Shown here: one piece after another, positions 1 to 64,000 of the stretch
How the letters are laid out: each line of letters opens with the position of its first letter
Numbering within the stretch: the stretch's first letter is position 1
Assembly: GCA_963730805.1 (NCBI GenBank)
Contig: CAVSTL010000006.1
Coordinates: forward strand, 124,713 to 188,712
Length of the DNA: 64,000 nucleotides
Direction: 5' to 3'
Origin: an uncultured Acidobacteriota bacterium
Lineage (GTDB): Bacteria; Acidobacteriota; Terriglobia; Terriglobales; Acidobacteriaceae
Program-made: the position numbers and the translations under genes
Notes under the pieces: generated by a model
Database searches by the model: none
The model's input: only the letters and a program-made list of their open reading frames with translations
What the model was told of the DNA's origin: nothing

Positions 1-102
1 ACCGATTCGGGCGTGGACAAAGGCTACCAGCCGCTGTGCTTTGGGCCGGCGTACCTGGGTGCGCGCGTCCAAACCGGTTTCGATCTTAATCAGAACGCAT
101 GA
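1..102 (+). CDS. mtnD: 3' end of upstream gene, probably acireductone dioxygenase (partial)
   Basis: Frame 1 is open from base 1 (TDSGVDKGYQPLCFGPAYLG...) to TGA at 100-102, overlapping the mtnC ATG (ATGA). The tail resembles acidobacterial ARD C-termini from memory, and the mtnC context fits. Confidence 0.45.
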   Translation, partial: TDSGVDKGYQPLCFGPAYLGARVQTGFDLNQNA

Positions 103-842
103 GCGAAGCGCAACCGAAGCTTTATCTGCTCGATGTCGAAGGCACGGTTGCGCCGATGTCGCTGGTGACCGATCAGTTGTTTCCCTACGCGCGCACGCGC
201 TTGGCTGAATTCCTGCAAAGGAAACGGGATGACGAGGCGGTTCGCGCCGATCTTGTGCTGCTTGCTGAGGAGAACAGCGCCGACAAAAGCGCGGGGATTC
301 CGCGCCTGGGCCAGGTCAAAGATGCCGCACAGGTCGCGACTCCGCGCTTCCGGCTCGACGCGATGGTGTATCTCATGTGGCTGATGGATCGTGATCGCAA
401 ATCGACCGCGCTGAAGAGCCTGCAGGGCAAGATCTGGAAGGCGGGTTTCGAGAGCGGCGAGTTGAAAGGAACGCTGTTCGAGGATGTGCCGGATGCGTTA
501 AAGCAGTGGTCGGCGAAGGGTCGGGTTTCGATCTATTCCTCGGGTTCCGTAGAGGCGCAGAAACTGCTTTTCCGATATTCGATCTTCGGCGATCTGACGC
601 CGTGGATTACGGGTTACTTCGACACGCGCACCGGGCCGAAGATGGAGAGCGCCAGTTACACGGCCATTGCTTCCGCGATGAAGGTCGCGCCGGACGAAGT
701 TCTGTTCTTCTCCGACAGCGTGCCGGAGCTCGACGCTGCGAACGAAGCCGGGTACGCGACGCGGCTGGTGATGCGGGAGGGAAATGCTCCGGTAGCCGAC
801 GCCCATGGCCATGCCGTTCTTGAATCATTCCGGGGCCTGTAG
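99..842 (+). CDS. mtnC: Enolase-phosphatase E1 (acireductone synthase), HAD family
   Basis: LLDVEGT HAD motif I, LFPYAR, DRKSTALKSLQGKIW, YSSGSVEAQKLLF and GYFDT are E1 signatures. Confidence 0.93.
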   Translation: MSEAQPKLYLLDVEGTVAPMSLVTDQLFPYARTRLAEFLQRKRDDEAVRADLVLLAEENSADKSAGIPRLGQVKDAAQVATPRFRLDAMVYLMWLMDRDRKSTALKSLQGKIWKAGFESGELKGTLFEDVPDALKQWSAKGRVSIYSSGSVEAQKLLFRYSIFGDLTPWITGYFDTRTGPKMESASYTAIASAMKVAPDEVLFFSDSVPELDAANEAGYATRLVMREGNAPVADAHGHAVLESFRGL

Positions 843-855
843 GCTCTAAATTACT

Positions 856-1548
856 GTGAGTTGGACGAATCCCGCTGAAGCAGCCCTGACGGAGTTGACG
901 CGTGCGCCGCTGGTGCGCTTCTCGTTGCTGGCGTTGAGTTCGATCTTCTTTCTGGTTGATCCGTTTGCCGCCATCGGATCGTTTTTGGCCATTACCGCGG
1001 GCGCCGATACCGCGCGCCGCAAGCGCATGGCCCGCAAAGCGGCGCTGACGTGCTTCATCGTGCTTACGTCCTTTGCTCTGGCCGGGCAATTCATCTTCCG
1101 CATGTTCGGCATCACGCTGCCGGCCTTCGAGATTGCCGGTGGGCTGATTCTGCTACTCATCGGCATCGACATGCTGCAGGCCAAACGTTCGCCGACTCAG
1201 GAAGCATCCGGGGACAAGGAAGAGGCCGCGGAAAAGGAAGACGCGGGGATTGTGCCGCTGGGCATTCCGATGCTGGCCGGGCCGGGCGCGATTTCGTCGG
1301 TGATGGTGCTGGTCGGCCAGGTGCCTCATCTCTGGCAATGGCAGATGTTTGCGATCCTGGGTTCGATCGCGGTGACGGCCTTGGTGAGTTACTGGGTGCT
1401 GGCCGGGGCTGACCGCGTAAGAACAGTGCTGGGCGAAACCGGGATCCGCATCCTGGTGCGCATCATGGGTCTGCTTCTGGTGGCTCTGGCCATGCAGTTC
1501 TTTGTAAACGGGCTGACCGACCTGGGGGTTATTTCGAAGCAGGGATGA
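856..1548 (+). CDS. MarC family integral membrane protein
   Basis: FFLVDPF, FGITLPAFEIAGGLILLLIG, IVPLGIPMLAGPGAISSV and RIMGLLLVALAMQF; six hydrophobic segments. Confidence 0.92.
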   Translation: MSWTNPAEAALTELTRAPLVRFSLLALSSIFFLVDPFAAIGSFLAITAGADTARRKRMARKAALTCFIVLTSFALAGQFIFRMFGITLPAFEIAGGLILLLIGIDMLQAKRSPTQEASGDKEEAAEKEDAGIVPLGIPMLAGPGAISSVMVLVGQVPHLWQWQMFAILGSIAVTALVSYWVLAGADRVRTVLGETGIRILVRIMGLLLVALAMQFFVNGLTDLGVISKQG

Positions 1549-1601
1549 GGGTTCTTTTGGGAATTTCCCACATAAACCCCGCTTTCCCACAGGCCGTGCG
1601 C

Positions 1602-1630
1602 TTGCTTTAATGCAGGGTCGTTGCTATTCT
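1602..1630 (+). promoter_or_regulatory. rrn promoter P1 (sigma70-like, extended -10)
   Basis: TTGCTT-N17-TATTCT with TG immediately upstream of the -10 (TGc TATTCT). Confidence 0.6.
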
Positions 1631-1671
1631 CAAAAAGCTGCAACGAGGTGGTTGGGAAAGTCGGCCGCAAG

Positions 1672-1700
1672 TTGCAGACAAGGGTGGCTTGTGCTACTCT
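1672..1700 (+). promoter_or_regulatory. rrn promoter P2 (sigma70-like, extended -10)
   Basis: TTGCAG-N17-TACTCT with TGc extension; the downstream sequence is nearly identical to that of P1. Confidence 0.6.
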
Positions 1701-2048
1701 TAAAAAGTTGCAGATGAGCAGTGGAGCCTCCCGGTGGCCGTTGGGCCTGCCCGGAATGGGAAGTGGGAAGCTGGTTCGTAGGGTCGGGTGAGGTCGGTTA
1801 AAAACCCCTGGACCCCTGTTGGGAATCCTTCAGAGAACAAGCCATTGCAAGACCCGGAGGAAATCCTCCGCGAGCCCCTAGCGGCTCGAGCAATGCTGGT
1901 CGCTGTTTGAAAGTTTTGCGCTGCGCGAAAGATGCTGATTCGAGCGGGGTTCAATGTGAACCGTTTCGACTCATCGCGTCGAGAGAAGAGCGACTGCCGA
2001 GACGGTAGCGTGACCTCGACAGGATAACGGTGAGTCGAGAATAAGTGG

Positions 2049-2077
2049 TTGACATAGAGCAAGAAGTTCGATAGGTT
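2049..2077 (+). promoter_or_regulatory. rrn promoter P3 (sigma70-like)
   Basis: TTGACA-N17-TAGGTT about 300 bp upstream of the 16S gene. Confidence 0.65.
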
Positions 2078-2214
2078 TAGAAAGTTCGCGCAAAAAACGG
2101 TCGAGGGCACTGAAGAGTGCGGTTTTGGCCATGCGCATCAAGTTCGAGGACACCCTGGCGTAACAGCCCGGGCCTCGATCCAAAAGGGCGCCGCTCAGGC
2201 GGAAGGCTCTCACG

Positions 2215-2226
2215 GATCTTTGACAA
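2215..2226 (+). promoter_or_regulatory. boxA-like antitermination site (leader)
   Basis: GATCTTTGACAA resembles the boxA consensus TGCTCTTTAACAA; a near-copy lies in the ITS. Confidence 0.6.
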
Positions 2227-2378
2227 TTAGGTTGAACATGCCAGTTATGAGAATAGATCAGGTTTGGCTTGATCATTCTCACAAGTAAGGTTCCCTGCAC
2301 CCCCTGTCGAGAGACTGGTGAGTGCGGGAACGGTCGACCCTTATCTGACCTCCGTCAGAGACGGGTTGACATCAGGTT

Positions 2379-3881
<1,503 letters not shown>

Positions 3882-4179
3882 TAAAAGAGAACTGGTGGCA
3901 TGGCATTCCTTCCGCGATAGCGGACTATACCCCTGATGAAAGTCAGGCCGTAGCGAGTGCGATGTCCATCTACCCCGCAAGAGCCGTTCCTGACGGCAGG
4001 CGCGGGAGCCCTGATACAAGCCTTCTTTGGCTTGATCGATTCCATGATGGTCATGGGCGGCGTAGCCGCTCAGCGTGTTCAACCTATGTCCTCGAAACCC
4101 TTTAGCAATGAATGAGAGTATCTGAGAGCCGCCGGGATCAAACTCGGCGGGGGAGCCGGCCAGCTTAGTTTCAAGCCTC

Positions 4180-4256
<77 letters not shown>

Positions 4257-4277
4257 TCTCAGCCACGGTTCCGCAGT

Positions 4278-4353
4278 GGGGCTGTAGCTCAGCTGGGAGA
4301 GCACCTGCTTTGCAAGCAGGGGGTCACCGGTTCGATCCCGGTCAGCTCCACCA
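4278..4353 (+). tRNA. tRNA-Ala(TGC)
   Basis: GGGGCTG...CAGCTCCACCA with G3:U70, anticodon loop TTTGCAA. Confidence 0.98.
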
Positions 4354-4498
4354 GAAAATCATTCGATGCTTCCAGATCGCCGCCATCCTGATGAATTGGG
4401 TGACGCCGATCTGGAAGCAGGCCGTGTCGTCTTCGGACGATGACGGCAGGTTTCAACAGCCTCAGGGCTGGCCCGCATCGGCGAAAGAAGCGGGTTTT

Positions 4499-4510
4499 GA
4501 TGTTTGACAA
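4499..4510 (+). promoter_or_regulatory. boxA-like antitermination site (ITS)
   Basis: GATGTTTGACAA, 11/12 identical to the leader site at 2215. Confidence 0.55.
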
Positions 4511-4804
4511 CGAAATTGATTGGGTAACGCGTTTAGAGCGTTGCCGCTGCTTTGAACTGCCGTGAGGCGGATGGAAGCGGGCGTCAGCGAATTCTAAGCA
4601 CGTTTACATACAAGGCCGAGCACATGCAATCGGGTTGGTGCAAGCTACTGACTCGGGCAAGTGTTCAAGTAAGAAGAGTGTCTTTAGGAGTGCGACTCGG
4701 CAAGCGCGTGAGCGCGAGCGAGTTGTTCTCAGGCGGATTTATACGTAGGTTGACTTTGATCAGGACCGCGGCGACGCGGCTCCCTGCGCTGGAGTTAATT
4801 CTAT

Positions 4805-7721
<2,917 letters not shown>

Positions 7722-8030
7722 ATAGAATTAACTCCGCGCAGTAAAGCGGACACGATTCTTACAAGCCTTGTACGACCCCAATCAATTTCGTGTCATTCAG
7801 CTCCCTGAGCTGACTGAGAATTTTGGCGCCAGATTGCAATCCGCGTTCCTGTGGGCCTCCGGGAGAAAAAATCCGGAACAAAGCAGACGCCGCGGCAGGC
7901 TGCGGGCAACCACCCGCCAAGCGCCATTCAAAGATCAAAGGCAAACCGCAGACCCTTCGTACAAAGTGCTCAGGGACGCGGCTCAAGGCTCTCCGGCGCT
8001 ATGCGCATCGCGCCTTGAAAATGCCTCGTT

Positions 8031-8149
<119 letters not shown>

Positions 8150-8159
8150 TATTTTTAGG

Positions 8160-8195
8160 AAAAAAAGGCCACGCCCTCAGGGTGTGGCCTTTTTT
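8160..8195. terminator. Bidirectional intrinsic terminator of the rrn operon
   Basis: AAAAAAGGCCACGCCCTCAGGGTGTGGCCTTTTTT: a GC stem flanked by A- and T-tracts, directly after the 5S gene. Confidence 0.9.
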
Positions 8196-8893
8196 GCGGC
8201 CGTACCAACGACTGTCGAATCTGGTTCTTTTAAAACCCAATGCTCCGTCTGACGGGCGATATGGCTAATCAGGCTATCCATTTTTTCCGCCTGCAGCTTG
8301 CCCTGATATCCGAGTCCACGCAATTGGCTCATGAGCGCATTGGCGGTGGCGGTGGCATCGAGGTCGGGCCGGAACACGCCCTCGGCGATCCCTGTCGCAA
8401 AGACAGAAATGAGATGGCCTCGCCAACCCTCATCGAGGTAATGAAGCATCCTGGCGACGACCGGATCCCGCCAGGCGCGCATCGCCAGTTCGGTCAACAC
8501 CACCAGCTGGTCTGGAGAGTCCCTTAGTCGCAGCCGGATGTCGGCAAATTCGGCGCGGAGAAGATCCAGCGCCGACTGGGGACTGTCCGGGCTTGCCCGC
8601 GTCGTCCTCAACTCTCGCATCAGATACTCAACCACGCCCTGGATCAGGGCTTCCTTGGTCGGGAAGTAGTAATGCAAAGTCGCGCTGTTGATGCCGACTC
8701 TTTCTGCTACCTCTCGTGTGCGGAGGCCTTCCATGCCTTTTTCGGCGACCAGGGCGAAGGCGGCTCGAATTAATTCCAACGATCGTTCGTTCCTTGGCTG
8801 CCCCGGCCCGTCTTCCCCGCTCGCATGTTCGTGGGCTGTGTCGGGCAGTTGCCGTTTCTTTCTCAACGCGAGGTCCCTTTCATAGCGACGCAT
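8177..8893 (-). CDS. TetR/AcrR family transcriptional regulator (start uncertain)
   Basis: AAFALVAEKGMEGLRTREVAERVGINSATLHYYFPTKEAL helix-turn-helix; GIAEGVFRPDLD C-terminal motif. Confidence 0.9.
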   Translation of the reverse strand: MRRYERDLALRKKRQLPDTAHEHASGEDGPGQPRNERSLELIRAAFALVAEKGMEGLRTREVAERVGINSATLHYYFPTKEALIQGVVEYLMRELRTTRASPDSPQSALDLLRAEFADIRLRLRDSPDQLVVLTELAMRAWRDPVVARMLHYLDEGWRGHLISVFATGIAEGVFRPDLDATATANALMSQLRGLGYQGKLQAEKMDSLISHIARQTEHWVLKEPDSTVVGTAAKKATP

Positions 8894-9353
8894 CCAGGCG
8901 CAATCGCAGGGAGACAAATCGTGCGACTATCCAGATCATAAGGCCCGCATATACCCAGAAAAACGCGACGCGCAGCCAATGCGTACTCATCAGTTCCTGG
9001 TATTTCACCACCGACATGCCTTCGGGAGTGGACATAGAGGCCTGAATCGGCGCCCAGAAGAAGGCGGTGAGCGCGTGAACCGTCAGCTGCAAAAGCACAC
9101 CGATCCACAAGAGCAACCGGGACACTCCCTCGGGCCTCCACCACAACAGCAGGATGGAACACATGAGCATGAGTCCGACGGGGCCAAACGCCGGCCACAT
9201 TCCGTGCCACCACGTCAGATGGTATTTGGGAAATTCGACCGGGCCCACCAATGGCCATAGAGGATAGACCGCGATGTGGGTGAACCAGATAATTCCAGCA
9301 TTCCAGACGCTAAGCAATGCCGTAGTGAAGAGTAGCCACCAGGATTTAGCCAT
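8880..9353 (-). CDS. Conserved hypothetical membrane protein (about 4 TM)
   Basis: ATG at 9353 preceded by GGAG; hydrophobic helices and a YPLWPLVG...YH motif; overlaps the TetR start. Confidence 0.75.
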   Translation of the reverse strand: MAKSWWLLFTTALLSVWNAGIIWFTHIAVYPLWPLVGPVEFPKYHLTWWHGMWPAFGPVGLMLMCSILLLWWRPEGVSRLLLWIGVLLQLTVHALTAFFWAPIQASMSTPEGMSVVKYQELMSTHWLRVAFFWVYAGLMIWIVARFVSLRLRLDASL

Positions 9354-9518
9354 GCAATTCTCCCAGGTCCATGTGTTTCGATCAAGCAGTTGATTAGGAT
9401 TTTCGCCGACCAAAGACTGTCCGTCAAGCAGTTGGTTGAGAAAAATGCGCGGCTGTAAAACGATATGCCGGGCAAGTATGCCGGAGCAACTTGTATCCCT
9501 CCCGCATCCAATGCGCTG

Positions 9519-10847
9519 ATGCGCCTTTGCCTTTCTTTGCCCGGTCTATTGATGGTCTGCTTTACGGTTGCCGCTGCCCAGATCCCAGCGCAATCGTCCG
9601 ACTCCATGGGCGGCATGGATTCGGGCATGATGCAGATGATGAACCAGATGCACCCTGAAACCTTCCTCGACGAGATCCGGCATCATGGGACATCCGGCAC
9701 CAGCGCCGAACCGAATTCGACTCCCACGCCTATGGTCATGAGCATGAAAGGCGCATGGATGCTGATGTTTCATGGCAATGCGTTCGTGCTCGACACGCAA
9801 CAAACAAGTCTGCGGGGCGGGGACAAGCTCTACTCCACGAACTGGTTCATGCCCATGGCGCAACGGGGATTGGGCATTGGCCAGCTGACGGTGCGAGCCA
9901 TGTTCAGCCTGGAACCGGCGACTGTAACGTCCGAGCGCTATCCGCTCCTGTTCCAGCAGGGGGAGACCGCCTACGGCCTGCCGATCGCCGACGGCCAGCA
10001 TCCGCACGACTTTTTCATGGAACTGGCCGCCCTCTACGATCTGCGGATGGGAAAACACCGGCTTTTGAGCCTGTATTTTGCGCCGGAAGGCGACCCGGCA
10101 ATGGGCCCAACTGCTTACCCGCATCGGGCTTCGGCCGCGGAGAATCCCGTCGGCACGCTGGGACACCATCAGCAGGATTCAACGCACATTGCCAATGACG
10201 TGGTGACTGTCGGCATCACGCAGAAGGTCGTGCGACTCGAAGCCAGTGGTTTTCATGGGCGCGAACCTGACGAACATCGTTGGAACATCGACCAGGGAAA
10301 GATCGATTCATGGTCGACGCGCTTGACGCTTCAGCCGCGCATGAACTGGAGCGGGCAAGTCTCGTACGGTCGAATCGCGAGTCCGGAAGCATTGTTCCCC
10401 GAGGATGACCAGGCCCGGACCACAGCTTCGCTGATGTATAACCGGCCGATCGCACATGGAAACTGGGCGAGCACGTTGGTCTGGGGCCGCGCCCGTTCGC
10501 TTGCGGACAACGCCAAAGAGAATAGCTACCTTGCGGAATCGACATGGCGGTTCCAGACTCGCAATTTTGCCTGGACCCGCATCGAGAACGCGGGCCGAAG
10601 CAACGAACTTCTCGTCGGGCAGCACCCGCTTCCTCGCGGTTTTCATGAGGAGCCTCTCACGCACGTGCAGGCCTACACCTTCGGATTCGGTCACAATCTT
10701 GGCTCAAAGCCGCATTTCGCAACTGCGATTGGAGCTCAAGTCACGGCATACCATAGCGGTGCACCGCTGCGGCCGATCTATGGCTCCGATCCGATTGGCA
10801 TTTCGGTGTTCCTCCGCCTGCGCGCCGTTTCGAGAGGCGAGCAATAG
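9519..10847 (+). CDS. Exported Met/His-rich putative outer-membrane beta-barrel, unknown function
   Basis: Signal peptide (MRLCLSLPGLLMVCFTVAAA), MGGMDSGMMQMMNQMH, GQHPHDFFMEL, GHHQQDSTH and amphipathic beta-strands. Confidence 0.7.
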   Translation: MRLCLSLPGLLMVCFTVAAAQIPAQSSDSMGGMDSGMMQMMNQMHPETFLDEIRHHGTSGTSAEPNSTPTPMVMSMKGAWMLMFHGNAFVLDTQQTSLRGGDKLYSTNWFMPMAQRGLGIGQLTVRAMFSLEPATVTSERYPLLFQQGETAYGLPIADGQHPHDFFMELAALYDLRMGKHRLLSLYFAPEGDPAMGPTAYPHRASAAENPVGTLGHHQQDSTHIANDVVTVGITQKVVRLEASGFHGREPDEHRWNIDQGKIDSWSTRLTLQPRMNWSGQVSYGRIASPEALFPEDDQARTTASLMYNRPIAHGNWASTLVWGRARSLADNAKENSYLAESTWRFQTRNFAWTRIENAGRSNELLVGQHPLPRGFHEEPLTHVQAYTFGFGHNLGSKPHFATAIGAQVTAYHSGAPLRPIYGSDPIGISVFLRLRAVSRGEQ

Positions 10848-10948
10848 GTTTGCCGGCATTCCTCCTTGAGGGTCTAGGGAGTTTCGGCGACGCCTCTTTC
10901 CTGGAACGTCAAGGGGAGAGCGGTGGCAGAATTAAAACCGGACTTCTT

Positions 10949-11803
10949 TCACTTCACCAGCTTGGCCTGTCCTACCTGGTTGGCTTCTGCGTTGTAGAGG
11001 TGGCATCCGCCGGTGGTCTCCTTGAAGCGGAAATAGGGATGAAAGAAGAGAGCCGCGCGCGCGTCGCCCGAGCCTTCGGCAAGATCGGTGAGCCACACGC
11101 CATCGGGCTGCGGCTGATCGTGCACGTGGATCCAGAATCCCTTGTGAAGATTGGCCAGCATGCCGCCGGCGATCTTCAGATCCTGCACCGACTTCATATT
11201 CAGATCGATGACTTCTCCGGTCTCTTCATCGATCGATATTTCGCCTTGCATCACCTGGGCGAAGCGCTGGTTCAGATCCTTCGCCTGGAACTTCGGATTG
11301 GGGACGATGCCGTAGAAGAGAACACTTCGCCCGCTGACGCGTTCGCGGCGGCCGTTGGCGAGCTGCATGGCGGTGAGGAAGTCTTCGATCTGCTTGCTCT
11401 GCTTATCGTTTTCTTTTTGTGCATTCGCCTGGTTGCTGTACCTTACCGTTTCTTTCATTACGCGCTGGTCTTCTTTGCGCGTCTCGTCGGCGGTGAGGTC
11501 CTTGCCGTTCTTTGAGAGGGTGCGCTCCACGGCGATCCCGTTGACGAAGAACTGCTGTTTCACTTCGATCGTGGTTTTCTTGATGTTGCCTTTGTTGTCG
11601 GTTTCGACGGCCTCATCCGTCACCCGGCATTCGTAACGCTCCTGCTGGGCTGCCAGTTTTTTTTCGTTGGCGAGCGCCCGCTGCATCAGGTCGCGTGGAT
11701 TGGGCAGCGGAGCGTCACTGGATTGCGCTCCGGCAACAACCACAGAGAAAGACAAAAGCAAAACGTAGTTCGACAGAACGCGGCACATCGAGGCGGTCCT
11801 CAT
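10949..11803 (-). CDS. Exported hypothetical protein (beta-rich; start uncertain)
   Basis: Long ORF with a signal peptide (YVLLLSFSVVVAGAQS); the opposite-strand ORF looks like a shadow. Confidence 0.75.
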   Translation of the reverse strand: MRTASMCRVLSNYVLLLSFSVVVAGAQSSDAPLPNPRDLMQRALANEKKLAAQQERYECRVTDEAVETDNKGNIKKTTIEVKQQFFVNGIAVERTLSKNGKDLTADETRKEDQRVMKETVRYSNQANAQKENDKQSKQIEDFLTAMQLANGRRERVSGRSVLFYGIVPNPKFQAKDLNQRFAQVMQGEISIDEETGEVIDLNMKSVQDLKIAGGMLANLHKGFWIHVHDQPQPDGVWLTDLAEGSGDARAALFFHPYFRFKETTGGCHLYNAEANQVGQAKLVK

Positions 11804-11903
11804 AAGTAGCTGTACGAGGGAGCTGGGCGGTCCAGTTCCGGACATCGCACGTCCGGAAAAATCGATTCGCCGGACTAGACACCGAAGCGCGCGGAAAGTT
11901 TCC

Positions 11904-12293
11904 TCAACCGGCGGCGTCGATGCCGACCGGGAGGCTGGGAATGCCGTGCAGCGCGGTGGCTTCAGCTACCACGGCATCCAGCTGCGATAACACCTCTTCA
12001 ACTGACATGGTATATATTTCGCGGCGGCTGTCGTAGCCCTCTTGGACGAGCTGCTTGAGATACCGGCCGGCGACTTGGGCGGCGAGCTGGTCGGTAATCA
12101 CCTTTCCGGAGCGCTTTTTCTGCTCTACCCAGGCGGTGCAGGGAAGGGCGATCCACATAGGCCGGTCATTGACGTCGAAGCGCACATCCACGGCGTCGGC
12201 GTGGCGCGTGGCGATAGCTACAATGTTGGCCTTCCAGCGGCAATACAGGTCTTCACCCGTCCAGCGGTCGGTTACGCGGAATTCTTCGTACAT
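11904..12293 (-). CDS. Hypothetical cytoplasmic protein
   Basis: Compact 129-aa ORF with protein-like composition (MYEEFRVTDRWTGEDLYCRW...). Confidence 0.75.
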   Translation of the reverse strand: MYEEFRVTDRWTGEDLYCRWKANIVAIATRHADAVDVRFDVNDRPMWIALPCTAWVEQKKRSGKVITDQLAAQVAGRYLKQLVQEGYDSRREIYTMSVEEVLSQLDAVVAEATALHGIPSLPVGIDAAG

Positions 12294-12361
12294 GGAATCA
12301 GCCTACCGGTTGGGATACGGCGAGGGCAACATGAGGTAAGGCAGATTGTGCGATCAACCCA

Positions 12362-12387
12362 CCCAGGCCTGAGAATTCAAACCTGGG
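12362..12387. repeat. REP-like imperfect palindrome (CCCAGG...CCTGGG type)
   Basis: CCCAGGCCTGAGAATTCAAACCTGGG is 20/26 identical, ungapped, to 62440-62465. Confidence 0.55.
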
Positions 12388-12571
12388 CTAGTCCGGCTCT
12401 TCGTACCTGGTCCGCGGCAATCCCGCCAAGATGCACATTGACTTGTCAATGGCGCTTTGGTGGTTGGACGCTGCCCTATCGCGCTGCTAAACTGATAAGG
12501 TTGCAGTCGTTGTGCCCTCCTCCCTAACGGACCCCGCCTGCAAGTCTATTGATAAGGAATCAGGAAACCCC

Positions 12572-13276
12572 GTGGATACACAAACCCGTCACGCCCTCAA
12601 GGGGGATAAGTTCGCCGCGGCCACCGCAAGCAGTGTGAGTTGGTTGAGCGGCCACCGCTCCAACGTGCTGCGCTGGGTGATTATTGCGGTTGTGGTTCTG
12701 GCAATGGTTATTGGAGCGATGGTCTTCTGGACGATGAGGAGCAACGCCGCCGAGCATGCGCTTGGCACCGCAGTCGACGTCTACTCGGCAGCGCTGGCGG
12801 CACCCGGAGCGCCGCCGGAGAAGAACGTCTACAGCACGACGGCCGATCGCGCCAAGGAAGCAAACCGCCAGTTCGTGGCGGTCTCCAAGGACTTTGGCTG
12901 GCTCCCCGAGGGCACGAAGGCGCATTATTTTGCAGGGGTTAGCTACCAGGAACTGGGCCAGACAGCCTCGGCCGAGAGCGAATTGAAGACCGCGGCCGGA
13001 TCCTGGGACCGGAACGTCGCCAACCTGGCCAAGGTCGCCCTAGCGGGCCTCTATCACCAGACGGCGCGCGACGCCCAGGCGATCGATCTCTACAATGCGG
13101 TGTCTGCCAAGCCGTCGACGACTGTGCCTGCGACCGTGGCTCAGCTTGACCTCGCCGACCTGTATGCCTCGACCGGCAAGCAGGACCAGGCGCGCGCACT
13201 CTGGGCCAAAGTCAAGGACGCCGACAAGACCGGGATGGCCGGGTCGATCGCTACGCAGAAGTTGACCGGGAAGTAA
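12572..13276 (+). CDS. Membrane-anchored TPR protein, YfgM/TPR_21-like
   Basis: GTG start after AGGAA; basic N-terminus, one TM (WVIIAVVVLAMVIGAMVFW), then Ala-rich TPR-like helices (LAKVALAGLY, AQLDLADLY). Confidence 0.75.
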   Translation: MDTQTRHALKGDKFAAATASSVSWLSGHRSNVLRWVIIAVVVLAMVIGAMVFWTMRSNAAEHALGTAVDVYSAALAAPGAPPEKNVYSTTADRAKEANRQFVAVSKDFGWLPEGTKAHYFAGVSYQELGQTASAESELKTAAGSWDRNVANLAKVALAGLYHQTARDAQAIDLYNAVSAKPSTTVPATVAQLDLADLYASTGKQDQARALWAKVKDADKTGMAGSIATQKLTGK

Positions 13277-13340
13277 GCTGCCGAGCGGCGGCCGCGAACC
13301 GGGCTGAGCACTTTGCCCGCGCCCTGCGTCTGGTAGGCGT

Positions 13341-13934
13341 ATGAGCGCCAGCCAGACCCTCATTCCATTTTGGATGGAGATAGCCGATCGCGCCGTGCAA
13401 GACGAAGCCCGCCAGCACGCGAACGATAAAGCGCTCGCGGCCCTGGTTGACCAGTATGCTCCGACGCTTTATCGCGTAGCTTTCTCAGTCTTGCGCAGCC
13501 CCTCCGACGCCGAAGATGCCGTGCAGGAGGCGTTTCTGCGGGTGTTGCGCCATCGCGACTCGCTCGACGAGGTGCGCGACCATCGCGTCTGGCTGATTCG
13601 CATTGTCTGGAACATTGTTCTCGACCGCAAGCGCCGCGCAAAGACCCGTCCCGAGACCGACGACGTCGAGGAACTGGCGCGAGTGCTGCCGGCTCACGGA
13701 TTGAGCGCCGAGCAACGCGCCGCGGCCGCACAGCACCACGCCCATGTGCTGGCCTGTGTCGACCAACTGCCCCCCAAGGAACGCCAGGTACTGATGCTAT
13801 CGGCGTTTGAAGAGCTCTCCAGCGTGGAGATTGCCGCGGTTCTGGGCATTACCGAATCGAGCGTCCGTTCCAGACTTTTCCGAGCCCGCAACCTGATGGC
13901 TGACCTGCTCCAGCATCCAAGGAGTCTCCGATGA
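13341..13934 (+). CDS. ECF RNA polymerase sigma factor
   Basis: AEDAVQEAFLR (region 2), WLIRIVWN, LPPKERQVLML...EIAAVLGITESSVRSRLFRAR (region 4). Confidence 0.93.
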   Translation: MSASQTLIPFWMEIADRAVQDEARQHANDKALAALVDQYAPTLYRVAFSVLRSPSDAEDAVQEAFLRVLRHRDSLDEVRDHRVWLIRIVWNIVLDRKRRAKTRPETDDVEELARVLPAHGLSAEQRAAAAQHHAHVLACVDQLPPKERQVLMLSAFEELSSVEIAAVLGITESSVRSRLFRARNLMADLLQHPRSLR

Positions 13935-14476
13935 ATCCCTCCCCGAGTAACCGACTTTCCTCTGATGCCGAAGCCCCGGTTGGCTATAGTCCCGGCGAAG
14001 AAACATTGCGGCTGATCGCGACACTCCCCGCGCCCGAGGGGCTCGAGAGCCGGGTGAAGGCGGGCCTGTCAACGGCTCCGCAAGCCGGACGTATTCTCCT
14101 GTGGCGCGGACCTCTGCAACCTGCCGGCGGCTGGACGTACAGCTCTTTCGCGCGCGGCGTGGCGGCGGCCGCGATTGTGTGCGTAGTGGCAGGCGGCGGA
14201 TGGCAAATCTATTCGCGTGTTCCGGCGCCCGCGGCCGCCAGGGTAATCGTCGTGCCCCCAACGATCACGCAGACGGGAAGGGGATTTTCGCAATCAAATG
14301 CTCCGCACGTCCCGGACACAATTGTTGGACCGGAATTGAAGCATCCGATGGCTCCCGTCTCCGACCTGAACGCGGTGGAGAAAGTGCCTGAGCGGGGGAA
14401 GGCCGCTGTCCCGGGTGCGCCTGTCGCAAAGAAGAAAAAGGCACCTTCCCATGCCATTGGTGTCCCCTTGCAGTAG
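13931..14476 (+). CDS. Putative single-TM anti-sigma factor
   Basis: ATGA overlap with the ECF gene; TM GVAAAAIVCVVAGGGWQIY followed by a Pro-rich tail. Confidence 0.65.
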   Translation: MNPSPSNRLSSDAEAPVGYSPGEETLRLIATLPAPEGLESRVKAGLSTAPQAGRILLWRGPLQPAGGWTYSSFARGVAAAAIVCVVAGGGWQIYSRVPAPAAARVIVVPPTITQTGRGFSQSNAPHVPDTIVGPELKHPMAPVSDLNAVEKVPERGKAAVPGAPVAKKKKAPSHAIGVPLQ

Positions 14477-14495
14477 CGGGGGCAGGTCTGGGCGT

Positions 14496-14840
14496 CTACG
14501 CTTCCTTGGCAATGGCGCGGAAGAGCATTCCGAGGATCGCCAGCACTACGGCTCCCCAGAACGCGGGAACCATTCCATAGACATTGAATCCGCGGACAAT
14601 GCTCGACGCCACCAGGATCATCATCCCGTTGATAACGAGCAAAAAAAGTCCCAGGGTGAGAATGCTGAGCGGAAACGTGATGATTTTCAGCAGCAATCCC
14701 ACGGTGGCATTGAGCAGGCCGATTACTACGGCCGCCACCAGCGCCGGTCCCAGTCCGCGCACATCAAATCCGGGGACCAGGCGGGAAACAAGCAGCAGGG
14801 CAATGGCGCTCATGATCCAGTGAAGCAGAAGCTTGAACAT
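14496..14840 (-). CDS. YvlD / 4-TM 'phage holin family' membrane protein
   Basis: LVPGFDV..., LLNATVGLLLKIITFPLSILTLGLFLLVING signature. Confidence 0.9.
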   Translation of the reverse strand: MFKLLLHWIMSAIALLLVSRLVPGFDVRGLGPALVAAVVIGLLNATVGLLLKIITFPLSILTLGLFLLVINGMMILVASSIVRGFNVYGMVPAFWGAVVLAILGMLFRAIAKEA

Positions 14841-14915
14841 AGGGGTCGTTCTCCTTGCGCGGCTCTCCTCGCCGCCTCGATGGGATGTTCTCTACCCGAT
14901 TTTATGCGTTGAAAC

Positions 14916-16175
14916 TCACTGGGCAACGGCTTTTTGCGGCTTGGCGCCGAACGTGGCGTTGGTGATAATCGGTCGGGACCACAGCGCGACGCTCAGCACG
15001 CAACCGAACGTGATGTAGAGAAACATCATGCCCGTGCGCAGTCCGACCAGGTCGCCCATCTTCCCGATGACGAGCGGCACAACCGCCCCTCCCGCGATGC
15101 CCGTGCAGAGGATCCCGGCAAACGAACCGTGATGCTCGCTGACCGAATTGAGCGCCAGCGAAATAATGGTAGGCCACATGATCGAGGCAAAGAACCCGAT
15201 CAGCGGAAACGCGTATAGGGAGACTGTGGCCGGCCCGAAAAGCGCCGCACTCAGCGCGCCAAGGGCGCCGATGGAAAAACCCAGCAGGACGCGCCGGCTA
15301 TCGAAGGTCTTGAGCAGAATCATCCCGAAAAAACACCCCGCAGTCATCAGTCCCCAGAACCACGAAACGGCACTTGCACCGGTGGTGTGCGGGTCGTAGC
15401 CGTGATATTGCGACAGAAACTTTGAAATCCAATCGGAGGTGCCCTGCTCCGATCCGACATAGGCGAATACGCAGCCGAAATAGAGCCAGACCATGCCGCG
15501 GCGAAGCATCTGGAAATAGGTTCCCACCGTCCCTGTCTGCTCATCCTCTTTCTTATTGATGTGTGGAAACCGGATCGCCGCGAGCAATAGCACCATGCCG
15601 GCAGAAACCGCAGCGAAAATCCAATAGATCGATACCCATCCCAGCTGCGGCGGCGTGATGTGCGCAATCAGCCGCAGCAACGGGCCCCGGGTTTTTGCCG
15701 GGGGAAGGTTGTTCACCATGTACGAGTAGATCAGCGGACTCAAGAACGATGCCGCGCCGAAAACGAATTGGGCAAACGCCGAATTGAAGGCGAAGTGCTC
15801 CTCTCCGCCGGCCACGCGCAGCAGGGGATTGATGGCCACCTGCAGCATCGCCATTCCGGCTCCGATGGTGAACAGGGAAGCCACTGCTACCCAATACGTG
15901 GGGTGCACCGCAAAACTCAGCGACCCCGTCAGCGCGGCAATGAACGAAGCAATCATGACCGGCTTCTCAGTGAAGCGATCGACGAGGAACCCGGCGGGAA
16001 CCGACAAGACCCCATACGCGAGGAAGAAGGAGAAGGGAAGAAATGCCGCGGCCGCCATGCTGACGTGGAAGCTGTCGATGATATCGGGAATGATAGGGCC
16101 AAGGATATTGGTCAGGAATGACAGAACAAAAAATACCAGGAATACTATGCCGACGATGAAGTAGTTCCTTCGCAT
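14916..16175 (-). CDS. MFS sugar transporter, FucP/GluP-like
   Basis: LPFSFFLAYGVLSVPAG, LQVAINP, YVGSEQG and SIMWPTI; about 12 TM. Confidence 0.9.
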   Translation of the reverse strand: MRRNYFIVGIVFLVFFVLSFLTNILGPIIPDIIDSFHVSMAAAAFLPFSFFLAYGVLSVPAGFLVDRFTEKPVMIASFIAALTGSLSFAVHPTYWVAVASLFTIGAGMAMLQVAINPLLRVAGGEEHFAFNSAFAQFVFGAASFLSPLIYSYMVNNLPPAKTRGPLLRLIAHITPPQLGWVSIYWIFAAVSAGMVLLLAAIRFPHINKKEDEQTGTVGTYFQMLRRGMVWLYFGCVFAYVGSEQGTSDWISKFLSQYHGYDPHTTGASAVSWFWGLMTAGCFFGMILLKTFDSRRVLLGFSIGALGALSAALFGPATVSLYAFPLIGFFASIMWPTIISLALNSVSEHHGSFAGILCTGIAGGAVVPLVIGKMGDLVGLRTGMMFLYITFGCVLSVALWSRPIITNATFGAKPQKAVAQ

Positions 16176-16200
16176 ATCTTCTCTGGTGTGCATGTTACGC

Positions 16201-17250
16201 TCATTCGACCAAGGTGATCTTGGTGGCGCGCTCGAATTTTCCCGGTTCGAGATGAGCCAGAGCCGCCAATGCGAGAGTCATCATTTGAACCGGGAGGATC
16301 TCGAGGATGGGCCGCAACATTTCCGAGGACTCAGGCAGCCGGCAGGCGGGCTGGGGCGAATCCGCGGAAAAGATAGCGGTCCGGGCCGGCGTTTGCGAAA
16401 GGTCTCTGAGCAGGCTGTCGTGCAAGTTTCTGACCTGCCTGTCGCCCGCGAAGACACCCACGAAGATGCCGGCGTGCAGCATTTCGAAAGGGCCATGCCG
16501 GAATGCCGCGCTGCTCATGCCTTCCGCGTGAAAATGATCCGACTCTTTGATAGTGAGAGCGCCGGTCGAGGCCGCAGCCATGGACGATCCGCGCCCGACC
16601 AGGAAGATATCGCGCACATCGCGGAGCATTTCGCCCATCTCGGCAACATGCGTTTGCCAACTCCCGAGATAACCCTCGACGACTGCATGCGCCTCTTCCA
16701 ATTCGTGCAGGCGCTCCACGCGATCGGCGTTGCAAAGCGTCGCCGCCACCATGCGCAGCGCCATCTGTGCAGTCACGTAGGTTTTACAGGAGACGGAGAA
16801 CTCATCGGCGGCCGCCGTGAGCACGGCGAAATCTGACTGCTGCGCCAAGGGACTGTCTGCCGAGTTAGTGACGCCGATAACGGTGGCCTGCCTGGCGTTC
16901 ATTTCCAGGAGCCGCACGGTCTCAGCGCTTTTGCCAGATTGCGATACGGCCACCAGGAGGGTGGAAGGAATGAGGAGCTGCGGGTAGAAATGGATCAACT
17001 CCGATGTCTCTACCATTATGGGAGTCCAGCCGTTCGCGGCCAACTCAATGCACAAAGGATGCAGTCCGAAACAGGACGAACCCATGCCGGTGAGCACGAC
17101 TCGCTGAAAGCGGCCGCCGTCGCAATGGCCGGCGATGTCGTCGAAGACGCTTGCCGTGCGCAAAGCGTCCCACGTGGCCCTCAGCGCTTCGGGCTGGTCG
17201 AGAAGATCGGCAAGATACCGGCCCTGAATTAACTCAAGATCCAATGACAC
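16201..17250 (-). CDS. SIS-domain sugar-phosphate isomerase/deaminase (GlmS C-terminal / FrlB / AgaS-like)
   Basis: TGMGSS, SQSGKSAE, GVTN, GALTIKES, FRHGPFE; two SIS domains and no glutaminase domain. Confidence 0.9.
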   Translation of the reverse strand: MSLDLELIQGRYLADLLDQPEALRATWDALRTASVFDDIAGHCDGGRFQRVVLTGMGSSCFGLHPLCIELAANGWTPIMVETSELIHFYPQLLIPSTLLVAVSQSGKSAETVRLLEMNARQATVIGVTNSADSPLAQQSDFAVLTAAADEFSVSCKTYVTAQMALRMVAATLCNADRVERLHELEEAHAVVEGYLGSWQTHVAEMGEMLRDVRDIFLVGRGSSMAAASTGALTIKESDHFHAEGMSSAAFRHGPFEMLHAGIFVGVFAGDRQVRNLHDSLLRDLSQTPARTAIFSADSPQPACRLPESSEMLRPILEILPVQMMTLALAALAHLEPGKFERATKITLVE

Positions 17251-17418
17251 TCCATTCTCCCTTCGCGATGGAGCGATGATGCCAGGCGCAGGCCACGCCG
17301 ACTATCGCCGCGTCCGACGCCGGATTGATCCGCGGCAAGAACCCGGCCGTCCCGGGTCGATAATGCCGACCGCGATTTTGGTACCACCGATGTCCACCGG
17401 GGTTCGACATCCTGGCAT
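17234..17418 (-). pseudogene. ROK-family sugar kinase relic (internal deletion plus frameshifts)
   Basis: One frame gives the phosphate-1 motif VDIGGTKIAVGIID, a second gives DGRVLA, a third gives the ROK-like tail SDAAIVGVACAW ending at a TGA that overlaps the SIS start. Confidence 0.8.
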
Positions 17419-17698
17419 AGCGCTCGCATCCGGCCCGGCCGCATCTCCATTCTTTACTTTGCATCGGGCAAGCGGCACACTCCGGGAATCGCGACTCCCC
17501 GACTGCTGGATTTGCAAGGAATGTAACAGAAGCGGCGTGCTTTTGCGGAGCCGGTTCTTCGTGAATATGATGGCATCAGGAATTGAATACGACCTCGCGG
17601 AAAGGACTTCGCATCGAAGGTATCGCCCAGGTAGATCGGTTCCACCATGCACCCAGGCAAACTGCCGATGCCGAGTCTTCCTCGTGGAGGCGCGTCGC

Positions 17699-19174
17699 GT
17701 GACTCGCGATTTTAACTCACCTGTTACCGCGGATGGGGCTTCGCCGCCCGACCGGGATTATTTGCGCCTTCTTTTTGCGGCGATCTCCCGCTCCTGCAGC
17801 GACGCGCTCATCTGCACCGATCGCGAGGGCAACGTCACCGCATGGAACGAGAGCGCAACACGCCTGTTTGGCTACTCCTCCGCCGAAATAATCGGTACCC
17901 CCGTATCCCGCATCATTCCTGAGGAACTGCATCTGCAGGAGACAGAAGTCCTGAACAAATTATCGGTCCAGTCCGCGCAACACTATGAATCCGTGCGGCA
18001 CTCAAAAGGAGGTGGGCGGGTACGGGTCCTCGCGGCCGTTTCTGCGGTGGAAGACGACGCCGGACTTGTCATCGGCGCGCTCCGGATCGAGCGTGAAATT
18101 CAGAAGGAGTCCGCGGGCGAAGAGGCGCAGTCGAGTTTGGCGGCGATTGTCGAGTCTTCAGACGACGCGATTGTTGGCAAGAACCTTGACGGAATCATCA
18201 CCAGTTGGAATCAGGCCGCAAGCCGGCTCTTCGGTTACACCGCCGAAGAGATGATTGGACAACCTATCCTGAAAATCATTCCCGACGATTTGCGTTCGGA
18301 AGAAGCTGGCATTCTGAAGGCAATTCGTTCCGGGAGGCGAATCGAACATTACGAGACCAGGCGCATTCGAAAGAGCGGGGAAATCGTCGAGGTGTCGCTC
18401 ACCATTTCTCCCATTAAGGATCGCGATGGAAACGTCATCGGGTCTTCGAAGATCGCTCGCGAGATCTCGGAACGCAAAAAGATGGAGCGCCTCCTTATCC
18501 AATCAGAGAAACTGGCCGCTACTGGCCGCATGGCCGCTACCATCGCCCACGAAATTAATAATCCTCTTGATTCCGTGATGAACCTTGTATACCTGGCGAG
18601 GACCACGCTACCGAACAACAGCAAGGCGCTGCCCTATTTAATTACGGCGGAAAAAGAACTGGAGCGGGTCGCATACATCGCGCGGCAAACGCTGGGCTAC
18701 TATCGCGATCCGGGGCCGCCCGCGGAGATCCGCCTTGATCAACTACTCGAAGAAGTTGTCAACGTCTATTACTCCAGGCTGCTTGCGGGCAATGTTGCTG
18801 TGGACTGCGCCTTCGCACACCACCGGCCGATCCGCGCGAGCAAAGATGAGTTAATGCAGATCTTTTCCAGTCTTATCACCAATGCCATCGACGCCATGGC
18901 GGATGGCGGAGTTCTCACCATCAAGACTCGTGAGGTCGGCGAGCGAGGTGTGGAGATTCTGGTACGAGATAAAGGAACCGGAATCATGAGGGAAAATCTC
19001 GACCGGGTATTCGAGCCATTCTTCTCCACAAAAGGCCAGCGTGGTACAGGAATCGGCCTTTGGGTTGCCCGGCAACTAGTGGAAAAACGTGGGGGATCAA
19101 TCCACCTGGTGAGCAGCACAGAATTCCCAGAAAATGGTACAACCGTCGCAGTGTTTCTACCATTCCAAACATAG
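17699..19174 (+). CDS. PAS-PAS sensor histidine kinase (cytoplasmic)
   Basis: GTG 8 nt after GGAGG; two PAS domains (WNESATRLFGY, WNQAASRLFGY), H-box AHEINNPL, GTGIGL. The longer ORF start at 17276 overlaps the ROK relic and is unlikely. Confidence 0.92.
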   Translation: MTRDFNSPVTADGASPPDRDYLRLLFAAISRSCSDALICTDREGNVTAWNESATRLFGYSSAEIIGTPVSRIIPEELHLQETEVLNKLSVQSAQHYESVRHSKGGGRVRVLAAVSAVEDDAGLVIGALRIEREIQKESAGEEAQSSLAAIVESSDDAIVGKNLDGIITSWNQAASRLFGYTAEEMIGQPILKIIPDDLRSEEAGILKAIRSGRRIEHYETRRIRKSGEIVEVSLTISPIKDRDGNVIGSSKIAREISERKKMERLLIQSEKLAATGRMAATIAHEINNPLDSVMNLVYLARTTLPNNSKALPYLITAEKELERVAYIARQTLGYYRDPGPPAEIRLDQLLEEVVNVYYSRLLAGNVAVDCAFAHHRPIRASKDELMQIFSSLITNAIDAMADGGVLTIKTREVGERGVEILVRDKGTGIMRENLDRVFEPFFSTKGQRGTGIGLWVARQLVEKRGGSIHLVSSTEFPENGTTVAVFLPFQT

Positions 19175-19242
19175 ATTGTGGGGAGGGGCGCGCTTAACTA
19201 TGGTGCGATTTGACCATCCGGAAATACCGATGAGGAGATTGA

Positions 19243-19707
19243 ATGTTCGATCCCTTGCAGCAAATCAGGGCGTTGGATCTTCTTGGTTCACGCCCTACCC
19301 GAACTGGAACCAAAAAGAAGGAAAGCGGTAAGATTAAACAAAAAAAACCGATTGTACTTGTAGTTGACGATGAACGCCTGATTGCAGACACAATGACCGA
19401 AATTCTGAGGCGGTCCGGATTCGAAGCACAATGTGCGTACGACGGCCAATCAGCTCTGGAACTGGCAGTCCAGATCAGTCCGGATTATGTGCTGACCGAC
19501 GTAGTGATGCCGAAGATGAATGGAGTCCAACTTGCGATCGCCATCCGCAAGATACTGCCATCTACCGAAATACTTCTGCTTTCGGGCCAGGCCGGCATTT
19601 CGGAGATTGTTGACCGCGGGCGCAAGGAAGGATACATGTTCGAGCTTATTCCGAAGCCGATCCACCCGGAGAAGCTGCTGCAGCGTCTGAATCAGTTTCT
19701 TGCGTAG
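19243..19707 (+). CDS. Single-domain response regulator (receiver only)
   Basis: VLVVDDE, TDVVMPKMNG, LLSGQA, KPIHP. Confidence 0.9.
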   Translation: MFDPLQQIRALDLLGSRPTRTGTKKKESGKIKQKKPIVLVVDDERLIADTMTEILRRSGFEAQCAYDGQSALELAVQISPDYVLTDVVMPKMNGVQLAIAIRKILPSTEILLLSGQAGISEIVDRGRKEGYMFELIPKPIHPEKLLQRLNQFLA

Positions 19708-19757
19708 CTATCCCGTCGATAAGCAGTCGTGCGGTCGATCTAGAAAATTTCAGTGGG

Positions 19758-20231
19758 TTATTTCCCCCTGAGCCTTTGCAGACGCTCGATGAGCTTCATC
19801 GGGTGGATAGGCTTCGCGACAAGTTCGAAGGCATGTCCGTCCTGGCGTGCCTTTTCGAGCAGATCGATCGTACCGGCTTGCCCTGAAATCAGGAGGATTA
19901 GTGTATTGGGAAGCAATCTGGTAATCGCCATGGCGAGTTCGATCCCGTTCATCTGCGGCATCACCACGTCGGTCAGCAGAATGTCCGGGTGAAGCTTTTC
20001 CGCCAGTTCCATCGCAGTTTGTCCGTCGTAGGCAACGAAGGCACAGAAGCCCGACATGTTCAGAATCTCGACGGTGGTATTGGCAAGGGTCTCCTCGTCG
20101 TCCACTACAAGTACGACCGGGCAGTCTTGCCCGGATGCTTTGAACTTTTCCTTACATTCCTGGGCCGCCGAGAAATACGCCAGGAAATTGTCAGAGGGGT
20201 GAACGATTTCCGGCCATATATCCAGCATCAC
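19758..20231 (-). CDS. Single-domain response regulator (receiver only), paralogue of 19243-19707
   Basis: VLVVDDE, TDVVMPQMNG, LISGQA, KPIHP. Confidence 0.9.
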   Translation of the reverse strand: MMLDIWPEIVHPSDNFLAYFSAAQECKEKFKASGQDCPVVLVVDDEETLANTTVEILNMSGFCAFVAYDGQTAMELAEKLHPDILLTDVVMPQMNGIELAMAITRLLPNTLILLISGQAGTIDLLEKARQDGHAFELVAKPIHPMKLIERLQRLRGK

Positions 20232-20809
20232 CGTCTTATCTCCGAAAAGCGCAACAGGCTCAAATAGTTATTTTCTGTCATCCCTGGAAGTTGTCGGCGC
20301 TTCAAGGTGCAAAAACCTCGCCGTCGCGAGGTCGGATATGGAACGGCCAGCCGTCTGGAGGACGGATGTGTTTTCGGTGGAAGGAAAGAGCCAAAACTTC
20401 CTTTATAATCCCGATAAATTCACAAATGTACAAATTCCCGCAGGCTTGCCCGGGCAGGCAGCTCCCATCGCCAATTGCTTTCAGGTTTGGTTTGCCTATG
20501 TGCAAGATAATTGAGGAGTATGAGACTTTCAAGGGCGAATCTTTCCCATCCCAAAGAATGTCGTCAAACTTGAGGTTGTTTGCGTCCGGTAGGCGACTTT
20601 CAAACTGCCTGCCCGAAGGGCCGTCCAAACCCCGCACCTAGTCCCGGCCTGGTTTGATTGCATTCTGGTTTTCCTATCCCATTGAAAATGCATCAAAAAA
20701 AGTTAGCCACGGCCGCTCACCGGAATAGCTACGCTCATTCACTCCAGGAGTGCGCACGGACTGGAGCTTGCGCCTTGGCGATTGATCTGAACGGGAGAAT
20801 GAACGGCGC

Positions 20810-22288
20810 ATGCAGAACGACAACGAGACGCGTCTGTCAACCGGAATAGGCGGCCTGGACGACATCTTGCATGGGGGCTTAGCCAAAGGATTTCTCTACC
20901 TCATTGAGGGCAATCCGGGCGCCGGAAAGACCACGCTCGCCTTGCAATTTCTGATTGAGGGCGCCGCGCGGGGCGAGAAGGGACTTTACATCTCCCTTGC
21001 CGAGAGCGAATCCGAGCTCCGCCATGTTGCAGCTTCGCACGGCTTTAACCTGGATAAAGTTACGATCTGTAAGATATCGCCTCCCGAACTCGAGGGCGCT
21101 TCAGGCCAGCAGTACACCGTCTTTCAGCCCGCGGAGGTCGAACTGGCCGATGTCCTGGAAACGATCCTGGCGATGGTTCGGGAGATATCCCCATCGCGGG
21201 TGGTGATCGACTCGATGTCGGAGTTGCGCATGCTGGCGCGCGATTCGCTTCGCTACCGCCGCCAGATCCTCAGCCTGAAGAAGTTCTTCGAGGGCCAGGA
21301 CTGCACCACGCTCCTGCTTGACGAGCGCTTTCGCGGCAACCAGGAAAGCCAGGTGCAGACCATCGCTCATGGCGTGATCTCGCTCGAAGTGCTGCAGCGC
21401 AATTACGGCATCACCCGGCGCCGTCTCGAGGTGCTGAAGGTGCGCGCATCGAGCTTCCGCGAGGGATTCCACGACTACGTCATCATCCGCGGCGGCATCC
21501 GAGTATTCCCGCGGCTGGTTTCCGGCGAGCACCGCGGCAACCTGGTTTCCTCTGAGACGCTGCCCAGCGGTATCAAGGAGCTTGACGCATTGTTCTATGG
21601 CGGGGTGCAGCGGGGAACGAGCACGTTGATCGCCGGCCCGACGGGTTGCGGAAAATCCACTCTCTGTGCGCAATTCGTAGTCTCCGGCGCAAAGCGCAAT
21701 GAAAAGGGCGCAATTTTTACCTTCGACGAAACGCGGCAGTCGTTTCGCGAACGCAGCCGGGGGCTCGGCCTTGACCTCGATACCTATCTTGAAAACAAGA
21801 CCATTCATCTGGAGCAAGTCGACCCCGCCGAACTCTCGCCGGGCGAATTCATCGATCGCATTCGGCAAGGCGTGGAAGAACGCGAGTGGCGAATCATCGT
21901 CATCGACTCCCTGAACGGCTTGATGAACTCAATGAGCGAGGAGCAGGCGCTGACGGTGCAACTCCATGAAGTTCTTTCCTATCTGAACCAGGTAGGCGTG
22001 GCGTCGTTCCTGGTGCTGGCCCAATATGGGCTGCTTGGCGCTGCCATGTCGTCGCCTACCGACGTGAGCTATCTCGCCGACAACGTTTTACTGCTTCGCT
22101 ACTTTGAGGCCGCCGGCGAGGTCCGCCAGGCGCTGTCGGTCGTCAAGCGGCGCTCCGGCCCGCACGAGCGTTCCATTCGCGAACTGCTGATCAGCGACGC
22201 CAAGTTGACCATTGGCGATCCGCTTCGAAACTTCACCGGCGTACTCACTGGGACCCCGGAATACAAAGGAGGACAGTCGTTGCTGTGA
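20810..22288 (+). CDS. kaiC: KaiC-like double-domain RecA-type ATPase
   Basis: LSTGIGGLDDILHGG, Walker A GNPGAGKT and GPTGCGKS, VVIDS / IVIDS, LPSGIKELDAL; tandem CI/CII architecture. Confidence 0.9.
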   Translation: MQNDNETRLSTGIGGLDDILHGGLAKGFLYLIEGNPGAGKTTLALQFLIEGAARGEKGLYISLAESESELRHVAASHGFNLDKVTICKISPPELEGASGQQYTVFQPAEVELADVLETILAMVREISPSRVVIDSMSELRMLARDSLRYRRQILSLKKFFEGQDCTTLLLDERFRGNQESQVQTIAHGVISLEVLQRNYGITRRRLEVLKVRASSFREGFHDYVIIRGGIRVFPRLVSGEHRGNLVSSETLPSGIKELDALFYGGVQRGTSTLIAGPTGCGKSTLCAQFVVSGAKRNEKGAIFTFDETRQSFRERSRGLGLDLDTYLENKTIHLEQVDPAELSPGEFIDRIRQGVEEREWRIIVIDSLNGLMNSMSEEQALTVQLHEVLSYLNQVGVASFLVLAQYGLLGAAMSSPTDVSYLADNVLLLRYFEAAGEVRQALSVVKRRSGPHERSIRELLISDAKLTIGDPLRNFTGVLTGTPEYKGGQSLL

Positions 22289-23490
22289 CAAAGGACCGGG
22301 CTCCGATGTGTCGATTCGTAGTTGTCGCTCCCCTGGGTCGGGATGGAGAACTGATCTGCTCTTTCTTGAAGAATTCCGGCTTTGAGTGTGAGTCGGTGAA
22401 AACCATGGCAGAAGTGGAGGAGATGCACAGCTCCCTTCTGTTCGGCCTTATCCTCACCGACGAGGCGTTGACCGGCGAGGGGATTGATGCTGTGCGGCGC
22501 ATTGTCGACGCGCAGCCCGGCTGGTCCGACCTCCCCGTCATGCTGCTGACAAGCGGTCCCAATGAGCCCAGATATGCGGCTATTGCCACCCAGATCCGGG
22601 TGGAAATTCGCAGCCTCATTTTTCTCGATCGCCCGGTCCGGAAGGAACTGTTGCTCAGCGCTGTACAAGTCGCTTATACATCGCGACTCAAGCAACTGGA
22701 AGTCCGCGACGCCGCGGCGCGCCAGTCGCAAAGCGAAGAGGCGCTGCGCAACTCCGAAAAGCTCGCGGTCGCCGGACGGCTGGCTGCCACCATGGCCCAT
22801 GAGGTCAGCAATCCACTCGAAGCCATGGGCAACCTGCTTTACCTGGTTGAGAATTGCACCACGCTGGAAGACGCACAATCCTTTGGCCGCATGGCAACGC
22901 AGGAACTGAAGCGAGTCAGCGACATCATCGATCGCACCCTTCGCCTTCATCGATCGCCGCCAAAGCCCGCTCTCACCGACGTCTCTGCCCTGGCTCATTC
23001 AGCCCTTACCCTTTTTCGCCGGAAGATCGCGGAACGCCAGATCCGCGAGAATGTGATCGTGGAGCGCTGTTTCGCGTACTGTTCGGAAGGTGAGATTCGC
23101 CAGGCACTGGTCAATCTCATTGGCAACGCTCTCGACGCGATGCCGGACGGCGGAAACCTGCACCTACGAGTCGGAGGCGTCTCACTCGAGGGAAGACGAC
23201 TTGCGCGCCTTACCATCGCCGATACGGGCAGCGGCATTCGTCGCGAAATTCGTGCGAACCTTTTCACCCAGTTTTTTACCACCAAGGGCAGTCGCGGAAC
23301 TGGGCTTGGGTTGTGGCTGACCCGCGACATCGTGCAGCGCAACGGCGGAAAGTTGCGCTTCCGCTCCCGTGTCGAATCTCCCAGCGGCACCGTGTTTTCC
23401 ATGTATCTGCCTTCAGGACCGCAGATGGACGTGGCCAATCCTAACCCTCGTAATCCCGAAGGAGAACAATCCAAGTTCCACGCCGCCTGA
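22285..23490 (+). CDS. Histidine kinase with N-terminal degenerate receiver-like domain
   Basis: GTGA overlap with kaiC; APLGRDG...LILTDEAL...QPGWSDLPVMLLT, H-box AHEVSNPL, NLIGNALDA, GTGLGL. Confidence 0.9.
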   Translation: MTKDRAPMCRFVVVAPLGRDGELICSFLKNSGFECESVKTMAEVEEMHSSLLFGLILTDEALTGEGIDAVRRIVDAQPGWSDLPVMLLTSGPNEPRYAAIATQIRVEIRSLIFLDRPVRKELLLSAVQVAYTSRLKQLEVRDAAARQSQSEEALRNSEKLAVAGRLAATMAHEVSNPLEAMGNLLYLVENCTTLEDAQSFGRMATQELKRVSDIIDRTLRLHRSPPKPALTDVSALAHSALTLFRRKIAERQIRENVIVERCFAYCSEGEIRQALVNLIGNALDAMPDGGNLHLRVGGVSLEGRRLARLTIADTGSGIRREIRANLFTQFFTTKGSRGTGLGLWLTRDIVQRNGGKLRFRSRVESPSGTVFSMYLPSGPQMDVANPNPRNPEGEQSKFHAA

Positions 23491-23600
23491 ATTCACGTAC
23501 TTCAAACCGGCCGGCTGTTGCGTTCCCGACGCTGGAACTTCCCGACTATTCGGCAGTACACTTCGCAGGTACGGATTCTTGAAGCCTTGTACCGACAATC

Positions 23601-24651
23601 ATGCAGAAGCAACTTCTTCTCGCGATCGCCCTTTTCTTCGGCGCCAGTGCCTATGGAGCACAGGATGGCCCGGCGAACGTGCTCGATGAGGCCCAAAAAC
23701 TCATTGACGCACACCAATTGCAAAGAGCGGACGACCTGATTACCGGCCTGTTGCGTCGCGATCCCGTCAACGAAGCCGCCAATGTGAAACTCGGCGAAGT
23801 CCGGCTGGCGGAGGGATTGAACGAAGACGCGATGAAATCCTTCGAGGAGGTCTTGGCTGTTCGGCCTGACTCGACGGCTGCTCGCGCTGGCGAGGTGAAG
23901 GCCGCGGAGGCCGCGGCACTGGCCGACCGCAATGCGGGGGTCGATGGCAGCGCACTGCTATGTTTGATTCGCGCGCGGAAATTCATTCCCGACTCCCCGC
24001 AGTTGTTGCTCGACTTTGGAATCCAGGCCGAGCGCATGAAGATTTACGTTGACGCCGACGCTGCGCTCACTCGCGCGCATGAACTCGCTCCGGACGACGC
24101 GAAGATCATCTACGCCCTCGCCCACGTGCAATTCGATGAGCAGAAAATGCCGGATGCGGAGCGCAATTTGCGTGCCTATCTGCGGGCGCAAGCCCGAGGA
24201 CGCGACCGCGCACTACGGCCTGGGCCGTCTGCTGCACGCGGTTCTGCGCAACGACGATGCGAAGACCGAACTTAACCGGTCAATCGCCTTACAGCCGCGC
24301 CAGAGCGGCTCCTACTACGAACTGGGAGAGATTGCCCGCGAGACGAATCAACTCGATGAAGCGAAGAAGAACTATGATGCGGTGCTCGCCTTCGCGCCGC
24401 ATCATGGCGGCGCGCTTACCGGCCTGGGCATCCTGGCACTTCGCGCCAAGGACAATTCCGCCGCGGAAAAGTACCTTTCGAGTGCAGTGACCTATGCGCC
24501 GGATTATGTCGCGGCACATCACTACTATTCGCTGGTCCTGGCGCGGCTGGGGCGCGAATCGGAATCCCGCCGCGAAGCAGATCTGGCTACGACGCTTAGC
24601 GCGCAGGACGCGAAGGCGAGTCGTGGCAACGAACTTACCGTGATCGAATGA
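23601..24651 (+). CDS. Exported TPR protein with an apparent one-base insertion at about 24183-24190
   Basis: Signal peptide and TPRs in ORF 23601-24275; TPRs continue in the next frame (KPEDATAHYGLGRLL, YYELGEIA). Removing one base joins ...NLRAYLR to KPED.... Confidence 0.8.
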
Positions 24652-24741
24652 CGCAAGCGCAGCCGGTTGCCGCGTGATAGTGTGTTGGAGTTGCGCGGAG
24701 CCGTTTTGGTCGGTCAACTCAAGATTCATTTAAACGAACGA

Positions 24742-25710
24742 ATGGAAGGCGGCTGGAAAAGCAATCCGGCACGCGCGACACTTCTCGCTCTTTTGCTTGC
24801 GCTCTCGACGGGGTGCGCTCACCAGAAACCCGCGACCGTTATGGTCATTACGCCGACGGGGGGGCTCGAGTACTGGGAGAAGTTCAACCATGCGGTGAGA
24901 GCCAGCGCCGAGGGCGCCGGCATTCACACAGAACTGGCTGCCCCGCAAGCGGTGACCGATTACACCGAGCAGGCGCAGATGGTCGAGAACGCAATTGCCC
25001 GCCACGTCCAAGGGATCATCGTCTCGCCGGCGCACCAATTGGTCTTGACGTCGGTACTGCGGAAAGCGGTGCAGGCGCGAATTCCGGTTGTAATCGTGGG
25101 CAGCCCGGTGGCTCTTTCGCCCAGGGATTTCGCGGCTTTCATCGGCTGGAACGAAGAGGAAGCGGGGCGGTTGGCGGCGCGGCGCTTCATCACCCTTCTG
25201 GGCGGAAAAGGCGAAGTAGGCGTGATTGGCGTCAGCCCCACGGTGGAAGGAAGCTCTCTTATCGAAAAAGCATTTGCCGACGAAATCGCGCACGCCCCTC
25301 GAGTCAAGCTTGTGGCGGTGAAATACGGTCTGTCCGACTGGGCGCGAGGCCACCAGGCCGTACTAGACCTGCTGGCGGAACACCCCGACATCAAGGGAAT
25401 TCTCACTACCGATGAATTTTCGACCCATGCCGCGGCCTATGCCTTTGAAGGCCGGGCAAAAAAGCGTCCTTTGTTGATCGGCGTGTCCGACGAGATGAAC
25501 GAGTTGGAGGGACTGCGAGCCGGCCGTACGGATGCGTTGGTCGTGAGCGATCCGCTGGAACTGGGCACGCGCGCGATGCAGGCGATGCGAGCCGCGATTT
25601 CGGGCGCCGACGTGAGTTCCAATTCGACCCATTTGCCGGTTTCTATCGTCGATGCCCAATCGATGCGCGAAAATCCCGTGGTGAGCATGCTTTATCGCCA
25701 GCCCGAATAA
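24742..25710 (+). CDS. Periplasmic sugar-binding protein (RbsB/LacI type I fold), probable lipoprotein
   Basis: LALSTGC lipobox-like; EYWEKF, QAQMVENAI, GIIVSPAH, IPVVIV, IGWNEEEAG, DALVVSDPLELG. Confidence 0.88.
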   Translation: MEGGWKSNPARATLLALLLALSTGCAHQKPATVMVITPTGGLEYWEKFNHAVRASAEGAGIHTELAAPQAVTDYTEQAQMVENAIARHVQGIIVSPAHQLVLTSVLRKAVQARIPVVIVGSPVALSPRDFAAFIGWNEEEAGRLAARRFITLLGGKGEVGVIGVSPTVEGSSLIEKAFADEIAHAPRVKLVAVKYGLSDWARGHQAVLDLLAEHPDIKGILTTDEFSTHAAAYAFEGRAKKRPLLIGVSDEMNELEGLRAGRTDALVVSDPLELGTRAMQAMRAAISGADVSSNSTHLPVSIVDAQSMRENPVVSMLYRQPE

Positions 25711-25723
25711 ACGCCTCGCAGAA

Positions 25724-26377
25724 TCAATCGGCCGTAATCTTCACGTTGCGCCACGACGCCTGCGCATAAAACGAGCGCAATCCCGCGACGCCATTGGTGA
25801 GGCATTGGGCATCCTGGTATTGAAGTTGCGACGCAGGTCCGTCCTTCTGAGCAGTCACGGTCACCGTCAACTGGCACCCCCGGGCCGAAAATGCCAGATG
25901 GTACCACTCTCCCACCCAGACAGGCGAGGCAAGCGAGGATGTCTTGAGTTGGTGCCAATCGTAAGACGCGCGCCCCAGCACCAGGGTCCGCTGATCGGGC
26001 CGGATTCCGGCATAGTATCCCTGGTACGAATCGACGCCCTGCTCCGGGTTGGTGGTTCGAATCACCAGCCCGGCGTCGCCGTAATGGGTCTCGGGAAAAA
26101 GCAGATCGAAGCGAATATCCGCGGAAACCGTGTAGTTGGATCCTTCAGAGTGCTGTGCGATCAGCATGTCTCCGCGTCCATAGGTCGCATTCGAAAAAAC
26201 GCCCTCATGTTCGCTCCATCGCCCTCCGATCGGCTGCCAGCCTTGCATGGTCTCATAGCGGTTGATGTTGTTTTTCTCAGCGATGAGACGGTAGGCGATC
26301 AGCACGCCGCCGCACAAAGCAGCTACGAGAAAAAGCAGGAGAAGCGTTGTTCGCAGAATTCTGGGCACGCTGGGCAT
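25724..26377 (-). CDS. Membrane-anchored DUF1080 / 3-keto-disaccharide hydrolase-like (lectin-fold) protein
   Basis: N-terminal TM, then GWQPIGGRW, YTVSADIRF, DAGLVIR, WYHLAF, GVAGL, WRNVKIT. Confidence 0.65.
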   Translation of the reverse strand: MPSVPRILRTTLLLLFLVAALCGGVLIAYRLIAEKNNINRYETMQGWQPIGGRWSEHEGVFSNATYGRGDMLIAQHSEGSNYTVSADIRFDLLFPETHYGDAGLVIRTTNPEQGVDSYQGYYAGIRPDQRTLVLGRASYDWHQLKTSSLASPVWVGEWYHLAFSARGCQLTVTVTAQKDGPASQLQYQDAQCLTNGVAGLRSFYAQASWRNVKITAD

Positions 26378-26417
26378 TATGGCGGGTAAAGTATAGTGGT
26401 TCGTACTCGCTTCTTCA

Positions 26418-27821
26418 ATGTTCCTGTCTGGAAATGGTTTCGATTGTCTCCGCAGAGTGACCCTGATGGTTTTTCTCCTCAGCCTGGTCGCGCCCCCCGT
26501 CATCGCTGTCATACCGCGCCATGGTCCGACGCCCCTGCAGTCCATCGAGTCGGCAATTCAGTCCGCCAGCTTTGCGAGAACCCCCATCGCCGTGGTGGTG
26601 CGCGGCGTGGTCACGTCGGGCCGGCACCGCATCATCATCGAAGACCGAACCGGGGCGATCGAGGTGCAGCCGCTTCATCCGGAACAGATTTCTCTGGGCG
26701 ATGAAGTCGAGGTTGCGGGCCAGATGGCGATCGCGCCTGAACCGCAGATTCAGCAAGGACAACTGCGGCGCCTGTGGGGTGGATCGATGCCGCTGCCGTT
26801 ATCCATTACGCCCGACCAGGCGGCCGAGGGTGGCAATGAGTTATTCCTGGTAGAGACGGTGGCAAAGCTTCTCGACTTCGCTCCCGCGGGCTTGACCGGT
26901 GTGCGACTCAATCTTCGCGGGGGGCATCAGAATTTTTCCGCGGTGTTGCCCAGCGACAGTCCCGGCGGAGAACTGTCGGCAAAGTCGATGCAGCCGGGGA
27001 CCACACTGCGCTTGACCGGCATCCTGGTTGTGAATCACGGACTCGGCGGGGATGCATTCTCCCTCGAACTGCGAACCCCGGAGGACATCGACCTGGTTGA
27101 GCTTCCCTCGTGGTGGACGCGCGCGCACCTGTTGCTGCTGGGAGCGATTTCGGTCATTCTCATCCTCGCCGTGATCAGCTTCGCCATTCACATCCGCCAT
27201 GCGCGGTATCGTGCTGTCGCCGAGGAACGCGCCAGCATTGCCCGCGACCTGCACGACACGCTGGCGCAGGGATACGCGGGGATTACGCTGCAACTGGAAG
27301 CTGCCCAGCATATGATCGGACGCGACACCGAGCGCGCCGAATCGCTTTTGAACGAGGCGCTGCAACTGGTTCGACACAGCCGTCACGAATCTCATCTTTC
27401 CATCGATGTTCTGCGCTCGCTTTCGCGCGACAGCCGGCTTGAAGTGCTGGTCTCGCGCAGCATTCAGCAGCTCCGGGCAGGTTGTGACGGCAGGATCGAA
27501 CAGCACGTCACCGGAAATCCCACGGTCCTGTCGTACTTCATGGTGAACAATCTCTTCCGCATTGTGCAGGAAGCCCTCGCCAACGCCGTGAACCACTCGC
27601 ATGCGGCCAGGATTGCGATTCGGGTCGATTATCGCAAGCATGGTGTACTCATCGAAGTGGAAGACAACGGCACCGGATTCAATCCGTGCAGCGTTCCGGG
27701 GCCGGAGGAAGGCCACTTCGGGTTGGTGGGCATGCGCGAGCGCTGCGCCTCGATCAACGCTAAATTTGAATTGCAGTCCGCCGCGTCGGGCACTATAGTC
27801 CGCGTAAGGGCTGACGTATGA
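26418..27821 (+). CDS. Sensor histidine kinase, NarX/UhpB (HisKA_3) type
   Basis: Signal peptide, about 200-aa extracytoplasmic part, TM, ERASIARDLHDTLAQG, QEALANAVNHS, EDNGTGF, GHFGLVGMRER. Confidence 0.92.
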   Translation: MFLSGNGFDCLRRVTLMVFLLSLVAPPVIAVIPRHGPTPLQSIESAIQSASFARTPIAVVVRGVVTSGRHRIIIEDRTGAIEVQPLHPEQISLGDEVEVAGQMAIAPEPQIQQGQLRRLWGGSMPLPLSITPDQAAEGGNELFLVETVAKLLDFAPAGLTGVRLNLRGGHQNFSAVLPSDSPGGELSAKSMQPGTTLRLTGILVVNHGLGGDAFSLELRTPEDIDLVELPSWWTRAHLLLLGAISVILILAVISFAIHIRHARYRAVAEERASIARDLHDTLAQGYAGITLQLEAAQHMIGRDTERAESLLNEALQLVRHSRHESHLSIDVLRSLSRDSRLEVLVSRSIQQLRAGCDGRIEQHVTGNPTVLSYFMVNNLFRIVQEALANAVNHSHAARIAIRVDYRKHGVLIEVEDNGTGFNPCSVPGPEEGHFGLVGMRERCASINAKFELQSAASGTIVRVRADV

Positions 27822-28507
27822 CAAAGGAATCGAGCGTGAACCAAACCCACTCGCGGTCAGCCTCCGCCTTACCCGCCACGAAGACCATTCGGATCCTCGT
27901 GGCCGACGACCATCTTGTCTATCGCATCGGCATCCGCAACCTGCTGGCTTCCGAGCCTGGATTTGAAGTGATCGGCGAAGCGCCAGATGGATTGCAGGCC
28001 ATCGAGATGTATCGCGTTCTTCGGCCTGACGTGTTGCTGCTCGATCTGCGCATGCCGCAAAAGAACGGTATCGAAGTGGTTCAGGCGATCCGGCGCGACG
28101 ACCCTGGAGCACGAATCCTGGTAGTTACCAGCTATCAAACCGAAGAGGAGATTTTTCAGGTCCTGCAGGCAGGCGCGCTCGGCTACGTGCTCAAGGATGT
28201 CGGTCGCGAAACGCTGGTTGAAGCGGTGCGGTCGGTGGATGCCGGAACACGCTGGATTTCTCCGGCTATCGCGCGCCAGTTCGCCGACCGCGCCGTTCGC
28301 CAGCAATTGACCGTGCGCGAACTTGAGGTCCTGAGGCTGCTCGCCCGGGGGTTGACCAACCGCGAAATCGCCAATGTTTACAGTATCTCTGCGAACACCG
28401 TGAAGAATCATCTGAACAGCCTGATGGCCAAGCTGGAGGTTGCCGACCGGACCGAAGCGGTGAGCTTCTGCCTGGCCCGCGGTATCGTTCGCCCCGAGGA
28501 CATGTAA
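27818..28507 (+). CDS. NarL/FixJ (LuxR-HTH) response regulator
   Basis: ILVADDH, LLDLRMP, LTVRELEVLRLLARGLTNREIA; ATGA overlap with the kinase. Confidence 0.95.
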   Translation: MTKESSVNQTHSRSASALPATKTIRILVADDHLVYRIGIRNLLASEPGFEVIGEAPDGLQAIEMYRVLRPDVLLLDLRMPQKNGIEVVQAIRRDDPGARILVVTSYQTEEEIFQVLQAGALGYVLKDVGRETLVEAVRSVDAGTRWISPAIARQFADRAVRQQLTVRELEVLRLLARGLTNREIANVYSISANTVKNHLNSLMAKLEVADRTEAVSFCLARGIVRPEDM

Positions 28508-28858
28508 GTGGTGTCTCCCGCCATGCGGTTTTCGCGCAGCGGGCCAACATACATGATTTGAATCGGCTCCGTCAATAGCCTTATCTTCTCAAGACACGTC
28601 CTTCGAGCGCGCCTTAGCTTGTTATGCCAAGAGTCGAAACAGGTCCTCCGCGCCCAGCGTGGAGGATCCGAGAAAACATCTCCAATTCTATCCCCGGTTT
28701 TGCTACGTCTCTCCGATGCAAGGAGAGCACGTAGACGGTCACCGATGTTGTTGGTGGATTTCCGGTTCATTGGGCAATGTATTTCGCATTGCCGATCGAC
28801 TGGTGGCGCGCCACAGCATACGCGTGTACGCATCACGACGCTGTTTTGGAGACGCAAC

Positions 28859-31800
28859 ATGAGAAATAATTTTCGAGGCTGGACATACTGCGCTGTTCTT
28901 CTGGTGCTGCTGTGCGCGGCGGCTCTTCAAGCTCAATCGGTGCACGGTTCCATTGCGGGAGTGGTGACCGACGCGACGGGCGCGGTGATCCCGGAGGCAA
29001 AGGTTTCGGTGCTCAATGAAGGGACGGGCGCGGCGTATTCGGGGAGCACGACGTCGGCTGGCGTATACCGGTTTGAAGATGTGGCGCTGGGCCAGTACAC
29101 CGTGACGGTGGGCGCACCCGGATTCAAGACTTCGGTGACCAAGAATGTTCTGGTGCAGATTGGAACCGTTGCCGCCGTGGATGTGGCTCTGCAGGCCGGC
29201 GCGGTAGCCGAACAGGTGACGGTCACCAGCGAGGGAACGCGGCTCGAAACCGAGTCGTCCGACATTGGAGGCGTGGTCAGTGAGAAACAGATCACCGAAT
29301 TGCCTCTAGCCCTGGGCGGCGTGGGGGCCATGCGCGCCAACGAAGGTTTCGTATTTCTCCAGCCCGCAACCACAGGTCCCGGAGTCGCGGATTCCAACGG
29401 TGTTTTCCTGTCCAAGGTAGCCGGCGGACAGAACTACGGCAACGAAGTGTTGATCGACGGAATCAGCCAGGAGCGCAGCGAAAACGGCTCGTCGTACGAC
29501 GAGGAAGCGCCATCGGTGGAAGCGTTGGCCGAATTCAAAGTGACCACCTCGCTACCCCAGGCCGAATTCGGGCGCACCACGGGCGGCGTCGAGAGCTTTG
29601 TTACCAAGAGCGGAACGAATCAATACCATGGCGGTGCGTACGATATCTTCCGCGATCGCTCGCTCGACGCTAACAGTTGGTTCAACAATGGCTGGCGGGC
29701 GAAAGACTGCACCGGATCGGATAACACCCCGGCCTGCCAGGCGCAGTGGGCGACACCCGCCGATCACAAGAACGATTACGGCGTGACCATGGGCGGTCCC
29801 GTTCGAATTCCTCACCTGTTCAATGGCCACGACAAAAGCTTCTTCTTCTTCTCATGGGAGCAGCTTAAGTATTCGACGAGTGCGTCGGTAATCAATACCG
29901 TTCCCACAGTGGCCGAGCGCGGCGGCGACTTCTCCGATCGTCTTACCGCCACGGCGCAGGGGAAAAATCCTTGCGATGGTTCGACGGTCTACGCTGGGGA
30001 GATCTTCGACCCCGCAACTACCAAGACCATCGCCACTTCGAGCGGAACCGTCGAATGTCGTACGGCGTTTCCCAACAACGTGATTCCGCCCGGAAGGTTG
30101 AGCACCGTGGCCAAAGCCCTGGTCGCCTATTATCCACAGCCGACCAGCAGCGGAATTTTCAGCAACTACACGCAGGTCTCTCTCAAACCGATCACCAATA
30201 CGACGTACACCGTCCGCATTGACCAGAATGTCAGTGAGAAGATCAAGTTCTGGGGATCGTACAGCACTCGCGAAAATGCTTTGTTTACCGGGGGATTTGC
30301 TACCCTGCCCTCTCCCGTCAGCACGCAGGGCTGGTGGCAGGACTTTACCACGCACTTTGGCCGCGCCGGCTTCAATTACACGATGAAGCCGAATCTGCTC
30401 AACTACCTGATTTTCGGGGCCGACCGCAGCAACAGCAAGAACTACTCACAGGCGGCCAATATCGGGAAGAACTGGTCGCAGCTGGTCGGCCTTGGCAATG
30501 CCGGCGGCAAGAACTTTCCCGGAATCAGCACCGGCGACGCGGAGGTGGGCCTGGGCAACACCGGTAACAACGACGACGAGGTGGACAACGGGTTCTACCT
30601 CGACGACGCGATCGTCTGGACCCATGGACACCACAACTTCAAGTTTGGCGGCGAGGTGCACTACCAGCAGTTCTCCCATATCGTCGGGAGGAACGAAAAC
30701 ATCAGCTTCAGCGCCAACGAGACCTCTGCCTCTCCGACACAGGGAGGGGGCCTGGGCTTCGCCAGCCTGATGCTGGGCGAGGCCGACGGCGGCGGCACCA
30801 ACGTGACGGTGCACGCTCCGCGATGGATTTCCTCGTACTACGGCTTTTTCGGCCAGGACGATTTCAAGGTGACGCCGAATCTCACTCTCAATATCGGCCT
30901 GCGCTACGACGTGGAAGTGCCGCGCAAGGAAGCCCGCAACCTGTCGTCAAACTTCAGCTTCACGGCCACTGATCCGGAATTCAACATTCCCGGCGCGCTG
31001 GTATTTGGCGACAAGTGCAACTGCAATGCGCGCTGGGCAAACACGTGGTATAAAGACTTCGCTCCGCGCGTCGGCTTTGCCTGGACGCCGAGTTTCCTGC
31101 ACCAGAAAACTGTTCTCCGCGGCGGTTCGGGGATCATTTACGGCCCTCTGCTGTACAGCGATTTCGGAGGCGGCATGGCCACCGGGTACACGGTGAATCC
31201 TTCTGCGCCCAGCCACAACGGCTTCGATCCGTCCTTCGAAATTGATAACGGCATGCCGGCATTTACGCCGCCTCCGAATGAAGACCCTGGGATCTACAAC
31301 GGCAGCTTTGTGCCGGGATCGTACATCACCAAAGATGCAGCCCGTCCGGCAACTGTCTACAACTGGAATCTGGAAGTTCAACACCAGGTGGCGACCGACC
31401 TGATTGCGACGGTGGGCTACATCGGGAACCATTCAACTGACCTAGCATCGAATCTTCTCAATCCCAACAACATGTCCACGAAATACTTCAACCTGGCCGA
31501 CGCGCTTTACCAGTCGTTCAATGGCAACAGCGCCGGGGTTACTGCGCCCTTCCCGCAATTCCTGCAAAACTGGGGCGGCAATCCGCAGCTTCAGCAGGCT
31601 CTGCGCCCTTTCCCGCAGTATGACTTTATCGACCAGGGATGCTGCCTTGAAAACGTGGGCATGTCGAGCTTCAATGCGCTGGTGGCAAGCGTGCAGCGGC
31701 ACTATCACCAGGGTTTGAACCTGCAGGTGTCGTATACGTGGGCCAAGACCTTCACCGATGCCGACAGCGCGCTGCCGAATGTGGGGCAACGAGTTGTGCA

Positions 31801-32593
31801 GGATATGCATGTCGAAAACCTGCATCTTGAAAAAGCTGTGTCCTGGCTGGACCTGCGCCACACCCTGGTCTTCAGCGGCCTCTACGAATTCCCCTTCGGC
31901 AAGGGCAAGCAGTATCTCAACCACGGTCTCTTGTCTCAAATCGCAGGCGGCTGGGAAGTGGGCACAGTTGAGCGTCTGCAATCCGGTCAGCCGTTGTCGT
32001 TTGGCTGCGCCACGGCGATTCCCGGATTTCAGAATTGCATCCGCTTCAGCAGGGTACCGGGAGTGTCACTCAAAAGCCCGGCTTATCGGAGCGGACCAAA
32101 ACATCTCAATCCCTTCTTTGTTCCCACGGTTGCGATTCCTGCCGCGGATCCAAATTCGAACACCATGTTCAACCTGGAGTACAACGACGCAACGTTGTCA
32201 GGGACTAATATTCAAGGCGCACCCTATGCGTTTTACGACTCCAACGCTAACTATGCGCGCGATTGCCAGGGGACGGACCCCAATGGTTCGCACTATCTTC
32301 CCAACTGCAAAGGAGGTCTCGATCAACCGTATGTCTTTCCTACCGGCTTGCCTCGCACCACAAGCGAAATACGCCTGCCTGCCTATTTCAATAACGACTT
32401 GAGCATTATCAAGAAGTTCCCGTTCTACGAGAACTATACCCTCAGCATCAAGGCGGAGTTTTTGAACACTTTCAACCAACACGTCTTTGGTGAACCTGAT
32501 CTGAATCCTTATAACATCGGCGGCTTCGGGGTTCCGACTTACACGGTGAACGGTCCGAGAAACATCCAACTTACGGCAAGGTTCCAGTTTTAG
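28859..32593 (+). CDS. TonB-dependent receptor with N-terminal carboxypeptidase-regulatory-like domain (acidobacterial Oar-like)
   Basis: ATG after GGAG; GSIAGVVTDATGAVIP, TKSGTNQYHGGAY, NIGLRYD, FAPRVGFAW; ends RNIQLTARFQF with a terminal Phe. Confidence 0.95.
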   Translation: MRNNFRGWTYCAVLLVLLCAAALQAQSVHGSIAGVVTDATGAVIPEAKVSVLNEGTGAAYSGSTTSAGVYRFEDVALGQYTVTVGAPGFKTSVTKNVLVQIGTVAAVDVALQAGAVAEQVTVTSEGTRLETESSDIGGVVSEKQITELPLALGGVGAMRANEGFVFLQPATTGPGVADSNGVFLSKVAGGQNYGNEVLIDGISQERSENGSSYDEEAPSVEALAEFKVTTSLPQAEFGRTTGGVESFVTKSGTNQYHGGAYDIFRDRSLDANSWFNNGWRAKDCTGSDNTPACQAQWATPADHKNDYGVTMGGPVRIPHLFNGHDKSFFFFSWEQLKYSTSASVINTVPTVAERGGDFSDRLTATAQGKNPCDGSTVYAGEIFDPATTKTIATSSGTVECRTAFPNNVIPPGRLSTVAKALVAYYPQPTSSGIFSNYTQVSLKPITNTTYTVRIDQNVSEKIKFWGSYSTRENALFTGGFATLPSPVSTQGWWQDFTTHFGRAGFNYTMKPNLLNYLIFGADRSNSKNYSQAANIGKNWSQLVGLGNAGGKNFPGISTGDAEVGLGNTGNNDDEVDNGFYLDDAIVWTHGHHNFKFGGEVHYQQFSHIVGRNENISFSANETSASPTQGGGLGFASLMLGEADGGGTNVTVHAPRWISSYYGFFGQDDFKVTPNLTLNIGLRYDVEVPRKEARNLSSNFSFTATDPEFNIPGALVFGDKCNCNARWANTWYKDFAPRVGFAWTPSFLHQKTVLRGGSGIIYGPLLYSDFGGGMATGYTVNPSAPSHNGFDPSFEIDNGMPAFTPPPNEDPGIYNGSFVPGSYITKDAARPATVYNWNLEVQHQVATDLIATVGYIGNHSTDLASNLLNPNNMSTKYFNLADALYQSFNGNSAGVTAPFPQFLQNWGGNPQLQQALRPFPQYDFIDQGCCLENVGMSSFNALVASVQRHYHQGLNLQVSYTWAKTFTDADSALPNVGQRVVQDMHVENLHLEKAVSWLDLRHTLVFSGLYEFPFGKGKQYLNHGLLSQIAGGWEVGTVERLQSGQPLSFGCATAIPGFQNCIRFSRVPGVSLKSPAYRSGPKHLNPFFVPTVAIPAADPNSNTMFNLEYNDATLSGTNIQGAPYAFYDSNANYARDCQGTDPNGSHYLPNCKGGLDQPYVFPTGLPRTTSEIRLPAYFNNDLSIIKKFPFYENYTLSIKAEFLNTFNQHVFGEPDLNPYNIGGFGVPTYTVNGPRNIQLTARFQF

Positions 32594-32605
32594 GCGAAAG
32601 CGAAC

Positions 32606-32642
32606 CGGAGGATGCAAGCCTCCTGCATCCTCCGTTCTTTTT
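32606..32642 (+). terminator. Intrinsic terminator after the TonB-dependent receptor
   Basis: CGGAGGATGCA-agcctcc-TGCATCCTCCG followed by TTCTTTTT. Confidence 0.85.
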
Positions 32643-32728
32643 ACACGGCATGTTTTCGCAAGAACAACTATGGCGTATTCTTCATTCGATATGCATACTT
32701 GGAGAGGTTAATCACGGGGATATTTCGA

Positions 32729-33910
32729 ATGAGAATGCTTCCTATTCTGTGCCTTTCAGGCCTCCTTGCCGCCGGCAGACTGGGGGCACAGCCCTCCTCG
32801 GAAACCCTCGAAGGGTCGCTCCGCAAGGGCACCGAGGCAATTCATGCGGGCCACTATGAAGAAGCAGAGAGTTGGTTTCGTGCCGCAGTCAAGGCTAGTT
32901 CTGATAACGCACCGGCGCTAATGGAACTCGGTGTCGCACAGTTGGGGCTGGGCAGGCCGGGTGAAGCAGTTGACAACCTGCGCAAGGCAATCGCACTCAG
33001 CCCGGAAATGCCGGGAGCGAGCCTGTTTCTTGGCATCGCTTACGCCCAGATGCATCGTGTCGAAGATGCAGTTTCGGCGCTCCATCGCGAGACAGAACTC
33101 GATCCAAAAAACGCGCAAGCGTGGATGTGGCAGGGGGTTGTGGAGCTGCAGGATGGGCATCCGGAAAAAGCGACAGAGCCCTTCGATCGCGCCGCTGAAT
33201 TGGCGCCGAACGATCTGAACATTCTCGAGTATCGCGGCAAGGCGCACAGCGAAGTGGCTTTCGCCAGTTACGCCCGCATGGCGGTTCTCGATCCGACCTC
33301 GTGGCACGTTCACCGCGTGCAGGGACAGATGTACTCGCAACAAAATCAGCACAAGGAGGCCATCGCCGAATTTCTTGAAGCGATCAAGCTGATGCCCAAC
33401 AACTCCGATCTCTACGAAGAACTGGGCGGCGAATACCGCAAGACGAGCGCGCTCGACCTGGCGCAGCAGGCGTACAGCCGGGAGCTGGAATTAAGTCCCA
33501 ACAATCCTATCGCGATGTACAATCTGGCCAAAATCGACATCGAGACCAATCGCGGCGCAGAGGGGCTGGAATTGCTGCGCAAGGTCACGGCCAACTATGC
33601 CAACGTTCCTGCGACGTATTTTTACCTCGGCCTGGGTGAATTCGATGCGGGCAACACAAGCGAGGCGTTGGCGGCTCTGGAGAAAGCGCGGGGCATGAAT
33701 CCGGAGCCGGAATTGGCGCCCCGCGTGGAATATGAATTGTCGCGGGTGTATCGCAAACTGGGGAGGACCGAAGACGCAAACCGCGCAATCCATGAGTACA
33801 CGCGGATGAAGGAGAAGAACGCGAAGCTGAACCCCGCGGTGCTCTCGGCAATCTCAAGCGGATTCGGGTCGGCTGAGGTTCCCGCGACCGAGCCAAAGAG
33901 CAAAGACTAA
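32729..33910 (+). CDS. Exported TPR protein
   Basis: Signal peptide MRMLPILCLSGLLAAG and about nine TPR-like repeats. Confidence 0.88.
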   Translation: MRMLPILCLSGLLAAGRLGAQPSSETLEGSLRKGTEAIHAGHYEEAESWFRAAVKASSDNAPALMELGVAQLGLGRPGEAVDNLRKAIALSPEMPGASLFLGIAYAQMHRVEDAVSALHRETELDPKNAQAWMWQGVVELQDGHPEKATEPFDRAAELAPNDLNILEYRGKAHSEVAFASYARMAVLDPTSWHVHRVQGQMYSQQNQHKEAIAEFLEAIKLMPNNSDLYEELGGEYRKTSALDLAQQAYSRELELSPNNPIAMYNLAKIDIETNRGAEGLELLRKVTANYANVPATYFYLGLGEFDAGNTSEALAALEKARGMNPEPELAPRVEYELSRVYRKLGRTEDANRAIHEYTRMKEKNAKLNPAVLSAISSGFGSAEVPATEPKSKD

Positions 33911-34021
33911 GGCGCTGTGCAAATCCGGTCGTGCGCCTGCATCCACTACGAGATCTCCCGCCCTGTTCCGGGGGTGACCGCTCGAAATGCGTCGCTTGAA
34001 TTTTGCAAGAAGGGGCTGAAA

Positions 34022-36049
34022 TTGAAACAAGCAATTGGGTGCGGCCTGGCGTTTTTATGCGCGATCTCTGTGCGCGCCCAGGTCACCGTCACGGAGCCGA
34101 TTCCGCAGACTGTGCTCATCGACGTGAACGCCGCTGATGTCGTCGGGGATCCAATCCCGCGTACAATCTTCGGGACGTTTCTCGAGCCCATCGGCAATTC
34201 GACCTATAACGGATTGTGGGCCGAGATCCTCGAGAACCCCAGCTTCGAGTCAGGTTTGTGGACACCTCAGAAGATGAGCGACATGCTTCACGATCGGCCG
34301 GAGTTACGACATGCCGGAGACCTCGGGTTGCCACTGCCCTGGGAGCCGCTCGATCCGCGCCAGGGCAATCGCTACGAACTTCACTACGGAGACGCCGCGA
34401 ATTCCTTCCAGGCGCTGCGCGTGCTGGCTGTGCCCGGCGAGCCTACCGGCATCAAGCAGAAGATCTATCTTCCCATCCATCGCACGCGCCATTATCAGGG
34501 AAGCTTCTACGCGAAGCACCTGGGCGGCGCGGATACGGTCACCGTCGGCCTGCGCATTCGTGATCAGAACGAGATGCTCGTCTCTCAGGACGTTCACGCT
34601 GCCGATGCAGGTTGGAAGAAATATGACTTCAAGCTTGAAGTTCCGGAAGGCAAGCTGCACCGCCTGGATGCAGCCGACTTTGTCGTGCAACTCGCCGGTG
34701 ACGAACGCGTTGAGCTAGACCAGTCTTCCCTGATGCCCTCGGACGCGATGGACGGGCTCGATCCGGATGCTGTCAATTTGGCCAAGGCGATGAACACTCC
34801 GTTGGTCCGCTTCGGCGGCAACTTCACATCCTCCTACCACTGGACCGACGGCGTAGGCCCGCGCGACAAGCGAGTGAGCATGATCAACAACTCGTGGGGC
34901 ATACCCGAGTACAACACTTTCGGCACTGACGAATTCCTCGCATTCTGCCATTTGATCAACGCTCAGCCACAGGTCGCATTGAATCTCGGCAGCGGCACCG
35001 CGGACGAGGCTGCGGGATGGGTCCGCTATGTCAACGAACACTGGACAACGCACTCCGGCCTGCTGTGGGAACTAGGCAACGAACTGTGGGGCAACTGGAA
35101 TCTCGGCTATCCCACGCGCGATCAGCTTGCGCAGCGGACGCTTGAATTCAGTAAAGCGATTCGCGCTGTTGATCCAGCCGCACGCCTCATTGCCACTGGC
35201 GCGGATCCCGAAGTTTTCAGCAGCTGGAACGCGATTCAACTTAGCAATCCGCCCGGCACGTTCGATTACCTCTCCACGCACTTTGTCGTCGGGACGAGTA
35301 ACGTACGCGCGAAGTCACCGACTCCCGGCTTTGTGGCCGCTGCGGCCTTTGCGTTGCCCATCGAACTCGAGCGCCGCCTGCATGACGAGCAGAAGCAAAT
35401 TGATGAGACTTCCGGCTACGCGGGAAAAGCCCACATCGCGTTCACCGAATGGCTCTTCATTGGAGAGCATCGCAACGCTCCGAGTTTCACGAACCTCGGC
35501 GGAGCCATCATCACGGGGGGATTTCTAAACATGATGATGCGCAGCTCCGCCTTCGTTCCCATTTCCGACATGACGGGGATCATGGAATTTGCCGGCATCT
35601 GGAAGAAGCGGAGCCAGGTGTATGCCACGCCGGCGTACTACGTCTTCAAGATGTATGCCAACGCCGATGCCGCGCGGCGCGTCTCAGCGACCGCCAACTC
35701 CGGCTCGTACTCCATAGCGCAAGGCGTGGACCGGCTGCCCGACATAGCTGCCGTGCCTTATCTTGACGTGGTCGCAACCGTGAGCCAGGATGGCCGCAAA
35801 CTGACGCTGTTCTGCGTCAATCGCAGCCTCGATACCGACATCGCTTCGACCATCCGACTCGAGCGCTTCGACTCCAAAAAGACAGCCGCTGTGCATCTGC
35901 TCAGTTCCGGCTCAATCAACGATGTCAACGATGAGATGAATCCGATGAACATCGAGGCTGTTGACACCGCCGAGCCTGTTCAGCCGGGCGGATGGTCTCA
36001 TTTATTTCCACATGCGAGCGTGACTGTGATTTCGATCGACCGCAAATAG
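34022..36049 (+). CDS. Alpha-L-arabinofuranosidase, GH51 (start approximate)
   Basis: FGTFLE, RFGGNF, FGTDEF, WELGNE (acid/base), AFTEW (nucleophile); signal peptide. Confidence 0.9.
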   Translation: MKQAIGCGLAFLCAISVRAQVTVTEPIPQTVLIDVNAADVVGDPIPRTIFGTFLEPIGNSTYNGLWAEILENPSFESGLWTPQKMSDMLHDRPELRHAGDLGLPLPWEPLDPRQGNRYELHYGDAANSFQALRVLAVPGEPTGIKQKIYLPIHRTRHYQGSFYAKHLGGADTVTVGLRIRDQNEMLVSQDVHAADAGWKKYDFKLEVPEGKLHRLDAADFVVQLAGDERVELDQSSLMPSDAMDGLDPDAVNLAKAMNTPLVRFGGNFTSSYHWTDGVGPRDKRVSMINNSWGIPEYNTFGTDEFLAFCHLINAQPQVALNLGSGTADEAAGWVRYVNEHWTTHSGLLWELGNELWGNWNLGYPTRDQLAQRTLEFSKAIRAVDPAARLIATGADPEVFSSWNAIQLSNPPGTFDYLSTHFVVGTSNVRAKSPTPGFVAAAAFALPIELERRLHDEQKQIDETSGYAGKAHIAFTEWLFIGEHRNAPSFTNLGGAIITGGFLNMMMRSSAFVPISDMTGIMEFAGIWKKRSQVYATPAYYVFKMYANADAARRVSATANSGSYSIAQGVDRLPDIAAVPYLDVVATVSQDGRKLTLFCVNRSLDTDIASTIRLERFDSKKTAAVHLLSSGSINDVNDEMNPMNIEAVDTAEPVQPGGWSHLFPHASVTVISIDRK

Positions 36050-36094
36050 GCGCGCCAAGATCGGCAACGCCAAACGAGAAGAAAGGACGAGTTT

Positions 36095-37240
36095 GTGAAG
36101 ACGATTGCAATCCGGTCATATCTGCGGGTTCTGAGCGCGATGCTGCCCCTGGCGTTCTTTTGCGTGTGGCATTTATCGGCTTCGGGACAGGAAACGAAAT
36201 GGACTGAAGACCACGCCAACCAGTGGTACGCCCAGCAGCCGTGGCTGGTGGGTGCAAACTTTCTGCCGTCCAATGCCGTGAACGAACTGGAGATGTGGCA
36301 GGCCGATAGCTTCGATCCCAAGGAGATCGATCGCGAACTGGGATGGGCTGAGAAGATAGGCATGAACACCATGCGCGTGTTCCTCCACAACCTGGTCTGG
36401 GAACAGGACGCGGCGGGATTTCAAAGCCGCATCGATCGATTTCTTTCCATTGCCGCGAGCCACCATATCCGGCCCATGCTGGTGCTCTTTGATTCCTGCT
36501 GGGACCCGAACCCCAAGCTCGGCCCGCAACGGCCGCCTATTCCCGGCGTTCACAACTCGGGCTGGGTGCAGGCGCCCGGCAAGGCCATGCTCGTCGATCC
36601 CGCGCAGTACCCGCACCTGAAAGCCTATGTGCAAGGCGTGGTCGGCGCGTTCGCCAACGACCAGCGCATTCTTGCCTGGGATGTATGGAACGAGCCGGAC
36701 AACGACAACGGCTCCTCGTATGGGAAACTGGAGCCCGCCAACAAGCGCGATCTTGTCCTGGCGCTGCTGCCGCAGGTGTTCGCATGGGCCCGCGACAAGC
36801 GCCCGGTTCAGCCGCTCACCAGCGGCGTGTGGGCGGGCGACTGGTCATCGCTCGATCGCATGGCGCCGATGGCGCGCACACAAATCGAACAGTCCGATGT
36901 GATCTCGTTTCACAACTATGACTGGCCGGAAGGTTTCGAAGCGCGCATTCAGGAGTTGCAGCAATTTAAACGGCCGCTGCTCTGCACCGAATACATGGCG
37001 AGAGGCGCGGGCAGCACATTTGATACGATTCTGCCCATTGCAAAGAAGAATCACGTAGCGGCCATCAACTGGGGCCTGGTGAAGGGACGCAGCCAGACGT
37101 ATTTGCCATGGGATTCGTGGCGGCACCCCTACATTACCGAGTCGCCGACGGTATGGTTTCACGATGTTTTCTACGAAGACGGCACGCCCTACCGCCAGCG
37201 CGAAGCGGAACTGATTCGAAAGGCGACGGAGAAGCAGTAG
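36095..37240 (+). CDS. Clan-A glycoside hydrolase, GH5-like (putative endo-xylanase/mannanase)
   Basis: NTMRVFLH, WDVWNEP (acid/base), ISFHNY, CTEYMAR (nucleophile); signal peptide. Confidence 0.85.
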   Translation: MKTIAIRSYLRVLSAMLPLAFFCVWHLSASGQETKWTEDHANQWYAQQPWLVGANFLPSNAVNELEMWQADSFDPKEIDRELGWAEKIGMNTMRVFLHNLVWEQDAAGFQSRIDRFLSIAASHHIRPMLVLFDSCWDPNPKLGPQRPPIPGVHNSGWVQAPGKAMLVDPAQYPHLKAYVQGVVGAFANDQRILAWDVWNEPDNDNGSSYGKLEPANKRDLVLALLPQVFAWARDKRPVQPLTSGVWAGDWSSLDRMAPMARTQIEQSDVISFHNYDWPEGFEARIQELQQFKRPLLCTEYMARGAGSTFDTILPIAKKNHVAAINWGLVKGRSQTYLPWDSWRHPYITESPTVWFHDVFYEDGTPYRQREAELIRKATEKQ

Positions 37241-37251
37241 ATGACGCCAAT

Positions 37252-38226
37252 CTACTCCTGGCTGTGTACCGAATAGAGCTTCTGGCTCGCCGCGAATTCC
37301 TGTTTTGCGCGCTCAGATTGCCCGTCCTGGCGGAGCGCGCGGCCCAGTTCAAAATGCGCCTTGGGATCGTTGGGATCAAGGCGCGTCGCCTCTTCGAGTT
37401 CCGCAATGCTTCCGGGAAGATCATTCGACGCCAGGAGCGCGCGGCCCAGTTTTTCGTGACACACCGCGCAACTACTCCGTATCCGCACCGCCGTGCGCAG
37501 CGGATCCATTGCCTCGGCGGCACGTTCGCGGTCGAGCAAAAAGCTTCCCAGGTCAAGGAAGGGCCATTCATCTTTGTTTTCGCCGGCGGCCCAGGTCGCC
37601 GCCTTGCGCAGCGCTTCTTCCGCCTCTTCGGGGTGGTTGGTCGCGTCCAGGACCAGACCGAGGTTCTCTTCCGCTTTCAGGTGCGTGGGTTCAATGGCGA
37701 GGACGCGCTCGTACATCTTTCCAGCGTCAACATAACGATCCTTGGAGTAGTAGCATCGCCCCAGCGAATACAGCACATCGACGTTGTTCGGCTCCATCTT
37801 TAACGCTCGTTCGAGCCAGCGAATCGCATCTTCATAATCTTTCAAAAGAACATAATCAAGGGCCACGGAGCGAAGTTCAATGGCGGTGGGGATGCGGGAA
37901 CGCGCGGCCTGCGTGTAGGTATCGAGCGACTGGCGCGGTTTCCCCTCCTGGCGAAGGACGAGGGCCAGTTGATAAAGGAGCGCGGAAGATTCGGGTTGCC
38001 TGGCGATCTGCTCGCGCAACCCGGCTTCCCTCTGCGCCAACGCGGAATCTGCGATGGCCGACTCCTCGCGGGCGTAGGGAGCCGGCTCGCGATGCACCTC
38101 TTTGCTGACGGGCGCACCCTGTGCCGTCGCTCTCACATTCCACGCGATCGCAACGACCAGCGCAAATAACGCCATGAGTCTGGCCCGATGTCTCAATGCT
38201 TTGCTGGACCTCGCATTTATTGGCAA
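37252..38226 (-). CDS. Exported TPR protein
   Basis: Signal peptide, then YSLGRCYY, AEENLGLVL, AHFELGRAL repeats. Confidence 0.88.
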   Translation of the reverse strand: MPINARSSKALRHRARLMALFALVVAIAWNVRATAQGAPVSKEVHREPAPYAREESAIADSALAQREAGLREQIARQPESSALLYQLALVLRQEGKPRQSLDTYTQAARSRIPTAIELRSVALDYVLLKDYEDAIRWLERALKMEPNNVDVLYSLGRCYYSKDRYVDAGKMYERVLAIEPTHLKAEENLGLVLDATNHPEEAEEALRKAATWAAGENKDEWPFLDLGSFLLDRERAAEAMDPLRTAVRIRSSCAVCHEKLGRALLASNDLPGSIAELEEATRLDPNDPKAHFELGRALRQDGQSERAKQEFAASQKLYSVHSQE

Positions 38227-38380
38227 CTAACACTGTAACGTTTCTTCCCAACAAACGTCGGTGAAACGATCACCTCGCGCGACGAAATATTGAGTGTCCT
38301 GGTATCAAGGTTGTTTGGCTCCAGCCCCAGGCGATTGTAAAGCTGGAAATCGGCATCGAATATAAGAGACGAAAACCCTT

Positions 38381-39910
38381 ATGCCATTAAAACCAATCTC
38401 ACGTCGCGAATTGTTGAAAGTTGGAGCGGCCGCCGGAACGGCACAGATGCTGGGCGGATTACTCTCCGGATGTGGCGGGCACAGCATGCCTTCTCCCACT
38501 CCTACCCCCACACCCAGCACCTGCGCCAAAATCACCGACATCGACCACGTCGTGATACTCATGCAGGAAAACCGCTCGTTCGATCACTATTTTGGAAGCT
38601 ATCGCGGAGTGCGGGGCTTTGCCGACCAGAGCGCGGCATTTCAGCAGCCCTATCCGGCCAACACTTCAAATGCGCCGGCGGGTGTCCTGCTGCCGTTCCA
38701 CATGGATACAACCAAGCTCAATGCGGCCTGCACGCATGACATTACTCACGATTGGGTCCCGCAACACCAGAGCTGGAACAACGGCGCGATGGATGGATTT
38801 GTGACTTCCCGCCTGGCGATCAACGCGAATGATGCTGTACTCACCATGGGTTACTACACGCGCGCCGACCTACCGTATTATTACGCGCTGGCCGACGCGT
38901 TCACGCTTTGCGACAACTACTTCTGCTCGGTCATCGGCCCTACGGACCCAAATCGGCTCTATTCCATGGCGGCGTCGATCGATCCCGACGGAAAGAATGG
39001 CGGGCCAGTGCTGCAGACGCTGGTTGCGCAGCGATCAGCGTTCTTCGGCAAGCTCACCTACACCACCATGCCGGAGCAGCTTCAGGCGCGCGGCATCTCG
39101 TGGAAAGTGTACACATCGCCCGACCAGAGCATCCTAAACGGATTGTTCTCCGACAACGTACTTTCCTATTTCAAGAACTTCCAGGATTCCTCGTCGCCGC
39201 TGTACCAGAATGCCTTTGGCCCGCAGTTCCCCACAGACTTCCTCGCCGATGCGGTATCGGGGAATCTGCCCCAGGTGTCGTGGGTCATCGTGTCAGTGGT
39301 GGATTCAGATCATCCACCCGCGCCGGCGTTGTTCGGCGAAGCCACCCTGGATGCGATCCTGAAGGCACTCATGGCCAATTCCGCCGCGTGGGCCAAGACC
39401 GCTGTATTTGTTACTTACGACGAAAACGGTGGCTTTTTCGATCACGTGGCTCCCATAACTGCGCCGGCCGGCACGCCCGGCGAATACGTGACCGTACCTG
39501 CGGTTCCGGATCCGACGGTTGCCGGAAGCCCGCCGATCTCCGGCCCGATCGGCCTTGGTTTCCGTGTACCCACGCTGGTGATCTCGCCTTTCAGCCGCGG
39601 CGGTTTTGTTTCGTCGGACGCGTTCGATCACACATCTCTTTTGCGGTTCCTCGAGACCCGCTTCGGCGCAGAGGTGCCGAATCTTTCCGCCTGGCGTCGC
39701 GCAACCGTCGGCGATATGACCACCGCGTTCAACTTCACCAAGCCGGACAATTCGATCCCGTCGTTGCCATCAACCACTGGCGCCATTTCCACAGTGATAA
39801 GTGAGTGTGTGGCTAACCTTGCGGGTTTCACGCCCTATCAACTGCCTACGCCGCAGGCCATGCCAACCCAGGAATCAGGAACGCCCAGCCGGCCGAGCGG
39901 CACTTGCTGA
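38381..39910 (+). CDS. Phosphoesterase / phospholipase C (AcpA/PlcH family), Tat lipoprotein
   Basis: SRRELLK twin-arginine motif, LLSGC lipobox, PT linker, HVVILMQENRSFDHYFG, GPTDPNR, YDENGGFFDHV, GLGFRVP. Confidence 0.92.
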   Translation: MPLKPISRRELLKVGAAAGTAQMLGGLLSGCGGHSMPSPTPTPTPSTCAKITDIDHVVILMQENRSFDHYFGSYRGVRGFADQSAAFQQPYPANTSNAPAGVLLPFHMDTTKLNAACTHDITHDWVPQHQSWNNGAMDGFVTSRLAINANDAVLTMGYYTRADLPYYYALADAFTLCDNYFCSVIGPTDPNRLYSMAASIDPDGKNGGPVLQTLVAQRSAFFGKLTYTTMPEQLQARGISWKVYTSPDQSILNGLFSDNVLSYFKNFQDSSSPLYQNAFGPQFPTDFLADAVSGNLPQVSWVIVSVVDSDHPPAPALFGEATLDAILKALMANSAAWAKTAVFVTYDENGGFFDHVAPITAPAGTPGEYVTVPAVPDPTVAGSPPISGPIGLGFRVPTLVISPFSRGGFVSSDAFDHTSLLRFLETRFGAEVPNLSAWRRATVGDMTTAFNFTKPDNSIPSLPSTTGAISTVISECVANLAGFTPYQLPTPQAMPTQESGTPSRPSGTC

Positions 39911-39917
39911 GCCGCAC

Positions 39918-40991
39918 TTATTTCTCGAGCAACGCCCGGGCGGCCCACAGCACCGGCGCCTGGCCGTGGAAGTCTCCGGTCTTCCGCGGCCGCGCCAGGT
40001 AGTAGTCATAGCTGTTCTGCTTGTTGGTGCCCATGCAGACATTGGTCACGTCGGAATTCTGATCCACGAAGCCGGCCAATGCGATCCAACCTTTGCGCGC
40101 CGCCGGTCCATACGTCTCTTCCGGCAGCCAGCCGCGGCGGACTCCTTCGATCATCGCAAAGGTGAACATGCCCGTCGAGGAACTCTCCTCCCACGATTCG
40201 GGATGATCGATGAGCTGGCGCCACGTGCCGTCGGGACTCTGGTTCTTCAGTAGCTCGGCCATCATCTTTCGATAAGCAGCCAGGATCTCGGCGCGCTGGG
40301 GATGATTCTCGGGAAGGGAACTCAGCATCTCCGCCATGCCCACCGCTACCCAGCCATCGCCCCGTCCCCAAAAGAACGGCACATCGTCGGCGTGATAAAA
40401 GAGTCCGTTCGGCTGTTGCAGCTTGCGCAGATATGCCACCATCTCGTTGGCGTCGCGATCCAGATACTTGCGGTCGTCCGTGGCGCGATACGCCTCAAGC
40501 TGCAGAATTGTCAGCATGAACATGTCGTCGATCCAGAACCGGGTCTCACCGGAAAGCCCATCAGGCCGCGGGTTTGCCCACTGGCGGTCAGCGAAATGCA
40601 GCCCCATGTCGCGAGCGGCGTGATCCTTGGTTTCGATCGAGATCTGCAGCGGCACCACCCCGAAGATCTCAAAATCCACGTGCTCCTTGTCGGGAACCAG
40701 GTCGTGAAACTGAGGCGTAAGCAGTGGCCGATAGCGTGCCTGCAATTGCGACTGGAGTGCAGTGTTGTCGGTTGCCTCCGCATACTTCAGCGCGCCATAC
40801 CATGCGCACACTTCGGGATAAACGATAGGGCTCAGGTGGGCGCTCTCCAGGAAGTGCATGGCCACACGGTCGCCGATGTTGTGCGGGTCGGCATTCTCCG
40901 GCCAATTCTGAAAATACTTCTGCTGCGCAAGCGAAACGGCTGAAATACTCCATATCAACAGGCAAGCGGCGGCAAGGAGAAGGTTGCGCAT
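39918..40991 (-). CDS. Unsaturated glycuronyl/rhamnogalacturonyl hydrolase, GH88/GH105
   Basis: FWIDDMFM, NGLFYH, FFWGRGDGW, ESSSTGMFTFA; signal peptide. Confidence 0.9.
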   Translation of the reverse strand: MRNLLLAAACLLIWSISAVSLAQQKYFQNWPENADPHNIGDRVAMHFLESAHLSPIVYPEVCAWYGALKYAEATDNTALQSQLQARYRPLLTPQFHDLVPDKEHVDFEIFGVVPLQISIETKDHAARDMGLHFADRQWANPRPDGLSGETRFWIDDMFMLTILQLEAYRATDDRKYLDRDANEMVAYLRKLQQPNGLFYHADDVPFFWGRGDGWVAVGMAEMLSSLPENHPQRAEILAAYRKMMAELLKNQSPDGTWRQLIDHPESWEESSSTGMFTFAMIEGVRRGWLPEETYGPAARKGWIALAGFVDQNSDVTNVCMGTNKQNSYDYYLARPRKTGDFHGQAPVLWAARALLEK

Positions 40992-41150
40992 TGTCGAGGT
41001 CGCTCCTTTTACTTCGTCACCAGTTGGTCGCGCGAAAAGCGCAACACCCGAGTCCCGGCTATTTTAGCGTCGTTCGGAGAGGTCGGACCACTTGATGTCC
41101 CGTACGCAGGATGCACTTCTGTTCTCGTCGCTGCGGACTTTGTCTCGAAC

Positions 41151-44100
41151 TCAGAACAGAGGCAGCGATCCTGAAGGCTGGTTGATCGTGACTGCTGGAA
41201 CTTGGGGTATGGTGGGCCGTTTGCGTTGCGCTCGCGCCACGCGAACATCCCGATGAACCGGATTGCCTTCTGCCAACGTTCCATTGTAAAAAACGACCGA
41301 CCGCCCAGGTGCCGCGGCCACGCGTTCTCCGGGAATGAGAATGCCGGCGAGGTTCATGGGATCGGCTCCTGCGACCGTGACGGTTTCCTCTGAATCGCGA
41401 TGACGGGCAGCTCGCAGGCTTTCGACAGCCTCGGGCAAGGCAAACTGCTCTCCGCCAAATCCGTTGACGAATCGGCCGCCGCGTACTTCGCCTCGATCTT
41501 CTAATCGGCGCAGCATGCGCAGCAATGCGCCCCAACGAGGAATGTTGGACTCGCGCGCGACGAGGTCGCGGAATACTACGCCGTAGCGGGCCAGAAGCAT
41601 GCGCGCCGCCGATTCGACAGCGGCGTCGGCGCGCCGCGCTTTTTCGAGCGGATCCACCATCGTGGGAATATCGGCGCTGAACAGAGACCATCGTCCCGCG
41701 GCACTGCGCATCTTCCGATGCGTGGCGACGGCCGCAGGCTTGCGTTCCGGATCGATCATGGCGCGCAGTTGATCGAACCCGTCGGCCGCAGCCAACCCGG
41801 CCGCGGCCAGTTCCCAAAGCGCAACTTGCGCATGTTGCCGGGTGAGGACGAGCATGCGCTGCACGTCTTCGATGAAGCACGCTCCCCGAGCCTTGAGCAG
41901 TTCCCACGTACGCAACGCGTCAGGCGTCAATGCCTGGTTGAGTTTCCGGTCGTCCACGCATTGCTCTTCGAGCGCGTGCGCCAACCACTCCGCCGAGTCG
42001 CGAACGTAGAAGGTAATCGGTGCCGCATTCGATGGAATCACGCGTCGCGGCCCCGAACCATCGCCCGCAGCGAATGCCGGATGCGGAGAAACGCGCCCCC
42101 AGCCCACGGCGCCAGAAAGGCAAAGCCGGTCAAGCCACCCAGGATTGTATTCCGCGACGCGCGCCGGAAGCAGCGATCGCTCCCACTCGATGGCGGGCGC
42201 CTCGAATCCTTCCAACTGCGTCAGCACTTCGAGCAGTCCTTCTTCACCGGCCAATTGGGTTTGCGGCGCTAGGTGCTGCCAGCGCAACAGCCAGCGCATG
42301 AACGTCGCCGGTGCCACAGGCTCGACTTCCCGGCGCCGGATTCCAATGGTGAGTTTGTGAATGCGCTGCAGGATGCGCCGCTCGCACCACTCAATGTCAT
42401 GATCCTCGGTGACAGGTGGCTTTTCGAAACTGCCGCGCATGAGCAGGCCCTGTACTTCCATCGCGATGAACGCCTGGAATACAAGCGCAGGATCAAGGCT
42501 CATCATGCGGGCGAAGCTGTTCGCGGTCGTTGGTCCCAGAACCTGAGCCCATCCCTGCACGCATTTCTTCACAATGTCTTCTGTCGAGATGTTCGGTGTC
42601 GATCCGCCATGCCACAATCCCACTCACGAATTCGAGGCGCTCTGTTGTCACCCAACAGGGTTGGCCGCAGCAATCGATCGTCTGCGCGCGCCCGCTCTGT
42701 TCAAGGCGCTGGTAAAGTCCGGCCCAGTGTGAGCTGCGATCGCCATCGATCATCGCCAGCGGGAGCGCGACCAGGCCCATCAGCAGATCATGCAGCTCAT
42801 GCTCATCGCGAATGTCGGGCCAGCACTCGGACCGCACGGTGTCGATAGCGTGTTGATCGAGCTTGCCCGCCCGCTCCAGCACGCTTGCGGGAATCTCGCT
42901 GCGCAGTGAAACCGCGCGGGTTCGCCGCTCTTCGAGGCCGGCTTCATCGAGAAACGCATAGGGATTGGCATTCATCAACTCATGCGCAAACTGCGATGGC
43001 ACCGGCGTGTCCACGGCCAGGCAGCGAATGCTTCCGTCCTTGATGCCGCGCAGAACATCGAGCAATCCCTCCAGGTCCATGGCTTCCTGCAGCACGTCCT
43101 GCATTACTTCGCGCACCAGCGGGTGGTCAGGAATCTGAATGTCGCCTTCGATGTTTTCAAAACATGCTGCCGCCTGCGGAAACACGCTCGCCATCAGGTC
43201 GTCGGAACGTATGCGCTGAATCTGCGGCGCGATGCGCTTACCCTTGGAGAAGCGCAGCAGTTGCAGGCTGCGATTCGCGGCCCAACGCCAACGGGTCTTG
43301 AAGATCGGCGACGCCAGCGAAGCCTGCTCCAGCAAGTCTTTTGTCGTGACTTCCGTCAGAAATTGAAATACATCGGACAGGGGAAAGCTGTGCTGCTCGG
43401 CCAGGGAGATGTTGATGCCGTTGTCGGTTGCGGCCGCCTGCAATTCAAAGTTGAAGCCGCGGCAGAATCGCTTGCGCAACGCCAGGCCCCACGCCTTGTT
43501 GATACGCCCTCCGAAGGGGGCGTGCAGGATCAGCTGCATCCCTCCGCCTTCGTCGAAAAACCTCTCCGCAATGATGGTCGTCTTGGACGGCACGGCACCG
43601 AGGACGGCACGGCCGGTGACGATATAAGCAATGAGTTGCTGCGCGCCTGATGCGCACACTCCGCACTCTTCCATCAGCCACGCGATTGCCGATGCGACCT
43701 CGGGCTGCGCTGCCGAAATGAATCCCGGCGATGCACTCCCGGTTCGAGCAGAGATTTCTTCGCGCAGCTCGCTCACACCGTCGCAAAGAACGCCGCTCCT
43801 CTGCGGCGCTTCACCGAACCAGAAGGGAATACTGGGAGGCGCGCCGTGCGCATCTTCCACAAGCACCTGCCCCGCCGATTCGATGCGTTGGATGCGCCAG
43901 CTTGAGTTGCCGAGTAGCACCACGTCGCCAGGGCTTGAGTCCACCGCAAAATGTTCATCGAGGGTCGCGATCTGCACACCCTCCGGCTGCAGAATCACGT
44001 TAAACAGAGCCGTGTCGGGAATTGCGCCGCCATTGGAGATGGCAATCATGCGCGCGCCACGCCGCGCGTGCAGGCGGCCATGTACGCCATCGTGCATCAG

Positions 44101-45597
44101 GTAAGCACCGTAACGGCCGCGGGTCGATTCGATGCCGTTGCACAGGATCGCGGCCAACTCTTCAAACTGCTCGCGCGGCAGGTCGCGATAGGACCAGGCG
44201 CGCCGGAATACTTCGAACATCGATTCCTTGTCCCAGGACTCGGCGCCGCACGCCGCGACCATCTGCTGCATCAGCACGTCGATGGGGTGCGGAGGGATCT
44301 CGAGCTGATCGAGGACGCCCGCCCGCATCTTGCGCACCAATGCCGCTTGCTCCAGCAGATCGTCGCGCGTAGTGGCAAACAGGCGTCCCTTCGGAATCGC
44401 GCCGCGCCAATGTCCGGCGCGTCCCACGCGCTGCATGGCCACCGCGACCGCGCGTGTGCTGGCGATCTGGCAAACCAGGTCGACATCGCCGATATCAATT
44501 CCAAGTTCGAGCGACGCCGTCGCTACCAGAATCTTGATGTCGCCGCGCTTCAAGCGCTGTTCGGCATCGAGCCGCAGCGTTCGAGACAGTGAGCCATGGT
44601 GAGCGGCAACATTTTCGGTACCGAGCCGCTGTCCCAGTGCGAATGCGACCCGCTCCACCAGCTTGCGCGTATTCACGAATACCAGTGTCGATCGATGGTT
44701 CTCTGTGTACGCGGCCAGCTTGTCGAAGATCTCTTCCCACATGGGATAGGTGGTTACGGAACTGAGCTCGTCGGTCGGCACCTCGATGGCAATGTCCATG
44801 GCGCGACGCTGGCCGAGTTGCACGATGGTCGCCGGTTCACGCCGTGCATCAACTCCGGTCAAATAGTTCGCAACCAGCTCAATGGGGTTCTGCGTGGCGG
44901 AGAGACCGATGCGCTGCGGCGGCGGCATGAGGCCGGTGAGGAACGCATCCTGGGACAATTTGTTTTCGCCGCACACCAACGCTTCCAATCGTTCCAGTGA
45001 GAGCGCCAAGTGAGCGCCGCGCTTGTCATCGGCTACCGCGTGAATTTCGTCCACGATTACCGTGTGCACATGGCGCAAATGTTCGCGGCTCTTGCCGGCA
45101 GTGAGCAGGATGTAAAGCGACTCCGGCGTGGTCACCAGGATATGCGGAGGATGGCGCAGCATCGCGGTGCGCTCGCTGGGCAGCGTGTCACCCGTGCGCA
45201 CGCCGGTGCGAATCCCCATCGACAAGAAACCGCGCTCCAGCGCCAACTCCTGGATTTCCCTGAGCGGCCCTTCGAGGTTTTTCTGAATATCGTTGGAGAG
45301 TGCCTTGAGCGGCGACACGTACACCACCTGCGTCGTGCGCGGCAGGGAACCTTCAATCGATAGCCGAAGCAGCCTGTCGATGCAAACCAGGAATGCAGCG
45401 AGTGTTTTTCCCGAGCCGGTTGGCGCGGAGATGAGCGTCGACTTGCCCGCAAGGATGCTGGGCCAACCGCACACCTGCGGCTCGGTCGGTGTTCCAAATT
45501 TGGTGACGAACCATTCGGCAGTGACAGAGTGAGCCCAGGACAACTCGGCGGGGAAGGCCATGAGGGATTTTAGCCGATTCGCCTTTTGTTTGCCCAC
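41151..45597 (-). CDS. lhr: Lhr family large SF2 helicase with an apparent one-base insertion at about 42619-42621
   Basis: APTGSGKT, VSPLKALSND, DEIH, IGLSATQ, ATASLELGID, QRVGRAGH. The C-terminal region (ARYGVVFRD, GEVRGGRFV, DPMNL) continues in the next frame. Confidence 0.92.
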
Positions 45598-45662
45598 TTA
45601 GTTTTGCGCGACGCGCCCCTGGCACCATAGGCAGTGAAGAAGCGCCCGGATTTCGGCACCGA

Positions 45663-45818
45663 TCAGGCCCGGGTATGATGGTCGGCCCAGGCCTGCTGGA
45701 GCATCGCCGCAGCCTTCGCCGCCGGAACGATTCGTGTCGCACTGTTCCAATTCTCGAATACTACCCAGGCCGCCAACGCGGCTGATACTCCCCCCAGATA
45801 CAAGGCAACACGCAACAT
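45663..45818 (-). CDS. Small (51 aa) single-TM protein
   Basis: GGAGG RBS upstream of ATG 45818; hydrophobic N-terminus then an amphipathic helix ending QAWADHHTRA. Confidence 0.7.
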   Translation of the reverse strand: MLRVALYLGGVSAALAAWVVFENWNSATRIVPAAKAAAMLQQAWADHHTRA

Positions 45819-46040
45819 GATGAGAAAACCTCCGATATAACTTTCACTGGGATGCCTTGATTCACCGGGCGAGTTGCAAGCGCGCAACAGTGCAAATCGC
45901 CGGCGGTGAAAAGCTAGTCGTTTGACATGCCAGTGTCCAGAACCTTAGCCTTCATGCTTAGCAAATCGCAACACTACCGTTGCCTGTGGTCGCGACCGCA
46001 TTCAAGCGGGCTCGCGTCGAATTTATGCTTGGTTTGAGAA

Positions 46041-47849
46041 TTGAATATGACGAAGCTTTCCATCGTTTTTTGCAGCGCAGTGTTGTTTGCCGTGGCTTCG
46101 TCTGCCTCGGCGGCTTCCATCGAAGTGCTTCTGCTCGACGGCCAGAGCGGCGGCCCGTATCACAATTGGAAACTGACCACACCGATTCTGAAGAAGGAAC
46201 TCGAAGAGACCGGCATGTTTACAGTCACGGTCCTCACCGCGCCGCCATCGGGTGGGGACTTCAGCAGCTTCCATCCAGACTTCGACAAGTACAAGGTGAT
46301 TGTGTCGAATCTCGACTCGCCTTCGTGGCCCGAAGATCTGCGGGGCCAACTGGAGCAATACATTCGCAACGGGGGCGGACTGGTTATCGTTCATGCCGCC
46401 GACAATGCGTTTCCTGACTGGCCCGGTTACAACGAGATGATCGGGATTGGCGGGTGGCGCGGGCGCACCGAGAAGGCCGGCCCGATGTGGTACTTCAAAG
46501 AAGGCAGGCTGGTTTCGGATCCCTCGCCGGGCAGCGCGGGATCGCACGGCATGCGCCGGCCATTCCAGGTCACCGCGCGCGAACCTGAGCATCCCATTCT
46601 AAAAGGCCTTCCACCGGTATGGATGCACGCGCCCGATGAACTCTACGCCACTTTACGCGGGCCCGGCAAAAACATGACGGTACTGGCCACGGCCCACTCC
46701 GACCCGCAGAACGCAGGCACGGGCCACGATGAGCCGATCCTGATGGCGCTGAACTTCGGGAAGGGAAGAGTTTTTCACACTGTGCTCGGCCACGATGCCA
46801 CTGCGCTGGGCTGCGTCGGGTTCGTCACCACGTTTCAGCGCGGCGCCGAGTGGGCGGCGACCGGAAAGGTCACGCAGAAAACTCCCGCCGCCTTTCCTAC
46901 TGAGGCGACCGTGAGTTATCGCGCCGACATCGTCGCCATGGACCCGATGATTGCTCGCGGCAGCGCGACCACCGCAACGGAAATGGGAGAACGGCCGGCT
47001 GTCACCGGTATTTCGCACCTCACGCTGTTCGCGGATGACTTTGCAAAGTCCCAGCAGTTTTACGCTGACTTGCTGGGCTGGGACCAGGTCCCGGGGGGTG
47101 CACCGGCGCGGGCGGGAGTTCGCTTCTACGCCAACCATGCGCAGTATGTGGAACTTGTGTCGCCGCCCATCCCAGGGCAACTCGATCGCCTCGACAGCGT
47201 GGCGTTCTCCACCGCTGATGCCGAAGCGATGCGCCGGTATCTGCGGGCTCACGAGGTTGCCGTTCCGCCCGCGCTCACAGTCGACGGCGAAGGCAACCGG
47301 AGTTTCGCGGTGAACGATCCCGAGGGCAACAAGGTCGTCTTCCAGCAGGACGGCGATCATCCTCCCGCCGAGCCTGCCACGGCCAGCCGCAGCCTCAGTT
47401 CGCATATCATGCATGCCGGTTACATGGTCCGCAACCGCGCCGCCCTTGACCACTTTTACAAAGACATTCTCGGATTTCATCTCTACTGGCAGGGCGGCGA
47501 CCCTGCGAATCGCGTGGACTGGGTGATGATGCAGGTGCCCGATGGTACCGACTGGATCGAGTACATGCTTTACCTTCCGGCACATCCCTCTCTGGCTCAA
47601 CTGGGCAGTGCGAATCATCTCGCGCCGGGTGTCGCCAGCGCCGCCGAACTCGAGCAGAAGCTGGGACAGCACGGCTGGAAGCCGCCCGACGGCCGCAAGG
47701 CGCAACTGCTTGGCGTCGACGGCAAGATTCAAATCGACCTGCTCGATCCTGACGGCACCCGCATCGAGTTCATGGAATACAAACCGGTGAAAGAGCCATG
47801 CTGTTCTGCCTACACCGGTCCCCAGCCCACGCCGCCTGCCGGCTGGTAA
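46041..47849 (+). CDS. Exported ThuA-like domain fused to tandem VOC/glyoxalase domains
   Basis: Signal peptide; GGGLVIVHAA, HPILKGLP, DELY, GRVFHTVLGHD (ThuA-like); GISHLTLF...DPEGNKVVF and HAGYMV...DPDGTRIEFME (VOC). Confidence 0.85.
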   Translation: MNMTKLSIVFCSAVLFAVASSASAASIEVLLLDGQSGGPYHNWKLTTPILKKELEETGMFTVTVLTAPPSGGDFSSFHPDFDKYKVIVSNLDSPSWPEDLRGQLEQYIRNGGGLVIVHAADNAFPDWPGYNEMIGIGGWRGRTEKAGPMWYFKEGRLVSDPSPGSAGSHGMRRPFQVTAREPEHPILKGLPPVWMHAPDELYATLRGPGKNMTVLATAHSDPQNAGTGHDEPILMALNFGKGRVFHTVLGHDATALGCVGFVTTFQRGAEWAATGKVTQKTPAAFPTEATVSYRADIVAMDPMIARGSATTATEMGERPAVTGISHLTLFADDFAKSQQFYADLLGWDQVPGGAPARAGVRFYANHAQYVELVSPPIPGQLDRLDSVAFSTADAEAMRRYLRAHEVAVPPALTVDGEGNRSFAVNDPEGNKVVFQQDGDHPPAEPATASRSLSSHIMHAGYMVRNRAALDHFYKDILGFHLYWQGGDPANRVDWVMMQVPDGTDWIEYMLYLPAHPSLAQLGSANHLAPGVASAAELEQKLGQHGWKPPDGRKAQLLGVDGKIQIDLLDPDGTRIEFMEYKPVKEPCCSAYTGPQPTPPAGW

Positions 47850-48098
47850 AACCAGCGAATTCAGATTCCTCGGCATGGCGCGCCGGCATGAGTTGACAAC
47901 CTATCGGGCGCTGGTGTCTCTTTGCGCGTGGCGATAGACGCGCCCCATCCCACGTTCTCAAAAATTGGCGGCCCAAGATCGCCCGTACGTATTGAATTCT
48001 TTTCCCGTCTGCCCATCGTTTGCATACCCTGAAGACTTTTGAGCCATTAACGCAACCCATCGGCGGCTGTGCCGTTGATTCATCTTTGGAGACCAGCA

Positions 48099-51000
48099 AT
48101 GACGATCTCGCGTCGCTCCCCCCGAGCCTGGTTGATCTCGCTCGCCCTGTTTGCCCTCTCGCTCAGTTCAACCTGCTTCGCGCAGGCCGACCCGCCGATT
48201 CCTTCGGGATCGATTCGCATCCACTACTTCCGCCCCGACGGCAACTACCTCGGATGGACGATCTACGCCTTCGGCGACACCACGGAACCGAACAATTTCG
48301 GGGCGGGCCCGGTTGCGGTTACAGGGACGGACAGCTTCGGCGCCTGGTTCGATGTCGGCGTTACGTCGGGCGCCGCGAATGTGGGGATTATCGTGCACAA
48401 GGGCAATACCAAGGACCCTGGTCCCAACGAATTCGCGGATCCCGCCACGCAGGGTAATGAATACTGGCAACTCTCGGGCAGCAACGTTCTTCAGACCACG
48501 CAGCCGCCCACCATCCAGGCGACCGATCCGCCCATCCCGGCGGGCAAGGCGCGCATTCACTACAACCGGCCTGACAACAACTACGGGGGATGGAGCCTTT
48601 ATCCCTTTTTGGCGACCACCGACCCCACCGGCAACTGGTGCAACACCGAGGACTATGTCTCGGGCTACGACACCTACGGGGCCTACTACGATGTCGGTGT
48701 CGATCCCAGCCTCAATGGCGGCCAGCTCGGCTTCATCCTCCACAGCTGCCAGCAGAACGTGAAGGATCCCGGCCCTGACATGCACCTGCAGGTCAACCAG
48801 TTCACGTCGGCCTGGGTTCTCTCCGGTTCGGCGACGGTGTTTAATTCGCAGCCGGTTACGGAATACGCCACTGATCCGCCTATTCCCGCCGGGCATGCGC
48901 GCATCCACTACTACCGACCCGATGGGAACTACGCGGGTTGGATACTCTATCCGTTCGGGGCAACCAGCGATCCCACGGGTGACTTCTGCAATACCGACGA
49001 CTATGTTGCCGGCTACGACAGCTACGGCGCTTTCTACGATGTTGGCATCACCACCGGCTCGCTGGGCTTCATCATTCACAACTGCTCCACTGGCGTAAAA
49101 GACCCCGGGCCCGACATGCATCTGCAAGTGCCAGACTCGCTCGAAGCGTGGATCGTGTCGGGCAATGCGACCGTCTTCCTCACGCAGCCCACGCCCGCCC
49201 AGTTACTCAGCGGCGTATTCGACCAACTGCAGGCTTATTGGATGGACTGCCACCACCATAGCCATCCAGCCGCAATATCTCCAATCCGGTTGGACTTATG
49301 CGTTCAACTACAGCCCCACCGCCGGTCTGCAACTTGGTCTCACCGGCATCACCGGCGGCATGTCGATCCCTCTCACGCCTTACTCCGGCTCGTTGACAGC
49401 CGATCAGCTGCTCCGCTATCCGCAGCTCGCGGGGTATGCACTGTTCAAACTCCCGTCGAATCTAGACCCGAGCGTAATTCCGCAGGCTGTGCAGAGTCAG
49501 CTTGCCGTCTCGGCAGTGGGTAGCGACGGCGCGCTCAAATACGCTACCGGTATGCAGATCTTCGGCGAGCTCGACGATCAGTTCTACTACCCCGGCCGCC
49601 TCGGCGTGCTGTTCCGGCGCGCCAACGATCCCACCTGGAATGACTTCCCTGACGACGCCGCGTTCCCGTTGAAGATCAAGTTGTGGGCGCCCACCGCGCA
49701 GAGTGCAAATCTTGTTCTCTTCAACAAGTCCACCGACACTGTGCCCGCCAAAACCGTGACCATGCATTCGCATCACGGCGTGTGGGTAGCCGACGGCGCT
49801 GTGGATTGGACGGGCAAATATTACCTGTTCAATGTGAACGTCTACGTGGCCTCGGCGCAGGCCATTGTGAATAACACCACCACCGATCCCTACTCCGTCG
49901 ATCTCGCGATCAACGGGAGCATGTCCCGGATCACGGATCTGAATGCCGAGTCGACCAAGCCTGACGACTGGGACGAGACCTCCTCGCCGCCGCTCGGCAG
50001 CATCAACGACATGAGCATCTACGAGCTGCACGTGCGCGACTTCAGCGTGGCCGATCCCACGGTTCCCGCCGCGCTCAAGGGCACCTACGACGCATTTGCG
50101 CTTCCTGACGGCAACGGGATGCGCCACCTGCGTTCGCTCGCGCAGTCGGGTCTGAAAGCCGTCCATATCCTACCCAGCTTCCACTTCGACGCTGTCGACG
50201 AAAACAAGGCAAACTGGCAATCGCCCGGCAATCTGTGGCAATTTCCGCGCGACGGCATTCAGCAACAGGCCGCAGTGGCCGCCGTCCAGAACAACGACCC
50301 ATACAACTGGGGCTACAATCCGCATCACTTCATGGCCCCGGAGGGCGCTTACGCCGTCAATCCCGACCGTCGCGTGCGCGAATACCGGCAAATGGTCGCG
50401 GGCCTGCATGGCGCGGGATTGCGCGTGATTCAGGATGTGGTCTTCAACCACACCAGCGCCAGCGGTAACACCTTCGCAGCCAATCTCGACATGCTGGTTC
50501 CCAACTACTACCACCGTCTCGATTCGAACGGGGTGCAGCTTACCGGCTCCTGCTGCGCCGACACGGCCAGCGAACATCGCATGTTCGAAAAGCTGATGAT
50601 CGATACCCTCGTGCTCAACGCGAAGCAATACAAAATCGACGGCTTCCGCTTCGATGAGATGAGCATGCACTTCACCTACAACATGGCCGACATTCGCTCC
50701 GCTCTCAACACTCTCACGCCTGAAGCGGACGGCATCGACGGCAGCAAGATCTACCTTTATGGCGAAGGCTTCCAGATCGGCGAAGCCGCCAATAACTCCA
50801 TCGGCCCCAACGCCAGCCAGATCAATCTCTACGGCTTCGGCATCGGCACATTCAATGACCGCATCCGCGACGGCGTGCGCGGCGGCGGCCCGTTCAGCGA
50901 TTCCCGCGACCAGGGGTTCGCAACAGGGCTTCTCACTGATCCGAGCGCCTACACTGCGGCAGGCACCTCGACTTCCGGGCAGCTTGCGACGCTGCTAGCC

Positions 51001-51876
51001 GAGTCCGACTGGATTCGCGTGGGACTCGCCGGCAACCTGCGCGACTACACACTGATCGATGCGCAAGGGCAGGCGGTCACAGGCTCGCAAATCATCTACG
51101 GCGGACAGCCCGCGGGCTATACGGCCAGCCCGCAGGAAGACGTCAACTACAATTCCGTGCACGACAACCAGACGCTGTTCGACGCGGTGCAGATCAAGTC
51201 CTCGCTGGCCGACGACATTGCCACGCGCACACGCCGCCAGGTGCTCGCCATGAGCGTAATCGCATTAGGGGAGGGCGTTCCATTCTTCCAGGCCGGCGAC
51301 GATCTGCTCCGCTCCAAGGACATGGACAACAACAGCTACGACTCGGGCGACTGGTTCAACAAGATCGACTTCAGCTACCAGACCGCCAACTGGGGCATCG
51401 GGCTTCCCATCGCGAGTCAGAACCAGTCGCAGTGGCCGATCATGCAGCCTCTGCTGGCCAACCCCGCTCTCGATCCCACGCCGCAAAATATCTCTGCGTC
51501 CACCAAGGCGTTCCAGGAGTTCATGGCGATCCGTTACAGCTCCGGCCTGTTCCGTATGTCGACCTTCAACGAGGTGCAGAACAACCTCAGCTTCCTCAAC
51601 ACCGGCCCCAACCAGACGCCGGGGCTGATCGTGATGCGCCTCGATGATCACGGGACGGATTACGGCCGGTACCACCACATCGTTGTGTTCTTCAATGGAG
51701 GAAACACTCAGGTTACGTTCACCGATCCATCCCTGGCCGGGATGTCTCTTCATTTGCATCCCGTTCAGAATGCGTCATCCGATTCCACCGTAAAGCAGGC
51801 GAAGTTCAAATCGCAGCAGGGAACCGCGACCATTCCGGCGCTCACGACTGCCGTCTTTGTCAGCGACAGGGAATGA
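48099..51876 (+). CDS. pulA: Pullulanase-type alpha-1,6-glucosidase (GH13) with three N-terminal CBM41/PUD-like domains; apparent one-base insertion at about 49248-49251
   Basis: Signal peptide; three IHY.RPD.NY.GW repeats; KLWAPTA, IYELHVRDFS, YNWGYNP, DVVFNH, DGFRFD, YGEG, VHDN, DLLRSKDMDNNSYDSGDWFN. Confidence 0.9.
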
Positions 51877-51893
51877 CACCAAACCGCAAAAGC

Positions 51894-51936
51894 TCCGTGC
51901 CCCATCCTTGCGCTTTTGTTCTGGCGCAAGGATGGG
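51894..51936. repeat. REP-like palindrome (CCCATCCTT...AAGGATGGG type) between convergent genes
   Basis: Perfect 13-bp stem CCCATCCTTGCGC / GCGCAAGGATGGG with a 10-nt loop, preceded by TCCGTGC. Confidence 0.8.
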
Positions 51937-52003
51937 ATACCGCGGAACCGATATTTTTCATGGAGCGAGGCGGCGCCGGATTGGCCTCATTGGCCGCGAT
52001 TTT

Positions 52004-54598
52004 TCACAGCCCCGCGTAAATCTGGAACGGCGCCCAGTAGAACGGCTGCTTGAACTTGCCTTCCCCATGCAGCAGCGCAAGCTTCGCCTCTCGAAGCGCA
52101 ACGCTGGGGCTCTTTCCCTCGGCGAGGCCCGCGTACATCTTGTCCATCAGGGGCGGAGTTGAATCGTCGCTGGCTTCCCACAGCGCGCCGATTACGTTAT
52201 GCGCTCCGGCGTGCAGGAATGCCCACGATAGACCCACCAGGCCTTCGCCCGCATACGACCGCGTTCCGCCGCCGTAGCAAGCCGAGATGGTCACGAGTCG
52301 CGCATCGATGGGATGTTGAATGATCTCCCGCGCGTGCAGCTTGAACGAATCCTCCGCCGCTCCGGTGCGCGAAAGAATGATCGCCGAGTCCAGCGGATCG
52401 GTGCGGCTTGCCACGCCATGCGCGACGAAGTGAATGTACGCGTAATCGCGGAGCGGACTCTTGAGATATGCACCCGAATTCGCATCCTTGCGCGCGAAGA
52501 TAGTCTCGTCCGCCGGAGCGAAATGCTTTTCGATCTTCTGCATCTCCGCGGAAGCCATAGGCAGTTCGGGGTAATCGGGGTTCGGCGAAACGGCGTCGCC
52601 CATCAGCAGCAGCCTCCGATTACTCCCGCTCGAAGGCTTGGCGGCCGCCAGCATGTAGAGGGACGGCGCCGACACCACGTTGGCATCTTCGATCCAGTAG
52701 TGCGGAGCGGTGCCGGGCACAATAAGCGTTTCGAAATTCAGCAGGCTAAGTGGCCCGTCGCTGACCACGATCACGTTGCCGTTTGCGGCGATGAGATCGG
52801 CTGCTGGCGCCACCAGCATGCGATAGAGAGCCTCTCCATCGGCGTTGGCCGCGTCCCGTCCCAGACCCGGCCGCAGCAGAGCCTTGCGGTAGCGCTCGAT
52901 CAACGGCGTGAGCTCACGCTGCGCGGGGAGCGTAAACTGCGAAGTCTTCTTTGGCGTGATCGCCCACAGATACGATTGCTTGTCGCCCAGCCAATAGAAC
53001 AGAACGGTGGCCCCGGTCTTGCGGGCAACCTCACCGGCCCGGAACGCTGCCTGCCTCACCGCCGGTTTGTTCGCCTTCACGTCGAGTCCCTGCACCAGCG
53101 TCATCGCGCGGCTCTGATCCGCAGCCGCCAGCGCTTCGTCGGACCTGCCCTGCATCACCAGGAAATGAATGTAGTCGTCGTAGATCGGAGTAGCGTTCGT
53201 GAGGAACGGAAGCTTGGAGCTTTCGTCTTTCAGATCCTCGCGAGCAGCTTCGAAGGTGGTGAGAGCTGTCCGGTACATGTTCTCCGCGGCGACGCCATTG
53301 CCTTGCGTCTCGTAGAGTCTAGCCAACTCGTGCTGCGCTCCCAGGCGCATCGAGGTCTGACTGGCCCGGTTGCGCTCGACGGCGCGGAACATCAATTCCG
53401 CCTGTTCGTCCTGTCGCCGCGCCACTGCGATCTCGCCCTGCGCCAATAAGACGTCCAATTCGTCCAGAGGCTTGCCGCTGACCATCGTAGTCAACTGGTC
53501 GAGATAAGTTCCCGCTTCCTCGAGCTTGCCGCTCATGATATCGGTGTGCGCCAGATCCTCCAGGGCATTGATGATGTCTTGTTGGCTTTTGATCGCTTTC
53601 GCCAACTCAAGAGATCGTTGATAGACCTGGGCAGCGCGTTGCGGATCTCCCATATCCTGGTAGATCAGTCCGGCATTGGCCAGCCACTTGATTTCGTTGC
53701 GGAGACTTCCCAACTTGGTAGCAGCTCGTTCCGCCTCAAGAAACAACTCCAGCGCCTTATCGTTGTCGCCCAGACCGTAGTAGGCAAAACCAAGATTACC
53801 CATTGCGTTTTCGGCCAAATCCTCCCACGCAGATTCCTTCGCAATCCGGTAGGCGGCGTTCGACCAATCAACTGCTTCGTCGTACCTCTCCCCCCGAAGT
53901 GCCGCGACCCCTAAATTAAGCAGCGCCGACGTCTCCGACCGTTTGTGTTGATGGGTCCTGGCAAGGGAAAGACCTTCGAGGAGGACTGGGCGGGATTCGG
54001 CGACTTGTCCGCGCTCGATGGCAAGTACACCGCGAATAATCGGCACATCGCCACAAGCTGCATAAATTGGGGGCTCGCAGAGATGTTGCGCATCTATTAA
54101 CTTCCGGTCCGCTTCTGGGAAGCGAGACATGTACATGTTCGCCATGCCTTCAAGGGTCAGACTCTCAATTCCTGCGTCCCGGTTGGTGAAGATCGATGAC
54201 CCCACAGCCAGCGCGCGAAGGGCGTCTTCATTCATGCCGCGCCAGATCAAGGCGCGTGCCGCGAGAAGCTGGAATCGAGCCGCATTTTCCGGCTCGGTTT
54301 TCAGGAATTGCTGGTAGCCCTGCTCCGCTTCCTCCTGTGTCCTAGTCAGGTCGCCGTGCAGAAAAAGCTGATGAGCGTGCTCGTATGCTGCCTGGGCACT
54401 GCGGGGACGTGTGTCCAACACCGGAACCAGCAGTAGCAGTACAATCGCCCACGCGAGTTGGACTCGCCCTCGAAAAATGTTGCGCCACAAATGATCGAAG
54501 TTAGACGAAGTCCGCGTATTCCGCGGATTATGGCGTCCAAGTGATCTAACGATCGGCGTGGAGGGCGCACCCATGACTAGCCTTCCAATGTAAGACAA
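52004..54598 (-). CDS. TPR-CHAT (caspase-like clan CD) protease with N-terminal hydrophobic segment
   Basis: AWAIVLLLLVPVL TM/signal; TPR array; DGPLSLLNFETL, HFVAHG (His), VTISAC (Cys), GLSWAFLHAGAHNVIGALW, PFYWAPF. Confidence 0.93.
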   Translation of the reverse strand: MSYIGRLVMGAPSTPIVRSLGRHNPRNTRTSSNFDHLWRNIFRGRVQLAWAIVLLLLVPVLDTRPRSAQAAYEHAHQLFLHGDLTRTQEEAEQGYQQFLKTEPENAARFQLLAARALIWRGMNEDALRALAVGSSIFTNRDAGIESLTLEGMANMYMSRFPEADRKLIDAQHLCEPPIYAACGDVPIIRGVLAIERGQVAESRPVLLEGLSLARTHQHKRSETSALLNLGVAALRGERYDEAVDWSNAAYRIAKESAWEDLAENAMGNLGFAYYGLGDNDKALELFLEAERAATKLGSLRNEIKWLANAGLIYQDMGDPQRAAQVYQRSLELAKAIKSQQDIINALEDLAHTDIMSGKLEEAGTYLDQLTTMVSGKPLDELDVLLAQGEIAVARRQDEQAELMFRAVERNRASQTSMRLGAQHELARLYETQGNGVAAENMYRTALTTFEAAREDLKDESSKLPFLTNATPIYDDYIHFLVMQGRSDEALAAADQSRAMTLVQGLDVKANKPAVRQAAFRAGEVARKTGATVLFYWLGDKQSYLWAITPKKTSQFTLPAQRELTPLIERYRKALLRPGLGRDAANADGEALYRMLVAPAADLIAANGNVIVVSDGPLSLLNFETLIVPGTAPHYWIEDANVVSAPSLYMLAAAKPSSGSNRRLLLMGDAVSPNPDYPELPMASAEMQKIEKHFAPADETIFARKDANSGAYLKSPLRDYAYIHFVAHGVASRTDPLDSAIILSRTGAAEDSFKLHAREIIQHPIDARLVTISACYGGGTRSYAGEGLVGLSWAFLHAGAHNVIGALWEASDDSTPPLMDKMYAGLAEGKSPSVALREAKLALLHGEGKFKQPFYWAPFQIYAGL

Positions 54599-54628
54599 TA
54601 TAGGTCTTTGAGAAACCCCGGAGAATAG

Positions 54629-55513
54629 CTATCCTCCGCCCGGCGGTGTCGTGCTGCCGTTGTTCTTCCCGCTCACACACATCACCGTCCCGCTGGCGAT
54701 ACACCCCATGTTGACCTCAATCATGTTCAGCTCGATGAGCGTCGTCTTGGGAATGCCCTCTTCGTGATCCGAGTGGTAAATCCGGACCACCCCCAGGTGC
54801 ACCTGGCCAAAATCAGGAATATCGAACACGTTCCCGATGGGCTGCCAGGGAGCTGAAGTCTTGATCGATTTGACCAGGGAATACACAGTGGACTCCGTAC
54901 CGTCCTCTGTGACCGGGTCCGATCCATAGCGCTCCTGGAGATCCGCGGAGATGTTGCTGCCGCCTTCGCGGAAAATCTTAAACCGATCGGCGAGACGCTT
55001 CAGAAATGCGTCATTTTTCGTGAAAGGAATCTTGCAGGAATGCTTATCCGGGTCCAGGAGGTCCAGATCCAGTTCCACCTCAACCGGGTATCCGCCGAGG
55101 CGCAGGTTATAGAACTGCGATCCCAGGAAGGTAACCCTGGGTACGTGCCCTTCTTCCTCATAAAGAGGGTGCTCGGTCGAGATCTGCGCCACTACCCGAT
55201 CCGCGGTCACCACGTTCAGGATGTTCAGGTTCTCCACGACCGCCGTAGAAAGCGACTTGAAGCCGCGGCCGGGCTTTTTCTCCTGGTCCTCCAGGTGGCC
55301 CGCCGCCTGCGTGTGCGCTGCGCCGTAAGACACGATTCCTTCGACGCGGAATGGCTTCGCCTGCTGGGACTCGTATCCCCCTTCCGGCTTTACTTGAGCA
55401 TGGGCCTGGCGCTCAATCTTTGAGGGGTAGGGCAGCTTCAGTTCTCCATGCACCGCCGAGGCTTCCGCATGGTATCTGTGGTTCCTGATCGTCTTGCCGT
55501 TTTCTTCGGCCAT
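54629..55513 (-). CDS. Hypothetical protein of unknown function, beta-rich, no signal peptide
   Basis: 294-aa ORF placed 40 bp after the anti-sigma and 30 bp before the CHAT ORF on the same strand. Confidence 0.8.
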   Translation of the reverse strand: MAEENGKTIRNHRYHAEASAVHGELKLPYPSKIERQAHAQVKPEGGYESQQAKPFRVEGIVSYGAAHTQAAGHLEDQEKKPGRGFKSLSTAVVENLNILNVVTADRVVAQISTEHPLYEEEGHVPRVTFLGSQFYNLRLGGYPVEVELDLDLLDPDKHSCKIPFTKNDAFLKRLADRFKIFREGGSNISADLQERYGSDPVTEDGTESTVYSLVKSIKTSAPWQPIGNVFDIPDFGQVHLGVVRIYHSDHEEGIPKTTLIELNMIEVNMGCIASGTVMCVSGKNNGSTTPPGGG

Positions 55514-55553
55514 TATCTATCTCAACTCGCTTTCAGAAGCTCGTCGCGAGCTT

Positions 55554-56238
55554 CTACTCATTGAAGTGAACATCAAGAGTGCGCCGGCCGAGATCGGTTC
55601 GCGCGCCCTGGGGAGAAATGCCGGCTATGTTCAGGGTGTAGGAGCCTTCCTGCAGCCCTGTTCCCGGAATCGTCAATGAGAGTGTCCCGCTCTGCGGCGC
55701 GGTGACGGTCCTTGTCCAGAATCGCTTGCCCTGCGGATCATTCAAAGCAAATTCGTAGGACGAGTAGTTCGGTTGTTGAGGAAGTTCGATCAGGACATTT
55801 GCGCCCTGTTTGCGGTCCGCTTGCACCACCGTCGGCTCAGACCCGCGCGTATCAGCATGCAGCGAACTCGGGGCAATTATACTTGGCTCTTCGGCCGCCG
55901 AGCGTAACGACGGGATGGTGGAGAAATTCTGGAAGGCAATCACGGCCAGGAGCGCCGCAAAGGCGGGCGCGGCCAGGGCCGGCATAGCGAACACACTCCA
56001 CCAGGGCTTCTTCTCTTTGGCCGGAACCGGACGTGCAGGCGCCTGCACTGCCGCCCTGGCTTTCAATTCCGGAAGCTGGACCTTCGCCTCGCTCAAGAAA
56101 ACATTTCCAGCGCGAACGTCCAAAGCGCACTCCGTGCACTCAAACATATGCTCCTCAAAGGCTTCCTTCAGCTCGGGGGACAGTTCATCGAGTAGATAGC
56201 GTTCCGTTGCCATCTCTTGTACTGCTTCGTCATGATTC
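55554..56238 (-). CDS. Zinc-finger (ZAS/zf-HC2) anti-sigma factor with TM and extracytoplasmic domain
   Basis: FEEHMFECTEC (HxxxCxxC); TM PAFAALLAVIAF; beta-rich C-terminal domain. Confidence 0.9.
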
Positions 56239-56296
56239 ATCGTCTTACCCCGCTTTCCCGACACTGAAAGATGGTGCGGAGGCCCGCTCAAACGTT

Positions 56297-56881
56297 TCAG
56301 GCCTTTTTTGTCGCCATTCCCGGCCCGATGCGCTTCAGATATTCGACCTTGAACTCACTTTTGGCGCGGAAAAGCAGGACCCTGAGATATTCCCGGTCCA
56401 CGCCGAAATCCCGGCAGACCTCATCGCGATCGCGCTCGTCCAGGAACACGGCTTGCAGCAAGTCCCGATCGCGCGGGGGCATATCAATCAGGATCTCCCG
56501 AATTTTTACCTTAAGTTGTTGAGCCGTCACGTGTCCCAGGGCATCCATGCCGGTGGCCGGGAGTTCCGGCTGACCCTCGTCGTCGAGCGAATCGGTGCGC
56601 GAACTGGCCCGGTAATGCTCGAACAGCACGTTGTTGCAAACCGTGTTCACAAAGGCGCCGAGTTTTTCCGGCTGGCGCAGCACGCCTCCTTTTCGCAACG
56701 CGGAAAATACCCGCGCAAACGTCTCCTGGCGCACGTCCTCGATGGCCTGCGGCGAACGCAGGCGGGACCGCAGCTTAAGGTGGAGCAACTCGGTAAAGTA
56801 ACGCACGAAATGGTCCTGCGTGGCGAAGTCGCCGGCGCATAGACTATCGACGTAACCTGCATCGAATGCGTGGAATTGCAA
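56297..56881 (-). CDS. ECF RNA polymerase sigma factor
   Basis: TTG start after GGAGAG; IEDVRQETFARVF, FVNTVCNN, MPPRDRDLL...YLRVLLFRAK. Confidence 0.9.
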   Translation of the reverse strand: MQFHAFDAGYVDSLCAGDFATQDHFVRYFTELLHLKLRSRLRSPQAIEDVRQETFARVFSALRKGGVLRQPEKLGAFVNTVCNNVLFEHYRASSRTDSLDDEGQPELPATGMDALGHVTAQQLKVKIREILIDMPPRDRDLLQAVFLDERDRDEVCRDFGVDREYLRVLLFRAKSEFKVEYLKRIGPGMATKKA

Positions 56882-57075
56882 GGCGCTCTCCGAGACTTGC
56901 GAGAACGCAAGTATAACAGCCGAAAAACAGATAACGAATAGCAAGTCTCACTTGACTGCTCGCGCCGGGCCGGTTCGGCCCCTCGCTCGCGGCAAGAACC
57001 CTTCGTCCCCAGCGGCGGTACAATGGCGTCTGCCCCTCAACTCCAGCGTTAAGAGCTGGTGAAAGCTGTGCTCTC

Positions 57076-59901
57076 GTGATTGACCACACCATTCCAATGT
57101 CGTACCGGTCCACGCGCCGCCCACGTGGCCGACGTTTTCTTATCCTCATTCTTTTGCTCCTCGCCTTGATCGCGTTCGGCAGCCGGACGGCGATTTCTTA
57201 CTACGTTGACGCCCTCTGGTTCGCCTCTCTCGGCTATCGCGCCATCTTCTGGAAATCGCTCAGCCTGGAGTGGGTGGTATTCGGGCTCTTTTTCGCGGCC
57301 ACGTTCGTCGCCCTCTACGGGTGGTTTCGGATCCTGATGCGGCTCTGCCGTCCTGAGCTCTCCACCGCCAGCACCATAGTCATTGGCTCGCGCGTCATCC
57401 AGCTTCCTGTCGAAGGCGTTCTGCGGATGGGCGGCCTCATTGGAGCCCTGCTTATCTCTCTGGCGGCCGCCGCCAGCATGATGGCCGATTGGCCCAAATT
57501 CGCTCTCTACTGGTTCCAGCCGGCGCAGGGCGGCGGCGTTGTCGATCCGATTTTCGGCCGGCCCCTCGGCTTTTACTTGTTTACTTTGCCGGTGTGGCAA
57601 TCGGTGGCCGGATGGCTGCTGATGATCGCCATCCTGTACTGCGCCATCGCCGTGGTCTTCGTCCTCATCTCCGGCGGAGCGCAACTGGTGGAGCGGCGCT
57701 TTGACCATACCGCGCCCCTCCCCTGGCGCGCCATCTCGATCGCCGCCGCCTTGCTGCTCCTGGTCGTCGCCGTGCGCGTCTATATCGGCCGCCTGGAACT
57801 GCTGCTCGAAGACCATACCGTCTTCGGCGGCGTCACCTACACCGATGCCCACGTGACCATCGGGGGCATGCTCGCGGTCTCGATTGCGCTGATCGCCGGG
57901 GCCGGAATCGCCCTGATCAATCTCGCCGCCCGGCCCCGGATCCGCTGGCTCATCCTCGCCCCGATTCCAGCCATCGCCTGCTACTTCCTGGTTCAGATCT
58001 TCGGCTGGTACGTGGCCAGCTTCATCGTCAAGCCCAACCAACTCGTCCGCGAACAGCCTTATATTGCCAACAATATCGATTTCACCCGCAAGGCCTACGC
58101 GCTTGACCGGCTCATCCAGCACCAGTTCCCGGCCGAAACCACCCTCGAAGCCGCCGACCCCGCCAACAATCAGGCCACCCTTGAAAACATCCGCCTGTGG
58201 GATTGGCACGCCCTTCAAGACACGCTCCGCCAACTCCAGGAGATCCGAACCTACTACGACTTTCCCGACATCGACATTGACCGCTACCAGATCGATGGCC
58301 AGATGCGCCAGGTGATGCTCGCCGCCCGCGAAATGAGCGTGGAAAAGCTTCCCGAAAGCAGCCGCAACTGGATCAACGAGAAACTCATCTACACCCACGG
58401 CTACGGCATCACCATGAACCCGGTCAACGGTTTCACGCCGGAAGGCCTGCCCAACCTGATCCTGAGCAACATGCCCATCCAGAGCACGGTGCCGAACCTG
58501 GACGTAAAGCGGCCCGAGATCTATTTCGGCGAGCTCACCGGTACCGACGTCTACGTGAAAACGCGCCAGAAGGAATTCAATTACCCGCAGGGCGCGACCA
58601 ACAGCGTTACCTCGTACGAGGGCGACGGCGGCATTCGCATGGGCGGCTTCCTGCGCCGCATCCTCATCTCCTTCGATCGCGGCGACCTCGGCAAGGTGCC
58701 CTTCAGCGACGACATCAATGACGACAGCCGCCTGCTGATGCGCCGCTCCATTCGGGAACGCGTGCAGGCGCTGGCTCCATTCCTGATCTTCGATTCGGAC
58801 CCTTATGTCGTCGTCGGCGACGACGGCCGCCTATCCTGGATGGTGGATGCCTACACCACCGCCGAGACCTTTCCCTACGCCAGTCACTATCAGCTTGGCG
58901 ACCGCCAGATCAACTACATGCGAAACAGCGTCAAGGTGGTGGTCGATGCCTACACCGGCGCGACGACACTTTATGTCTTCGACGCCGCCGACCCCATCCT
59001 CGCCGCCTATCGCGCTATCTTCCCGTCGCTGTTCCGCGACGTCTCTGCCATGCCTCAGGACCTGCGCCGCCACGTGCGCTATCCGGAGCTGATGTTCAAG
59101 ATGCAGGCTGCCGTTTACGGCCTCTACCACATGACTGACCCCACGGTCTTTTACAACCGCGAAGACCTGTGGACAGTTGCATCCGAAGTTGGCATGAAGG
59201 AGGGAGGCGACCAGGCGGCGCAGCCCCTGGAGCCCAACTTCGTGCTCATGAAGCTGCCCGGTGAATCCAGCAATGAGTTCGTCGAGATCCTGCCCTTCAC
59301 CCCGTCCAACCGCAACAACCTCATCGGCTGGATCGCGGGTCGCAGCGACGGAGACAACTACGGCACAGCCATCGTCTACGACTTTCCCAAGACGCGCCTG
59401 GTCGATGGTCCGCTTCAGATCGAGGCCCGCATCGACCAGAACGCGCAGCTCTCCGGCCAGTTGACGCTTTGGAACCAGCAAGGCTCCCACGTCCGCCGCG
59501 GAACCCTGCTGGTCATTCCTTGCGGCAAGGCCCTGATCTATGCCGAGGCGATTTATCTCCAGGCCGCCCAGAGCCCCATGCCTGAACTCCGGCTCGTGGT
59601 GCTCGCTCTCCAGGACAAGCTGGCCTATGGGACGACATTCGAGGCCGCGATGCGAGCGCTCTTCGGCAGCGGAACGTCATCGGTGAGCGCCGAGCCTGCC
59701 TCCGCGGAAGGGCCGCGCACCGCACCGCCGAGCTCCGGACCCGCCAACCCCACCGCTGACCTGAATTCGCTGATCGATGCCGCGGCCCGCGACCTGAACG
59801 ACTACCAGCGCCTCACCGCCGAAGGCAAACTGGGCGACGCCGGCCAGAAACTGGAGCAGCTCAAGCACAAATTGGAGCAACTGAGCAACCGCAGGAACTG
59901 A
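57076..59901 (+). CDS. UPF0182 family membrane protein
   Basis: N-terminal TMs; ENIRLWD, QEIRTYYDFPDIDIDRY, YTHGYG, NYMRNSVKVVVDAY. Confidence 0.95.
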   Translation: MIDHTIPMSYRSTRRPRGRRFLILILLLLALIAFGSRTAISYYVDALWFASLGYRAIFWKSLSLEWVVFGLFFAATFVALYGWFRILMRLCRPELSTASTIVIGSRVIQLPVEGVLRMGGLIGALLISLAAAASMMADWPKFALYWFQPAQGGGVVDPIFGRPLGFYLFTLPVWQSVAGWLLMIAILYCAIAVVFVLISGGAQLVERRFDHTAPLPWRAISIAAALLLLVVAVRVYIGRLELLLEDHTVFGGVTYTDAHVTIGGMLAVSIALIAGAGIALINLAARPRIRWLILAPIPAIACYFLVQIFGWYVASFIVKPNQLVREQPYIANNIDFTRKAYALDRLIQHQFPAETTLEAADPANNQATLENIRLWDWHALQDTLRQLQEIRTYYDFPDIDIDRYQIDGQMRQVMLAAREMSVEKLPESSRNWINEKLIYTHGYGITMNPVNGFTPEGLPNLILSNMPIQSTVPNLDVKRPEIYFGELTGTDVYVKTRQKEFNYPQGATNSVTSYEGDGGIRMGGFLRRILISFDRGDLGKVPFSDDINDDSRLLMRRSIRERVQALAPFLIFDSDPYVVVGDDGRLSWMVDAYTTAETFPYASHYQLGDRQINYMRNSVKVVVDAYTGATTLYVFDAADPILAAYRAIFPSLFRDVSAMPQDLRRHVRYPELMFKMQAAVYGLYHMTDPTVFYNREDLWTVASEVGMKEGGDQAAQPLEPNFVLMKLPGESSNEFVEILPFTPSNRNNLIGWIAGRSDGDNYGTAIVYDFPKTRLVDGPLQIEARIDQNAQLSGQLTLWNQQGSHVRRGTLLVIPCGKALIYAEAIYLQAAQSPMPELRLVVLALQDKLAYGTTFEAAMRALFGSGTSSVSAEPASAEGPRTAPPSSGPANPTADLNSLIDAAARDLNDYQRLTAEGKLGDAGQKLEQLKHKLEQLSNRRN

Positions 59902-59923
59902 TCGGGCTGTCAGCCACGAACGT

Positions 59924-59942
59924 TCCGTGCCACATCCTTGCG
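59924..59942. repeat. Degenerate left arm of the REP-like element
   Basis: TCCGTGCCACATCCTTGCG is 18/19 identical to 51894-51912. Confidence 0.7.
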
Positions 59943-59974
59943 ACGCACACACCGGGCGGTCAGGGATGAATTGC

Positions 59975-60002
59975 GGGCCAGGCATTTCTGGATGCCAGGC
60001 CC
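59975..60002. terminator. Hairpin between convergent UPF0182 and S53 genes
   Basis: GGGCC-A-GGCAT ttctgg ATGCC-A-GGCCC; no clear U-tract. Confidence 0.35.
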
Positions 60003-60053
60003 GCTCTTTCATGGGGGTGAGACAGATTGCTTTTGCGCCTCAATTGCAATCAG

Positions 60054-62057
60054 TCACTTCTGTGGAATAAGGGTAATCAAGGCTCCCATCTTGGGGGTTC
60101 CGATACCGGTTGCCAGATCATATCCGGGCGTGGCGGGAAACAAACCGTTGTTGTTGGTGGTCTGACTGATTCCGGTGATGTCGTTGAAATATCCCTTGGC
60201 ATTCAGATTGTACAGAGAGTAGAGAAGAGGGTTGGCGTTGCCGATCCGGACGTGCCAGAAGCTGTCGTGATCGGCAATAATCGCCGACCAGAGCGGCGAC
60301 GAAAGGCTGGTGCCGCCTATGCCTAACCAGCCCGGCGGAGTGTCGAATCCGCTGTATGTGGCACAGAAGCTGTAGGGGGTTGCAGCGCTGCCGGTGCAGT
60401 ACTCAGCATAGGGCGTGTACTCGTCGGCATTGGCGGAGATATCGGGAACCTCGCGGCACGGCTTTCCCACCGCCGCCAGCGAGCATTGCGTGGTGCCATT
60501 GCCATACGTTGTGTAGGGGTTGGTGATACCCGGACCAAACTGGTAGGCAGGGCGACCCCAAAACTGACTGTTTCCGCCACCTCCCGCGCCTGAAAAAGTG
60601 CACCAGAAGAAGCCTGACTGGCCGCCTTCGTTCGCGCTGGCGTTACAAAGGTTGTTGTTGTTCCATACTGTCTCGACCCCTGCCGGGTACTTCGGATTGG
60701 GATTCGCGTCCGGATTGAATGATTCGAGGGAGGTCCCGCCGACGCTCGTCACCCAAGGCTGGGAGGAGGGGTCCTCGACGTTGGCAATGGTTGTCCCATC
60801 GCCCGCGATGCACCCGAAGGCGCCGTCGTCTCCCGCGGAGGCGAACATACTCTGTCCTTGAAGAGCCATCTGCTCGAAGATCAGGTTCTCGGCCTGGACG
60901 AACCCGGCCCCGGCGTCATTCTCACAATAGCCCCAGCTGGAGCTAACTACATCGGCGAGGTTATCATTCGCGATCCGCGCATATTCATCCAAGGCAGTCT
61001 GCCCGGTGAAATCGTTTGGAGCGTTGTAGACGAGAATATGCCGGGCGTTCGGAGCGATGGCGAGCTGCGTCTCGATGTCCGCGTCGACCTCGATGTCTTC
61101 AGAGTAGCCATTGAATTCGGGTGGACACTGGTCCCCCACGGGACAGATCGGGTTAAGTGGGCCGCCATCCACGGTAATGTCGATCAGCGGGACCGTGTAC
61201 CGCGTGCCGTAGAAATAGTCTGCCCAGGTTGTGATGTCAGAGTGCTGGTAGGCGGAGAGCTCAAACAGCCCAAGATTAACGCCATCCCCCTTCCCGGCTG
61301 CGCCCAGATCGGGGGCGCCGTATATCGAGTTTTCCTGGGACGGCGTTAGACCATTGCACCCCGGGCTGCCCCCATAGCCAAAGGGGTACCCGACACCGTA
61401 GTTGACATAGTCGTAGAAATCAGTCGTAGTCGGGTATGGCGCTTCGCAGCTTGGAATTGCCGGCGAACTCGCTGCTGTCTTCGGACGTACCAGATGAGGC
61501 CGGGCGCGCACAGTATTGGACAGGCCCACTACGCCGAGAACTCCCGGGGCCAGACTGGCTGGCACGCGAATCTCTGAAGCGTTGGAGTAGTAACGGATCC
61601 CCCTGGGATTGCGATAGGTGTTGAGGGTGGTATTGAATGCTGCCTCTATCAAGCCGCTTGGCCCGCTCGCGCGCAGCAGGAACGGGGAGGAGGTTTGCTC
61701 CACCTTCAATCCTCGCTGCTGAAAATAATCCTCGACCGCGGCAATCTGGGTGTTAGTCGGAGCAAAGTGAGCGTTAAACTCGCCTTTGCCCAACCAATGG
61801 CGGTAGGTCTCACTCTTGGGGTCGTAGAGAGTTGTCAAGAGAGTTGAAAGCTCCGATTCGTGGCTGGGTCTTAGGACCACATCCACAGCCATCGCGGGGC
61901 TGCTGAACCGGCCGGTTACGGCGTCTGTCTTTGGCTGCAGGCTGCGCGGAATCACGGCAGAATCGTTGCCGGGCTGAGCCAGCGCAGAGGTGAAAAGGCA
62001 TAGAGTCAATGCGAGTATTCCTACCGCTCCTCGCAAAGTTTCTGGTCTAAAGCTCAC
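60054..62057 (-). CDS. Secreted S53 (sedolisin/kumamolisin) serine peptidase with pro-domain
   Basis: GTG after GAGGAGG; signal peptide; pro-domain (YRHWL, FAPT); EVDAD (E/D), SSSWG, ASAGDDG, GGTSLSSP (Ser), GYDLATGIGTP Ca-binding loop. Confidence 0.93.
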   Translation of the reverse strand: MSFRPETLRGAVGILALTLCLFTSALAQPGNDSAVIPRSLQPKTDAVTGRFSSPAMAVDVVLRPSHESELSTLLTTLYDPKSETYRHWLGKGEFNAHFAPTNTQIAAVEDYFQQRGLKVEQTSSPFLLRASGPSGLIEAAFNTTLNTYRNPRGIRYYSNASEIRVPASLAPGVLGVVGLSNTVRARPHLVRPKTAASSPAIPSCEAPYPTTTDFYDYVNYGVGYPFGYGGSPGCNGLTPSQENSIYGAPDLGAAGKGDGVNLGLFELSAYQHSDITTWADYFYGTRYTVPLIDITVDGGPLNPICPVGDQCPPEFNGYSEDIEVDADIETQLAIAPNARHILVYNAPNDFTGQTALDEYARIANDNLADVVSSSWGYCENDAGAGFVQAENLIFEQMALQGQSMFASAGDDGAFGCIAGDGTTIANVEDPSSQPWVTSVGGTSLESFNPDANPNPKYPAGVETVWNNNNLCNASANEGGQSGFFWCTFSGAGGGGNSQFWGRPAYQFGPGITNPYTTYGNGTTQCSLAAVGKPCREVPDISANADEYTPYAEYCTGSAATPYSFCATYSGFDTPPGWLGIGGTSLSSPLWSAIIADHDSFWHVRIGNANPLLYSLYNLNAKGYFNDITGISQTTNNNGLFPATPGYDLATGIGTPKMGALITLIPQK

Positions 62058-62439
62058 ATCATCCTCCTCATGATCGGGACGCGAAGTCGTGCCCTTACAT
62101 GGCGCGGCCAACAGACTTATCGAGGTGAGGATTTTCGGGGAAGCCAGTCGAAGGTTCGATTCGCTGGGGCCGACTGTATCTCCGCTGTGACGAGATGTCA
62201 AGCGGAATGGCCTATTGTTATGGCTCCTGACATTGGCTTCCGCGAGACAGCCATGCGGCTGTATATCAGCGATGACGATTTGCTAAGTGGGGAATGTCGC
62301 GTGTTCCGGCGATGATTCTGCTTGAACTGCCGTGATTTTGAGTTTTGGTGGTAAGGTCGCCTGCACGGAAGTGCTGCTCTGAAGATAGCCACAACTCCTT
62401 CGCTCAGGAGGACAGCGTGGGCATGGGAGATGCGCGGAT

Positions 62440-62465
62440 CCCTGGCCTCAGAAGACAGACCCGGG
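62440..62465. repeat. REP-like imperfect palindrome (CCCAGG...CCTGGG type)
   Basis: 20/26 identity to 12362-12387. Confidence 0.5.
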
Positions 62466-62500
62466 GCATGGGCACGACAACTATTCGCGAACATCGTGGT

Positions 62501-62540
62501 TTCCCATCCTTTCCGCAGAAAGAAGCGGAAAGGATGGGAA
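62501..62540. repeat. REP-like palindrome downstream of gyrA
   Basis: Perfect 16-bp stem TTCCCATCCTTTCCGC / GCGGAAAGGATGGGAA with an 8-nt loop; same arms as 51901-51936. Confidence 0.8.
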
Positions 62541-62575
62541 CGGAGAGTCGCGGCCGATTCGAGCGAAGACTGTCG

Positions 62576-64000
62576 TTACTGCAGCAGCGTGCCTTGTTCG
62601 TCGTCCTTGAGTTCCTCGGGGGGGATCACGACGGCGGCGGCGATTTTGTCGTCGGGCTCGAGGTTGAGGAGGCGGACGCCCTGGGTGGCGCGGCCGGCGG
62701 CGCGGACGGTCTTGGTGTCGATGCGGATGATCTTGCCGAACTGGCTGATGACCATCAGTTCCGAGGTGTCGTCGACTAACTGGATGGTGTTGACTTTGCC
62801 GATGCGGTCGGTGACGGCCATGTTCTTGACGCCGCGGCCGCCGCGGGTCTGGAGGCGATATTCTTCGACGTTGGTGCGCTTGCCGAAGCCGTTCTCGGTG
62901 ACGGCGAGAATGCGGAAGGCCCCTTCTTCGTGCTCCTTGGGGGTGATGGCGACGCCGACGACGTAATCGTTTTTGGCGAGGTCGATACCGCGCACGCCGT
63001 AGGCAGGACGGCCCATGGAGCGGACATCGCATTCGTCAAAGCGGATGGCCATGCCCAGATGGGTGGCGAGGAAGACGATCTGCGATCCGTCAGTGATGCG
63101 GGCAGCGACGAGTTCGTCGTCGCCGTCGATACCGATGGCGATGATGCCGCGCGCCATGACGTTGGAGAAATCCTTGAGCGGGGTCTTCTTGACGGTTCCC
63201 TTCTGGGTGGCGAAAAAGATGAACTTGCCTTCTTCTTCGAGGTCGCGCACGGGAAGGATGGCGCGGACGTTTTCGCCCTGCTGCAGGTTGAGCAGGCTCT
63301 GCATGGACTTGCCCTTGCCGGCGGCGCCGACGTCGGGGATTTCGTAGACCTTGAGCCAGTAGACGCGGCCGGCGTTGGTGAAGCAGAGCAGGTAGGCGTG
63401 AGTCGAGTCGATGATGAGCTGGGCGACGAAATCTTCTTCGCGGGTCTTCATGCCCATGCGGCCGGTGCCGCCGCGGCGCTGCTGGCGATAGATGCTGATG
63501 GGGGTGCGCTTGAGGTAGCCCTGGTGGGAGACGGTGACGGCCACCTGCTCGTCGGCGATGAGGTCTTCGAGCTGGATTTCGGCGGATTCGTCGACGATCT
63601 GGGTGCGACGCGCGTCGCCGTAGCGTTCGCGAACGTCTTCGAGTTCCTTGACGATGACCTTGCGGAGCTTTTTATCGCTGCCCAGGATCTCCTGGTACTC
63701 GGCGATTTTTGTCCTGATCTCGGCGAGTTCCTTGAGGATTTCATCGACGGAGAGCTGGGTGAGGCGATAGAGCTGCAACTCGAGGATGGCATCGACCTGG
63801 CGGAGCGTGAGGCCGCGCTCTTCGGTGGCGAGGCGCTCGCGGTCGAGGTTGATGACGATCTCGTTGCCCTTGCCCCAGGCGTAGAGGTTTTCGCGGGCTT
63901 CGGCGCGGGAGCCGGAGGCGCGGATGATGCGGATGACGGTGTCGAGATTGTCGAGGGCGATTTTGTAGCCTTCGAGGATGTGTTCGCGCTCGCGGGCCTT
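62576..64000 (-). CDS. gyrA: DNA gyrase subunit A, 3' part (5' end beyond window)
   Basis: Frame open to the window edge; QLYRLTQL, GyrA-box QRRGGTG and beta-pinwheel blades (RPAYGVRGI, TRGGRGV, RATQGVRL); acidic tail. Confidence 0.95.
   Translation of the reverse strand, partial: KAREREHILEGYKIALDNLDTVIRIIRASGSRAEARENLYAWGKGNEIVINLDRERLATEERGLTLRQVDAILELQLYRLTQLSVDEILKELAEIRTKIAEYQEILGSDKKLRKVIVKELEDVRERYGDARRTQIVDESAEIQLEDLIADEQVAVTVSHQGYLKRTPISIYRQQRRGGTGRMGMKTREEDFVAQLIIDSTHAYLLCFTNAGRVYWLKVYEIPDVGAAGKGKSMQSLLNLQQGENVRAILPVRDLEEEGKFIFFATQKGTVKKTPLKDFSNVMARGIIAIGIDGDDELVAARITDGSQIVFLATHLGMAIRFDECDVRSMGRPAYGVRGIDLAKNDYVVGVAITPKEHEEGAFRILAVTENGFGKRTNVEEYRLQTRGGRGVKNMAVTDRIGKVNTIQLVDDTSELMVISQFGKIIRIDTKTVRAAGRATQGVRLLNLEPDDKIAAAVVIPPEELKDDEQGTLLQ

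Follow-up and report, generated by a model that had tools for sequence, protein, structure and literature searches.

A conserved four-gene cassette of soil Acidobacteriaceae that links an ECF sigma factor to a TPR-CHAT protease and may be a split counterpart of the Myxococcus DdvA/DdvS system

In a 64,000-nt stretch of the genome of an uncultured member of the Acidobacteriaceae (contig CAVSTL010000006.1, positions 124,713 to 188,712; hereafter the window), the minus strand carries four co-oriented genes that encode, from 5′ to 3′, an ECF sigma factor, a ZAS anti-sigma factor, a DUF8256 protein and a TPR-CHAT protein; the gaps separating them are 56, 40 and 54 nt. This four-gene unit is conserved across soil Acidobacteriaceae. 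The best explanation, which is put forward tentatively, is that the cassette is a four-component ECF sigma signalling unit and a split version of DdvA/DdvS of Myxococcus, the steps of whose mechanism we infer. The likeness to a two-protein DdvA switch would make the proposed step, release of sigma by a protease, testable. A first-pass annotation of this DNA had described an operon of a sigma factor, a ZAS anti-sigma factor, a 294-aa protein and a TPR-CHAT protein, and both the coordinates and the domain matches confirm it:

56910..56918, minus strand: promoter-like element of the extended -10 type, TGT-TATACT, 28 nt upstream of the start codon of sigma
56297..56881, minus strand: ECF-type sigma factor, 194 aa, TTG start (TIGR02937 and orthologue alignment)
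55554..56240, minus strand: ZAS-type single-pass anti-sigma factor, 228 aa (zf-HC2)
56127..56150, minus strand: zinc-finger motif H31-x3-C35-x2-C38 of the anti-sigma factor, translating to HMFECTEC
55920..55994, minus strand: transmembrane segment of the anti-sigma factor, residues ~83-107 (Kyte-Doolittle)
55557..55919, minus strand: outer (predicted periplasmic) domain of the anti-sigma factor, 121 aa (conservation profile)
55536..55554, minus strand: short stem-loop GAAGCTCG-CGA-CGAGCTTC, overlapping the anti-sigma stop codon
54629..55513, minus strand: DUF8256 (PF26784) protein, 294 aa (PF26784 assigned to homologues)
52004..54574, minus strand: exported (predicted) TPR-CHAT caspase-like protease, 856 aa, ATG start (CHAT and TPR matches)
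54416..54469, minus strand: export signal or signal anchor at the N-terminus of TPR-CHAT, GRVQLAWAIVLLLLVPVL, then DTRPRSAQA/A
53045..54403, minus strand: TPR array, residues ~58-510 (TPR_12, TPR_1 and TPR_MalT matches)
52016..52840, minus strand: CHAT domain with His719 (52418-52420) and Cys766 (52277-52279) (Pfam CHAT; translation)

The four-gene arrangement goes far beyond what chance would give. Acidobacteriaceae/Terriglobales hold at least 476 matching places, and among the 80 species-level genome loci examined there, gene order and orientation were the same in 77, in line with the co-conservation on which the first-pass annotation depends. The window sigma is 61-93% identical to those of the 77 orthologous loci, and orthologues of the anti-sigma factor are likewise present in 77 of the 80. 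The remaining three loci retain the architecture with a non-orthologous sigma pair, in which the same two places upstream of DUF8256 and CHAT are taken by a different ECF sigma and a TPR protein of 393-403 aa; the coupling of the modules therefore outlasts non-orthologous replacement. Thus, a sigma-like gene and a gene in the anti-sigma position accompany DUF8256-CHAT in every locus (80/80). The four-gene order is also present with a divergent DUF8256 subfamily (31-35% identity). Around the window cassette are housekeeping genes with conserved synteny (UPF0182, pullulanase), with no adjoining CBASS or CRISPR genes and with no Cas7-11, CRISPR array or RNA guide at the cassette.

Expression as one unit, which had also been proposed, is supported by near-identical soil metatranscriptome contigs that map to all four genes, one of which spans the anti-sigma/DUF8256 junction, and by a contig of a related strain that spans the sigma/anti-sigma junction, with DNA carry-over being possible among these contigs. 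The spacer between anti-sigma and DUF8256 is 16-60 nt in most loci, and in several lineages it is 115-185 nt with a TAGAAT-like -10 ahead of DUF8256. Upstream of the sigma gene, TATACT was found in 67 of 78 orthologous regions, and TG-n-TATACT, exact or with one mismatch, begins 34-35 nt upstream of the start codon in most loci, while no conserved ECF-type -35/-10 was found within 220 nt upstream in the orthologous regions. The element probably acts as a promoter, and its fixed distance together with the lack of a conserved ECF-type promoter suggests constitutive production of all four proteins, which would serve as a standing sensor. The stem-loop at the anti-sigma stop codon has a folding energy of −18.5 kcal mol−1 (a modest z of −1.8) and no match in Rfam; similar hairpins were found at four other loci (L007, L018, L034 and L040).

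The sigma factor passes the ECF model TIGR02937 (45.8 bits; cutoff 42.9), and its Pfam Sigma70_r2 and r4_2 matches are both under cutoff. Its TTG start at 56881 is backed by the N-terminus MQFHAFDA, which is conserved in the orthologue alignment. The anti-sigma factor matches zf-HC2 over cutoff (25.1 bits) and NF052375 (antisigma) at 4.5e-8, yet under cutoff. The ZAS region is its best-conserved part (mean conservation 0.76), and the cytoplasmic linker, at 0.33, is the least conserved. Its single hydrophobic segment (19-residue Kyte-Doolittle maximum of 2.26; mean conservation 0.70) is rich in Pro and Ala (consensus PAFAxPAFA); helix-destabilising residues of this kind favour cleavage by site-2 proteases. 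Beyond the membrane, the juxtamembrane region and outer domain are conserved, including a motif QN..(I/L)P.LR....EP(R), and the outer domain has a weak FlgD Ig-like match that is under cutoff.

For the TPR-CHAT protein, the ATG start is preceded by a ribosome-binding site (GGAAGG), and an identical 856-aa protein exists in the database. The Pfam CHAT match (E=1e-47) covers residues 587-861 of the 864-aa ORF. The catalytic pair, previously noted as intact, is indeed so on translation (HFVAHG, His719; ISAC, Cys766) and across orthologues (His in 71 of 72, with one gap; Cys in 72 of 72). The TPR array is modelled by AF2 as helical repeats (pLDDT ~90) and harbours Cys166 and Cys174, which are invariant in 72/72 orthologues and may form a disulfide. 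At the N-terminus, a hydrophobic core is present in all 72 orthologues (median uncharged stretch of 16 aa), with flanking net charges of +3 on the N side and −1 on the C side (N greater than C in 63/72), an AxA-like site following in 45/72 and no canonical lipobox found. The periplasm is the predicted location of the TPR-CHAT body as well as of the anti-sigma outer domain, in agreement with the shared compartment assumed in the first-pass annotation. The best PDB fold matches of the TPR-CHAT model are two structures of DdvA (8RW5 and 8ROT; E 2.7e-13 over ~870 aligned columns), with Csx29 third and separase after it. However, the CHAT domain of the model is of low confidence (pLDDT 50-65), and by sequence DdvA was not detected; no similarity outside the TPRs was detectable.

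The third gene product, the ‘unknown protein' of the earlier reading, was identified as a member of DUF8256 (PF26784) by the protein database assignment of its homologues (the local Pfam copy gave no match). DUF8256 recurs as a partner domain of effectors of the CHAT, subtilase and TIR kinds. By its N-terminal half the protein is related to the choice-of-anchor P domain (25 of 26 members match NF040603; best E 4.3e-9). The AF2 model is mostly beta (pLDDT 87) and has no match in PDB or BFVD; neither a PADLOC model match nor a gasdermin or other pore-former fold was found. The window protein has neither signal peptide nor hydrophobic segment and is therefore predicted to be cytoplasmic, while CHAT is predicted to be periplasmic. 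Export signals are likewise absent from 297 of the 299 family members whose N-terminal motif could be placed. Two DUF8256 variants beside this type of TPR-CHAT bear Tat signals. The earlier suggestion that CHAT processes this protein is disfavoured, as the predicted compartments differ and the protein is not gasdermin-like. Elsewhere, DUF8256 is fused to CHAT proteases, to a subtilase (beside an integrase) and to TIR, and at two loci (L095 and L098) it forms the N-terminal domain of CHAT proteases directly upstream of bacterial gasdermin genes. These fusions suggest a regulatory partner, and DUF8256 is most likely a dedicated partner of the protease module, as a regulatory, sensing or inhibitory subunit.

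In the proposed split relay, the operon would be transcribed constitutively from the housekeeping-type extended -10 promoter, and the ZAS domain of the single-pass anti-sigma factor would keep sigma at the membrane. TPR-CHAT would be exported, either Sec-cleaved or N-terminally anchored, so that the TPR array and the caspase-like domain would be periplasmic, next to the 121-aa outer domain of the anti-sigma factor. A signal received by the TPR array would lead the His719/Cys766 site to cut the outer or juxtamembrane region of the anti-sigma factor in trans (site-1); the shortened anti-sigma, with its proline-rich membrane helix, could then be the substrate of a site-2 protease of RseP type whose gene lies elsewhere, and the freed sigma would switch on a regulon. 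Counted in favour are the architecture, conserved order, bridging contigs, topology and invariant dyad, as well as the DdvA fold match, the Csx29 precedent, the conserved juxtamembrane and outer domain, the constitutive-type promoter and co-variation between the proteins. The strongest inter-protein co-variation was that of the anti-sigma outer domain with the CHAT domain (partial r 0.49), followed by that with the C-terminal TPRs (0.45), although such mirror-tree correlations are weak evidence, being confounded by phylogeny and rate. Counted against it, besides this weakness, are the low-confidence CHAT model, the failure to detect DdvA by sequence and the behaviour of DUF8256, which is predicted to be cytoplasmic yet has its strongest co-variation with the N-terminal TPRs (partial r 0.39-0.40) and is fused to cytosolic CHAT elsewhere. 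The periplasmic model does not explain these facts, which are better fitted by a partnership within one compartment.

Such a partnership is offered by an all-cytoplasmic scheme like that of type III-E craspase and gasdermin systems, in which the hydrophobic N-terminus does no more than hold TPR-CHAT at the membrane's inner face, the cytoplasmic sensor is DUF8256 and CHAT frees sigma by cutting the cytoplasmic linker of the anti-sigma factor. The near-universal lack of export signals in DUF8256, its covalent fusion to cytosolic CHAT, subtilase and TIR proteins, its co-variation with the TPR array and the cytoplasmic location of Csx29, Csx30 and the craspase-associated sigma all fit this scheme. 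It is nevertheless improbable: the positive-inside rule strongly favours an N-in/C-out orientation, the short hydrophobic core is followed by a Pro-AxA segment resembling a signal peptide, the nearest structure (DdvA) is periplasmic, the linker to be cut is the least conserved part of the anti-sigma factor, and Tat signals occur on the two DUF8256 variants. Somewhat less improbable, though still unlikely, is a reversal of sensor and output, where the anti-sigma outer domain senses, a conventional site-1 protease processes the anti-sigma factor, and DUF8256 plus TPR-CHAT make up an envelope effector or processing module of their own, which is co-expressed with sigma or is its target. DUF8256-CHAT is indeed the tighter and older pairing, retained where the sigma pair was replaced, the long spacers with a TAGAAT-like -10 suggest a separate promoter in several lineages, and the DdvS regulon in Myxococcus includes a CHAT-containing effector. 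Yet in most loci the spacer is short and RNA contigs span it, the conserved upstream promoter is of housekeeping rather than ECF type, no locus lacks the sigma-like and anti-sigma-position pair, and the best co-variation partner of the outer domain is the CHAT domain.

The idea of an anti-phage or cell-death module, with DUF8256 as a toxic, gasdermin-like effector activated by CHAT and the sigma pair merely regulating its expression, draws on the defence-like settings of the family, i.e. the two gasdermin-adjacent CHAT fusions, the TIR fusion and the subtilase fusion beside an integrase. We consider it very unlikely, as DUF8256 has no PADLOC match and no pore-former fold, belongs in the gasdermin loci to the protease and not to the effector, and is predicted to be in a compartment other than that of CHAT; moreover, the cassette, widespread in one family and set among housekeeping genes, has the look of vertical inheritance and not of a mobile island.

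Among known systems, the split relay is closest to DdvS/DdvA of Myxococcus xanthus, where DdvA is a transmembrane ZAS anti-sigma factor whose TPR-CHAT domain is periplasmic and DdvS is its ECF partner (PMC11506125, PMC6061681); self-cleavage of DdvA as site-1 protease before RseP acts was proposed, not proven (PMC11506125). Both share an ECF sigma, a CHCC/HCC zinc-finger anti-sigma, a single membrane span, a periplasmic (in the window, predicted) TPR-CHAT with a His/Cys dyad, and the proposed logic of CHAT as site-1 protease ahead of RseP. A CHAT-to-sigma relay independent of CRISPR, as put forward in the first-pass annotation, has precedents: in DdvA/DdvS a periplasmic TPR-CHAT is already linked with an ECF sigma, and ECF54 sigma factors have CHAT neighbours (PMC8999054). 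The window differs in that the zinc-finger/transmembrane part and TPR-CHAT are two proteins instead of one, the anti-sigma possesses a 121-aa outer domain of its own, DUF8256 is added as a fourth conserved gene, no CBASS or CRISPR genes adjoin, and the hosts are Acidobacteriaceae/Terriglobales, not Myxococcota.

That a TPR-CHAT protein can gate an ECF sigma is shown by Csx29, which cleaves the sigma inhibitor Csx30; the accessory set of type III-E craspase comprises Csx29 (TPR-CHAT), Csx30, Csx31 and the ECF sigma CASP-sigma (PMC10028731). Both sets have four parts, namely a protease of the TPR-CHAT type, an ECF sigma, an inhibitor that binds sigma and a further conserved, uncharacterised protein, and in both proteolysis is thought to relieve sigma inhibition. 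In contrast, activation in the window must have a trigger other than target RNA, the protease bears an export signal and a classical membrane ZAS anti-sigma serves as the inhibitor. With regulated intramembrane proteolysis (RseA/DegS/RseP, RsiW/PrsW/RasP), the window shares an anti-sigma that spans the membrane once and has its sigma-binding domain in the cytoplasm, an outer domain that would prevent site-2 cleavage and a membrane span containing helix-destabilising residues, whereas its candidate site-1 protease is an operon-encoded caspase-like cysteine protease, not one of the PDZ serine or PrsW type. The DUF8256 plus CHAT pairing is shared with the gasdermin loci, where DUF8256 is N-terminal on the CHAT protease; in the window cassette, however, there is no gasdermin gene, DUF8256 is not a gasdermin, and the likely substrate would be the anti-sigma factor with transcription as the output. 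Finally, in the ECF54 group of Actinobacteria, genes for CHAT, subtilase or carboxypeptidase lie nearby (PMC8999054, PMC7826278), and there too an ECF sigma is genetically linked to a CHAT protease proposed as a regulator; ECF54 belongs to another phylum and has no anti-sigma, whereas in orthologous cassettes of the window type the ZAS anti-sigma is always present.

The cassette comprises four open reading frames on the minus strand, separated by spacers of 56, 40 and 54 nt and flanked in the window by a convergent pullulanase-like gene on one side and a divergent UPF0182 membrane-protein gene on the other. Coordinates, domains and motifs were rechecked in the window, and the first-pass annotation had described the four genes correctly throughout.

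Features of the cassette (window coordinates)
52004-54574, minus strand: TPR-CHAT protein, a predicted protease, 856 aa; N-terminal hydrophobic segment, TPR region of about 450 residues, CHAT domain
54629-55513, minus strand: DUF8256 protein, 294 aa; PF26784
55536-55554, minus strand: stem-loop overlapping the anti-sigma stop codon
55554-56240, minus strand: anti-sigma, 228 aa; zf-HC2
56297-56881, minus strand: ECF sigma, 194 aa; TIGR02937
56910-56918, minus strand: TG-n-TATACT, predicted extended -10 of housekeeping type

The sigma factor matched TIGR02937 with 45.8 bits (cutoff, 42.9; residues 44-199), and its Pfam matches to region 2 and region 4 were in the correct order, with scores under the gathering thresholds. 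Having sigma-70 regions 2 and 4 only and passing the ECF superfamily model, it is classed as ECF (group IV); its TTG start agrees with the N-terminus MQFHAFDA that is kept in orthologues. The anti-sigma gene begins 56 nt past the sigma stop codon, and its product matched zf-HC2 (25.1 bits; cutoff, 22.2) and carries an H-x3-C-x2-C motif, HMFECTEC, likewise kept in orthologues. By motif and gene position this 228-aa protein is a ZAS class I anti-sigma, predicted to bind both sigma and zinc. Its zinc finger is followed by a variable Ala/Pro-rich cytoplasmic linker, a single proline-rich membrane span and a 121-aa outer domain, with the juxtamembrane segment (residues 102-125) reading QN..IPSLR..EEP; as the zinc finger must be cytoplasmic for sigma binding, the C-terminal domain would be periplasmic.

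Elsewhere in the window, a second ECF-like sigma gene (13485-13892, plus strand) shares 31% identity with the cassette sigma over 139 residues. The pullulanase-like gene (48069-51876, plus strand) is divided between ORFs 48069-49523 and 49165-51876, which overlap and differ in frame; the switch comes directly after AYWMD, and the closest relative, L007, has a comparable split. The gene is either a pseudogene or frameshifted by an assembly indel.

Species-representative bacterial genomes, searched with a DUF8256 profile, gave matches at no fewer than 476 places, and the 80 best of these were compared. All of these 80 are from Acidobacteriota, mostly Acidobacteriaceae/Terriglobales (for example, Terracidiphilus, Granulicella and Acidobacterium). 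One carrier, Granulicella aggregans M8UP14 (L038), is in culture. The first-pass annotation had treated the four genes as one unit, and tblastn bore this out: all four proteins were found, in one order and on one strand, in 77 of the best 80 of at least 476 places, and the genes outside the four vary from locus to locus. The same cassette also houses a DUF8256 subfamily 31-35% identical to the window protein. The other three loci (L045, L049 and L086; about 4900-6900) come from Terracidiphilus MAGs. There the two positions upstream of DUF8256 and TPR-CHAT are taken, in place of the orthologous sigma/ZAS pair, by a different ECF sigma of 217 aa, which scores 51-59 bits with TIGR02937, and by a protein of 393-403 aa whose C-terminal part has TPRs. 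The cassette architecture survives in these three a non-orthologous replacement of the sigma pair. Conservation of the cassette extends over a dominant soil family, to at least hundreds of its species.

Two soil metatranscriptomes had contigs on the cassette locus, in both of which DNA carry-over is possible: in one, near-identical contigs lie on each of the four genes and one contig crosses the anti-sigma/DUF8256 junction, and contigs of a related strain spanned the sigma/anti-sigma and anti-sigma/DUF8256 junctions. Of 78 loci, 67 have TATACT upstream of the sigma gene; the majority of these carry TG-n-TATACT, or a form of it with one mismatch, beginning 34-35 nt ahead of the sigma start codon, with TGCGTCCTC next to it. 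Such conservation of an extended -10 is unusual for an ECF sigma operon. An autoregulated promoter of ECF type was rejected at this position, as the housekeeping-type extended -10 is the only conserved one. From this conserved element and the lack of a conserved ECF-type promoter, we infer that the whole cassette is constitutively expressed, the promoter type being predicted.

Further elements lie between the second and third genes. In some lineages (L019, L023, L028, L030, L033, L039, L044, L050 and L052) the anti-sigma/DUF8256 spacer is 115-185 nt long, and a conserved (C)CG(A/T)TAGAAT(T)(C)C box lies ~35-45 nt before the DUF8256 start; this TAGAAT-like box could serve DUF8256 and CHAT as an internal promoter. 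The stem-loop of the window is of modest stability (z = -1.8) and has no T-run after it, similar hairpins occur in L007, L018, L034 and L040, and it might set the balance of expression between the two pairs of genes. No RNA element was found in the cassette intergenic regions at Rfam gathering scores.

The TPR-CHAT protein has a clear CHAT domain (PF12770, E=1e-47) with the HFVAHG and ISAC motifs. Of 72 orthologues, 71 have the catalytic His (one gap) and all 72 the Cys. With these two residues in the HG and xxAC contexts, the protein belongs by sequence to the CHAT/clan CD cysteine proteases, and it is a predicted protease. All 72 full-length orthologues have an N-terminal hydrophobic core, in which the uncharged stretch has a median of 16 residues and mostly closes with Pro-Leu; the median net charge of the flanks is +3 on the N-terminal versus -1 on the C-terminal side (N > C in 63 of 72), and an AxA-like site lies downstream of the core in 45 of 72 (in the window, cleavage would fall at AQA|A). 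Based on the hydrophobic core, the flank charges and the AxA-like site, the body of the protein is predicted to be exported and either cleaved or N-terminally anchored. Export of TPR-CHAT would be compatible with the invariance of Cys166 and Cys174 in the TPR region, which could then form a disulfide. A lipoprotein was ruled out, since a canonical lipobox was found in 0 of 72 orthologues. The first-pass proposal that CHAT acts on the anti-sigma requires that CHAT share a compartment with the outer domain of the anti-sigma; the export prediction, together with the periplasmic placement of the anti-sigma C-terminal domain, puts both in the periplasm.

An AlphaFold model of TPR-CHAT, built from 26 orthologues (pLDDT ~90 for the TPR part and 50-65 for the CHAT part), was compared with the whole PDB using Foldseek. 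The matches were as follows.

Best structural matches of the TPR-CHAT model
DdvA, a Myxococcus transmembrane anti-sigma (8RW5 and 8ROT): best matches, E 2.7e-13, ~870 aligned columns
Csx29 of the type III-E craspase: third-best match, E 1.5e-9
Separase, several entries: E about 2e-9 to 4e-7

Kinship at the sequence level with DdvA, Csx29 or separase was rejected, because PDB searches with phmmer and with profiles gave TPR proteins only; the link to these three, as seen in the model, is structural only.

The third gene product is assigned over its full length to DUF8256 through the protein database, in which all 120 listed homologues carry PF26784, the local Pfam copy being without a DUF8256 model. 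A profile search yielded 1142 clusters at 50% identity, and in most family members, about 280-330 aa long, DUF8256 stands alone. The predicted structure (pLDDT 87) is mainly beta and contains long hairpins as well as three short helices. The choice-of-anchor P domain, matched by 25 of 26 members, is a relative of the N-terminal half. No convincing fold, sequence or profile match was found in the PDB (the best fold matches were outer-membrane barrels only, at E 2e-3 and TM-score < 0.2), and none in a viral structure library; the literature searched had nothing on DUF8256. A role as gasdermin or pore-former was rejected, there being no PADLOC bGSDM match and no gasdermin or viral fold match. No hydrophobic segment or signal was found in the DUF8256 protein of the window, and among 299 members with a locatable N-terminal motif only two have an export signal, both of Tat type. 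Each is followed directly by a gene for the same type of TPR-CHAT, and at one locus the Tat-bearing protein is a second copy next to a signal-less one in a five-gene cassette (L091). That DUF8256 hitch-hikes through Tat on the CHAT signal was rejected, as the twin-arginine is not conserved there and is missing from the window sequence. Some longer proteins carry DUF8256 at the N-terminus.

DUF8256 proteins of other architecture
P0291: DUF8256-subtilase fusion, adjoining an integrase
P0294: DUF8256-TIR fusion
P0296: fusion of DUF8256 to a multi-pass membrane region
P0309, P0340 and P0301: DUF8256-CHAT fusions
L095:2529-5989 and L098:2418-6092: DUF8256-CHAT fusion of about 900 aa, without TPR or membrane segment, followed by a bGSDM gene
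P0260 and P0305 (L091:6055-7930 and L094:262-1206): Tat-signal DUF8256 variants

A gasdermin gene lies directly downstream of the DUF8256-CHAT fusion P0309 and of an independently found, 66%-identical relative (PADLOC bGSDM, 5.6e-44 and 1.1e-41 at L095 and L098, respectively); none was found beside the third fusion, P0340, whose contig is too short. A possible role of DUF8256 is that of a new accessory or sensor domain in proteases that activate gasdermins. The subtilase, TIR and membrane fusions show the pattern expected of a common regulatory DUF8256 on interchangeable effectors. Taken together, these fusions and the gasdermin-adjacent CHAT fusions identify DUF8256 as a recurrent accessory domain of effector proteins, at the position usual for a sensor or regulatory domain. 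With this tie to gasdermin-associated CHAT proteases, subtilases and TIR, a family that numbers over 1,100 sequence clusters gains its first functional lead.

Fusions to a subtilase, a TIR domain and a multi-pass membrane region were seen at L096:6001-9729, at L093:4871-6925 and in P0296, respectively, and the subtilase fusion lies next to an uncharacterised 242-aa protein, a trypsin-endonuclease protein and an integrase. The 1101-aa protein P0376 (L092:6001-9306) looks like a DUF8256-TM-TPR-CHAT fusion, which would have fixed the topology; it was discarded as a probable frameshift artefact of a long-read indel: its contig has dnaA in three pieces, and a normal DUF8256 C-terminus with stop codon lies in another frame.

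Pairwise distances were compared among 69 cassettes (the window and 68 loci) with sigma distance controlled; phylogeny and rate confound the values below.

Co-variation between cassette parts (partial r)
Anti-sigma outer domain and CHAT domain: 0.49
Anti-sigma outer domain and C-terminal TPRs: 0.45
DUF8256 and N-terminal TPRs: 0.39-0.40
DUF8256 N-terminal half and CHAT domain: 0.14

The first two are the top inter-protein values of the matrix. The co-variation agrees, as weak evidence, with a division in which CHAT deals with the anti-sigma and the TPRs with DUF8256; the DUF8256-TPR signal, if real, sharpens the mismatch of predicted compartment between a cytoplasmic DUF8256 and a periplasmic TPR array.

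Our leading reading, held at a little short of even odds, is a split relay by analogy with DdvA. Sigma and anti-sigma would form a standing complex at the membrane; when a signal arrives, the periplasmic TPR-CHAT would cut the outer or juxtamembrane region of the anti-sigma in trans, site-2 proteolysis would follow via the proline-rich membrane span, and the sigma would be set free to act on its putative regulon. Gene content, conservation, the invariant dyad, transcription in soil and the structural kinship with DdvA are observations; topology and promoter type are predictions, and each proteolytic step, the signal, the regulon and the part played by DUF8256 are inferred. The Pro/Ala-rich span is the only feature of the cassette that fits the RIP pathway. 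If the split relay is true, caspase-like proteases would be a widespread ECF sigma input beyond CRISPR and defence islands.

Less probable, and on the whole unlikely, is a protease module that serves as an output or runs in parallel; the three loci with another sigma pair speak for this reading, the high values that join CHAT to the anti-sigma against it. A wholly cytoplasmic relay of craspase type, for which the signal-less DUF8256 speaks and against which the predicted export of TPR-CHAT does, is clearly improbable. Slightly more doubtful still is a speculative role for DUF8256 as a previously unrecognised regulatory or sensor domain of caspase-like and other effectors that is common to gasdermin cell-death systems and the sigma relay: the normally cytoplasmic protein would act as ligand for the TPR array in the periplasm (reporting, for example, membrane breach or lysis of kin cells), and DUF8256 found outside the cytoplasm would trigger CHAT cleavage of the anti-sigma. 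Were this true, a self-protein 'danger' sensor would be wired to transcription. Least probable of all is a toxic effector system based on DUF8256; the effector fusions speak for it and the fold searches against it.

The literature searched had nothing on this cassette, or on CHAT with Acidobacteria and sigma factor. The cassette is read as working like DdvA/DdvS, and like Csx29/Csx30 with the craspase-associated sigma, and lacks the defining feature of each. In the craspase, the TPR-CHAT protein Csx29 goes with Cas7-11/gRAMP and a CRISPR array, whereas the cassette has neither: Tandem Repeats Finder detected no array-like repeat in the 64-kb window, and no cas genes were found in any neighbourhood inspected; PADLOC matches were to TPR only. 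Bacterial gasdermin systems have bGSDM beside the protease, whereas the cassette is without gasdermin. Sigmas of group ECF54 also have CHAT genes among their neighbours (PMC8999054, PMC7826278); this group was ruled out for the cassette sigma, being actinobacterial and without anti-sigma.

DdvA consists of a zinc-finger domain in the cytoplasm, a single membrane helix and a TPR-CHAT in the periplasm (PMC11506125). The CHAT active site of the DdvA type is without the three-helix motif, and a dimer completes it. It was proposed there, without validation, that signal-induced self-cleavage by CHAT replaces the site-1 protease before RseP (PMC11506125), and DdvA-like fusions are limited to Myxococcota and one Comamonas (PMC11506125). 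Shared with the cassette are the separase/craspase-like TPR-CHAT fold, as modelled, the invariant His/Cys dyad and the periplasmic site, which is predicted in the window. The ZAS, TM helix and TPR-CHAT of DdvA form one polypeptide, whereas the cassette has ZAS/TM (228 aa) and TPR-CHAT (856 aa) as separate proteins and, unlike DdvA, a DUF8256 gene between their genes in all 80 loci; P0376, the only apparent fusion, joins DUF8256 rather than ZAS to CHAT. Protease and substrate are thus parts of one chain in DdvA, whereas protease and candidate substrate are separate proteins here, which makes trans-cleavage directly testable by co-expression. The cassette is the DdvA parts list split over two proteins, in another phylum and with an extra gene.
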